Below are positions 1-64,000 of a stretch of 64,000 nucleotides of DNA, in pieces (position 1 is the first letter of the stretch; each line of letters begins with the position of its first letter). The position numbers were made by a program, and so were the translations under genes. The notes under the pieces were generated by a model. That model was not told the DNA's origin. It saw nothing but the letters and a program-made list of their open reading frames with translations, and did no database searches. Origin of the DNA: Octopus vulgaris (lineage: Eukaryota). The stretch is taken from positions 76,446,001 to 76,510,000 of the forward strand of contig OX597820.1 of the NCBI GenBank assembly GCA_951406725.2, written 5' to 3'.

Positions 1-376
1 CCCAACGCGCCGCCGGGAATCCATCAACCGACCTCACGACCGTGTGCCTAATGCACCTTCACATATGCTATTCATTACTGGAAGGATTGAAATTAGGAAT
101 TTGAATGGAAGTCCAAGTATTTAAAGTTACAAACAACATATTTAGAAACTATGTTGCCTACGTACACAAGTATATTGATGATGATTATGATGAGGAGGAG
201 GACGACGACGGCGGCGGCGGCGGTGGTGGTGGTGGTAATGGTGGTGGTGGTGATGATGGTCATGATGATAATGGTGATGACGACGACGTTGCTCGATTTG
301 AGCGTTAATAAAAATAATTTCTTGCGAATGGGATCTATAGTCAATCGATTCAACAATATTATTACGTGCCTAGTTG

Positions 377-444
<68 letters not shown>

Positions 445-448
<4 letters not shown>

Positions 449-816
449 CGCCAAGGAAGGAGGTTATGTTTTCATCGGCATTGGCTTGACCGTCTGTGTG
501 TAAAACAACTCAAAAAGTTGTGAACAGTATTTGATGAAACTTGCAAGAAAAGTTGGTAATAATGCAAGGAACTGATGATGAAATGTTGGTAGTGATCCAG
601 GAATTTTTATGGATTCTTGCAGGATTTTCATTTGTTATATTTTCTTTAGATGAAGTATTAATGTTATGTTCTTTGATAATCTCCCTTGAAAACACGTTCA
701 TCGTTTCTATGTAACTTATGGTGGCGTTGCCGTTTCCAAAGTTTATTTTCGTTTTTCTATTAGTAATTTTATTCACGTATCGATCTTAAAATGAGCTGGT
801 TGGCGGAGGTCTGCGG
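445..816 (+). mobile_element. Helentron-associated (HINE/DINE-like) non-autonomous element; a related 3' end lies at about 1630-1763
   Basis: Starts TCCGCCAAGGAAGGAGGTTATGTTTTC and has the subterminal inverted TTGGCGGAGG at 800-809. The related copy ends GAGTGCTTTTCTAGT. Confidence 0.55.
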
Positions 817-1295
817 AGGATAACATGACAAGCCTTGACTAGTAGGATCGACTCAAAAAGCTCAGGCTTTGCTCCGTCCACCGCCGCTGTGAGCTCTATA
901 TCATCTGTATGATGTGGAAAATATTCCATCAACATTGCCCATCTTTAAAATTCGACCGAAGCTTGATTCCCGTGCCATCCGTCCAGTACAGAAATATTCG
1001 TGTCATATCACAACACTATTACAGAACTATTTCACCTCAATTGGCCCTGGTTTTTTCAGCATCGTGTCAGATACACATAAAGGAGGAAAGTGACTTCACG
1101 GCATTCAAACTATCTGTAGATGATTACCCACATCAAATGCCAGATTAACCACCCACACCCAGATATGTCTCTGAAAACAATAACCCTCTGCTTGAATGGG
1201 CTACGGTTCATCAGAGCTGGCTGTGTATCTCTTCCAGGTGGTGCTATTAAATTATACATGGCCTGAGTCAACTTCGGCCGAAACTTATCTAAGGA
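817..1295 (+). mobile_element. CR1/L2-group LINE 3' fragment
   Basis: Degenerate DRLKKLRL...YIICMMWKIFHQHCP. The 3' end GGTGGTGCTATTAA...GGCC..GGCCGAAAC is shared with the copy ending near 34990. Confidence 0.8.
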
Positions 1296-1761
1296 ATCTA
1301 ATCTATGCTGTAACTTTTTAATCAAAGCATGACAATGCAGAGCTGATATCTTAAGATTTCTGATGGTCTTAAGCATTAAAAAACATTTTTTAAAGATTTA
1401 TATAGAACTACATTCATAGTATGACTATTAGCTATTCTGTTTAGACCTGGTTTTAATAAAGCAATCCGAAATTAGAAAAATCAAAAATCTGCAACAATTT
1501 CGGTCCCATGGGTGTCGGATAATGGATTATCAACTGCGTAAAGAAACTGATTGCGGTGATCGTAGTTTTGACGGTGATTGTGGTGAAAGCAGAGACAGTG
1601 TTGATGATGACGATGGTCGAAATAATATGGGAGGAGGATAAAAAGTATGTCTTATGTTTTTGCCGGCGTTGGTTTGGGAAATTGGGCCATTTTCAGCATA
1701 CTTGTATATAAGTGGAATTGAGCTGCTTGACGGATGTCAGCGGTCTCCGAGTGCTTTTCTA

Positions 1762-1836
<75 letters not shown>

Positions 1837-1854
1837 TTATTATTATTATTTTAT

Positions 1855-2720
1855 CATACCGGGCGAAATGCTTGTATATTCTGAGTTCAAATTCCGCCGA
1901 GGTCGAGTTTGCCTTTCATCCTTTCGGGGTCGATATATTAAGTACAAGTTGCCCACTTGGGTCGATGTAATCAACTGCGCCCACTTCGCCAAATTTCAGG
2001 CCTTGTGCCTATAATAGAAAGGATTATCATACAGGTAGATAAGGCAATGAGGTGGCAGAATCATTAGCACGTCGGGCAAAATGCTCAGTGGCATTTCGCT
2101 CGTCTTTGCGTTTTGAGTTCAAATTCCACCGAGGTCGATTTTGCCTTTCATCATTTCGGGGACGATGAAAGGAGTACCAGTTGAACACTGGGATCAATGT
2201 AATTAACGTACGAATACCCCACCCCCCGAAGTTGCAGGCCTTGTTCCAAAAATTGAAACCAATATTAACAACTTCATTAAGGCCATGAGCTGACAGAAAT
2301 GTTAGCTCGCGAGACAAAATGCTTACGGCATTTCCTCTGTCTTTATAATCCAAATTCAAATTCCACCGAATTTGGTTTTGCATTTTTTTTTTCGGGGTCG
2401 ATAAAATAAGAGCGAGTTGAGCACTGTGGTTGAGGTAATCGACAACCCACTCTCCCCAAAATTGCTGGCCTTGTGCTAAAATTTAAATCCATTATTATAC
2501 AGGCAAGTAAGGCAGCAAGCTGGCAGAATCGTTAGTACGCTGGACGAAATGCTTAGCGGTATGGTATTTCTCCTGTCGCTACGTTTTGAGTTCAAATTCC
2601 GCCAAGGTAGTCTTTGCCTTTCATCCCTTTCGGAGTCGATAAAATAAGTACCAGTTGAACACTGGGGTCGATGTAAACGACTCATACCCATCTCCCCCAA
2701 GCTGCTCTTGCGGCAAAAAT
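1855..2720 (+). mobile_element. Head-to-tail cluster of four tRNA-derived SINEs (family A)
   Basis: Repeated GAGCTGGCAGAA.CGTTAGCACG..GGGCGAAATGC..TTCTGAGTTCAAATTCCGCCGAGGTCGACTTTGCCTTTCATCCTTTCGGGGTCGATAAA..AGTACCAG unit. Confidence 0.85.
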
Positions 2721-2735
2721 TTAAAATAATAATTA

Positions 2736-3102
2736 CTAGCACTATGACCCGGCGTTGCCGGGTCCTACAGCTAGTGCATGCATATACAGCTGCATGCGTG
2801 CGCACATACACGCGAGTACTGCCCAAATCTGCGACCAATCACATACAGCTAGCTGGCATTCAATTGGCGTATCAAGTTTCGGGCATTTTGATTGGGTTTT
2901 GGATAGAAAATACACAAAATGTCACTTCTATTGATTTTTTAATGGCTTTGCCGGGTGACTGGGGAAATGTAAAGATGTGCACGACCACCCTTCGACGGTT
3001 TTGAATGACCTTAGAAAGTGTGAGCCCTTTAACTGAAAAAATGTGGATTTGTATAAAGGACACACACACAGACAGACAGTTTGCCGTATATATACAGAGA
3101 GA
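2736..3102 (-). mobile_element. Non-autonomous Helitron
   Basis: On the minus strand: A|TC 5' end at 3102, 3' hairpin GACCCGGC-AAC-GCCGGGTC, then CTAG|T at 2736-2739. No target-site duplication. Confidence 0.75.
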
Positions 3103-3647
3103 TTAGTAGGTCTTTAATGTAACTCTGACAGTTAAAATAAGATTTGAAAGAAGATACGTATATAAAATCTGAATCCTTCAGCTTTTTAATAGAGCAGTGT
3201 ATCGTTTTTCCTAATGCAATGTGCTAAGTTAAGAATCAGACATTACCTCTGGTTAATTTAGAAATAGAATCACAGCAGCTGTTGAATTACCGAAATATAT
3301 TCACAGTTATCAGAATCACAAAACCACCCGAAGTTCAGACTCGCATACAGGAAGCACCAACCACTTGTTAACCTTTATCTTTTACTTGTTTCACTCATTA
3401 GACTGCAGTCATGTTGGAGCACCGCCTTGAGGAACGTTAATCGAACGAATTTCTGCCAGTAATTCTTTTTTAAAATTCTGGTACTTATTCTATCGTCTCT
3501 TTCGCTACACCGTTAAATTATGGGACCGTAAACACACTAACAGCGGTTGTCGACAGGTGTAGCGTTCAAATACAGACACAATAACACACACAAATAATAC
3601 ACACCACGCAAACACACATACACATATATGTAAGTGTATATATATAT

Positions 3648-4052
3648 ACTTTCGGTGAGAATGGTTTTGTTATACGGTGCCGTGTTTTAAATCCTGTAAA
3701 TAATAATTTATATATTATTTACAGGATTTATATAAGCTGGTATTTATATAAGCTTAAAGCGATCACCGTGCAATGACTAAAGAAAATAGTCTAATAAAGG
3801 GCTATATAAGCCCTCGACAGAATAAAGAAGGCTTTCTTATCCGCGTGAGACTCGAACCCAAGTCTCTTTGCTAACACGACTAAGTGTGTTACCTTTACAT
3901 CACCGAATTAAACTCCCTGTTTCTGTCAATTTAAAAATTATATTAGTTCCTATTTGTTTTATGTAAATAAACTTTTCATATGCTTTCGGTGCGAAAAGTT
4001 TTGTTATACAGTGCCGCATTTTAAACTCCTGGAAATAATAGTAATATAAACA
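3648..4052. repeat. (TA)n-embedded element with ~60 bp terminal direct repeats, an internal palindrome and a minus-strand tRNA-like segment; relative at 33425-33530
   Basis: CTTTCGGTG.GAA..GTTTTGTTATAC.GTGCCG at about 3649 and 3983. 18-bp perfect inverted repeat at 3688-3705 / 3713-3730. B box GGTTCGAGTC on the minus strand near 3850. Confidence 0.6.
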
Positions 4053-4082
4053 CTATATATATATATATATATATAAAATATG

Positions 4083-4144
<62 letters not shown>

Positions 4145-4178
4145 GATACATATATATATATATATGTATGTATGTATG

Positions 4179-4235
<57 letters not shown>

Positions 4236-4892
4236 GCTTCTTTCGGTTTTCGTGTTTCAAATCCAAAATCCACTCACAAAGCTTTGGTCTACCCAAAGCT
4301 TTAGGAGGACACACTTGCACAAAGTGCCACGCAATGGCACTGAACCCAGAACTATATGGCTGGAAACCAAAGTTCTTAACACACAACCACCTCCTTTATA
4401 AAACAATACTAAATATACTTGAAGATGTGGTTAATGCTTGAAGTAAGTATTTTGTTGACGCTTTGAAATAAGGATCGGGAAACAGCCGATCCCATTTGAA
4501 TTCAACACCGCTCTCAACTCTATATGAACATATTTATGGTCAGCATTAACACCAAAACGATAGGTTATTGAGTTGTAAAATCAAAGAGTCATTATTTTTC
4601 GTTAACACAGATGTGCTCAAAAATGTTTCTTATGCTTATACATTCCATTGTTTTTAATTGTAATCTTAGTGGCTATTTAAACATTGTATTCGAGGATGTG
4701 GTGCATAAGAGGGAACAGCATATCCCAAAATATGCTTAAACTTCCAATACCTATTTTTCTGTCTTCGATCGCAGTCGTAAATTCCAGTGGTTGCTCTAAA
4801 TTCTAATGAAAATCTGTAAAAATATTCTTACAAAATTTCGCCCTTCGCTTTAAAACGTTTGGGAACTTTGCTCAAATCGAGCAACGTCGTCA

Positions 4893-5068
4893 TTATTATT
4901 CAGGTCACTGCCTGGAATCGAACTCAGAATCTTGGGGTTTGTAGGTCGCGCTCTTAACCACTACGCTAAATGCCCGATGAAGGCTGGAGGGAATATGAGC
5001 CGAAACGTTCCGTTAACAACAAACAAGATGGGGACAAATATCCGTCGAATGTAAATAACGTAAATAAC
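4893..5068. mobile_element. Rearranged copy of the hammerhead SINE (head inverted relative to ribozyme and tail)
   Basis: tRNA head on the minus strand (4901-4975) joined directly to a plus-strand hammerhead and tail (4974-5068). Confidence 0.7.
4974..5014 (+). ncRNA. Hammerhead motif H1, truncated at an inversion junction
   Basis: CCGAUGA-A-GGCUG...GAGCC-GAAAC-GUU. The 5' strand of stem I is replaced by an inverted tRNA head. Confidence 0.55.
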
Positions 5069-5500
5069 AGAAGCACCGGTTGTCAAACAGTATCAGCGAA
5101 CACACACTCGTGCGCGCGTACACACACCTACGCACACATACCCCCCCCCCACACAACTGTTTTTTTATATTAATTCTGCAGTCGATAAAAAAAAATGTTG
5201 AAATATGGCGAAGGATATAGACGGAATTTTAGATATCAGCGGCCATAACTTTTATTTAAGTTTTAAAGAGTTAACTCCCCTGCCAAATAACGTTTCTTCC
5301 AGAAGTGAAATTAAAATATATATATTGTTTTATTCTTTTATTTGTTTCAGTTATTTGACTGCGTTAATGCTGGAGCATAGCCTTTAGTCGAACACATCGA
5401 CCCTTGCACTCATTCTTTTGCCGAACCGCTAAGTTACGGAGATGTAAACACATCAACATCGCTTGTCAAGCGATGGTGGGGAAACAAATACAGACACAAA

Positions 5501-5591
<91 letters not shown>

Positions 5592-5644
5592 TATATGTAT
5601 ATATATGTATATGTATGTATATATATATACATATATATACACTG

Positions 5645-8600
5645 AGGAAAGACAAGAAATGTCTCTCAGGAAAACATCCAGAAAAGAAGTGTGCTCCTCA
5701 GATGTTCTGCGCAACGCAGCAGCTGAGCAAGAGTTGTTTTTGTGCATGGCGCAAAGGATTGTCCAGCAGCTAACCGAGCTACACCAAGCACAAAAAGGAA
5801 CCTTGCCCACCACTATGCAAGACCACCACAGTCAACAGACACGGGATGGCCTCCCCTAACGCCTGCACAGTCATCACCCCAATACTTTTACTAAATATTG
5901 GGGGGCTGTTGCATCAAAATAAAAACAAAATTTATTTCCTGAGAGATCTTACTGCATGCAATCAAGCCCTATTCATAGCACTCGTGGAAACTCACCTCAG
6001 CCCTGATATAGAGGACGCAGAAATACACGTACCAAACTATGCCATACTGCGAACAGACAGAAGGGAAAGGAGCCATGGTGGAGTTGCTGTATACATCCTG
6101 GATGACCTCACATCCCCAGGTCTTACTGATATATTCAAATTCGGTATGTGACACTCTAATTGTATACATAAGACAACATAATATAGTCATATGCAATACA
6201 TATTGCCCACCGGATGCCCCAAACCACATAGGCAAGTTTGAAGATTGCCTCACAAGAATTAAAGAAATCCTCATTAATCTGGAACACCACGTGACCATAT
6301 TTCTTATGGGTGATTTCAACTTCCCCAACGTCAAATGGCCCGAAGGTCTCATACTCTCAGAAGTGACTCATTGCAAGCAAGCACAGGTGGAGTCCCTGCT
6401 CAACCTCACCAATGCCCTATTCATGGAGCAACCTGTACTCAGACCAACTAGGACGAATAACATTCTGGATCTCTGCTTCACGAACAATATGGACATCATT
6501 CATGATGTGAAAGTGACACCGACTTTAATCTCGGAACACAACATAATAGAGCTGTCTATGTTTGGGCCGAAAGTAACCATAGACATACAGCCTAAAGGAA
6601 GCACCCGAAATCTCTCCAATCTGAACTTCCACAAAGCAGATTGGAAATCGATCCAAAAAGAGATCCTCAGAGAGGACTGGCCGAAATGTCTCTCCACACC
6701 AGACATTAACAGGAAATTAGAATGTTTCATCTCTACTGTGCAAGCCATATGCTAGAAATGTCCCAGAGCATAAGGCCAAAACAAATAGGAGCAAGTTTCC
6801 AAGAGAGAGGACGATCCTCATGAGACGACGGACGAAGGTTGCAAATCGACTCAACCGATATCCCAAAACGTCCCGCCTATAAACAACACTGATGGAGATC
6901 GAAAAAGGCTGCAACAATCCTATGTGAGAGACAAAGCAGACAAAGAAGCCTGGGTTATAAAAAACATTAAGTCAAACCCAAAGGCCTTCTTTCATTACGC
7001 GACAGTAACAGCCTCAGTACACTACAAGATAGGACACCTCCTCCAAAAGGATGGCTCCCTCACAGACAGTCCAACTAAGATCAGTGAGATACTGAATGAC
7101 CAGTTCAAAAGTGTATTTACCACCCCGTTGGAACACAGACAAGTGAACGAACCTGTGGACTTCTTTGCAGCCTCACCTATAACCAGCGAGGCAGTTACAA
7201 AGGAATACATTGACATTAGCGAAGACGATATACGACTAGCCATAGATAAAGTGGAAACAAACTCAACTGCTGGTCCTGATGATTTCCCAGCAATCCTCCT
7301 CAAATCATGTAAGCATACCCTGGCAAAACCCCTCAAGATTCTCTTCCAGAGCATTCTTACAAATGTCAAACTGCCAAGCAAGCTGAAGGAGGGAATAATA
7401 TGCCCAATACATAAAGGAGGAAGTAGAACAGATGCCCAAAACTATAGGCTTACCTCTCTGACTTCACACATCAGCAAAATCATGGAACGGATAGTCAGAG
7501 GGAAACTAATCGCATTCCTTGAAAAGAATAACTTGCTGAGTGATACCCAGGATGGTTTTCGACAAGGTAGGAGTTGCCTGACCCAGCTCTTACAACATTA
7601 TGACTGGGTGTTGAGGTAGTTACTCAACAAATCAAATGTGGACGAAATATACCTTGATTTTGCAAAAGCTTTTGACAAGGTGGATCATGGTATGATATGC
7701 CACAAACTGCGTGACCTTGGCATAGCTGGAAAACTTGGAGTGTGGTTATATGACTTCCTGAAAGATAGGAGTCAGGCAGTAGCGGCTAATGGAGCCACCT
7801 CTATAAACACACAAATAGTGAGCGGGGTTCCACAGGGCACTGTCTTGGGACCACTGCTTTTTATAGTGGCCCTCTCAGATATGCCCTCAAATGCCCGGAT
7901 AGCTACTCTGGAAAGCTATACAGATGGTACGAAAGTCTCTCAGAAAAAACAGAACCCCAACGATGTTGCACACATGCAGCAGGAGTTGGACTCAATTTAC
8001 AGATGGGCTCAGGATAATAATATGCAGTTTAATGCTGAAAAATTCCAGACTCTGCGCTACCAGCTTCCAAAACTGAATATGAAACTTACAGGGTACACCG
8101 GTCCACAGGGAATTTCACTCCCAGACCCTAAGTCTGTGAGGTACCTGGGTATCGACATGAGTGATGATACCTCTTTCCAAGTGAACATTACCAGAATGGC
8201 GACAAAGAGCAGACGACTGGCTGGATGGATCCTAAGAACATTCAGAACCAGAGATAAGGAAACCGTGATGGTCCTCTGGTGGACATTTGTCCTCAGCTGC
8301 CTGGATTACTACTCACAGCTATGGTCACCCACCAGTGTGAAATTGACAACGGACCTTGAAGTAATCCAGAGAAGATTCACAAAGAAGATAGTCTCTTTGC
8401 AACAGCTCAGCTACTGCGAAAGGTTGAAACAGCTAAGACGCTACTCCCTGGAGAGAAGACAGGAGAGGTATGCAGTAATATATATCTGGAAGATCCTGGA
8501 AGGAATTGTACCAAATTTTGGCATTGAAAGCTACACCAATGCCAGAACGGGGCGACACTGTATAGTGCCAAAGGTCCCAGCAATACCATCACACTTCAGG

Positions 8601-8716
8601 ACCAGTTACTGCAACAGCCTGGGTTTCAAGGGTCCACATATTTTTAATATTCTCCCAAAGAGTCTGAGGAACTTGCACAAAGTAGATGTAGGGGTTTTTA
8701 AAACAAAACTTTATAT
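5645..8716 (+). mobile_element. CR1/L2-group LINE, nearly complete but disrupted ORF2 (APE endonuclease + RT)
   Basis: APE motifs (LVETHL, RTDR..HGGVAVY, MGDFNFP, NILDLCF, SEHN) and RT motifs (QDGFR.GRSCLTQL, YLDFAKAFDKVDH, SGVPQGTVLGPLLF, YTDGTK for YADDTK). Split by frameshifts and stops (e.g. 6753-6755, 7617-7619). Confidence 0.95.
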
Positions 8717-8764
<48 letters not shown>

Positions 8765-9130
8765 GTTTAACGTCCGCTTTCCGCGCTAGCACGGGTTGGA
8801 CGGTTCGACCGGGGTCTGGGAAGCCAGGGGCTGCTCGTGGCTCCAGTCTGATCTGGCAGAGTTTCTACGGCTGAATGCCCTTCTTAACACCAACCACTCC
8901 GCGAATGTAGTGGGTGCTTTTTACGTGCTACCTGCACAGGTGCCAGGGGGGGGGGGGGGCGGCATCGGCAACGATCGGTTGGAGCTTTTAACGTGCCAGC
9001 GGCACGGAAGCCATCCAAGGTGGCGCTGGCAACGTTCGGATGGTGCTTTTTATGTGCCACCGAAACAGAAGCCAGTCGGGGCGGCGCTGGCATCGGCCAC
9101 GTTCGGATAGTGCTTTTTATGTGCCACCAT
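8717..9130 (-). mobile_element. Retroposon 3' end with (TGA)n tail and internal GGTGCTTTTTA(C/T)GTGC repeats
   Basis: Minus strand ends CCGTCCAACCCGTGCTAGCGCGGAAAGCGGACGTTAAACG(ATG)n. It truncates the adjacent CR1 LINE. Confidence 0.6.
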
Positions 9131-9409
9131 ATATATATATATATATATATATAAGACACTTGCCCAAGGTGCCATACAGTGGGACTGAACCTGGAACAAT
9201 GTTATTGAGAAGCAAGATTATTACCACACAGCCACTCCTGCGCCTATACGTACACACACACACAAACACACACACACACACACACACACATACACACACA
9301 CACACATACAGGCACGCACACACACACATGTTGTTACATTTTTGATGTGTTCATGTTTTGGGGGCCAGTTCACCGCATACGCTATATACTTGTTCTGCAC
9401 TCCACCATA

Positions 9410-10300
9410 ATATGTTGATTTCTCGTCAAGCTGGTATACTGGTCGTTTATGGTTAGGGTATTCTCTTTCAAAGAAAGCCTTGTTTTTTTTTGCTTGTCGG
9501 CACTTTAATACTTCTGCTCAAGCTGATACCTGTTTTAATGAATATTCTAATTGGCATCATGCAAAAGAAAATAAACATCAAAGGTTTAAATAAGCCCGCA
9601 AACTCTGCATCCCATATCCAAGCTATGGTAATACGTAAGGAACGCCAAAAGCGTTTATCCACAACGTCCATGTCTTCAATCTTGCAAAATGATTAGTTGA
9701 ACAAAAGCCGTGTATTATATCAGTTCCGTTGTTGATATTGTTAATTTTCTTTGTGGAAACGAATTGCCTTTTCGAGGAAACGAAAATGAAGCTTTTTCAG
9801 GATTTTTATTCGGAAGACGATACGTAGCCTTGTGGTCGTTTTATAAAATTATACCAGTACACATTAGATAAGGACTCAAAGCTAATAGAACGTTACAGTA
9901 CGATTCGATAAAATGCGACCTACACCTCAGCGACTTCACATCAAACTCTACAGTCTTATAAATAAAGGCTCAAGACCTTTAATATTTGCAAACCAAAATA
10001 ATCTTGAAAGGGAATGGGTGGAAACTATTAAAACTGTTCAACTATTTTGGAGATGTTTGGCAACTGCTTTGATCTTAGACCGTGTGTAGAAACTAAAACA
10101 AATAAAGCGTTAAAGGCACATATTATCTATTTAAAATAACACAAGAATTGGTAGCTTCACTAAACAGTCTTTGAGCTATTGTGGGCAGTTAAACAGTGTC
10201 ATACACGCGGTTATTGTTTAACTAATGCTTAAACATAAACTACAACACCAGGGAATGATTATAACATTTGGTACAATAAATAATTGGACTGGTTGCTGCT
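9410..10300 (+). pseudogene. hAT-family (ZnF_TTF/DUF4371-type) transposase relic
   Basis: Frameshifted translation gives SSWYTGRLWLGYSLSKKA..FACRHF, YSNWHHA, VVDIVNFLCGNELPFRG and KNATYTS, all characteristic of ZMYM1-like hAT transposases. Confidence 0.65.
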
Positions 10301-11884
10301 GCGAGTGTCACTGGCCACACTCCGTGGCCATGCACACCATAAGTTCTAGCGTGTGACCCATCCACCCATGCATCCATCTACTGTTGCTTTTCTCCACCCT
10401 TCTTTTTCTTCTCCATTTTTCTACACACACACACACACATACACACACACACACACACACACGCGCGCACACATATATATATATATATATATTCTGATTT
10501 TTTTTTATACAATAACTTTAATTGACTGTTGAAAATAAATTATTTTCCTGTCGTAAAAAAGATACGCCTAAATAATATAAAGGCCAATAACTCTGATTAC
10601 TTATTTGTGAGTTACTTCCCTTAGAATTTGAACGCTGCGTTTTCAGTGACAGCTATTAGGTATGATGTTACTTCTGCATAAAATTATACAGCAGCTATAA
10701 ATATTTTTAAATTTTATACTTTAACCATTATATAAACATTAGACCCAGCCAGCTGAATCATGTAACTTTAAAAATTACTCAGGTTCGGCAAGTTTAGACA
10801 CTTACGCACAAAATCAAGAAATCCTTTGAACAAAATGGTATAAATATAATTTTAAGTTTAAGATTTCTAGTGTTTCAGAAATATTTTATTAACCCATTAA
10901 CTGCCAAATTTTTTAATTCATATTTTTTTACCTTGCCAGGTTCTTTAGGAGTTAAAATAATATATAGTATTTAAATTCTCTTCATATGTGAATTATTTTG
11001 GAAATTCTGATAAAATTTTCGATATGTGCCAAATGGGGATTGCTGAAAAAAAGCCTATTTATCCCTTTCTATTCAATTGCAATAATAAATATTTTAGCTT
11101 TTTTGACACTATAGTATCAGATGTGAATGTGTATGAAATATCAATGAATGATATAGATCGGAAATGCAAAATATATAAATAAATAAATTAATTAAATATG
11201 ACATTTTCAAAATAGTCAATATTTTTGTAGTTTATAACAGTCCTCTAGTATTAGCCAGAGCTAATAATGATCAAACTTTGTTAAACACACATCTGCAAAT
11301 GCAGTGTACATAAGCAACACTTTAAGTACAACGAACAACCGGCAGTGAGCCTGTTTACAGCAGATCCCAATATGGGGCTCATGGCAAGCAATAACTATTT
11401 GTATTAGGGATTTGCTGAGATGTGGAATGACTTATTTTTTATCTGTAATCCTTGACTTTTATTTCTTTCAGTCGCTGGACTGTGGCTACGCTGGAGCACT
11501 GCATTTACGAGTGTTTGGTCGACAGAATTGACTACATTATGAGTTTCGTAATTACTCCATCGGACTTTATGCTGAACCGCTAAGTTCTGCTGACATAAAC
11601 AGTCCAAACCAACGACGAGGGTGAGCGGAAAATACAGACACAAAGACATACAGGCGCAGATATACATATAATCACACACACATACATACATACCTACCTA
11701 CCTACATACATACATACATACATACATACATACATACATACATACATACATACATACATACACACACACATACACACACACACGCATACACGCTCATAGG
11801 AACACATATATATTACCTATGCAGTAGTTATATAAAAAGGGCAAATTTAGCTATTTCTCTGTAGGTTGAGAAAATTGATGAATA

Positions 11885-11927
11885 ACCTTAATCGATTTTC
11901 AAACTTTCTTGGCTTCTTATCAGAGGT
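11885..11927 (-). ncRNA. Hammerhead motif (family H5), G8A-mutated
   Basis: ACCU-CUGAUAA-G-AAGC(CAAGAAA)GUUU-GAAA-AUCGAU-UA-AGGU. Stem I ACCU/AGGU and palindromic AAUCGAUU stem III. Confidence 0.55.
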
Positions 11928-12121
11928 GTCCACATTAATTTGATCAACCACAGAGAAACAAGCTGCTTATCTGTTCAACGAAAAAGAACTCTATCGGTGA
12001 GAGACAAATACCTTTGAATACTACAGTGTACATTAAATTATATATACATGTATGTATATATATGTATACATATATATATATGTATATATACATATATGTT
12101 ATATATACATATATATATATG

Positions 12122-12192
<71 letters not shown>

Positions 12193-12280
12193 ATATATAT
12201 ATGTAATATATAAATAAATATCTGTAAATATGAACCATCCGATCTTCTGATTACCTCATTTCTTCTAATATATATGTATA

Positions 12281-12392
<112 letters not shown>

Positions 12393-12689
12393 TATATATA
12401 TTCCAAGAAAGTTAGAGGTTGTGAATCCAACCAGCTAAGGGATAATATCTTATCCAATATACTGCTGGTAGAATATCCAATTATTAATACACAAGTGTTT
12501 TTTATTGCATTGCAATTACATTCTCGAGTGTACTAAATGAGTGAAGGTAAAGAGATATTTTACCATTAATTTGTAGAGCAATAAGAAAATGGAGGAGATC
12601 AATAGGTGGTTCATCAACTTTTAGACATTATATTATATTAACGTATTTTTTTTATTTATTTACTAAACTGACAATTACAAAGCAAAGGC

Positions 12690-13929
12690 TGGGTATGTAT
12701 TCAAAAGCCACCAGCAAAAAGCCAACCACTTCTTATTCAAGGATGACCTCAAAGTTTATGGTAAATATGAATCACAAGTCAGTTCCTTCGGTGTATACTT
12801 TCAGTGCTGATATCAGAATGAAGTTCGGACTGAGAAAGTGTGGTGTGTTAGTCTTGAAGAGAAGCAAAATCAAATGTATGGACGGGCTAGCGATATCGTC
12901 GTGGGGAGGTTATGCAGCAGATAGGGGAGACGGGTTATAAATACTTGAGGATATTGGAAATGGATAAATTGATGGAAAAGGAAGTGATTTAAGGTGGAGT
13001 ACTTGCGCAGACTGAGACTGATCCTGAAGTCGAAATTAAAGGGACGGAATAAGATCAAAGCTATCAACACCTGAGTAGTTTGATAAAAAAAAGAATGCAT
13101 GGACAATTTCATAGGGATGGTGAAGATAAAGCAGACAGAGAAAAAAGATGGCTATGGATGACCAAAAGTGATTTAAAATTGGAAACGGAGGCTCTAATTT
13201 GTGCTGCCGAAGAGCAAGGATTAAGAACCAATTACATCATATTCAGAATAGACAACATATCAGAAAGTGATAAGTGCAAAATTTGTGGACAAAATGGGGA
13301 AACAATATGGCATATTACCAGTCAATGTACGTCACTAGCCCAGAAGGAATATAAGAGACGCCACAACAATATAGCAAGGCTTGCCCATTGGACACTTTGC
13401 AAAACGTATGGACTTGACAGAGCAAAAAAGTGTTACGAACAATAGAACCGAAATTATCATCGAAAATGATAAGGCAGAGATCGTATAGGATATCATGATT
13501 CAGTGCAGCCATGAGATAGTGAATAGGAAATCAGACATAGTGTTAATTGAGAAAGGAAGCAAACGATGCTGGATCATAGACATAGCATGCCCATCTGACA
13601 ACAAGGTATGCGATAAGGAAGAAGGAAAAGTCGACAGATATGACATGTTAGCTTGGGAGGTTAAGCAGTTGTGGTCGATGAAAAAGGTGGTAGTAGTCCC
13701 AATAAATGTCGGATCCCTGGGAACAGTGAGTAAAAATCTTGAGAAGCAGATGGAACAAATAGGGGTTGCAATGAGGGTGGAGCACTTGCAGAAAACAGCA
13801 CTGCTTGGAACCGCTCGAATACTCTGGATGGTGCTCGAAAATTAAGGGGTGTTACATTAATTCACTGGTAGTGAACAGCTGACACCGTGGTACATATCCA
13901 GAGTTAGAAGGTGTGCAAAGGCAATAAAC

Positions 13930-13930
<1 letters not shown>
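12690..13930 (+). mobile_element. R4/Dong-like restriction-endonuclease (RLE) LINE, 3' part with (AAT)n tail
   Basis: HFLFKDDLKVYG (RT), CKICGQNGETIWHITSQC (CCHC), KSDIVLIEK..IIDIACP (RLE) and LQKTALLGTARIL, followed by (AAT)n. Confidence 0.9.
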
Positions 13931-14010
<80 letters not shown>

Positions 14011-14709
14011 TAATAATAATATTTTCTACTATAGGTACAAAGCCTGAAATTTGGGGAAGAGGCCCACTCGATTAGTTCGACCCCAGTATGCAACTGGTAC
14101 TTAATTTATTGACCTCCAGAAGGATGAAGGCAAAATCGACTTCCGCAGAATATAAACTCAGAACATAGCGGCAGACGAAATACCGCTACGCATTTCGCCC
14201 GGCGAAGTAACGATTCTGCTAGTCCCAAGCAGTAGCTCTCATGGCTTCTGATCTTAACTGATTGGATGTGTCATCATGTACATTATTTTGTCTTGGTATA
14301 AAAGATGGACTACAGCAAATATTCTGCTAAATACCACAGATGTGCTTGTCAATTGTTTGACCTTAACCAGATGAGCATGCCCCTTAAAGTCTGACGATAT
14401 GTTTATCTCTAATCACGCGCAGTAGTGGGGGAGCATCATAACAATCTGACGAGAGGAAATTTTGGGGCTTGAATAATTCAACTCTGGAAATATGGGTGTT
14501 TCGTTTAACATCCTTAAATATGAAGTAACAAGGAACCGGTATTAGCATGTACCAAGTAAATTTATGCAGGATGATGGAAAGGCCTTGCACAAAAAGAATA
14601 CAAGCGCCGCCACGATAAAGTGTGTGTGTATCTTCATTGGCTCTTATGCCGTAAATACCAATATGAAGTAACAGAGAACTGGTATGAACATGTACCATGT
14701 AAAGTTATG

Positions 14710-15150
14710 TAGGAGGATGGAAAAGTAACGATGATTTTCAGAGGGATCGTGTAATCGAACACCGTCCACCGGATATTGTCATACTGAATAAGAGAAATAA
14801 ATACTGAGAGATGATTGATGCAGCCATACCAAATGAATGTTGTGAATAGGGGTTGAAAAGAAAATCACCAAGTACTCCGAATTGGAAGTGGAAATGGCAA
14901 GACTGTATGGAATGTGAGAGGATAATGTAAAAGTGATACCAGTGGTAATCGGAACGTTGGGGTCAATCCCATTGAAACTTCAAAACTTCTTAAGGTAACT
15001 GGAAATCCCATGCGAGATTGATTTCTTGCAACAAGAAGCCTTATTGGGCACAGCACACATCTTAAAGAAAGTATTATCTGTCTCAGGTCCTTGTGATTTG
15101 ACAGATGACTAAGACTCCGGTGCTTTTTACCTACACTGTGTTACGAAGGA
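14710..15150 (+). mobile_element. R4/Dong-like RLE LINE 3' fragment
   Basis: HRPPDIVIL..MIDAAIP..PVVIGTLG..LLGTAHILKKVL, then (AAT)n to about 15405. Confidence 0.85.
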
Positions 15151-15162
15151 ATAATAATAATG

Positions 15163-15217
<55 letters not shown>

Positions 15218-15320
15218 TAATAATAATAATAATAAATAATAATAATAATAATAGTAACAACAACAACAACAATAATAATAATAATAAATAATAATAATAA
15301 TAGTAATAATAAATAATAAC

Positions 15321-15403
<83 letters not shown>

Positions 15404-15899
15404 TAAACTCTTAATGTGTGTATTATATTTTATATATTGTGTATGCTGGGTCCTTCGAACACCCAACAATTTCCTAACCGACAGGCTTGTTATCAACATC
15501 TTTTAAGCAATGTAGTGTATAGCAATATGTCTAAACTTGTAATTTATCTGAGAGATGATAATTGCTTCATTTAACAAATAACAAGGAAACCTTTGAAACC
15601 GTTTACCCATGCGTGTGGAAAGGTTTGTTTTATGGTCTAGAACACTTATAAATCTGAACTAATTAACAACACATATGAAATAAGAAACCAGATAATTTAT
15701 TTTAATGAACATTTTGGCAGTTTTTCAATGTTAAACTATACACTTTTCCCCAAACAAATGGAGATAAGAACTCAATTCTCACACCTTGTCTGTTTGTTTG
15801 TGTGTGTGTGTGTGTGTGTCTACGTGAGACAGTTATCATCTGAAAAGATGAAGCAGTCAGCTTCCACATATATGTAACTCTTTAACTCTTTTACTAGTT

Positions 15900-16220
15900 T
15901 CAGATCGAGAGTTGCGGCCATGTTGAGGCACCATTGTTAACTTTGCCACACCTTCACTACATGAAACCGCCTCTGGTATGTGGCGTTTGGTTAATGAGGA
16001 AGTTTGATGTTGCTGTTCTGATCTGCATTACCTGCCGCATGGTAAGCTCATCTGGAATCCTTGAAAGAAGATCCAGTCTCGTTTTGTAGTCGTCGATATC
16101 CACCTCGTGTAGGTCTCTCAGGCTTTTCGGAGGATATTGAAGATCTTTTCGTACTTGAAATTCAAGCTGTTGCAGTATCTGGTCCTGTAACTCGATGGCA
16201 GTGTTAGTATATCCGGCACC
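15900..16220 (-). mobile_element. CR1-group LINE 3' fragment
   Basis: PSSYRTRYCNSLNFK..IFNIL / LRDLHEVDIDDYKTRLD, homologous to the C-terminus encoded at about 8560-8715. Confidence 0.8.
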
Positions 16221-16221
16221 G

Positions 16222-16316
<95 letters not shown>

Positions 16317-16734
16317 TATATTATACTGAAAATATACTTTCAACTCCAAAAATAAGAACGTCCGGTGTCAGTAGACCAGACTAATTCAAATGACGTTGTA
16401 ATCCACTAAGAGAACCTTTCGTTTATAAAATTTTAGTCTCGTCAGACGATACAGAGCAACGCAGCAGGTATGCATTTTATTAATCACTGAAATAGGGTGA
16501 TTCATGTGGCGCAGGAAACGCTTGCTACCGAATGGGTTCCACGAAAGGCTCCCAAGTATCAAGTGATAATATGAAACTGGGTACAGAATTATGTATATCA
16601 CTTAAGTGAGTCACGGGAAGTAAAATCTGAATGTCCTTAGAAGGACGCCATTTTATAATACATTCAGTTTCTGGTAAAGTTTATCAATCGCTTAATTGCT
16701 CTTTGACTGATTGATTGACTGATACATTTACACT

Positions 16735-17155
16735 CTGTCACTCACTCATTCAAACACTCACTCACTCACTCTCTCACATATTATCTCATTCACCAACTCG
16801 CTCACTCACTCGCTCACTCATTCACATGCTCACTCACTCACTCACTCATTCACTCACTCATTAACACTCACCCACTCACCCACCTACCCACTTACTCACC
16901 CCCATCTCTCACTCGCTCACTCACTCACATGCTCACATGCTCACTCACTCATTCCATCACTCACTCATTCCATCACTCACACACTCATTCACTCACTCAC
17001 TCACTCACTCGCTTGCTCACTCACATGCTCACACACTCAATCACTTCATCACTCACTCACTTCATCACTCACTCACTTCATCACTCACTCACTCCATCAT
17101 CACTCACTCACGCACTCACTCACTCATTAACTCACTCACTCGCTGGCTCACTCAA
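16735..17155. repeat. Degenerate (CACT)n tetranucleotide array
   Basis: Direct inspection. Confidence 0.9.
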
Positions 17156-18117
17156 TTATTCTCCGACATACGAGGGAGCACAATCTGGAATATGGTCACA
17201 TGTATGGCCGAAATATCATATATCAGTACTTCTTATGCTAGTATAGGAAATGTAATATTCATATCTAAATCTAACTGACTACAAGATTACATATTTTGAC
17301 AAAGATTTTAAATTCCTCTTAAAGACGTCCCTATGTGTATGAACGATATATAAAAGCACATAGAGACAGGAACAACACACACTATACATATTCCCACACA
17401 TAAATATATAAACACAAACGCAAAAAAGGTTAGACAGAGTCATAGACGTATACAAATGAGCTTATATGGTTTTAGTTGCACACGTAGACAAATTTATCCA
17501 TTAAATAAACGCATACATATACATAGAAACACACGCAAGCATACACATATATTTGTACGCACACACAAATGCAGAGACATTGAGGAAATCATAGAGATAC
17601 ATTAATGTATATGTTCTGTATTTAGAATCATAATTTAATATATATAATAATAATATAATACATCTATTTTCTCATTTTACAGAAGAATGTGAAGATTACG
17701 CTAGAGATATAAAGCACGTCTTTTTAAGACTACATGTAGTTCGCCAAGTGCGGTAGAGTAATATCATGTTGGGCGGATTATATCCTTAGAGAAAAGATTA
17801 AACAAGACTAGGAAACTAAAAACAGAAATAAATGTGTAGAATATAATCTTTTTTCAAAATAAATATATAAAAAATAATAATAAAATAAATAATTCACGAA
17901 ATATTAAGTAAGAATAAAACAAGAGGAATAATATAGCTGATAGCATTAATACAAAAACACATACATATGCTGATATGCATACATACATACGCGTATATAC
18001 ATATATGATATATACTCATACACACATACGAATAGTTACATACAAGCATACATACATACATACATACACATATATGTATATATATATATACATACACACA
18101 CACACATATATATATAT

Positions 18118-18150
<33 letters not shown>

Positions 18151-18243
18151 TGTTTGTATTTTCTTCTAATAGTAAAAACTGCATATGCGAGACAATATGC
18201 ATACCTACATATTTAGATGTCTATATATGTACATATGTATATA

Positions 18244-18361
<118 letters not shown>

Positions 18362-18770
18362 AAACATCATATATAATTCACAGTATTAGAGATAAGTGAT
18401 ATACATACGTGTTCACCAGTCCCATATACGCACTCAGAAAATACAAACACACACACACACACACACACACATACACACGCACACACACACACAAACGTAT
18501 GGATGTACGGGGTGGATGGAGGGATGATTTATTATTTATTTTGTTTCCATGTATCAGAGTAGATAATAAGTAAACTTGCAATGATCGTTTAAGATAACAC
18601 GTTTTCAATATTAGTTATTGAACATCAGCTCCAAAAAGGTGAACGCAGTGTTATGTGGATATGCGTGTATAACATTCGCACATATGTATACATACAAACA
18701 TACATTCAATTATATACGTATATGTATAAACTAAATTTGTTTCTCCATTTTCTTATTTGTATTATATATA

Positions 18771-20270
<1,500 letters not shown>

Positions 20271-20554
20271 ACACACACACACACATACAAAGATGAATTG
20301 ATAGATACAACTGAGTGGGCAAACAAAAATATGAGAAAAAGCCTAGTGCTTTTTTATGTTGATAAACCTGCTACTTATTCTATTAGTTTGTTCTTGTGAA
20401 ACCAGTAAGTTATGTGGATGTAAATAAATGAACAGCAGTTGTGAAGCAGTGATGAGGGCGAAACACAGAGACAAAGACACACACATACACTTACATATAT
20501 ACATACATATACGATTGATTTGTTTCAGTTCCTGTCTACGAAATCCATATATAA

Positions 20555-23213
20555 TGTTGTTGCCATCCTTTTTGTCTCGGGAGACAATGGAGTTGCACAT
20601 AAAATAATCTAGTCCGGCTTTTACATTTCATGTCCTAATACATCTCCTGCTGTGGCTGTGTAGTACTATCCTGGACAAACACTCCCTCTGGCAGGTGCCG
20701 CAAATGTAGCAAAGACTTTGCCTGGCTGGTTGTAATGTCATAGTTTCTTGTTGACGTCTTTTCTTGTCTTTCCATTTCTCCTCTCTCTCTACGTCACTCC
20801 TTTGTGTTCCCTCTTTTACGATACGTCGCCAATCTCCACGGTTGCTGGCAACTGCTTCCCAGTTGGTAATATTGATGTTGCAGGCATTCATGTCCCTTTT
20901 GCAAACATCCTTGTATCGTAAGAACGGTCTTCCCACAGACCTAGTGTCCCTAGCAAGCTCTCCGTTGAGTATGTCCTTGGGGATTCTGCCATCTTCCATA
21001 CGGCTAACATGTCCAAGCCATCTCATACGTCTTTGTGAGAGGAGTGCAAACATGCTTGGTATTCCTGCTTGATTGAGGACATCTTTGTTGGGGACATGAT
21101 TCTGCCATTTGATGCGAAGGATTTTCCGGAGGCTGCGCAGGTGAAAGATATTTAGGCGACGTATGGCGTCGTATGGCGTGTGTATGGCGTCCAAGTCTCA
21201 CTTCCATACACTAAAGTGCTAAGTACACATGCCTGATAAATCTTCATTTTTGTGGTCTTGGTCAGCTTATTGCTGTCCCATGCCTGTTTGGAGAGTTGGG
21301 CCATCACAGCAGCTATCTTGCCAATGCGCATATTGAGCTCAGCATCAAGGGATAGGTTGTAGGTGACGGCAGAGCCAAGATAGGTAAACTTCTCTACCTC
21401 CTGTAGTCTGTGGTCTCCAATATGTATGTTTGGGATGTCCGATGTAGCCTGACGCATGATGTTGGTCTTCTTGCGGCTGATAACTAAGTCAAAGTTGCTA
21501 CATACTTGCTCAAAACAGTTGATGAGCCTTTGTATAGCTTCATCATCAGCAAATAGCATCTCCTTGATCAGGACGCTTCTGATCTTGGTCTTGGCACGGA
21601 GACGCGAGAGATTGAACAGTTTCCCATCACTTCTACTGTGCAGAAACACTCCATCATCTGATGTCTCAAAGGCATGTGACAGCAGCAGCGAGAAGATGCC
21701 AAATAATATTGGACAAGGACACAACCTTGCTTTACCCCGTTTTTTATTTGGAAGCCGGCTGATGTTGAACTATTGTGCTGTATGGTGCCTTGCATATCAT
21801 CATGGAAACATTTGATGATCCTCAGCAGCTTTGGTGGACATCCGATTTTTGGAGCAGGATGAAGAAGCCTTTTCTACTTACCAACTCAAAGGCCTTTGTC
21901 CGATCAATGAAGGCCATATATAATGGCATTTTCTGCTCTCTGGACTTCTCCTGAAGTTGGCGTATGGAGAATATCATGTCAATAGTTGATCTGCTTCTTG
22001 TAAAGCCACACTGCGATTCTGGATAAATTCGAGAAGCAAGCAGTTGCAGCCTGGACAGGATAATGCGAGCAAAGGCTTTCCCAACAGTGCTTAGAAGAGA
22101 TATTCCACGATAATTGTTACAATCACCACGGTCACCTTTGTTTTTGTAAAGCGTAATGATGTTAGCATCCCGCATATACTGAGGGACTGTACCCTCTTCC
22201 CAGCACTGACACAGAAGCTCATGAATGTGCCGAAGCAGGATGGTGTTTTTGCCGGTTTTTATGATCTCTAAGGGGATGCCGTCTTTTCCCGAAGCCTTGT
22301 TACTTGCTAGGGAGTCAATAGACTTGGTGAGCTCTGCTATAGATGGCAGACTGTCAAGTTCACACATGACTGACAAGATCTTAACACCCTCGATTGCAGC
22401 CTCAGCTACCGTGGTCTTTCATGAGTAGAGATCCTGGTAGTACTCCACCCATCTATCCATTTGCTTGCTTTGGTCCTTGATGAAATCTCCAGTAGTTGAT
22501 TTCAGAGGGGTTGACTTGGTTGCGGATGGACCGAGGGCCTTCTTCAAACCGGCATACATCCCACGGGTGTCGCCACTGTCAGCAGCTGACTGGATACTTT
22601 GACAGATTTCCTGCCAATACCTATTTGCACAGCGTCTGGCATTCGGTTGGGTTTTATTTCTTGCCTATCTGAGTTCTTCGAATCACTCTTGTATTGCATC
22701 AGACCTGCACGCTTTGTTTCGATAAATGTTTCCAGCCCTGAAAGCCCAGCACTGAACAAAATCTGGGTTTTACCTTTCTCTCATGCCGAAAGTATCTATT
22801 GATGTGGTATCAGCTTCCCTGATATAATTCCACCTACTGAGGACAACTTTGATAGAAACAGCAAAACAATTCCGCAGTGTAGGGCCCGAGGTTCTGGCAG
22901 TGTTAATGCGTGGTCGGCCCATTTTCTTGGAGTGATGGACTTTTTTAGGCAGAATCCTCCCCCTGCTTCTTAGTAAATGATCTGTGTCTCAATCCACGCT
23001 GTGGTAACTACGGGTCAGTTGAACAGAATAAAGGAAGGATCTTTGTGCAATGATGAGATCCAGCTGATGCCAGTGGTGAGATCCTGGATGTCTCCAAGAT
23101 GCCTTGTGGGATGTCCTTTTGGCAAAGAATGCGTTAGTGATGCACAGGTTAGGGTATGTGAAAAATTCAAGTACTCTCTGACCATTGTCATTCATGATGC
23201 CAATACCAAAACA
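20555..23213 (-). mobile_element. RTE (BovB-like) LINE, 5'-truncated, disrupted ORF2
   Basis: APE remnant (SWRHPGSHHWHQLDLII), RT motifs (NYRGISLLSTVGK, PESQCGF, GVKQGCVL, EMLFADD), RMRWLGHVSRMEDGRIPK, C-terminal CxxC...HxxxC, and an RTE-type 3' end CTCCATTGTCTC..GAGAC..GGATGGCAACAAC. Confidence 0.95.
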
Positions 23214-23274
23214 CATGCACCTACATATATACATATATATACGATTGATTCGTTTCAGTTCCTGTCCACGAATT

Positions 23275-23329
<55 letters not shown>

Positions 23330-23330
<1 letters not shown>

Positions 23331-23640
23331 CGGGAAGCTTTATGAAAATAGACAAAAGACGAAGGCAGGTGGAAAACAAACAAACAATTGTATTAGTATG
23401 GCGCTCAGGAAATATAAATAAAACAAGTCTTTAACGTTTCGAGCCTACGCTCTTCAACAGAAAGATACACAGAGAGAAAAAAAACACCGAAAGAAGGAGA
23501 GAAAAAAATGCGTGCAGTAACTAACGAATCAACATGGCGATCTGATTTCGGCCAGAGGTCAAAGATCAAACATGAGACGCGAGAGCGAAATAAGGGGAGA
23601 TAATAGGGTTGATAATAGGGTTGAATGACCCTAGGATAGG
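23330..23640 (-). mobile_element. (TA)n-adjacent non-autonomous element carrying hammerhead H2; relative at 55375-55905
   Basis: AAAAGACGAA..CAGGTGG..AAACA..TGTATTAGT..CGCT..GGA..GTCTTTAACGTTTCGAGCCTACG is shared between 23350-23460 and 55400-55500. Confidence 0.65.
23428..23465 (-). ncRNA. Minimal hammerhead variant (family H2)
   Basis: UCUUU-CUGUUGA-A-GAGC(GUAG)GCUC-GAAAC-GUU-AAAGA. Perfect stems I and II, ACGU palindrome, non-canonical U at core position 6. Confidence 0.65.
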
Positions 23641-23902
23641 TCTGGACAGGCGTATGTATGGGGTTGGTGTATGTATTAGTATGTATAGTATGTATTAGTA
23701 CGTATTAGTATGTATAAGTGTGTGTGTGTGTGTATGAGAGAGTATAAGTGCGTATGAGGGGTCTGGACGTGTGTATGTATAGGGTTGGTGTATGTATTAG
23801 TATGTATTAGTATGTATTAGTACGTATTAGTATGTATTAGTTGGTGTATGTATTAGTATGGCACATCATATATGATGTGATGTGTAAAGTCGTGTGGTGT
23901 AG

Positions 23903-24130
23903 TGAGGAGAAGAGGGGGAGGGGGAGAAGAGGGGGAGAAGGGGAGGGGAAGAAGAGGGGGAGGAGAGGGTGGAAGAGGAGAGGAGGGGGAGGAGGAGGGG
24001 GAGGAGGGGGGAGGAGGGGGAGGAAGGAGGAAAGAGGGGAGGGGGAGAGAGAAGGGAAGTGAGGGAGCAGAGGGAAGAGGGAAGGAGGGAGGGAGAAAGA
24101 GGGAAGAAAGGAAGGGGAGTAGGGGTGAAA
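23903..24130 (+). repeat. Polypurine G/A tract
   Basis: About 230 nt almost exclusively G and A, with many G3-G5 runs. Confidence 0.9.
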
Positions 24131-24639
24131 GGATGAAGGACTGAAGAAGTAGGGGTCGGGAATGTATATATATATACACACACACACACACACAAAGATA
24201 AATTGATAGATACAAGTGGGTGGGCAAAAAAAATATGAGAGACACTGCCTAGAGCATTTTAAAAAAAATTTTGATAAGCCTGGTACTTATTCTATCAGTT
24301 TCTTCTTGTGAAACCAGTAAGTTATGGGAATGTAAATAAACGAACACCAGTTGTGGAGCAGTGATGAGGGAGAAACACAAAGACACACACATAAACTTAC
24401 ATATATTCATACATATACATACAATTGATTTCTTTCGGTTTCTGTCTCCAAAATCCACTGACAAGCCTTTGGTTGGTCTGAGGCGATAGCGGAAGACACA
24501 TGCCAAGTTACCACACAGTGGGACTGAACTGAGGACTACGTGTTTTGGAACAAAGTTTGTTACCACACAGCCACACCTGCACCTATGTATGTGTGTGTGT
24601 GTGTGTATGTGGATGGGTTGGTGGATCAGTGTGTGTATG

Positions 24640-24814
24640 TGGGTATGGATGTATATATGTATGCATCTATATATGTGTATATATATATGTACATATTACA
24701 TGTACATCTATATATACATCTAGACATACATGTATATCTATAGAAATACATCTATACATATACATGTATACATATACAGCTATACCTATACATGTATACA
24801 TCTACATATATACT

Positions 24815-24865
<51 letters not shown>

Positions 24866-25091
24866 CCATATATATATACATATATATACATATATATATA
24901 TACATGTATGTATATATATCCATATATATATTCATGTATGTATATATATCCATATATATATATATATATAAATGTATGTATATATATCCACATATATACA
25001 TGTATGTATATATATCCATATATATATACATGTATATATATATATATACATGTATGTATATATATATCCATATATATACCTGTATATATAT

Positions 25092-25145
<54 letters not shown>

Positions 25146-25185
25146 ATCCATATATATTTCCATATATATACATCCATATACATAT
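24640..25185. repeat. Large compound (TA)n/(TACA)n microsatellite. Other long tracts: 378-445, 4054-4232, 5503-5640, 12040-12400, 13930-14020, 15150-15405, 16226-16311, 18240-18358, 33350-33425, 41335-41465, 43575-43775, 48560-48676, 54710-54842, 61468-61614
   Basis: Direct inspection. These tracts generate the poly-YI, poly-I, poly-L and poly-CV pseudo-ORFs in the ORF track. Confidence 0.95.
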
Positions 25186-25192
25186 AATAGGT

Positions 25193-25490
25193 GGAGGCGC
25201 AATGGCCCAGTGGTTAGGGCAGTGGACTCGCGGTCGTAGGATCGCGGTTTTGATTCCCAGACAGGGCGTTGTGAGTGTTTATTGAGCGAAAACACTTAAG
25301 AGCTCCACGAGACTCCGGCAGGGGATGGTCATCCCTGCTGTAGTCTTTCAACACTCTTTCTCTCACTCTATCTTCTGTTGGCCTGCTCGCTTAGCCAGCG
25401 GAGTGGCGTCATTCAGAGGCTAAAACAATGCGAACGCATTGTGACAAGCGATGTGTAACAACATCTGATGGTTTGGTCGGTCACGTGGTC
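25193..25490 (+). mobile_element. tRNA-derived SINE (family C); related minus-strand fragment at 1-58
   Basis: A box TGGCCCAGTGG and a B-box-like GGTTTTGATTCC, followed by TTGAGCGAAAACACT. Confidence 0.7.
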
Positions 25491-25491
25491 A

Positions 25492-25727
25492 CTAGAGATG
25501 CTTTTGTTTCACTTTTAACACGTAATGCTGAAATAGCGGAAAAGATATGATATTGCTGTGGGCTCGCCCTAGGCAAGAATTTAAACATTTTTCTTGCCCA
25601 AGACACTACATCGACCCTAAGTAAGGCATGTGTAAAATTTGAATGTAATTGGTTGTGTAGTTCTTAAATTTTAGGGATTCACACATACAGACAGACAGAC
25701 ACACATTCTCAGTTTCATATATATAGA
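25492..25727 (-). mobile_element. Short Helitron-like MITE
   Basis: ACTAG at the left end and (CAGA)n + TATATAGAT at the right end, as in 2736-3102. No terminal hairpin evident. Confidence 0.4.
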
Positions 25728-26369
25728 TATCTCATATATATCTTATATCCGGGTATATATCTATACAGATACATACACACGCACAGATATTTATATATTT
25801 ACTTATACAGATATATATACATATGTATGTAATAATATATGCGCACATGTATTTATATGGAAAAGCATTATATATGCGGCTGTGTGGTAAATAGCTTTGT
25901 TACGGGTTCAGTCCCACTGCATGTCACGTTGGGCAAGTGTCTTCTTCTATAGCCTTTGGCTGACCAAAGCCTTGTGAGTCGATTTGGCAGACAGAAATTG
26001 AAAGAAGCTCGTCATATATATATATATATATATATAATTATATATATATGTATGTGTGTCTATATGTTTGTATGTCTGTGTTTGTCCCCACCCCCCAACA
26101 TCGTTTGGCAACCGATGCTGCTGTGTCTACATCCCCGCGTAGCGGTTCGGCAAAAAAGGCCGATAGAATAAGTACTAGGCTTACAAAGAATAAGTCCTGG
26201 GGTCGATTTGCTCGACTAAACGCGGTGCTCCAGCATGACCGCAGTCAAATGACTGAATGAAGAGAAAAAGGGAAAGAAAAGAAAAAAGAATATAGAATAT
26301 GTATACACACTTACATTTATATATTTATGTATGTATATATATCTCCTCTCTCTCTCTCTCTCTCTCTCT

Positions 26370-26446
<77 letters not shown>

Positions 26447-26938
26447 TAGATATATATATATATATACATACTACTACTGCCGCCGCTGCTGCTGTCTTAT
26501 TCAATAATAATACTTATTAGTTTTGTCACTATTTATAATAAATGTTACTCGTGTGCTGTCTTGTTTGTTCAGAACCTTCTGATGTTTATCAAACACGATG
26601 TTGTTGTACGATTATGAATTCCGTGCATTTTACTCGTTTGCTCGTTGCAATAACATTTTCAGTTACGAGAAAATAAGAAAGGAAATATTAGAAACTGCAG
26701 CTTATAAATATTCATTCGTTTAAAACAATATTACTGCGCAGTATTTCCATGTTATTTCTCACAGGAATGCACGTGTAAAATCGTGTTTATCCAAGTATAT
26801 ATATATATATATATAATCGTAAATGCACAAAAAGGCAAACACACGTAGGATCACACATACAGACGCACTCACACGACAAATATGTGTGTGCGCGATTGAG
26901 TGTCTCTGTATGTATTTTATGCATATCTGTGTGTGTGT

Positions 26939-27001
<63 letters not shown>

Positions 27002-27431
27002 AGAGAAAGAGAAAAGAATCCTCCGTCGGTTTCGAAGTTGTATGCTTCAGTGTTCTGATCAGCGAGTCTACTAACTTATATTAATATCGGTTTCAAATCT
27101 TGGCCCACAGCCTGCATGTTTCGGGGAGTAAGTAAGTCGATTACATCAACCCCAGTGCCTAACTGGTACTTACTTTATCGACCCTAAAGGGATAAATGGC
27201 AAAGTCACCTTTGTCGGAATTTGAACTCAGGACATAAAAGACGGGCAGATTGCCGCTAAGCATTTGTGTGACGTGCTAACGATTCGGCCAGTTCGTCTCC
27301 TTGAAGATGTAGTAATACTGTCACTGGTCTCACATTTTGACACAAGGCTAGTAATTCTGGGGGAGAAGGTAAGTCGGTTAAACCGACACCAGTGCTCGAC
27401 TGGTACTTATTTTATCGACCCCAGCGCGCTA

Positions 27432-27845
27432 ATGTTGGTGTGTGTGTGTTGATCTATGTGTGTGTGTACGTGGGTGTATATGTGTGTGTGTGTTGATGTG
27501 TATGTGTGTGTGTGTCAGTGCATGTGCGTGTGTTGGAGCATGTGTGTTGGTGTATGTATGTGTGTTGGTGTATGTGTGTGTGTTGGTGTATGTGTGTGTG
27601 TTGGTGTATGTATGTGTGTGTGTTGGTGTATGTGTGTGTGTTGGTGTATGTGTGTGTGTTTGTGTATATTTGTGTGGTTGTGTGTGTGTGTTGGTGTATG
27701 TACGTATGTTGGTGTATGTGTGTTTGTGTTGGTGTATGTGTGTGTTGACGTGTGTGTGTGTTGGTGTATGTATGCGTGTACTTGTGTATGTATGTATATG
27801 TGTGTTGGTGTGTACGTGAATGTTTTTGTTTGTGTCCGTGTGCAC
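27432..27845. repeat. (GT)n-derived minisatellite with a GTGTTGGTGTATGT unit
   Basis: Direct inspection. Confidence 0.85.
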
Positions 27846-29437
27846 GTGAATGCGTGTGCTTATCTCCATTTCGGCTTGACAACAATTGTTGGTTCGTTTA
27901 CGTCCTCGTCACATTACCATTTGGACCGAAGACATCGCTAGAATAAGTACTAGACTTTCAAAAACAAACGTTACGGTCGATTTGTTCCGTTAAATCCCCA
28001 TAAGGCAGTGCTTCTGCATGGTCACAACGTAGGTCATGCAATTGAAAAATCCGTATTATTTATGGGATGACCTAATACATATACACATATTTATACACAC
28101 ACACACACACGCAGACACACACACACACACATATATATTTGTATATATATGTTTGCGCGCGTGTGTGTGTGCATGTGTAGATATATATATATATGTTTAT
28201 ATATATATATATCAAATATATACCTGATGATGCTAATGATGATGCTAATGATGATAATGATGTATGCATATATATGTGTGTGCGATTGTGTACGTATATA
28301 TATATATATATATATACAACACACATACATATATATTCTAAAAACTATCATTATCCGGCAGATCTTACAAAGTGACTTAATGGCACTGGTCATACCTGAA
28401 TATGTAAATATGTATGAATGCATTTTAGTAATGCATACATATTCGGTAAATTTGCATCTTCATTCCGTCGGACAAAATGAGTCGCGCCACATGATCCAAC
28501 TGCCTGCGTTATGAGCTCAACTTCCACCGAGACCAACATTACCTTGCATCATTTCAGAATCGATAAAGTAGCATTCTATAACAATTGACTGAGGTAACTG
28601 TAAAGACGTCGAACTTGATACCTTGTGGCATTTATTTTGAGTTTAAATCCCACCATGTTCTGCATGCATGGGTGGAGGAATTCACTCTGTCACAAGAAGT
28701 CAGGGCTGGTTTCCAGTTTGTGTATAACTCCCTCCACCCTTCCACAAAACACAGAAACTCTGTAACGGGCATTGAGAACTGCTTTCTTCGTGGAAACTAC
28801 TTCTATGCTTGTTTTAGTATTATAGTACGCCTCTAGTTTTTTTTTTTCTCCAGTACTTAGCTATTTTCGTAATTTTGTATAGATGCTTTGTTTCCTTATA
28901 ATATTTCAACAATTTTCCGTATTTTGTGTGGTAATGCGCATTGTAATTGCTCTGTGTTGTAAGTGTAAGATTAATTACAAATATCCACGTGCAGTGCACT
29001 CACGCACACATAAATATAAGATATCGCCGGTCGTAGCTTCATTAGAAGGTGAAATCCTTATACGGTTGCCATTCTTTTTTTGGCTCATCTTTTCGATGGT
29101 GCTTCAAGTTTGTTAATTAGGTATGCTTTAAAATTGTAATACTGTGATTTATAAGTAATATGGTCGAATCTAATTCCAAAGCACTTATATAAGATGAACA
29201 ATAAATTAAACAAATATTCGATAGGTAATAAATTAGCTTTTAAAAATCAAAATAAAATATTACACATATATTTTGATTCAAGAGAAGGAAATATTGAAGC
29301 ATTAAAATAAAAAATTCCGGAGAGGCGTGTTGATAATCGTTATCACTTGGTCACAAATTACATGACCAGACAGACAATTGTTTGCTCGAATCAGTTCTTG
29401 CGATGGATAAAAAAGCCCCAAAATAGAAGAAATCATA

Positions 29438-29760
29438 CAGTTCTATATTTAAGAGATTAGGAATTATGTACATTATTTACATTATTTACATTTGACGGGC
29501 ATATGGCGTAGTTGTTAAGAGCGCAGGTTTCTAACCCCAAGATTCCGAGATCGATTCCAGGTAGTGACCTGTATAATAATAATAATAATAATAACAGCAA
29601 CAACAACATTGAAAAATACCTTAGGAATGAGAACCCAGGTTCGAAATTTCCACAAGACACCTGATGACGGCTGGAGGGTATATCAACCGAAAAGTTGTGT
29701 TAACAACAAACAAGATGAGAACAAATATCGTCAAATGTAAATAATGTAAATAATGTAGAA
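29438..29760 (+). mobile_element. tRNA-headed, hammerhead-containing SINE with an inverted copy of its own 3' end at the 5' side
   Basis: tRNA-like head 29497-29571 (A box TGGCGTAGTTG, B box GAGATCGATTCC), (AAT)n linker, hammerhead 29656-29701, tail (GTAAATAAT)2. 29438-29498 is the reverse complement of the family tail. Confidence 0.8.
29656..29701 (+). ncRNA. Hammerhead motif H1, mildly mutated
   Basis: GACAC-CUGAUGA-C-GGCUG...CAACC-GAAAA-GUU-GUGUU. Stem II mismatch and broken stem III palindrome. Confidence 0.65.
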
Positions 29761-31683
29761 GAAATTCTCACTGACCAATGAGAGGGGAGAGCCAAACAGC
29801 CTTATTTCGATAACGTTATGTATAACCTAAAAATACATCAGCTTGTCTTATTGAACTCAACAAATATATTCGTTTCAAATTTTGGCACAAGGCCAGCTAT
29901 TTCGGGGAAGTGGGTTGAGTCTTGAGACGAGTACCTCAACTGGTACTTATTTTATCGACTGCGAAAAGATGACAGACATAATCAAGCTCCGTGGAATTTG
30001 AAATCAGAACGTGAAGCCGGAAGAAATGCCGCTAAGCATTTTGTCCGGTGTGCTAACGATTCTGGCAGCCCGCTGCCTTGTAAAGATACATACACACACA
30101 CAAAACAGGCTTCAGCACGTCTACCAAATTCACTCGCAAAGTATTGGTAGGCTTGGGACTATAGTAGAAAACATTTACCCTTGGTACCGCGTAGTCGGAA
30201 TGAACCCGAAACTACTTGGTCAGAAAGCGAGCTTTTTAACCACACAGCCATGCATATATGTGTGTGTGTACGCACACCATATGTTGACTTCAGATTTTAG
30301 CACGAGGCCAGCAGTTTGGAGTGGGGTTTAGTCGATTACATCGACCCCAGTGCTAGACTGGTACTTATACTATCGATCCTGAAAGGATGAGAAGCAAATT
30401 CAAACTTGGTGGAATTTGAACTCAGAACGTAGCGACGGACGAAATGCTGCTAAGCATAATGCCCGGTGTGCTAACGAATCTGTCATCTTGCTACACTTTC
30501 GCACACCAAATATTAGTTATGATTTCTTACTGATGTCAACTTTCTGATTTTCAAATTAACTGTAAGAATGAAATAATTCCAGACTTACTCTTAATAAAAG
30601 AGTGTAAATTCAGTTTGTCATTAAAATGTTTAATATTTTGCATCCATAATATTGTTTGACCGTACGACACGGAAGATAATTATCAACATATACAAATATA
30701 TCACATGTAATAACTCTCTTTCCAAAACTTATAACTTGCGCTATTACCTCAATCTAGTGGCCTGAACCTATCCATATACGGCATAGCTGCTATTCTAAAA
30801 TGAAAATTACCCGTCTTATCGTATACATCAATCCCCACAGATTTGTTAAAAATCTTAACCGTAATATCCAGATAAATAGTCTTACATCTTTAATTTGACT
30901 AGCTTCAAACCACCTTAGATAAATGTTACAGAAGTTTTAAGAAAAATAACAATGCAATAAAAATATACTCTATATAAAACAACAACTACTTAAGTTGCCT
31001 CACAAAATCAAACTTCTTAGTTTTCCATTAGTCACTAAAATAAACTTACACGGCGCCAAGTGCATATGAGCTAAAAAATGTTCTACAATTAGCCATTCAA
31101 TCTTGTTGCGTATACACGTATACTTACACACCAGTTGCATATAATTCTTTTATTAGAAATAAATACAATTTCTTTGAGAAAAGTCTATTATTTTTTAATC
31201 TTGCAGCCACACATCAGCCTTACCTTGCAGATTTCATAAAACAAGTTTGCATTGAAATAGCTTTACGTAAAATGTATTCAATTTTTTTTGTCATTGCATG
31301 TGGCTTATGTAGTTCACATTTTGTGATTTAGTGTAATAGTTAAGATAACTCTTGATAATATCTACATTATTTCATGCTCTATACGCACACACAAAAGCGA
31401 CAGTTTCTTTTTATATAGCGTTTCTTTGGTGGGTTAAAGTGTCTGTGATATTTTCTTGCTCAACCTTTTTACATGATAACTCCTTCGGAATGAGTATTCT
31501 GACTGGTGAAACGTGTAAGTAAAAAAGTTAATTAAAAAAATCAATCATAATTTACCATGTTAGAAACTCTTTCTGGTGTTTGAGTTAATTAAAGCGAAGT
31601 CCACTTTATTGCAGTAATACATATATTCTGATTTACTAGATATCTTTTCTAATCAACTTTCGTCTGAGGGCCTCTTTGCTGTC

Positions 31684-32100
31684 GACAAGTGGGATAAGCA
31701 CCACCCTGAAGCTATAACTGAAGGAGAAAATGTAATGATTCTTTGGGACTGTCTAGTACATACAGACCGAAACATCACAGCTAATAAACCGGACATTGTT
31801 GTGAAAGATCAAATCAATAAAGTTTGTTTATTGATCGACTTGAGTATTCCTTGGGATCATAATATTTCGGCAAAATAATTTGGCAAGTTAAAAAAACATA
31901 AAGTTTTGTTCATTGAAATTGAAAAATTGTGACCTCTCCAGGTGGTTACGATACCAGTGAAAGTAGGAGCACTTGGCATGATGAAAATGGAACTGAAAAA
32001 TCTTTGAAAGTGATCCTTGGCTTACTATCAATGCAAGAAGTGCAAAAGATTGTTTTAACTACTATATCGGACGTATTGAGAACATTGTTGCTGTGAGAAC
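31684..32100 (+). mobile_element. R4/Dong-like RLE LINE 3' fragment
   Basis: ENVMILWD...TDRNITANKPDIVVKD..LIDLSIP motif with stops. Confidence 0.8.
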
Positions 32101-32199
32101 GATTACCACCCATGTAATTTCCCCCATAACGTAATTTCATATTGAAAGTGAACAATCTGGTGTGTTTAATTTAATGATTTATCAATGTATATAGTGAGT

Positions 32200-32960
32200 T
32201 TCTTTGCCGTCGGTGTCGGGAAGACACTCGGCAAGAAATGAAAAAAATTGAAAGAAGAAAAACTAGAAGGTGAAGATAGTGCCAATTATTGTTGGGTCCA
32301 TCAGAAAGCATCAAGAGGAATATTAAGGGAATCGGAATAGAATGCCCGGTAGAACTGTTATAAAAGGTTTGCATCCTTGTCACGGCCAGAATAACCAGGC
32401 AAGTACCAGATAGTTAGAAAGAACTTAACATGGTATTGTAGGCTGCAGGTAGCAAGCTCGCTACGCACGCAAGGCTCCAGGAGTTCCAACAAAATCTGAG
32501 TTATAAAGAAAAAAATCTCAGCAGTTACCACTGACGTGGAATATTCTGAGCTACACAGATAAGAAGGTGCAAAATAAATGACTAGACATCACTCCTACGG
32601 AAGAAGTCCGAAGAAGGGACCTTCATTGCCATAGCTATTTCTGAAGACCAGAATGTTGTGAGGACAGAACGAGAAAGTCGAGGAATACAAAACCCTCGTA
32701 TTGTAAGTGAAACGCAACTACAGTAACTCAAAATGTGAGTGTGGCACCTATTGTGAGCAGTGTGCTTGGGACCATCTCAAAGACAGCAATATTCTTGTAT
32801 GAAAAGCTGCAAATACCAAACTTTCTAGGACATACATATTTGGTAGTCAAACTCAGAACAGCACATGTGTTGAAGGAAATGTTGCGTCTCTAAGCTGCCG
32901 GCAAGAGCTGAGAAGTGGCATGGGGATAACACAGGAAACGAAAGTATAATGGAAATAAAG
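32200..32960 (+). mobile_element. Two further highly decayed RLE LINE 3' ends
   Basis: Degenerate VPIIVG / KVCILVTARI and VAPIVS.VLGT / NSEQH.LK-like C-terminal motifs, each followed by a short 3'UTR. Confidence 0.5.
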
Positions 32961-32992
32961 AATAATAGCAGCAGCAGCAGCAACAACAACGT

Positions 32993-33053
<61 letters not shown>

Positions 33054-33350
33054 TTTTTAAACAAGTGTATGAACAGAAATTTTGGGAAGAGGTAAACGAT
33101 AATAATTTCGATTCAGAATTCAATTCTTTAAACCACACGTTATTTCATCAATTTCAACATCGTCAAAGACAAATTCTATTCCGTTTCGATGGTAACTTAG
33201 AACTTAAAGAGCAACAGTTAAATTCCACCAGATATCTTTTTTCTTGAGATTTTCTGATTCAGCCAATCCTTCATGTCACATTATTTTCATATTTGTCATT
33301 TGTAGTAGTATCCATCTCTCTCTCTTTCTTTCTCTCTCCCTCTCTGTCTA

Positions 33351-33427
<77 letters not shown>

Positions 33428-33544
33428 CGGTGCGAATGATTTTTTTATACGACACCATTTTTACATTCCTCAAAATAATAATTACGGTGATCGCCATAAG
33501 TTTTAAGCTTATATAAAAATACCATTATATATATATATATATGT

Positions 33545-33770
33545 GTTCTTCATGAAAAATTTAAGCGTGCTGCTCGAAAGCGCACTGCTAGTGTAGTGAA
33601 TAGGGAAAGCTTGGTTTGCAATGTTTGCTGTCGTGTATGCTTTTCAAGAGCAGGGCTCATTAGCCATCAACGGAACCGCAAATACAAAATATAAGTAACT
33701 CCTAGAGCGCACAATGTTCCTAAAGGTTAGCAATGGTCAACCTCGGTTACAAGTGGAGGCCATCATCATA
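33545..33770 (+). mobile_element. RTE LINE 3' terminal fragment
   Basis: LVCNVCCRVCFSRAGLISHQR zinc-finger tail, followed by a short 3'UTR ending (CAT)n. Confidence 0.7.
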
Positions 33771-33774
33771 TAGA

Positions 33775-34990
33775 ATTGACCGTAATATCTTACTGTCAAA
33801 ATTGACAAATGTTGGAATCCGTAAAAAACTTCTACCTTGGATTGAGTATTTCCTGGTGAACGAAGCACAACATGTTGTGGTCGATGGAATCCACTGAAGG
33901 CCAGCAAAAGTTACCAGTGGTGTCCCTCAGGGGACTGTCTTGGGACCGCTTCATTTTATAATCTATATAAACGAACTTTACAGCGTCAAAAAACACAGCA
34001 AAGTGAAAATATTCGCTGATGACTCTAAGCTCCAGAAAATTATCACTGAAGAAATATGACCGAACTCAAATTCAGTCTGATCTACATGATGTGAGTCAAT
34101 GGGCAGACAAAAGCAAAATACAACTAAACGAGGGAAAATTTGAGCTGATACATTTTGGAGAAAAGTCTATGCTACAACTGCCATACTCTCTTCTTTCAGC
34201 GGGCCATCTCACAGCGTCTTATAATATCAGAGACTTAGGAGTAATTATTGATAACAATCTTGTTGGAGTGCCTACATCAACAATAAAGTCGATATAGCTC
34301 GTAAGATGAGCTCCTGGATCCTAAGAACCTTCCGCTCTAGAGAACAAGGTGTCATCATTCCACTTTTCTCCTCCTTTGTACGTCGACACCTCGAATACTG
34401 CTGCTCCCTGTGATCTCCATATACAAAACAAAACATTTCGAAAATTGAACCACCTCAGAGGTCATTCACTAAAAGAATTAAGGACATGACTGATCTCGAT
34501 TACTAGGACCGCCTTAAAGCATTGAAACTATTCTCTTCAGTGCTGCCGTGAGCGATGCATCATTTGCACAATGTGGAGAATATACCACCAGCATTGCCCA
34601 AACGACCTCAACATTAGCTTCAAAATTCAACCAAGGCTAAGACCATGGGCCATACGTCCCCTACCCAATTCAGGATCATAACACATAAATACACTGCGAC
34701 ACAACTTATTTTCCTCAACAGGCCCTGCCCTATTTAACGTTGTCCCGAAACTGATCAAAGAGGAAAAGAATCCCATTACCTTTAAGCAACGGAATCTGGA
34801 CAAATTTCTTCAAGGAATACCAGATGAGCCACCTATACCTGTATACAGCTCGCTCAACAAGACCTCCCTACTCGAATGGACCATGATACCACAAAACTTG
34901 ACTCAAAAATGATCTAGATAATCCTATCAAGTGGTGCTATTAAGTTAGGCATGGCCAGGACCAATCTCTGGTCGAAACATATCTAAGTTT
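33775..34990 (+). mobile_element. CR1/L2-group LINE, RT-to-3'UTR fragment
   Basis: TSGVPQGTVLGPL.FIIYINE and KIFADDSKL motifs, with stops and frameshifts. Same 3' end as 817-1295. Confidence 0.9.
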
Positions 34991-35023
34991 ATATACATAT
35001 ACATATATATATATAAATATATT

Positions 35024-35417
35024 GTTTGTGTCCTGTTATTACTAATATTGTTTTTTGTATTTATATTCGTGTGGCATCGTACAAATCTAATGCTCGTAGC
35101 TTAGCTTTTCCTTGGGGCTGGCCGGATTGGAGCGATCTCAAGATTAATCAGCCGAAATTGCGAGGATGATCCGGTTCTTGACTGAAGATTGAAGGCTTCG
35201 AATGTCCCGTCCGTGTTTTTTGCATCGTCTTCTAAATGTTTTACGTTCCTGTCCCAGTTTGTATTTTTCTACATATAATATATATCGCGGCACCCGTACC
35301 CTTTTTGGTTTTGTATGTAAGTACATATTTCTTTAAATTTGGTACGACTCTATAACATTGTCTCTCTCTCTCCCCCTCTCCTACATTTCTCTGCCTTTCA
35401 CACTTTGCACTCCATTT

Positions 35418-35456
<39 letters not shown>

Positions 35457-36131
35457 ACTCCTCCTTTTCTCTTTTCTTGCCTCTGATTCTTTGGGCTCCT
35501 CTTCCCCCACTCTCTCACATTTCTCTGTCTTTCTCACTTTGCACCTCACTGATTCTGTCGCCAAGCCAATCCTTGGCACGCTCTCTTTCTTCTCCCCTTT
35601 TTAATTCCTTCTTTCTCTCTCTTCTGCCCCCCCCCTTTGATGCCTTTGTCCCTCTTTTTCTCTGTATCTTTGATTCCTTTGCCCCCTTTTTTTCTCTCTT
35701 TTCTCCTCTCACGTGACCGCCGGTCAACTAGCCTTTCGGCTTCTGACCACCGTTACGAGAACATCGTTTTCTTCGTCTGCCGCCAAGGCATTTTTTTCCA
35801 AATACGCCAGCTAAGCTTCGTTGAACTGTCTAAAGTCGTAAGACACCCGCTGTTTTTATCCTGTTATTACTATTATTGTTTTTTGTATTTATATTCGTGT
35901 GGCATCGTTCGTTTTTCTGTCCTTGTTTCGTATACATTCGATCCTTTTCCCAAGAAATCTAATGCTCGTAGCTTAGCTTTTCCTTGGGGCTGGCCGGATC
36001 GGAGCGATCTCAAGATTAATCATCCGGATCATCCGGTTCTTGACTGAAGATTGAAGGCTTCGAATGTCCCGTCCGTGTTTTTTGTATCGTCTTCTAAATA
36101 TTTTACGTTCCTGTCCCAGTTTGTATTTTTC

Positions 36132-36140
<9 letters not shown>
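35024..36140 (+). repeat. Element bounded by ~260-290 bp direct repeats, embedded in (TA)n
   Basis: 35024-35283 and 35857-36140 are near-identical apart from indels and flank a non-coding pyrimidine-rich body of about 570 bp. Confidence 0.8.
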
Positions 36141-36162
<22 letters not shown>

Positions 36163-36223
36163 ATTTTTTTCAGAATGAGATAAAAAGCCAAGGCGCTGGA
36201 GATTTTAGAATATTTATAAATAG

Positions 36224-36271
36224 GTCTTACAGCTGTTTCCAGGGTATTTATTATATTCCTTCATCGGAGAC
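36224..36271 (-). ncRNA. Hammerhead motif (family H4), inverted sister copy
   Basis: GUCU-CCGAUGA...GAAAC-AGCU-GUA-AGAC, with the palindrome ACAGCUGU. Confidence 0.65.
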
Positions 36272-36937
36272 GTTGTGAGAAGATGGTTAAGCAATAGTTA
36301 ATTTAAATATGATAAAAAAATAGAGAGTAAAGTGGAGGAATGAAAATAGATGTGAAATATGCAGGGATATTGCATTTGTAGATCCATTATTTAGGCAGAA
36401 TGATATACATATAAGATTCCAATACCTTCTGGGTAAAATCCAATAGTATTTAAAATTGGTCATTCCAAGTATAGAGTTTGTACACAGTGCTATTGACTCA
36501 AAGGTTTTATTTAAAGTGACCTAAAAGTATGGAATGTATTTTTAAGTTTAAATCGAAAACAGAAAGAGAGGAATAAAGAAAAGAAAGAAAAAAAAGAAAA
36601 ACAAGAGAGGCAATAAAGGAAAGTGTACCAGTTAGTGGTCAGTCAAGATAATTTGAAAGTAGGAATGGGGAGATGAAGATGGTAGAGAGAAAAGTGTATT
36701 AGAGTGTAAAAAGATAGAAGGAATGGGGGTGAAAGAGAGAGAAAGAGAGAGATAGAGATAGAGAGAGAGAAAGGTATAAAGATATAAAAGGTAAATGAGC
36801 GTCAATTATGTAGTGATAGAGTCGAAGTGATGGGGCAGAGAGAGGGGTAGTAGTATGGAATGAAAGATTTAGAAATATAGATTTGGTGGTTGGACATGTC
36901 AGTACTTAGTAGTAGAAGAAAATATATATGTATACAT

Positions 36938-37320
36938 GAGTGGCTGTGTGGTAAGTAGCTTGCTAACCAACCGCATGGTTCCGGGTTCAGTCCCACTGCG
37001 TGGCATCTTGGGCAAGTGTCTTCTGCTATAGCCCCGGGCCGACCAAAGCTTTGTGAGTGGATTTGGTAGACGGAAACTGAAAGAAGCCTGTCGTATATAT
37101 GTATATATTTATATATGTGTATGTGTGTGTTTGTGTGTCTGTGTTTGTCCTCCTAGCATTGCTTGACAATCGATGCTGGTGTGTTTACGTCCCCGTCACT
37201 TAGCGGTTCGGCAAAAGAGGCCGATAGAATAAGTACTGGGCTTACAAAGAATAAAGGCGGTGCTCCAGCATGGCCGCAGTCAAATGACTGAAACAAGTAA
37301 AAGAGTAAAAGAGTAAAAGG
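36938..37320 (+). mobile_element. tRNA-derived CORE-like SINE (family B). Other copies at 25876-26270, 40340-40730, 45440-45555, 51205-51580, 56600-57140 (plus) and 3375-3620, 4235-4395, 5330-5505, 9150-9245, 11455-11690, 20340-20550, 24250-24585, 30100-30250, 44030-44365, 52240-52620, 60290-60660, 62165-62560 (minus)
   Basis: GAGTGGCTGTGTGGTAAG..GGTTCCGGGTTCAGTCCC..CTTGGGCAAGTGTCTT..GGATTTGGTAGACGGAAACTGAAAGAAGC-microsatellite-..GCGGTTCGGCAAAAGAG..GACTGAAACAAGTAAAAGA. Confidence 0.9.
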
Positions 37321-37350
37321 AGTATGTATGTATGTATATATATATATATA

Positions 37351-38106
37351 TGCAAAACAGAAGGAATAGATAACGAAAACGAATCGGCTATATTTACATA
37401 CCGAATTCTACCAGTAAATAATTGGGTTTTTTTTAAAAGCCTTTATAGAAATTATTTACTCTTATTATTATATTACTATTTGGATTTTTCACTCCCTTAT
37501 GACAACCTAATAGTTCCCCATCTTATGGAACTATTTTTGTGGTGCGCATGGCAAAATTTTGGAGGGAAGATTTACGAATTCAAACGTCTATGTAGGTTTA
37601 GCTTTTGCTCACTTTCTTCAAATATTTTGATGTCGCATGGTCAGAAGGTTTGAGGTACGTAGCATTTGATAAATCTATGATAAATCTTTTTCAATGGAAA
37701 GCTGTGCTGAAGAAGGATGTGAAATATATATGCAATGTATATGAAATATATATCAAAAATATATATGGAATATATATTCAATATGTTTATAATCCAGAAA
37801 CATGATGTTCACAGATAACCACTAGACTTCGTTTTCGTTATCTATTCCTTCTGTTTTGCATATGTGAATTACAGGGTTTGTCATGCCCGGAGTCCAACTT
37901 TGATAGAAATAAGCATTCTTGACTGCTATTTCTATTTTTTCGGTATGCGGTCAAGCAACCTGTTTGCCTGTCCCTTTTTCTTATATACAATATATATACT
38001 GAACTTTACAGAAGTTCCTGCCGGTAATCGGCTATATTTACATACCGAATTCTACCAGTAAATAATTGGGTTTTTTTAAAAGCCTTTATAGAAATTATTT
38101 ACTCTT

Positions 38107-38110
<4 letters not shown>
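37351..38110. repeat. (TA)n-embedded element with combined inverted and direct terminal repeats
   Basis: 37351-37383 is the reverse complement of 37828-37860. 37383-37463 is directly repeated at about 38027-38106. Confidence 0.75.
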
Positions 38111-38186
<76 letters not shown>

Positions 38187-38460
38187 CTGTTTATACATAA
38201 CGATATCTACATATACAACTCGTACTCATATGTATAAGTACACATGCATACCCAGATATACGTATATTTTTATGCATTATCGCCTCTGTACACTCGGTTA
38301 TAAATACCTTGCATACATACATTCACGCATGCACACATTCATACGTACACGCATACACACATGCATATACACGCACTACCAAACACATCCTACTGACACT
38401 ACCCGAAATACCACCACAATCTCAACCATCCTTAAAAATAGTACAATTAATAACAACACC

Positions 38461-38508
38461 GTCTCTGATGAAGGGATATAATAAATATCCTGGAAACAGC
38501 TGCAAGAC
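38461..38508 (+). ncRNA. Hammerhead motif (family H4)
   Basis: GUCU-CUGAUGA-A-GGGAUAU(AAUAA)AUAUCCU-G-GAAAC-AGCU-GCA-AGAC. The cleavage triplet is GCA here and GUA in the sister copy. Confidence 0.7.
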
Positions 38509-38717
38509 CTTCTATTTATAAATGTTCTAAAATCTTCAGTCTTGATGTTTTATCTCATTCTGAAAAAAAATATATAAACACATGCTGATATATGACCTAC
38601 GTTGGACTGCTTATTCGCATAATTACCGAACATGGATCTTAACTACGGTCTATCTATAGCGCTTACTCTGCATTACCTGATACCTTTGTGTCTTACTGAC
38701 AACATTATCTCTTATAA

Positions 38718-38762
<45 letters not shown>

Positions 38763-39238
38763 ATATAGGAAACGCAACTGGAATGATTTGAAGCAAAGTA
38801 TTTCCAAGTGAGTAGCGATAGTGAATTATCAATACATTGCGGTCGGCCTGATTCTGAAAGTTGATAATATAATTATTTATTGTATAATTACTTTTACTTG
38901 CAACGAGTTTGGTTCAGTATACGACGTCCGTGCTTTTTAATGATTATTAAAGACGAAAGCCATGTCCAAGGATTTTTAATGGGGATTATTTTCACCAGTG
39001 GTAACAAAGCTTTTTTATTGAGCAGTATGAACATGGTTTTAAATGGCATGTAATGTCGGAAGTAAGATTCATGCTTTTTCTTGATGAGAAGTTATGTCGC
39101 CAATGATGTCCATGCATATTTTAATGGGCATTAATATTATAAACGAGGTTCGGGCTTGTTTAATGTCGTAAACGACGTAAATCGAAACACTGTTGAATGG
39201 GAGTTTAATATTCTACAACGCGTGTTGTCATTTTTCAC

Positions 39239-39244
39239 TTTATT
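39239..39244 (-). promoter_or_regulatory. Candidate polyadenylation signal for the SLC6 mRNA (alternatives at 39879-39884 and 39014-39019)
   Basis: AATAAA hexamers on the minus strand downstream of the stop, in AT-rich sequence. Which one is used cannot be determined from sequence. Confidence 0.3.
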
Positions 39245-39923
39245 AATACAATAACAAATGATTTATTTAGAAGTCTTTTAAAAAAATGACTATAGATTTA
39301 CAAAGACTAAAAATAAATTATACAGAAGTTCAAAAGTAAAATGAAACAATAAATAACAGATTATAAATTAAAATAGAAAATACAAAATGAAACACGGAAA
39401 TGCATTGTGAGTTAATGAGTGATCAAGATAGATTTTTATGGATGCTTCTTGTTTACATGAATATTTATTTCGTTTTAAACTTTCACACTTCGAACTTAAT
39501 TCCACGCAACGCACCCGGTGACTCATGCTTTCTCTTTCTTCTTTTCCTCTTTCTCTCTCATACATATACACACTTTCTCACTCTCTCTCTCGCTCTCTCG
39601 CTCTTTCTCACTTATAGAGACTCACAGACACACACACTACATGATCTTTGTCTCTAACTCTCTTTCTCACTCTCATATCTACGTCTCACTTGCTTCCTCT
39701 CTCTCTCTCACTCGCTCAGCTTCCGGTTGTTTTACTTCATTTCACCTTCTGTCGTTTGTGATTATATGAAATCTCAGAATCAACGTATCGTTTTATGTTG
39801 TTGTTGTTTTTTTTTCCCTTTCATTGTTTATAAACTGTCAAATTGTATTTGTATCATATTGTGATTCTGTACTGTCTATTTATTCACTTAATTCTTTTTT
39901 AAGTATCTTATTTGTTCTGAGAA

Positions 39924-40238
39924 TCACAATATCGATTCCGATTTGACCACGTTGCTTTTTGTGTTCAGATTGATATCATTAGCGGTAGGTAATGTCACAG
40001 AGCTAGCAGCATTGTTAAATGAAGTCATTGAACCACTGACAGAGTTCGGAACGTAAGAATTGATGGTAGACAAACTGCTGGCGTGCTGAACGGCGTTAGC
40101 TAATCCATTAACACTAGACGATTCGGGTAGGCATTGTATCTTGTGAATCCCAAGTGAATCCGCACTGTAACGTTCGATTCGGTCCTCTTTGCGGGCCGGC
40201 CCCCAGTCAGGTGAAGGCCGCATGTTTAATTTCAGCAT
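39924..40238 (-). CDS. Terminal coding exon of the same SLC6 transporter (cytoplasmic C-tail)
   Basis: TTTCAG acceptor (CAG at 40239-40241), in frame with the previous exon. MLKLNMRPSPDWGPARKEDR contains the P..DWGP motif typical of glycine/proline/amino-acid SLC6 C-tails. Ends ...KSESIL-stop. Confidence 0.92.
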   Translation of the reverse strand: MLKLNMRPSPDWGPARKEDRIERYSADSLGIHKIQCLPESSSVNGLANAVQHASSLSTINSYVPNSVSGSMTSFNNAASSVTLPTANDINLNTKSNVVKSESIL

Positions 40239-41035
40239 CTGAAATATAGACAAAAATATATGTGATAATTAAATCAGATGTACGACGATCAATAAAAACA
40301 AAAAAAAAAAAAAACACACACACATTGAGTGCACGGGGCAGGTGGGATTGTATGGAAAGACGTTACCTTCTCAACCAAATGGTTCCAGGTTCAGAACCAC
40401 TGCGTAGCACTTTGACTGAGTGAGTTCAATAATGATCTCAGACCAACCAAAGCTTTGTGAGCGGATATAGGAGATAGAAATTGAAAGAAGCGCGTCGCAC
40501 GCACGCACACACACATGCACACAGGCACATACATACATGTGTGTATGTGTGTGTGCGTGCGTGCATGTCTGTATAGTATGAATGTGTTTAGTGTGTGCGT
40601 ATAGTCTGTGTGTTTCTGTGCATGTATGTTTGTTCCCGTACCATCCCTTTACAACCGGTGTTGGTGTGTTTATGTCCCCGTAAGTTAGCAGTTCGGTAAA
40701 ATAGCCTATGATAATACGTACCAGACTTTATACCGGACAAGAGATTTATTATACATATTAATGAATAGGAAAACAAAACCATAGAAATATTTTATCACAT
40801 AACCGAGGTTTTCGCATTATTGTCTAAGTGAAAATATATCCGTGTACCTATTCAGAAGATAAGTTTAACTCACAAAATACAGTAAAAGGGAGAGAAAAAA
40901 TGTTCCAGGGTTTATATTTTTCTGTGGAGGACAACATGTAGGGTTTTGGAACGAGTATGTGACCAGGTATGTACAGGTGACTGCATTTGTGTGTTGAGAA
41001 GGGAGAGAAATATTTATTTGTATAATTGTACTTAC

Positions 41036-41197
41036 GTAAAACCCGCCTTGTGAGCAATATTTGTATAAAAACCAGGTGGGTATGACGGAAATTGGTAAAG
41101 CAACTATGAGCCAACCAATAACCTTTGCCCAGCACGGGTATTCTTTACCATTCAAATCAGGTTCCTTGTAGAGAACGATGTTTAAAAGAGCAATAGT
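41036..41197 (-). CDS. Penultimate coding exon of an SLC6 family Na+/Cl- neurotransmitter/amino-acid transporter (end of TM11 to TM12)
   Basis: 162 nt, phase 0/0. CAG acceptor at 41198-41200 and GTAAGT donor at 41030-41035 (minus strand). Translates TIALLNIVLYKEPDLNGKEYPCWAKVIGWLIVALPISVIPTWFLYKYCSQGGFY, matching the SLC6 YPxWAxxIGW...S.IP TM12 pattern. Confidence 0.92.
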
Positions 41198-41265
41198 CTG
41201 AAATAATTTGGAAACAGAAAATTGAAAACAATATTAGTCGATTATTTACATTATTTATATTTGAG

Positions 41266-41306
41266 AACGTTTCGGCTGATATACCCTCTAGCTTTAATCG
41301 GGTACC
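41266..41306 (-). ncRNA. Hammerhead motif H1, degenerate
   Basis: CCGAUUA-A-AGCUA..CAGCC-GAAAC-GUU; the core has decayed. Confidence 0.45.
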
Positions 41307-41355
41307 TTGGGGAAAGTATTATTCAGGTCACTGAATAATAATAATAATAATAATA

Positions 41356-41398
<43 letters not shown>

Positions 41399-41466
41399 CG
41401 ATGTTGATGACGATGATGATGACGATGACGATGACGACGGCGATGACGACGACGACGACGACAACA

Positions 41467-42212
41467 ACAAAGTGAAACTATTGATCATATCGTCTCCAAG
41501 TGCAGTCTTCTTGCGCCTACAGAGTATCTTAACAGGCATGATAGAGCTAAACAATATATTCACTGTGTAATTTGCAAAAGCCTGGACTTGTTCCATAATA
41601 AAAACTGGTGGGAACACAAACCACCTCCAGTGCTTGAAAATGATCATATCTCACTCCTCTGGAACTTCACCAATCAAACTGACATTGAAATAGATGCAAA
41701 TAGGCCAGACATCATATTGAAAGACTTCAGAGAAAAATCATGCTCCCTCATTGATATGAGTGTCCCAATCGATATAAACGTATCTGTCAAGACCTACCAA
41801 AAACTGAGCAAATATAAAGATCATGAAATAAAAATTAGCAAAATGTGGAAGCTGAAGACTAAAACAATACATGTTGTCATAGGTGCCCTAGAAATGATAG
41901 CAAAAAGGGCTGATTGCTACCTAGCTCAGATACTAAGAAACCCCAAAATGGCAGAAATTCAAAAGATAGTACTCATGGGAACTGCCCATACCCTACGTAA
42001 AATACTTTCTATGTAATCTGAAGTTTTAAAACAAACATAATTTTCTTATGGTTTCTGAAACATTTTCTAGAACAACACTATGTACAAAACCAAATATAGT
42101 GCAACCTAGACATAACACCAACATGAACTTCCAACCTGTTATCTCTTGAGGTCTCTGGGTGATATTTGAAGCCAACTTGTACAAATGTAAAGTAAAAGTC
42201 AAACATAAAATA

Positions 42213-42215
<3 letters not shown>
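41467..42215 (+). mobile_element. R4/Dong-like RLE LINE 3' fragment inserted in a trinucleotide repeat
   Basis: ETIDHIVSKC..RHD..ANRPDIILKD..LIDMSVP..QKIVLMGTAHTLRKIL, then a 3'UTR and (AAT)n. Confidence 0.9.
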
Positions 42216-42280
<65 letters not shown>

Positions 42281-42335
42281 TAAGAAGGAAATCACGACAT
42301 GACAGAGTTGGAACCTACATAAGCTATGCCAACAT

Positions 42336-42374
<39 letters not shown>

Positions 42375-42376
<2 letters not shown>

Positions 42377-42640
42377 CGGCAGATGACAACGTGTCTCTAA
42401 AAGAAATGGAGAAACTCTCAAAATACAAAGACCTGGAAATAGAGGTAACTAGAATGTGGAATCTGAAAACAGAAACAATTCCTATCATAGTAAGTGCATT
42501 AGGCATGATAAAAAAATATTCAGACAAATACATAACAAAAACACCAGGACTTACAAACACATATACATACCCAAGGCACACAGAGCTGCGCTCGGTAGTG
42601 AAGTGAAAGCACGCTATAAAAATAAAAATAAAACTACTGA
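42375..42640 (+). mobile_element. R4/Dong-like RLE LINE short 3' fragment between (AAT)n tracts
   Basis: KEMEKLSKYKDLEIEVTRMWNLKTETIPIIVSALG, with (AAT)n on both sides. Confidence 0.85.
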
Positions 42641-42708
42641 ATAATAATAATAGCAACAACATCGAAAAATACCTTAGGAATGAGAACCCAGGTTTGAAAT
42701 TTTCCCAA

Positions 42709-42754
42709 GACAACTGATGAAGGCTGGAGGGTATATCAGCCGGAACGTTGTGCT
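42709..42754 (+). ncRNA. Hammerhead motif H1, core mutated (GGAAC)
   Basis: CUGAUGA-A-GGCUG...CAGCC-GGAAC-GUU-GUGCU. Confidence 0.6.
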
Positions 42755-43011
42755 AACAACAAACAAGATGAGGACAAATATCCATCATATGTAAATAATG
42801 TATATAATTTCTCATCTCTTAAATATAGAACTGAATATTATTTGAAATAAACAGATAAAATAATGATGTCTCTTCTTTATGAGAAGTTAAAAATGGAATT
42901 TTACGAAAGGAAACGACATATAATTTCGTATAAGGAAATTGTCTTGGAAGAATAAGCGAAGATGATTGAAGCGAAAAGGAAGAGAGTTTGAATACAAACA
43001 ATGGGTAAAAA

Positions 43012-43078
<67 letters not shown>

Positions 43079-43188
43079 CGTATATTTGTGTTTCAGAGAC
43101 AGATAAAAGTGTGAGATTTTGTGAGCGGATTTGCTAGCACTAGAAAGAGAGAAGCTACGTGTGTATGTATGTGTGTGAGATAGATAGA

Positions 43189-43234
<46 letters not shown>

Positions 43235-44372
43235 GGGAGAAGCAGAGAAAAAGTGAGAGACTGTGTACATAAAAAAGAAGGGAAACTAAGATACGATAGG
43301 CAAACGGAGAAGGAAATTTGTTGTGATTAAGGGAAATAAAGAAAATAACATATAGTTATAAGCACGCACGCACACACATGCATATTTATAAACCGTGTGT
43401 ATGTGAGAGATAACTAGGCACATACCTACATACCAACCTCGTTTACCCACATCCCCCATTTACCACCTCCTCCAAAGATTTGCGATAATTTGTGTCTTAA
43501 GATTCCTGAAGTCCTGGTGATTTAATACCTTTCGTCAAAATTTTTACAAATATCAATTTCTAGACAAGTAGCATGCATGTATGTATGTATGTATGTATGT
43601 ATGTATGTATGTATGTATGTATGTATGTATGTATGTATGTATGTATGTATGTATGCATGTGTATGTATGTATGTATGTATGTATGTATGTATGTATGTAT
43701 GCATGCATGCATGTATGCATGTATGTATGTATGCATGCATGCATATATGTATGCATCTGTGTATGCATGTATGTATACACATAACCATGCGTAGACATTT
43801 TTCTCTTGTATGCGACCGTTCTACATCCATAGCATCATTGGGATATACAAATCCAGCTATTTTAAAGCTGTATGAGAGGTCGTCTAGAAGAGAGTACTTT
43901 CTGTAGAGCCCATTGCAGACCGATTGGAAGTTCTCTTCACTGTTTGTCTGCCTCATTGTCTGTAGGTATGCATGTATATGACCATGCATGTATATTTTTA
44001 TGTATGCATGTGCGGACAAATGCACCTTTTATTCTTTTACTTGTTTCAGTCACTTGACTGACTAAGACCCCAGGACTTCTTATTCTAGCGGTCTTCTTTT
44101 GCCGAACCGCCAGCATCAGTTGTTAAGTGATGTTGGGGGGATAAACACAGACACACATACATGCACACACTACATATACATATATATTTATATATACACG
44201 ACGGGCTTCTTCCAGTTTCCGTCTACCAAATCCACTCACAAGGCTTTGGTCGGCCTGAGGTTATAGTAGAAGACACTTGCCCAAGGTACGAGGCAGTGGG
44301 ACTGAACCCGGAACCATGTGGTTGGTAAGCAAGCTACTTAACACAAAGCCACTCTTGCACCTATTCATTGAT

Positions 44373-44414
<42 letters not shown>

Positions 44415-45573
44415 CCATACATGTTATTCACGCTTTGGTGATTTTCTGAGCGCTAACGTGTACATAAATAGACAAACCTATCCATACGTTCGCATCCATT
44501 CTTTACATTAAGAGGAGGCAAGCTTCACAAATAACTAAAAAAAACTATTCCATTGCATGACGTAGTTAGAAAGCTTCTTATGAAGAAAGGTGGGAAAATA
44601 TGCTACAACATTAAATCGATGGAGCAATGAATTGAACTGGATGAGTTATGAATAAAGAATACAGCAATAGCTGAGGAATGTTAAAAGGAGTTATAAATTA
44701 TATAAAAAATATTCTGATGAGAAAGAATGTGATGAAATTATGCGATAAAAAAATTACTATTTTATGAAGATAGAATTTCAAAGAAATTAATATGATATAA
44801 AATTAAAATGCGAAATTTGAAAAGTGTTGAAGTAAATGAAAATCGATTAAATATGGATTGTAAACGAAATGGATTTTGAAAAGTGAAGATAAATTATTGT
44901 AACTTAAATCTAAAATGTCTTAAGGTGAAATAAAGTGTATTGAAATAAAAAAATAGAAGGAATTTGAATTATCAGAATATCGATGCTGGGGCCAAAACAG
45001 TATGAAGTAAAGTAAAGGGTTGTTGATTCGGATGAACGTGCGCAGTTAGTGGAGGTGAAAGGTGTTCTTCAGAAAAGTGTTTACCAACGTTAACCAATAT
45101 GGTAGCAATGCTACACTACAAAGACACTGAATGAAGGAGAAAATACCAAATACCAATATGCAGTGCAGAAAATAACATTTATTATATGTATTGCGGTTAA
45201 AGAGTTGAATTGGCAGTATGGTTAGCATGCTGGGCAAAATGATCAGTCACATTTAGCCCGTCTACACGTTCTAAGTTCAAGTTACGCCGAGGTCAACTTT
45301 GCCTTTCGTGCTTTCGGGATCGTTAAAATAAATATCCGTTGAGTATTGGGGCTGATGTAATCGATTAACCCCGCCCCTCTCTTTAAAAATTGTTGGTCCT
45401 CTGCCCAAAATTTGAAATTCTCAACTATTTTACTAGGCCCTGGAGTGACTGTGTGGTAAGTAGCTTGCTTACCATCTACATGGTTCTGGGTTCAGTCCCA
45501 CTGCGTGGCACGTTGGACAAGTGTCTTCTACTATAGCCTTGGGCGTGGATTTGGTAGTAGTAGCAGTAGTAGT

Positions 45574-45635
<62 letters not shown>

Positions 45636-46675
45636 TAGTAGTAGCGTTAACTGCGTTATAACTGCCATTGGCGTAACTGACCGACTATTGATAGTTGAAT
45701 CGTGCTCCCTTATACGAATGGCTTCTTTTATCGCTAGAGTACTTACGTTGCGTTCAGTTGTTAGAACACCCACTCCTACAACTGTTACTGCTATTACTAT
45801 CAGTAGCTTTGGTTATCATTTACTTATGTAGTAATCAATTGATTTGTCAAGCTTTTCTTTACACTTCTGTATTATTTTTAACATGTTTTCCGCTCCTGTC
45901 ACATCTGTCGCAATAAAGTTTATTTCTGCACTGAGGAGTTCTTTTCTGTGTTTATACGAAAAAAAAAAAAAAAAAGAAAGAAAAAGAAAATAGCCTGAAG
46001 CTGATAGAATTAAAAGAAAAATATTAACCCCTGTTCAGAAATGTTAAACTGTGCAAATGCGAAGCTATCAGCTATCTCAAGCGCATGAAATCTATAAATA
46101 AAGAAATGTTTGATAACTTAAAGCAATTAAAGTGGTTTACATCTGTTATGAAAATCCATAAATTCGTTGTAACTTAAAACATGTTTTCTGTAAAACTGAG
46201 TGGTGCATGCAATCGATACCCGAAGCAAGGCTGAAATTTTGTATAAATTTGATAATATATTTATTTAACCTAATGGGTTTATTATTTTTTATAGCGTTTT
46301 ACAAACAGAGTGTTATCGGAATATATTTAACTGACTTGAGATTGAGTTCTGATATTAGCCCAAGGATATAATTCATTCTATATTTTGAAGAAGTAATTTA
46401 TCAAAAAAGATAAAAATGAATGGAGATAGAATACAGTCTCAGATACTGGCAGATCCATGTTCACTTCAAATATATTTTCATTATGTTATTTGTTTAATTC
46501 AAATATCTCTGCCTTTTGTCATCCACACCACAACAGTTGAAACATTAAATATAAAATTTTTTCCCATTCCATCTAGTAATTCTCAACTGGGGTCCATATG
46601 GCCTTTGTGGGGTCCGTATAAGATTTTGTTGTGAAAATCTATCTGCAATAAATCAGTTATATTCTGTGTATTGGC

Positions 46676-46910
46676 AAAGGCGGCGAGCTGGCAGACACGT
46701 TAGCACACCGGGCGAAATGCGTAGCCGTATTTCGTCTGCCGTTACGTTCTGAGTTCAAATTCCGCCGAGGTCGACTTTGCCTTTCATCCTTTCGGGGTCG
46801 ATAAATTAAGTACCAGTTTCACACTGGGGTCGATGTAATCGACTTAATCCCTTTGTCAGTCCTTGTTTGCCCCCTCTATGTTTAGCCCCTTGTGGGTAGT
46901 AAAGAAATAT
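46676..46910 (+). mobile_element. Young family A SINE with an apparent target-site duplication
   Basis: Near-consensus copy flanked by TATATTCTGTGTATTGGCA direct repeats at about 46658 and 46910. Confidence 0.85.
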
Positions 46911-47079
46911 ATATTCTGTGTATTGGCACAGAATATTTTAAGTTTTTCTATACTATTTCAGGTATTATTTAATCATAAAAATATAAGATTTTTTAAACAA
47001 CGAATAGCTAGGAGAATACATCTGAAACGAATAGGAATGAAAGTGTTCTATAGGCAAAAATGGTTGAGAAAAAAATGTT

Positions 47080-47470
47080 TCCATCCATTCGTCTCCATCC
47101 ACTATTCCTGCGAGGGTCGTTGGGTTAGAGTTCTCAGGCACATACTTCATAGGGTCGTGTCGTAAGTAATTGCCTTTACGCTGTCCAACTGGATTCTCAG
47201 GCGTGACCTACTGAGAGTATAAATGTTATCTAACCGTCATGTTCTCTAGGTTTCTTTCCGGTTGGTTCGGTTTGAAGACCTTGTCTTGCAGTTTTTTTTA
47301 TCCTTAGACATTCAAATCACATGTCCGTAGTACTGGAGCTGTGATCAGGACCTGTAGCGACTCGACCGGAGGAGACTGACTTCCGAGCTACGTCACTCCA
47401 GAGATCCTTCAAAAGAACCTTGTATTTTCAGTCGTACTCTTTCAGTCATCACCGAATATTCAAGTGGTGT
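47080..47470 (-). mobile_element. RTE-like LINE 3' remnant
   Basis: Minus strand encodes a degenerate QLQYYGHVI.M...GKKPR pattern typical of RTE C-termini. Confidence 0.55.
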
Positions 47471-47884
47471 AACAAGTATTATTTTGAAACCAAGAAATAT
47501 CTTCACAGAAACTCATTTGATATTCTGCGAATGTTGGGAAAAAAATGCTACGCGAATTAAAAAGCAAACTATAAATTATATATTAAACCTGTTCATTTTA
47601 ACATCCTCGCTGTAATTTCTAATGTGTTTTTTATGCAGGAAAATGGAAATTATTATCTTGGCACTCAATTATTATGACATGTGAAATACGATGCGCTGTA
47701 GATGTTAATATTAAAAACAAAATCCGTAGCTTATGTAAGATATTATACATTGACAGCGGACTGTTTTTTACATGGAAGACAGGTAATGAATACAGTTCAG
47801 AAAGTTCGACGTAACACATGACTTCGTGTACGTATACAGACACACGCACGCACACATACATATACATATGTATGCACGCACGCA

Positions 47885-47923
<39 letters not shown>

Positions 47924-48600
47924 GCATACGTGCATGTATGCAAATAAACAGCCAAACAATAAGTATGCATGTATGTATGTATGTATACAGATTTTTCGAT
48001 ATCTGTGTATATTTATGCGTTGTGTTTAGGGTGATCAGCTCGAGTGTTCCCTTCCTAATGTCGAGTGTTACCTTTCTGCGTCGAGTGAACCTCAGACCAC
48101 TGGCTGCTGACAACCCAGATATACCACTTTAGTATTGACTGTTCCTAGTCACTGGCTGTCCAACAACCAAGAACAGAGTTGCCAACTACGAATGCCTACG
48201 CAGATCACAAACTGACCCTACTACTTTATGCATCTCCTATGGGGCACTTCATTGACCTCCATAAACGCAGTGTGCACACGCAAACACATACACATGTATA
48301 TAAATCTATGTGCACACATGCACACAAATACACACACACAGAACCGCGCACACATACATGTACGTACGTATAGTTCTCCTCTCTTCCCTTCCATGCCACA
48401 CCACTTAACTTCAGTCCAATACTCGTTCCTCCACCCCAGCAATGGTGTTGCAACTACACCAGCATACGTCTATCACACCCGAATACATAGATGCAAAAAG
48501 CATGCATAAGTATATATATATATACAAATCAGAAATATAAAAGTCGCAGAATGTGACATCATATATATATACATACATATATATATACACGTATATATAC

Positions 48601-48679
<79 letters not shown>

Positions 48680-49834
48680 TATATATGATGTGTTTTCGTA
48701 TAAGAGCATTATATTTAGTTTCCAATTTTCTTTATACATTTAATATATTTGAGCAGGTTTGAAAGCCGAAGAGAAAAGAATTTTTGATATATTATATGAA
48801 CACTGACTTTTCTTATTTAATTTTAACTTTACCATCACGAGAAAAGAGAAAAAGACATGTCATTTTTGAAAAAATAAGAAATTAACAAATACAATATATA
48901 TATAGATATTGCATTAATGTAACCTTTTTGCGTTTTTGAAATTAGTAAATCCGATTCTTTATAATATTTATGAATTTGGTGCTAGGTTTTGTTTTGTAGT
49001 CTTCAATTGGAATGCATTTACTTAATTTCGAGAAAAAATTATATAAATATACAGTGACAATAGAGTAAAAAGTGCATGACTTTATTATGTATTAACGTAA
49101 GGTATTTACATTCCCAAATGTTGTTCTCAACTGTAATTTTCAGATAAATAATTTGAGATAAACTGTTTCCACGAAGCAGTACTAACATTTTGATAATTCG
49201 CCCATTATAGATTTTCATAATATTTGTAAGTTTTCGTATGCCTTTTCGTAGCTTGCCTACTGATATATATATATATATATATATATGGGGGAGGTGCGTT
49301 TGCACTTAGGTGTGGGCCTGCTATATATATGATATATAATTTATATATATATATATGTATACATATACAGATATGTGTGTGTGTATATATATAATTTATA
49401 ACACTATTTCTGTTTCAGCTTGAATGAGGAGCACAGGGACTCAGACATATATATCTTTAAGTAGTTACCATTATTTGTTAAGAGAAATATCCTACAACGC
49501 ACTAGTTCGTTAATAGAACTTCGAAAAATGATCTTCAATATGGAAAATGCTACAAAAGTATTTAAAATATTTACAAGAAATGACTGTTTTTCTGAATAAA
49601 ACCTGAGATAAGACTAACCGACACAGTTTATATCTAACAAGAAAATCCGACCGGTCTATCTCTAAGTCTCTTAACTAAATATAATCTGTGAATCTTCCAC
49701 ATAATATACATATACTCATATTGTCAAAATGTTTTCAATTCTAAACAAACTTATTCTATATATATACTTTGTAGCAACTGATAGAGAAAATCTTGTTCAG
49801 TCTACTATTACTTTCAATATCTCTTTCGAGAAAT

Positions 49835-50900
49835 ACTGGGTACTGAAACAGCAGCTCAACCACTGAGATGAGGATGTGATATACCTCGACTTTGCCAAGG
49901 CCTTTAACAAAGTTGGTCATGGAATGGTTTATCACAAATTGTATAAACTTGGTATCACCGGAAAATTAGGAAATTGGCTGCATGACTTTTTAAAAGGTAA
50001 AAGTGAGACAGTTGCTACTAATGGTGTTCTCTCTCTAGGGAGACATCAATTCGCAGTGGACTCTCTGACAGGAACTGTACTAGGACCGCTACTCTTTGCG
50101 GTGGCTCTCTCAGACACACAGTTAGCCGTAACATCAACCACTTTTACCAGATATAAAATTATCTCAGGCGATCAAGGACCCTGTCACCAATCTGAAACTG
50201 CAGAAAGACCTGAAAACAATATACATTTGGACCGATGAAAATTACATGTTGTTCCATTCCGAGAAGTTTCAAGCGCTTCGCTACTGTACAGGCAAGTAGC
50301 TAGATAAATTCTGAGATCTTCAGACCAAGGAAAGGAAGAAGGACACATGCTCCTCCTATGAAGACCTTTCTTTCTCAAACTGGTGGAAGAATATGAGGCA
50401 ATCTAACGACACTACATCAAGATCGACTTGGTGCTACAGAAGAGCTACTGGCAGAGGCTAAAAGAACTGAAGCTCTCCCTAGAGAGAAAGTGCGAAATAT
50501 AGACAATGATACACATATGGAAGACGTGGAAAGATCTAGCTTCCAACTTTGTACCAACCACCGAACTGGACGGTATGCATAGTATAAAAGATCCCGTTTT
50601 CTCCATCCAGAATAAGAACCCTATACTTTAGCAGTTGAGTTTCAAGAGTCCACAAACATTCGGTATTCTGAGCAACAGCCTCAGAAAGTTGCGAGGTGTA
50701 GATGTGGACGTCTTCAAAGAACGTCTGAACACATTTTTATCTGAATTAGCAGATGAACTAACATCCCAGCAGGAGACACAGGGAAGAACAACTACGTCCA
50801 ACTCATTGCTTTACTAGAAACGAAGCAGAAAATAAACCCAAACACACTGAAAGACGATGCCCCAGGATAGCCTCAGCCCCTACTTAAAACCAGTACAAGA
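49835..50900 (+). mobile_element. CR1-group LINE, degraded RT and 3' fragment
   Basis: IYLDFAKAFNKVGHG, GTVLGPLLF and SLRKLRGVDVDVFKERL. Same family as 5645-8716. Confidence 0.88.
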
Positions 50901-51649
50901 TAAAACAACAAAAGTTAAACCGATAATATCTGAATAATGCGTCATTACTTCTTAAATGGTAAAATAAAATTATAATGAAGAAATTTTACAAAAAGAACAG
51001 AATTGAGTAAGTGGAGCAAGAGCACACACGAAAACGAAAAGTGTCGCTGAAGAGGTCACAGATGTATGATGAAAGTTTTCCGAGAATGGACATGAGTTAA
51101 AATAATAAAAGAAGAACAGCAATAAACGATTGAACAAAAAAATAATTACCATCCCGAAATACAACAATGAGATAATTTTACGAATATAATACAACTTCTG
51201 TGAACAGAAGTGTGGTAAGTAGCTTGCTTGCCAACCACATGGTTCCGAGTTCAGTCCCAATGCATGGCTGGCACCTTGGGCAAGTGTTTTCTACTATAGC
51301 CTCGGGCCGACCAATGCCTTTGAGTGGGTTTGGTAGACGAAAACTGAAAGAAGCCCGTCGTGTATATGTATATATATATATATATATATATGCTTGTGTG
51401 TTTGTGTGTATGTGTGTGTTGATTACCGATGCTGATGAGTTTACGTTCCCGTAACTTAGCGGTTCGGCAAAAGTAACCGATTGAATAAGTAGTAGGCTTC
51501 CAAAGAATAAGTCATGGGGTTGGTTTGCTCGATTAAAGGCGGTGCTCCAGCATGACCGCAGTCAAATGCCTGAAACACACACACACACAAAAAGAAATTT
51601 CGAGAAATATAAAAAATAGGTATAAATCCAATCTTTTTAATATGATATT

Positions 51650-52042
51650 CTTTTCTACTCCAGGCACAATGCCCGAAATTTTGGGGAGCAGGGGACTAAT
51701 CGATTAGATTGACCCGAATATGTAACTTAAATTATCGACCCCGAAAGGATGACAGGCAAAGTCGACCTCCGTGGAATTTGAACTCTGAACGTAAAGACAG
51801 ACGAAATACCTGTTTCTTTACTGCCCACAAGTGGCTACACACAGAGGGGACATTCAAGGACAGACAAACGGATTAAGTCGATTATATCGACCCCAGTGCG
51901 TAACTGGTACTTATTTAATCGATGCCGAAAGGATGAAAAGCAAAGTTGACCTCGGTGGAATTTGAACTCAGAACGTAGCGGCAGGCGAAATACCGCTAAG
52001 CATTTCGACCGGCGTGCTAATGTTTCTGCCAGCTCGCCGCCA
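51650..52042 (-). mobile_element. Family A SINE with internal tandem duplication. Similar copies at 14025-14222, 27085-27425, 29870-30080, 30285-30490, 57235-57690, 59525-59920, 63470-63730 (minus) and 45200-45420, 56205-56480, 60692-60870, 61218-61430, 61618-61815 (plus)
   Basis: Reverse-complement matches to the family A unit. Confidence 0.85.
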
Positions 52043-53419
52043 TATTTTTCTTTGATATGATATTACTAAGAAAATATATAACATTGAAGTTAATTAAACA
52101 TGTCGATTACAAACATATGTATGACGTCACAGACTCCCAGGCAACATGATGACGGGTGATCTTGTAATTTTCAGAATTTGATTGCATTCTTGTCGAACTT
52201 GGAAACATATCTTCCTTGTCTGATGTAGATTTCTATCGTTTATTTGTTTCAGTTATAAAACTGTGGCCATGACGTAGCAACACCTTCAAGAATTTTAGTC
52301 GAACAAATTGGCTTTAGTACTTATTATATCGGGTTCATTCGCCGAACCGCTAAGTTCACGGAGACGTGAACACACCAACTCCGGTTGCCAAGAGGTGGTA
52401 GGATGGACAAACACACATACACATATAATATATATACATATACAGGCGTACATACATACACACATACACACATACAAAGGACTTCTTTCTGTTTTCGTCT
52501 ACCAAATCCACTCACAGGGCCATAGCAGGAAGAATTGTCGAAGGTGCCACGCAGTGAAACTGAACCCGGAACGATGATGTGGTATGGAAACAAAATTCTT
52601 ACCACACAGCCACACTTACGCCAATAAACTTTGACTGATCTTCGAACATTTTGTAAAGGATAATCGATCGAATCGTTTGGTAATGTAATACCCTTGGCAG
52701 CAAAGGAATTACCAGTTTCTCAGCTGATTTCCTTAATTACTATTGAATTCATCTGTTGTGCGGTTCATCAATTTACATTAACAGTTATTTTATCGGCACG
52801 CCTGGGTTTAAGGCAAAATACACAGTGAGATTCAAAAGCAATTCAAAACGGAAAAACTCGAAAGCAAATATTAAAAGTGAATGTTGTAATGTCTTAACGT
52901 CTCCCACCACGACACCACAGGGAATAATTGTGAACAGATTTCTTTCCTTCATAAATACTCCGACGCCATTGAATGACAAATTGAAATGTTTTGAAAACAT
53001 TATATTAGTTAAAGGTGATGAAGCGATGCAAGGAAATAAAGATAATGAAAACGTGATTCCAGCAAGTTGATTAACAATAATATTATGGAGAAATTTCACT
53101 ACATTTGTTGTTAACAATCATCGCATGCTGTTCATTTTTGTGCAACAATTTCAATGTTTTTAATTTGATTCGAAAAACATATTTCTGATGCCGCACGCAA
53201 TAGCAATAAAATTTCTTAGTCTTCATAGAAGACAAACGTGCATATGAAGTAATACAAACGAAATGACAGCACGTTTTCTTTCTTCATTTTTCATAAACGT
53301 TTATAGTAATGCTATATATTTTGGCTTAAAATACAATTGTGGTGAATAATTTCTTTTGGAAAATCTCTTGGCATAATCGTTAGAACATCAAACAAAACAC
53401 CTTCCAATATTTGCCTGGG

Positions 53420-54030
53420 TACAGCGGTGATCTGGCAAAATTGTTATATCCCGGACGAAATCCTTAATGCCATTTGGTCAATCTTTATGTCCTGGGTTCA
53501 AACTCTGCCGGGATCCATTTTCGATGGCGTCCCTGTACTCGACTTACCACCGTCTCTAATTTTATTGGCTTTGTGCCAAAATTTGAAACCATATTTGTCC
53601 GGCTCAAGGTGGCGAGCTGGCAGAAACGTTATATGCCGCACGAAATGCTTAAAGTTATTTGATCCATCTTTACGTCCTGAGTTGAAACTCTACCAAGGTC
53701 CACTTTCGAAGTCGATAAAATAAATACCAGTTGAACACTGGGGTCCATTTACTCGACCAAGTCACTTCTCAAAATACGCTGGCCTTGTGCTAAAATTGAA
53801 ACCAAATTTGTCTGGCTCAAGGCGATGAGCTATCAGGATCGTTAGCACGCTAGTTAAAATGTTTCGTGGAATTTTGCCCGTCTTCACGTAAAGAATTCAA
53901 ATTCCACCAAAGTCAGTTTTATCATTCATCCCTACAGGATCGATAAAATGAGTACTAGCGAAGCACTGGGTTCGATCTAATTGACTTGTTCACTTCTCAC
54001 TTGTTGGTCTTGTACCAAATTTTAAAACAA
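53420..54030 (+). mobile_element. Head-to-tail cluster of three family A SINEs
   Basis: Three diverged copies of the same unit, joined by ATTTGTC.GGCTCAAGG. Confidence 0.8.
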
Positions 54031-54214
54031 TTATTTGCAACGAACTAAATACTTACTTCTGAAACGAGAGGGTATATTCGATTAAGTAAAATTTATTTAA
54101 ATAGAAAATACAGACAGTTACAGCTGAGTGATGTCACGCCTTTAATTGTAGAATGCTGTCTCCTTTCTGTCAATCTGCTGCCAAACGTATGCATACATAA
54201 ACGCACATACATAC

Positions 54215-54249
<35 letters not shown>

Positions 54250-54454
54250 TATATAAATGAAATGAATGAATGGCGAACGAACAAGAAATTGTGCAAGGAA
54301 CTTCCTTTGCTTATAATATCTTTCTGCTATAAGTTGCAGTGCGGACGGCAGGTACATCACCTCATAACATTCTCAGAGCTTCGAATTCTAACACCAGGAT
54401 ATTAATATCGATATGTCTAAGCGAAATGTGTGCGCGTGTATGTGTGTGTGTGGC

Positions 54455-54486
<32 letters not shown>

Positions 54487-54720
54487 CCGTAATAATGAAG
54501 GGTGAAATTAATTAATTTGGAATAATTATCAATAACACCAAGTAGTCTTCGGCATGTAAAAGCCTCATTCGAGGAAAATTTAAGTAATACAATTGCTGTT
54601 TTTACTGAGATCTCCCTTTTAGTAGAAGAAATAGCTATAACTCTTTGACTGCTATTTCTAAATTCGGTATGTGGTAAGGCAATTCGTTGCCAAACCCTTT
54701 ATTGCTTACTATATATATAT

Positions 54721-54810
<90 letters not shown>

Positions 54811-55111
54811 GTATATATATATATACATATATGTATATATATGGTGGCTGTTTACTCTTTATGCAGAGTTTGACCACCTCCTGTAACTGCATGTTAGAAC
54901 CATCATGGTATCTGGTGGTGGGTTTTAAAACCAGACAATGTTTTGAAAAGACACCCACGTCGTTTGCATATCCGATTTGGACCATCAAGAGCTGCCGTTA
55001 AGTTCTGATCTTTGTCGGTCTCAAAATGTCTCTTGAAGCCTCCGTTATATTACCAGACCTTCTGGTATAAATTGCATTGAAAGGTGTGTACAGATATATC
55101 GGCAGAATAGT

Positions 55112-55158
<47 letters not shown>

Positions 55159-55223
55159 CGCGTGTGTACCGTTGGCTATTCTTTTCCTCCGTCTTCCCTT
55201 CCTTGGATCTTTCCTTTTCCTAT

Positions 55224-55257
55224 GTTTCTGACGCGAGCTCCGCTCGAAACGTTAAAT
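55224..55257 (+). ncRNA. Hammerhead motif (family H3), core mutated
   Basis: GUUU-CUGACGC-GAGC(UCC)GCUC-GAAAC-GUU-AAAU. Confidence 0.55.
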
Positions 55258-55470
55258 CTTCCTTCTTTCTTTCCTTTCCTGAGCGTCTAATAACGCTATA
55301 CTTGTTCCACGTCCTCGCGTTGTTGTGTTTCTTTTGTGTTTCATGTTTGGATTAACTATATATATATATATATAGGGAGAATTCACAAAAAAACAAGAAA
55401 ACAAAAGACGAAAACAGGTGGTGTAGACAACAAACAGATGTATTAGTTTAACGCTTGGGAAGTGAAAAAG

Positions 55471-55507
55471 TCTTTAACGTTTCGAGCCTACGATCTTCCA
55501 TAGAAAG
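55471..55507 (-). ncRNA. Hammerhead variant H2, decayed copy
   Basis: CUUU-CUAUGGA-A-GAUC(GUAG)GCUC-GAAAC-GUU-AAAG; homologous to 23428-23465. Confidence 0.5.
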
Positions 55508-55905
55508 GAACACAGAAATAAACAAGGAAAGAAAATAAAGAATGTGTAGTGGCTAGCGTTCTATCATGGCAAATGCCGGACAGTGGGGTCACACAGGAGA
55601 GCTAGGAAGAAGAGGAGATAATAAAGTAGTGGTGATCCAAAAACGAAGGTTCGCGTGCGTGTGTATAAGGGAGAATACATGTGCATGTGGAAGAGGGCTG
55701 GTATCCTTGACGTGTACATGTGTGCATGTGTAGGTTTGTGGATGTGGGGGAGGGAAGTGGTCAGTGTTAACGTGTGCGCGGTGGTTTGATGTGACGTGAT
55801 GTGGTACTATGTGGAATGGTGGTGTATGGTGTACTGGTGTGTAGTGTGGTGTGATGGTGTTGGGATGTTGGGGAGGCGAGAGTGGGGAAAGCAAGGGTGA
55901 GGTGT

Positions 55906-55962
<57 letters not shown>

Positions 55963-57795
55963 TTTTATTTATATATGTATATATATATATACACCGTTTA
56001 AGTGGAGAAACATTAATAACAGTGAAGTGAAATCGATTCAGCTTACACTACATTATTTTGGCAATTCATATTTCAACCAAGACATGATAGAATATTATAT
56101 TCGTGCTGACATGGTTCAGTTAAACCATGTCCAAAGACTATGCTCCAAGTATGTTTTGCGTTGATTACAACAGGATAATGAAAATATCATGTTATATTCT
56201 CTAAAAGCAGGCGAAATGCTAAGCGGTATTTCGTCTGACATTACGTTCTAAGTTCAAATTCCGCAGAGGTCGACTTTGCCTTTCATCCTTTCGGGGTCGA
56301 TAAATTAAGTACTAGTTACACACTGAGGTCGATGTAATCGACTTAATCCGTTTGTCTATCCTTGTTTGTCACCTCTGTGTTTAGCCCCTTGTGGGTGGTA
56401 AAGAAATAGGTATTTCGTCTGCCGCAACGGTATTTCGTCTGCCCGCCCCTCCCACCAAATTTCAGACCTCCATTAGAAAGAAATTAAATTTAAGACTCTG
56501 TGAACAATCAGCATATCCACAGAAATAGTTTATATAAAGGTAAACATAATACCATAATTAAAATTAGAAATTAATGTTCTGCTAATAGGCGTAGATATCC
56601 CGCTGTGATTGGGAAGGTCGCTGCTTTGTAATCTAATGCTTTTGATTCAGTCCGACTGCATGGCACATTGGACCAGAATCTTGTAGCTTCTATCACAGCG
56701 ACGGGTTGACCAATGGTTTGTTCGTGAATTTGATAAAGGGAAACTCTGTACAAGCCTGTCGTGTGTGTGTATGTGTATGTATGTATGTATGTATGTATGT
56801 ATGTATGTATGTATGTATGTATGCATGTATGTATGTATGTATGTGTATGTATGTGTATATATATATATATGTGTGTGTGTGTGTATGTGTGTGTGTACGT
56901 TCTTGTGTGTATGCGTGTATGTATGCTCAAATGTGCCTATGTATGCGTTTGTGTTTTTTCCCCTGCCCTTGATAATCAGTGTTGGTTTGTTTGTGCCACC
57001 TAACTCAGCAGTTCGATAAAAGAGGCCGATAGATTAAGTACCAGACTTCAAAATATGTCCTAGTGTCCAATTGTTCGACTTAATCCACCTAGAGAGTGCT
57101 CCATAACGGCCGCAATCCATTGACTGAAACATGTAAAAGATAAATGAAAATAATACAATACGAATGAGGACAAAATAATAGAGAAAATTTCTAACTTTAT
57201 CTTAAGCTGGATATTCCTGTGATAATACGTATTATTTCAAGTTTTGGCAATTTTGAGCGAAGGGCAAGTTAATGACATTGCCCTTCCCCCAGATGCACAC
57301 CTAGGGCTTGACTACTCCTTAATTGTAAGATAGAATGGTAAAGTCGACTTCGGTAGAATTTGAACTCAGAACGCAAAGAACCGGTGGTAACGCTGTTAAG
57401 GATTTTATCTGATATCCTGATGATTCTTTCAGCTCACTTCCGCCTTGCTGCGACAATAAATATGAAAACAAAATGCATATGAAAGAAAAAGGTTGTCATT
57501 AGTATAATATAGTTTTACTCTCAGGAGAACGCCTGAAATTCTGAGGGAGGTGACTAGTGGTACCACCTATGTTATCGATTGCGAAAAGACGAAGGGCAAT
57601 GTCGACCTCGGTGGTATTTGGAATCAGAACGAAAAGACAGGTGGATTGTCGCTAGGTATTGTGTCGAGCGTGTTAACGACTCTGCCAATCTTTTGCTTTC
57701 CCACAACAATAAACGTGAAAACACAATGCCCATGAAATTAAAACGTCATTTAGTGTAATAAGAGATGTTAAATTTGTTCTTGTTCATGTGGTGGG

Positions 57796-58001
57796 TTAAA
57801 CAATTTAGCATTCAAACCGGCCAAATCCATCTCAAATATTCTACGTGCCTTATATTCAAACCGGCCTCTCTCACCTTCCCCACAATGTTATTGTAAAGAC
57901 GAACGAACAACCGCAAAGCTATGAGCTGATACGTGATTAATACAAAACGATGGGAATAAAGAAGCATTACACCTGGAGTACACGGAATGCTAAAGGGTTA
58001 A
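57796..58001. mobile_element. TTAA-flanked MITE (piggyBac-like)
   Basis: TTAA..TTTAGCATTC at the left and GAATGCTAAAGGG-TTAA at the right form imperfect terminal inverted repeats. Confidence 0.6.
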
Positions 58002-59944
58002 AAGAACTCATACCTTTCCATGTTATAAAGCATGCTCGAAAATTTCTGGGAATTTGGGCAAGTAAATCCTGTCGGCCGGGAAAATAAACTGTGGAGGCCA
58101 ATGCGGAAATCTTTGTATTGTCGCTCAACATGCTATAATAAGCAGGCAATTTTCTCATTAATCAAAAACCACCGATTTAAATGAGAAAGGACAGAGAGTT
58201 GGAATATTGTAGTTTTAAATACCATTAAAAAAATCATTGAAAATATCATTACTAGATTTCTTTTGTTTTTGTTTTTTCTGTTCACAGATTTATCGAATTT
58301 AGTTTGACCTAACTCTAAAGAACAACTTGCCTTGTCAGAAACATATCACTAAAATGATTGTTTAAATAACGCAGAGATAAAGAAAAAGAGAGATGGAGTG
58401 GAGGAGGATGAGGAGGAGGAAGGGAAGAAGGGAGGAGGAGGAGACAGACAAACAGACAGAGGTAACGGGTTGTTGAATGAGGGATACGATAGATCGGAGT
58501 TTGTTGAACATTAGCAAGATAATTTCCACGATAAAACAAATTTAAAGAAAGAATGATCAAAAACGAACAGTTAATATCGGAGAGGTTAAGCAAATAACGC
58601 CTTTCATAAAGAATGGTAGTTTGAAAATGATTTATTAGAAGCTATAAATTGAAAAGTAATCCCACTTGCAGATCTATGATGATCGTAGCTAAGACGCAGA
58701 ATAGAAATGTGTTGAATTATAGTTTTGAGAATACAGAGCAGCATATAAAAGAAAAACGAAACAGAGGAAGTTTACACAAAGCAAAACGTAGTGAATTGTG
58801 TAATTTGTATTACGTAAAATCAAAGGTCAAGCTGGGTGGGGAGTTTGCAATATTTCAGAAAAATAAATGGATTGGACGAGGTTTGAAGAGAAGCGGGAAT
58901 TCAGAAATGTGTACTCCTCCATTTAAAAGATATCGGGAAATCAATCATATTAATAGACTAGGGAACGGAATATGTGGTAACACAGAAATATAATGCATAG
59001 TTTAGAGAAATACGAGAGGGGGGATGTTAAGACAAGTAAAAACATAACGAAAAACAAACGATTGCAGTGAGAATATTTTTTAATAGAAGATCCTGCACAA
59101 ATAAATATTTACGTACGAAGTTGAGTTAGGTGTTTTGTAAAAAAATCAAAGATAACACTTGAAAAAGAAATAAAAATAATAACACACTGTTCAAAATGAA
59201 AGGAGAAATGTTAGATTACTGCGGGTCTTTGAGGCATAAAATAGTATATGTTCCGTTTACCATTGGGACGAATTGTACAGAAATTCGAAAAAGATTTAGT
59301 TTGAAAGAACAACCATCAATATGTTGAGATGTGCAGTAATATAAATACAATGCTATACTAACATAACAGGATAGAAACATATGAAAAGAAAAAGCAGTGA
59401 AGTGTAAAAGGAAATAGGAAAATAATATATCGTAAACCGTGTTTATGTATTGCGTTATATTTGGAATAGTAAAGGTAACATGGGAAATATGTAAAGGAGA
59501 AAAGTAAAACAACAATAATAACCCTTTCTGCTTTAAGTACAAGGCTTGAAATTTGGTAGGAGTGGTGCGGGGCAGTCGATTAGATCGACTCCAGTACGCA
59601 ATTGGTACTTAATTTATCGACCCCGAAAGGATGAAATGCAAAGTCGACCTCGGCGGAATTTGAACGCAGAACGTAGCGGCAGACGAAATACCTATTCCTT
59701 TACTACCCAGAAGGGGCTAAAGACAGATTGGACAAACAAGGACAGACAAATGGATTAAGTCGATTATATCGATCCCAGTGCGTAACTGGTACTTAATTTA
59801 TCGACCCCGAAAGGATGAAAGGCAAAGTCGACCTCGGCGGAATTTGAACTCAGAACGTAGCGACAGACGAAATACCGCTAGGCATTTCGCCCTACGTGCT
59901 AACGTTTCTGCCAGCTCAAAACAACAATAATAATAATAAATTGA

Positions 59945-60090
59945 TACATTATTTACATTCGACAGATATTTGTCCTCACCTTGTTTGTTGTTAACACAAC
60001 GTTTCGGCTGATATACCCTCCAGCCTTCTTCAGGTGTCTTGGGGAAAGTTCAAACTTGGGTTCTCATTCCTAAGGTATTTTTCGATGTTA

Positions 60091-60153
<63 letters not shown>

Positions 60154-60234
60154 CCATTGCTTGTAATTGAACTCGGAATCTTGGGGTTAGTAGCCCGCGC
60201 TCTTAAACACTACACCATATGTCCGTGGGCATAG
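59945..60234 (-). mobile_element. tRNA-headed, hammerhead-containing SINE, full-length copy
   Basis: Head 60150-60224, (AAT)n, intact hammerhead, tail. The head start is duplicated as a short imperfect palindrome (ATATGTCC-GT-GGGCATA). Confidence 0.8.
59993..60038 (-). ncRNA. Minimal type-I hammerhead ribozyme, intact core (family H1)
   Basis: GACAC-CUGAAGA-A-GGCUG(GAGGGUAUAU)CAGCC-GAAAC-GUU-GUGUU. Stem I GACAC/GUGUU, 5-bp stem II, palindromic ACGU stem III. Confidence 0.8.
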
Positions 60235-61533
60235 AACCAATAAAATGATAGTTTATCGTTTACTTGATTCAGTTATTGAACTGTGACTTGAAGGGATTTG
60301 AAGGGATTTAGTCGACCTGATCGACCCTACTACTTTTGATTTTTAGGCTTGATATATATCATATCGATTTCTTAGGCCTGGCCGATAAATTACGGCGACG
60401 TAAACAAACCAACGCTAATTGTCAAACGATGGGGTAAGAAACACAGATGCAAAGGCAAACATACGCACAAACACTCCCACACATACACACACGAACACAT
60501 ACACATATATACGATGGGATTCCACATAGTTTCCCTCCATTACAATCACACACAAGATAATTGTCGGAAAGGAGCTGTTATAGAAGACGTGTACCCAATG
60601 TGCCGCTGCGCAGTATGACTGATCCCAAAAGAGTGTGTTTACAAAACAGCTTTGTTAATTCTACAGGATAATCATTATCGTTATTTTTGCTCGGCAGCGA
60701 GCTGGTGGAATCGTTAGCAAACAGGGCAAAAAGCTTGACAGTATTTCTTCCATCTTTACATTTTGAGTTCAAATTACGACGAGGCTGATTTTGCCTTTCA
60801 GTATTTCGAGGGTCGATAAAATAAGTACCAGTTCAATGCTGGGGTCGATGTAATCGACTTAATCCCTTCCCTCTACTTAATCCCTATCCTCAAAGTGATG
60901 CAGCGATAAAAAATTTACGAAGCTCAATATAACCATCATAGCCACCCGTCTGATAAGGGCACACATCATACATGCATTATAACAATGTATGTACGTGATG
61001 GTGATCTTACATGAAAATAAACAGCGCATAACCTTGCAAGTGGGGCCAGTTAGAATTTTCAACACGCTCAAAAGGTCCCCGAATAAGGATTGTTTCCGGA
61101 TGAAGAACAAAACATCCATGTTTCCAAAGGCGAATTATTCAAACCCCCAAACACTTCCTATCAGCACATGGGTATGATACTTCCCTACTATTCCTGCTCG
61201 TGATCCGAGTTGCTATCAAGGCGGTGAGCTGGCAGAATCGTTAGCACGCCCGGCGAAATGCTTAGCAGTATTTCGTTTGCCGCTACGCCCTGAGTTCAAC
61301 TTCCGCCGAGGTCGATTTCACCTTTCAAAATCTCGGCGGCGATTAAATAAGTAACAGTTACGCCCTGGGATTGATGTAACCGACTTACCCACTTCCCGCA
61401 AATTTCAGGCCTTGTGCCTATAATAGAAAGGTTAATTATTATTATTGCTATAATAATAGCAATAATAATTCTTCTTCTTCTTCTCCTTCTTCTTCTTCTT
61501 CTTCTTCTTCTTCTTCTTCTTCTTCTTCTTCTT

Positions 61534-61614
<81 letters not shown>

Positions 61615-64000
61615 GAAGGAGGTGAGCTGGCAGAATCGTTAGCACATCGGGCGAAATGCCTATCGGTATTTTGCCCGTCGCTACGTTCTGAGTTCAAATT
61701 CCGCCGAAGTCGACTTTGCCTTTCATCCTTTCGGGGTTGATAAATTAAGTGCCAGCTTTGTACTGGGTCGATCTAATCGACTGGCCGCCTCCCACAAAAT
61801 TTCCTTGTGCCAATAAGATAAATGATTATTATCATTTTCTTCATATACACGCAACAGATTAGACTTAGAAAAGAAAACAAATCCGTACATCAGGCCACAA
61901 CAAATAACCTTACATGCCAAGAACCATCATAAGTATCCGGAAAGGGGGATTTCCAGGCTTCGTTTAAGCGCAAAAGGCAGTAAGATCTGTTGCCTTTATA
62001 GATTCTGTTGTACAAAGAATAGACCATATATATATGGTCTATTATATCCTATAATTTTAAATCATGAATATATTCTGAAAGCGATGTTGCACGAGGGCGT
62101 CTAGAGTTGGAGAGTTTTTATATAAGGAGACTCATTTCTTGAGTGAGCAGCATTTTTCTTTCACCTTTTACTTATTTCAGTCACTAGAGTGCGGCCATGC
62201 TGGGGCACCACATTAAAGAATGTTGTATCCGATTGAAACAACCTCAGTACTTTTCTTTTTGAGGCGGTACATATTTTATCAGTTTCTTTAGCAAAACGCT
62301 AAGTTACAGGGACGCAAACACGCCAACACCAAATGTTAAGCAGTAGGGGAGGGCAAACACAAAGACATACACATTGATATACTATACTATACATACATGC
62401 ATACACATATACCCCCCCACACACACACACGCATAGGCATCTTTCACTTTACTTCCCTAAGGATTTGGTCGGTAGACACTTGTTCAAAGTGCAATGCTAT
62501 GTGACTGAACTGGAAACCATGTGATTGGGATGCAAACGTCTTAGCCACGCCGGCACCTATAAATTGTATAGATTTACAGATTATTTGAAACTCTTCTCTA
62601 AAAGATGAAGCGTACATCGTTTCTGCTCTCAAAGTACTGTGGAAAAATGAACGAGTTTTTGTACTTCCTAATTATATCTTATTCAACAGCTCACATCTGT
62701 ACAATACTCAGTCCATTGCTATTTCAATAATTAAAAGAATAATGTAATTTTAGGAAGCTAAATGATACCAGGCATTTTTTTTTCTTGAGCTGTCTGTTTT
62801 CCATTATGTATGACATCTTTCAGCTGCCAGAAATTACCATAACTTTTTAATTATTGAAATAGTAATAATAATGGACTAAAAGTTTTCACAATTGTGAGCT
62901 GTTGAAATAATCTTTCTAAAAGGAGTGGATGTTCGAACATCAGTTTTAATTTGATCAAATTAAGGGTGTCATTGTTTGAGATTTATTAAATTTAAGTCAT
63001 TTCAACTTTCAAGAACTTTGCGAAGGCCTCCTTTAGAACAAAAGATGACAGTTAATGACAACTATACGACTTCTTGTGTAGTGTCTAATATCTCTGTAAC
63101 AACGTAAATAACGTCCACACATTTCCTCATAGATTTTCAATTCTCTGAACAATTCCACAAAATTCTAATAGTTTTCTATTTGTTAATTGTCATATTTTGT
63201 TAATTGTCATATGTTGTTTATTATTATATTAAAAAAGAATGAATCTTTAACCACCGAGCATACGATCCTTGGCTAACTTCCAGTAAAAAGTGAAAACGAT
63301 GGTGAAATTAGCGAAAGAAGTTCAATAAATTTAGCGAACGGTATTTACAGAACCGAGATCCGCCTTGCAGTGTGGCTTATTTTTTGTAAACCCTTTCTAG
63401 TATTTGTCTATATCCTTTTAGGGCATCATCAGGTTTTACTTATGTTGATTTCAAATTTCAACATATAGCTAGCAATTTCGGGGCGGGACTTAGTCAATTT
63501 TGTTGACCCCTATGTTCAACTGGTACTTATTTTATCGACACGGAAAGGATGAAGGGCAAAGTCGACCTACAATTCCGGGGAGGAGGTAAGTCGATTACAT
63601 TGACCCCAGTAGACAACTGGTAAAAGGTAAAATTGACTTCGACGGAGTTTTAACTCTGAACGTAAGGACGGACGAAATGCAGCTAAACATTCTGCTCGGC
63701 GTGCTAACGACTCTGCCAACGCGACGCCTTCAGGATTTAACTATAATACCTGTATTGATATTACTCAAATTAGAATATTACTTGTAAAATTTAATCTTCA
63801 GTACGCAAAAGCAAATAACAAAGATCAACCGCCCCCCCCAAAAAAACAAAACAAAAAAGAAACAACAAACAAACAAACACGCAAGTAATATATAAACATA
63901 ACATGCTAAAACCTGAAGGAGCCATCATCGAAGAAAGCCGAAGATTTTGACAAGAGTTAAGTAAATAGATGAGTTAGACAAGCAGAATTCCGCACAGTCT

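Follow-up and report, generated by a model that had tools for sequence, protein, structure and literature searches.

Four loci of a repeat described earlier as a hammerhead SINE lie in the window, the 64,000-nt stretch of Octopus vulgaris DNA that was analyzed, and pieces of the repeat meet in opposite orientations at each of them. The first (locus 1, 29424-29765) is bounded by an exact 10-bp direct repeat, the target-site duplication (TSD; 29424-29433 and 29756-29765, both on the plus strand), the right copy of which overlaps the element end by 2 nt; the 10-mer itself occurs three times within the window. The left arm (29437-29498, minus strand) carries the 3′-end of a pseudo-LTR (pLTR) with its ~31-nt tail (29437-29468), termed the long end. 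The right arm, on the plus strand, consists of a tRNA-Arg-like head (29495-29575, overlapping the inverted arm by 3-4 nt) with an A-box-like (29504-29514) and a B-box-like motif (29547-29558), an (AAT)n(AAC)n spacer (29575-29604), and the pLTR body with a tail-less short end (29605-29757). In agreement with the preliminary description, which placed the 3′ tail in inverted orientation before the head, 29437-29498 is the reverse complement of the full 3′-end of the element: its inner 29 bp form a perfect inverted repeat with 29729-29757, and its outer ~31 nt are the tail that is absent at the right end. The body contains a likely ORF start, the ATG at 29627 (plus strand), from which the window translates as MRTQVRNFHKTPDDGWRVYQPKSCVNNK, the N-terminal codons of a PLE protein; it aligns with residues 18-59, the N-terminal region, of P0004, an 847-aa relative. 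A minimal type I hammerhead motif is embedded in this coding body (29656-29701, plus strand; predicted cut after 29696), and this copy carries substitutions in stems II and III.

At locus 2, an inverted arm of head and spacer start (4886-4976, minus strand) adjoins a forward arm that runs from the ribozyme core of the body to the short end (4973-5067, plus strand), so that the head (4892-4976) opposes the ribozyme body as had been reported; no TSD was seen at its flanks. Locus 3 has an inverted arm with a short end, an internally deleted body and the head end (41241-41333, minus strand), and its fold-back junction (41317-41340) reads TATTATTCAG-GTCA-CTGAATAATA from 41317, again as reported. 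It is followed on the plus strand by an expanded spacer with later LINE 3′ fragments (41334-42657), whose tie to locus 3 we infer, and by a body with the full tail and thus a long end (42658-42833). This fifth piece, missing from the preliminary description, is probably the forward arm of locus 3, parted from the inverted arm by later LINE insertions; the ends of the joined locus obey the long/short rule described below, and a weak 7-bp TSD candidate was found at 41230 and 42834. The LINE pieces in the spacer are a frame at 41447-42016 and a second piece at 42403-42644. LINE 3′ fragments ending in (AAT)n split the AAT spacer here (41447-42644) and also at L020 and L030; we take them from their motifs to be R4/Dong-like, a microsatellite-targeting type, and the piece at 41471-42013 gave no Pfam match and no useful PDB match. 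Near locus 3, on the minus strand, an open frame with a membrane-helix-like stretch (40865-41233) presumably resembles the C-terminal exon of an SLC6 transporter. Locus 4 is a complete pLTR with a short end (59945-60229, minus strand; head 60146-60229, spacer, body 59945-60089), followed by a junction palindrome and a 7-nt inverted long end (60218-60237, plus strand). The mirrored head start noted earlier is present at 60218-60233, in a palindrome that is partly native to the element, and the 7-nt inverted tail end at 60231-60237 had been overlooked. An 11-bp TSD with one mismatch (59935-59945 and 60239-60249) flanks this locus, which, together with the exact 10 bp at locus 1, overturns the earlier statement that no clear TSD is seen.

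The repeat could be joined to a larger element through the upstream flank common to four seemingly single copies, a flank identified as an ORF 3′-end. In seven loci, this flank encodes an RT core and a GIY-YIG-type domain. Among the 30 best genome matches to the ORF 3′-ends, which include the query locus, 26 continue into the head and 22 into the body as well, and the four without a head stop before the ORF end. In the other direction, the pLTR tail runs into the ORF in 7 of 30 ORF-5′ loci, these being all the loci that extend far enough upstream. One locus (L291) shows the layout EN-pLTR-ORF-pLTR, and P0004 aligns along it from residue 18 to 846. The pLTR is thereby composed of the tRNA-like head, the AAT spacer, the first ~55 codons with the minimal hammerhead motif, and the tail. 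Features of EN+ PLEs are present, namely pLTRs that derive from partial tandems and overlap the start of the ORF (L291), an inverted 5′-truncated copy at the 5′-end, and a tail at one end only (30 of 31 pairs). The ORF gave Pfam matches to RVT_1, with the EN piece unscored by Pfam; homologues of its protein carry RT and PF26215, some of them also PF01541. The copies seen are 83-93% alike and without exception broken, and no intact, young autonomous copy is among them. Two other routes to the partner were rejected: a PLE fragment beside L005 was a chance neighbour, as 11 further copies of it lack body and tail within 1.5 kb, and most matches from a genome search with the Pfam GIY-YIG model belonged to Neptune-type families whose ends are unrelated, the true partner not being among them.

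By pairwise comparison, the element protein is 38-41% identical to the Anolis protein P0057 (836 aa) and 31-32% identical to a local Neptune-type family, and its RT-EN linker lacks the extra Cys motif found in the other PLE families of this genome, an extra Zn-finger-like linker being a Neptune/Nematis trait (PMC8557442). These pairwise identities and the linker, rather than a tree, point to a Penelope/Poseidon-type clade. The continuity of ORF with pLTR and of pLTR with ORF, the coding body, the RT and PF26215 of the homologues and the linker without the Cys motif together support the conclusion that, on its sequence, the 'hammerhead SINE' is the pLTR of an RT + GIY-YIG Penelope/Poseidon-type retroelement. 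The mobilization by PLE rather than LINE machinery suggested earlier is upheld, with the repeat tied more closely to its mobilizer than proposed since it is physically part of the RT + GIY-YIG element. Other PLE families of the genome have ends unrelated to this pLTR. One is a young Neptune-type family (e.g. L159, L164, and L197-L200), four copies of which are 97-99.6% alike and end in (TA)n; many of the 148 GIY-YIG matches listed lie in 781-aa open frames of this type, and the family is possibly still active. Beyond it, the genome contains at least eight more PLE families. An inverted 5′ copy of the own element was found in 2 of 18 GIY-YIG stretches, with a third (L194) belonging to the family of the pLTR element; L189, a copy from another PLE family, has a perfect 766-bp inverted 5′ copy.

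The core and stems of the hammerhead were recognized by inspection and column counts with published criteria (PMC4209133); monomer folds were no better than those of shuffled sequences, and an Rfam search returned neither a hammerhead nor a tRNA match. At L015 (1470-1560, minus strand), the tail pairs with sequence just 3′ of the hammerhead in a predicted 9-bp stem that encloses the 9-nt repeats in which the short ends are located (18 of 200 shuffles equally good, z -1.55), and such a stem could position two start sites. Among nine distant metagenome relatives, one PLE (L333:2387-2417; 30% identity) has a similarly built hammerhead after the ORF, and none of the nine, this one included, has an A/B-box head; low-threshold ARAGORN calls in these relatives look spurious.

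The frequency of inversions was determined in 120 evenly spaced 10-kb stretches, amounting to 1.2 Mb of the 2.8-Gb genome. Head-to-head inversions were found in 9 of 22 element units, a fraction with a wide interval, and tail-to-tail arrangements in none. The corresponding head-to-head counts for four control repeats were 3/183, 0/175, 0/35 and 1/23, with 5, 3, 0 and 0 tail-to-tail arrangements in the same order (Fisher p 6e-8, 5e-10, 6e-5 and 0.004 for the head-to-head enrichment). The inversions are thus strongly enriched relative to chance and to the controls. Control families A and B may not be the families A and B of the preliminary description, and the reference for control B comprised the 3′ 218 nt alone, without the 5′ part. 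The statement of the preliminary description that each locus has an inversion junction stands within the window and does not extend to the genome, as the 9 of 22 sampled units show. Extrapolation from these 22 units gives a rough copy number of ~50,000. Control family A (183 units in the 1.2 Mb; e.g. window 46677-46844) is internally tandem-repeated, and in the tRNA alignment test its 5′ part showed no tRNA likeness; in the LINE-like control family D, a single copy has a head-to-head inversion (L047:1284-1562). The 58 loci that were chosen for their similarity to head or body contained 72 units, 37 of them inverted.

Both 3′-ends could be scored in 31 of the 52 inverted units collected, with a long end defined as body position 183-186 and a short end as 128-168. 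One long and one short end were combined in 30 of the 31 pairs (p=1.4e-8); the remaining pair (L152) has a left arm that extends into ORF sequence and hence lacks a true end there. Single-orientation ends were short in 27 and long in 18 of 45 cases, and of 10 copies that have a short end and a head start, three carry a tiny inverted long end. Of 50 insertions, 23 lie between exact TSDs of at least 9 bp (19 of the 31 inverted and 4 of the 19 single ones) against a mismatched-pair null of 0.9%, two of the 23 sitting in simple repeats (L011 and L139). TSD sizes range from 7 to 18 bp, some element ends overlap the TSD by 1-8 nt, and the pieces abut exactly or overlap at 30 of the 43 junctions that do not involve a microsatellite. 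Among 12 ORF-bearing insertions, with TSDs up to 12 bp, nine combine long and short ends; one arm enters the ORF in another, and the last two pairs are short/short. At L145 (1144-1655), an inverted unit is tandemly repeated head-to-tail with an identical junction, which suggests re-copying of an insertion already inverted.

Next, the head was compared with 35 tRNA sequences from the genome, covering 10 anticodon types only, and the best match was tRNA-Arg(TCT), with a score of 64 compared with a mean of 40 and a maximum of 51 for 300 shuffles. The A- and B-box-like motifs are spaced as in tRNA, and ARAGORN called no tRNA in the window. The head is likely the promoter of the element. In 1.55 Mb not selected for the family, coverage was ~23 over the body and ~17 over the head, and fell to 3 immediately upstream of the head and to 1 further upstream. 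In the random sample, 18 arms contain the head; 11 of these stop at head positions 1-14, four stop at positions 21-41 and three continue into the ORF. Since coverage falls upstream of the head and arms stop at positions 1-14, the simplest reading is that the element RNA would begin at the head, a start read from DNA only. Over ~2.5 kb of the sense strand, no T4 run is common to even 15% of copies, while the sites common to half of the copies comprise 13 T3, 28 A4, 7 C4 and 0 G4. The probability of no T4 run under a codon-aware null was 0.012-0.025, and the pooled per-copy ratio was 0.30; single tilings of decayed copies gave ratios of 0.55-0.85, which are not significant. An RTE copy in the window is likewise T4-depleted (ratio 0.18, p=0.015), two Neptune-type ORFs contain 9 and 8 T4 runs, and three raw RNA runs, unstranded and perhaps from another species, showed no start pile-up and carry no information on start or polymerase. 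The 5′ pile-up at the head and the missing T4 run hint indirectly at Pol III transcription, and Pol III is the likely polymerase of the short unit. That Pol III transcribes the whole protein-coding Penelope element from a tRNA-Arg promoter captured in the pLTR is a tentative proposal, and we lean against it.

Solo copies that form a true SINE, an independently evolving family transcribed by Pol III from the tRNA-like head and mobilized by the PLE protein in trans, would account for the tRNA-Arg(TCT) score of 64 against a best shuffle of 51, for the 11 of 18 arms that end at head positions 1-14, and for solo units far outnumbering ORF-bearing ones. A 1-nt frameshifting deletion occurs at 8 of 88 sites in solo-dominated sets and at 0 of 32 in ORF loci, a difference that would also fit such a family, five of the eight having been chosen by likeness to the window copy. 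The head nevertheless belongs to the autonomous element, and solo and ORF-linked pLTRs have in common the three main non-CpG polymorphisms (head 69, body 61 and body 130), the lengths of the in-frame 9-nt repeats and a body divergence of ~6%, with no solo-specific diagnostic change (at three CpG sites the two sets differ with an uncorrected p<0.05). Moreover, the 3′-end falls into two classes of unique sequence without poly(A) or simple repeat, unlike that of a tRNA-derived SINE. A separate SINE family is therefore conceivable but rather improbable, and the label 'SINE' does not fit copies that have their polymorphisms and divergence in common with ORF-linked ones.

For the pLTR of the Penelope/Poseidon-type element, the following route of insertion is proposed. 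On an RNA beginning at the head, internal priming at the tail of the 5′ pLTR would yield short cDNAs reaching the RNA 5′-end, which would integrate as solo or inverted pLTRs and account for the ~50,000 units. The TSD would come from two cuts staggered by 7-18 bp, both cut target strands would prime, one at the ~31-nt tail end and the other just upstream of the tail, and the two cDNAs would be joined head-to-head through microhomology. The two outer ends of an inverted pair are both 3′-ends of the element, each abutting target DNA, and a single TSD encloses them. In 19 of 30 pairs, 10 nt or more of the short arm have no counterpart in the long arm (just 13-18 nt in four of these 19), and the other 11 pairs are compatible with fold-back. 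Because the 19 pairs violate the nesting that fold-back entails, the data favour two separate start sites, with each strand of the target serving as primer. The PAc protein of Anolis behaves correspondingly in vitro, where it cuts and extends each of the two strands and begins at two internal sites that bound the tail; it is predicted to form a dimer (PMC11167929). It is also reported to start without target homology (PMC11167929), and the TSD overlaps of 1-8 nt run against such a start. Against the proposed route, an inversion was detectable in only 9 of the 22 sampled units, and 27 of the 45 single-orientation ends are short. On the whole, we consider it quite probable that the repeat is this pLTR and that the head-to-head copies come from both cut target strands priming reverse transcription.

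Head-to-head copies would also result if priming occurred once and the cDNA then folded back at the head palindrome to prime itself; self-priming has been proposed for Adineta vaga PLEs (PMC3846280). Junctions lie at the head start in 42 of 56 cases, a count inflated by the head-selected set, exact fold-backs exist (41317), and some non-nested arms could reflect later deletions; with 19 of 30 pairs non-nested and a short arm at locus 1 that has 197 nt missing from the long arm, this origin is unlikely. A LINE-mobilized SINE inverted by L1-type twin priming has in its favour the TSDs of 7-18 bp, the layout of locus 2, the only one to match, and the LINE fragments adjoining some copies. Yet the 3′-end has two discrete positions and no poly(A) or simple repeat, the arms overlap and both start from the 3′-end, the neighbouring LINE pieces lie within the AAT spacer (e.g. 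L020), and the continuity with the GIY-YIG ORF largely refutes this explanation, which is left with hardly any probability. The preliminary description had regarded regular 7-20 bp TSDs as evidence against PLE integration; TSDs were indeed found, but the PLE reading still stands because PLE insertions with inverted pLTRs have TSDs of 8-10 bp (PMC3846280). A secondary origin of the inversions, by chance proximity, ectopic recombination or assembly error in an AT-rich, repeat-dense genome, assembly trouble being noted in the PLE literature (PMC8557442), is extremely improbable given 9 head-to-head against 0 tail-to-tail arrangements (3:5 and 0:3 in control families), a single TSD enclosing the entire pair, and opposite-strand joints also present in raw reads from other samples.

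The integration signature of inversion, TSD and tail is thus published Penelope biology, and the tRNA-Arg-like head is the unusual part. With the repeat read as a pLTR, its tens of thousands of short copies become a natural read-out of the Penelope insertion mechanism, and the long and short ends in 30 of 30 true pairs, with mostly non-nested arms, support coordinated two-strand priming. Because a coding element here has a tRNA-like head within its pLTR, the boundary between SINE and autonomous element is blurred, and a major octopus 'SINE' family has been mislabelled. If Pol III does make the mRNA, which would surprise specialists, the element would be an autonomous Pol III-driven retrotransposon translating an uncapped RNA, perhaps aided by the AAT/AAC leader, and SINE-like short copies shed from its own 5′-end would be a live intermediate in the origin of SINEs. 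Ohshima and Okada in 1994 reportedly described octopus tRNA-derived retroposons, two of them tRNA-Arg-related, and the present repeat could be one of these. OR2 is cited as a CORE-SINE, and the element family may already be catalogued in Repbase or Dfam. The open-access literature yielded no report of an autonomous PLE whose pLTR has a tRNA-derived head.

The closest structural parallels are Pen2a_Av and related EN+ Penelope elements of A. vaga, in which, as here, the pLTR holds the first ORF codons, adjacent inverted and solo pLTRs occur, a 31-bp tail is present at a single end with TSDs of 8-10 bp, and palindromes lie at the inverted junction (PMC3846280). The A. vaga pLTR is described with TATA/Inr-like motifs (PMC3846280), whereas the octopus pLTR begins with the A/B-box head and AAT spacer and exists in tens of thousands of short copies. 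Such integration traits are described for PLEs in general (PMC8557442; PMC8969392), and PLE mobilization of non-autonomous hammerhead elements has been proposed (PMC7761336). PAc, the Poseidon of Anolis carolinensis, resembles the octopus element in its RT and C-terminal GIY-YIG without an extra Cys linker, in a hammerhead that overlaps the ORF start, and in two start sites bounding the tail with both strands cut and extended, which resemble the octopus long and short ends; the available text of that report describes no tRNA-like head, unlike the one here (PMC11167929). The Anolis protein P0057 probably belongs to the PAc family. Minimal metazoan PLE hammerheads agree with the octopus motif in a short helix I, an unpaired base before helix II, G10.1-C11.1 and a palindromic 15.2-16.2; they are dispersed singly or as pairs on opposite strands with 100-700 bp between them, an arrangement attributed to truncated PLEs in a paper whose available text does not contain the word 'tRNA' (PMC4209133). 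The SINE-like hammerhead retroposons of Schistosoma likewise have a Pol III-type promoter followed by a hammerhead, but they are non-coding tandem units freed by cleavage, whereas the octopus unit belongs to an autonomous element, of which it forms the coding end, and is inserted head-to-head (PMC6765202). Finally, TRIMp3 elements (Helenus, Ajax and Cassandra) carry in their terminal repeat a captured small-RNA-derived Pol III promoter comparable to the octopus head; they are non-autonomous LTR elements with PBS/PPT and TSDs of 4-5 bp, whereas the octopus carrier encodes RT-EN (PMC10886601).
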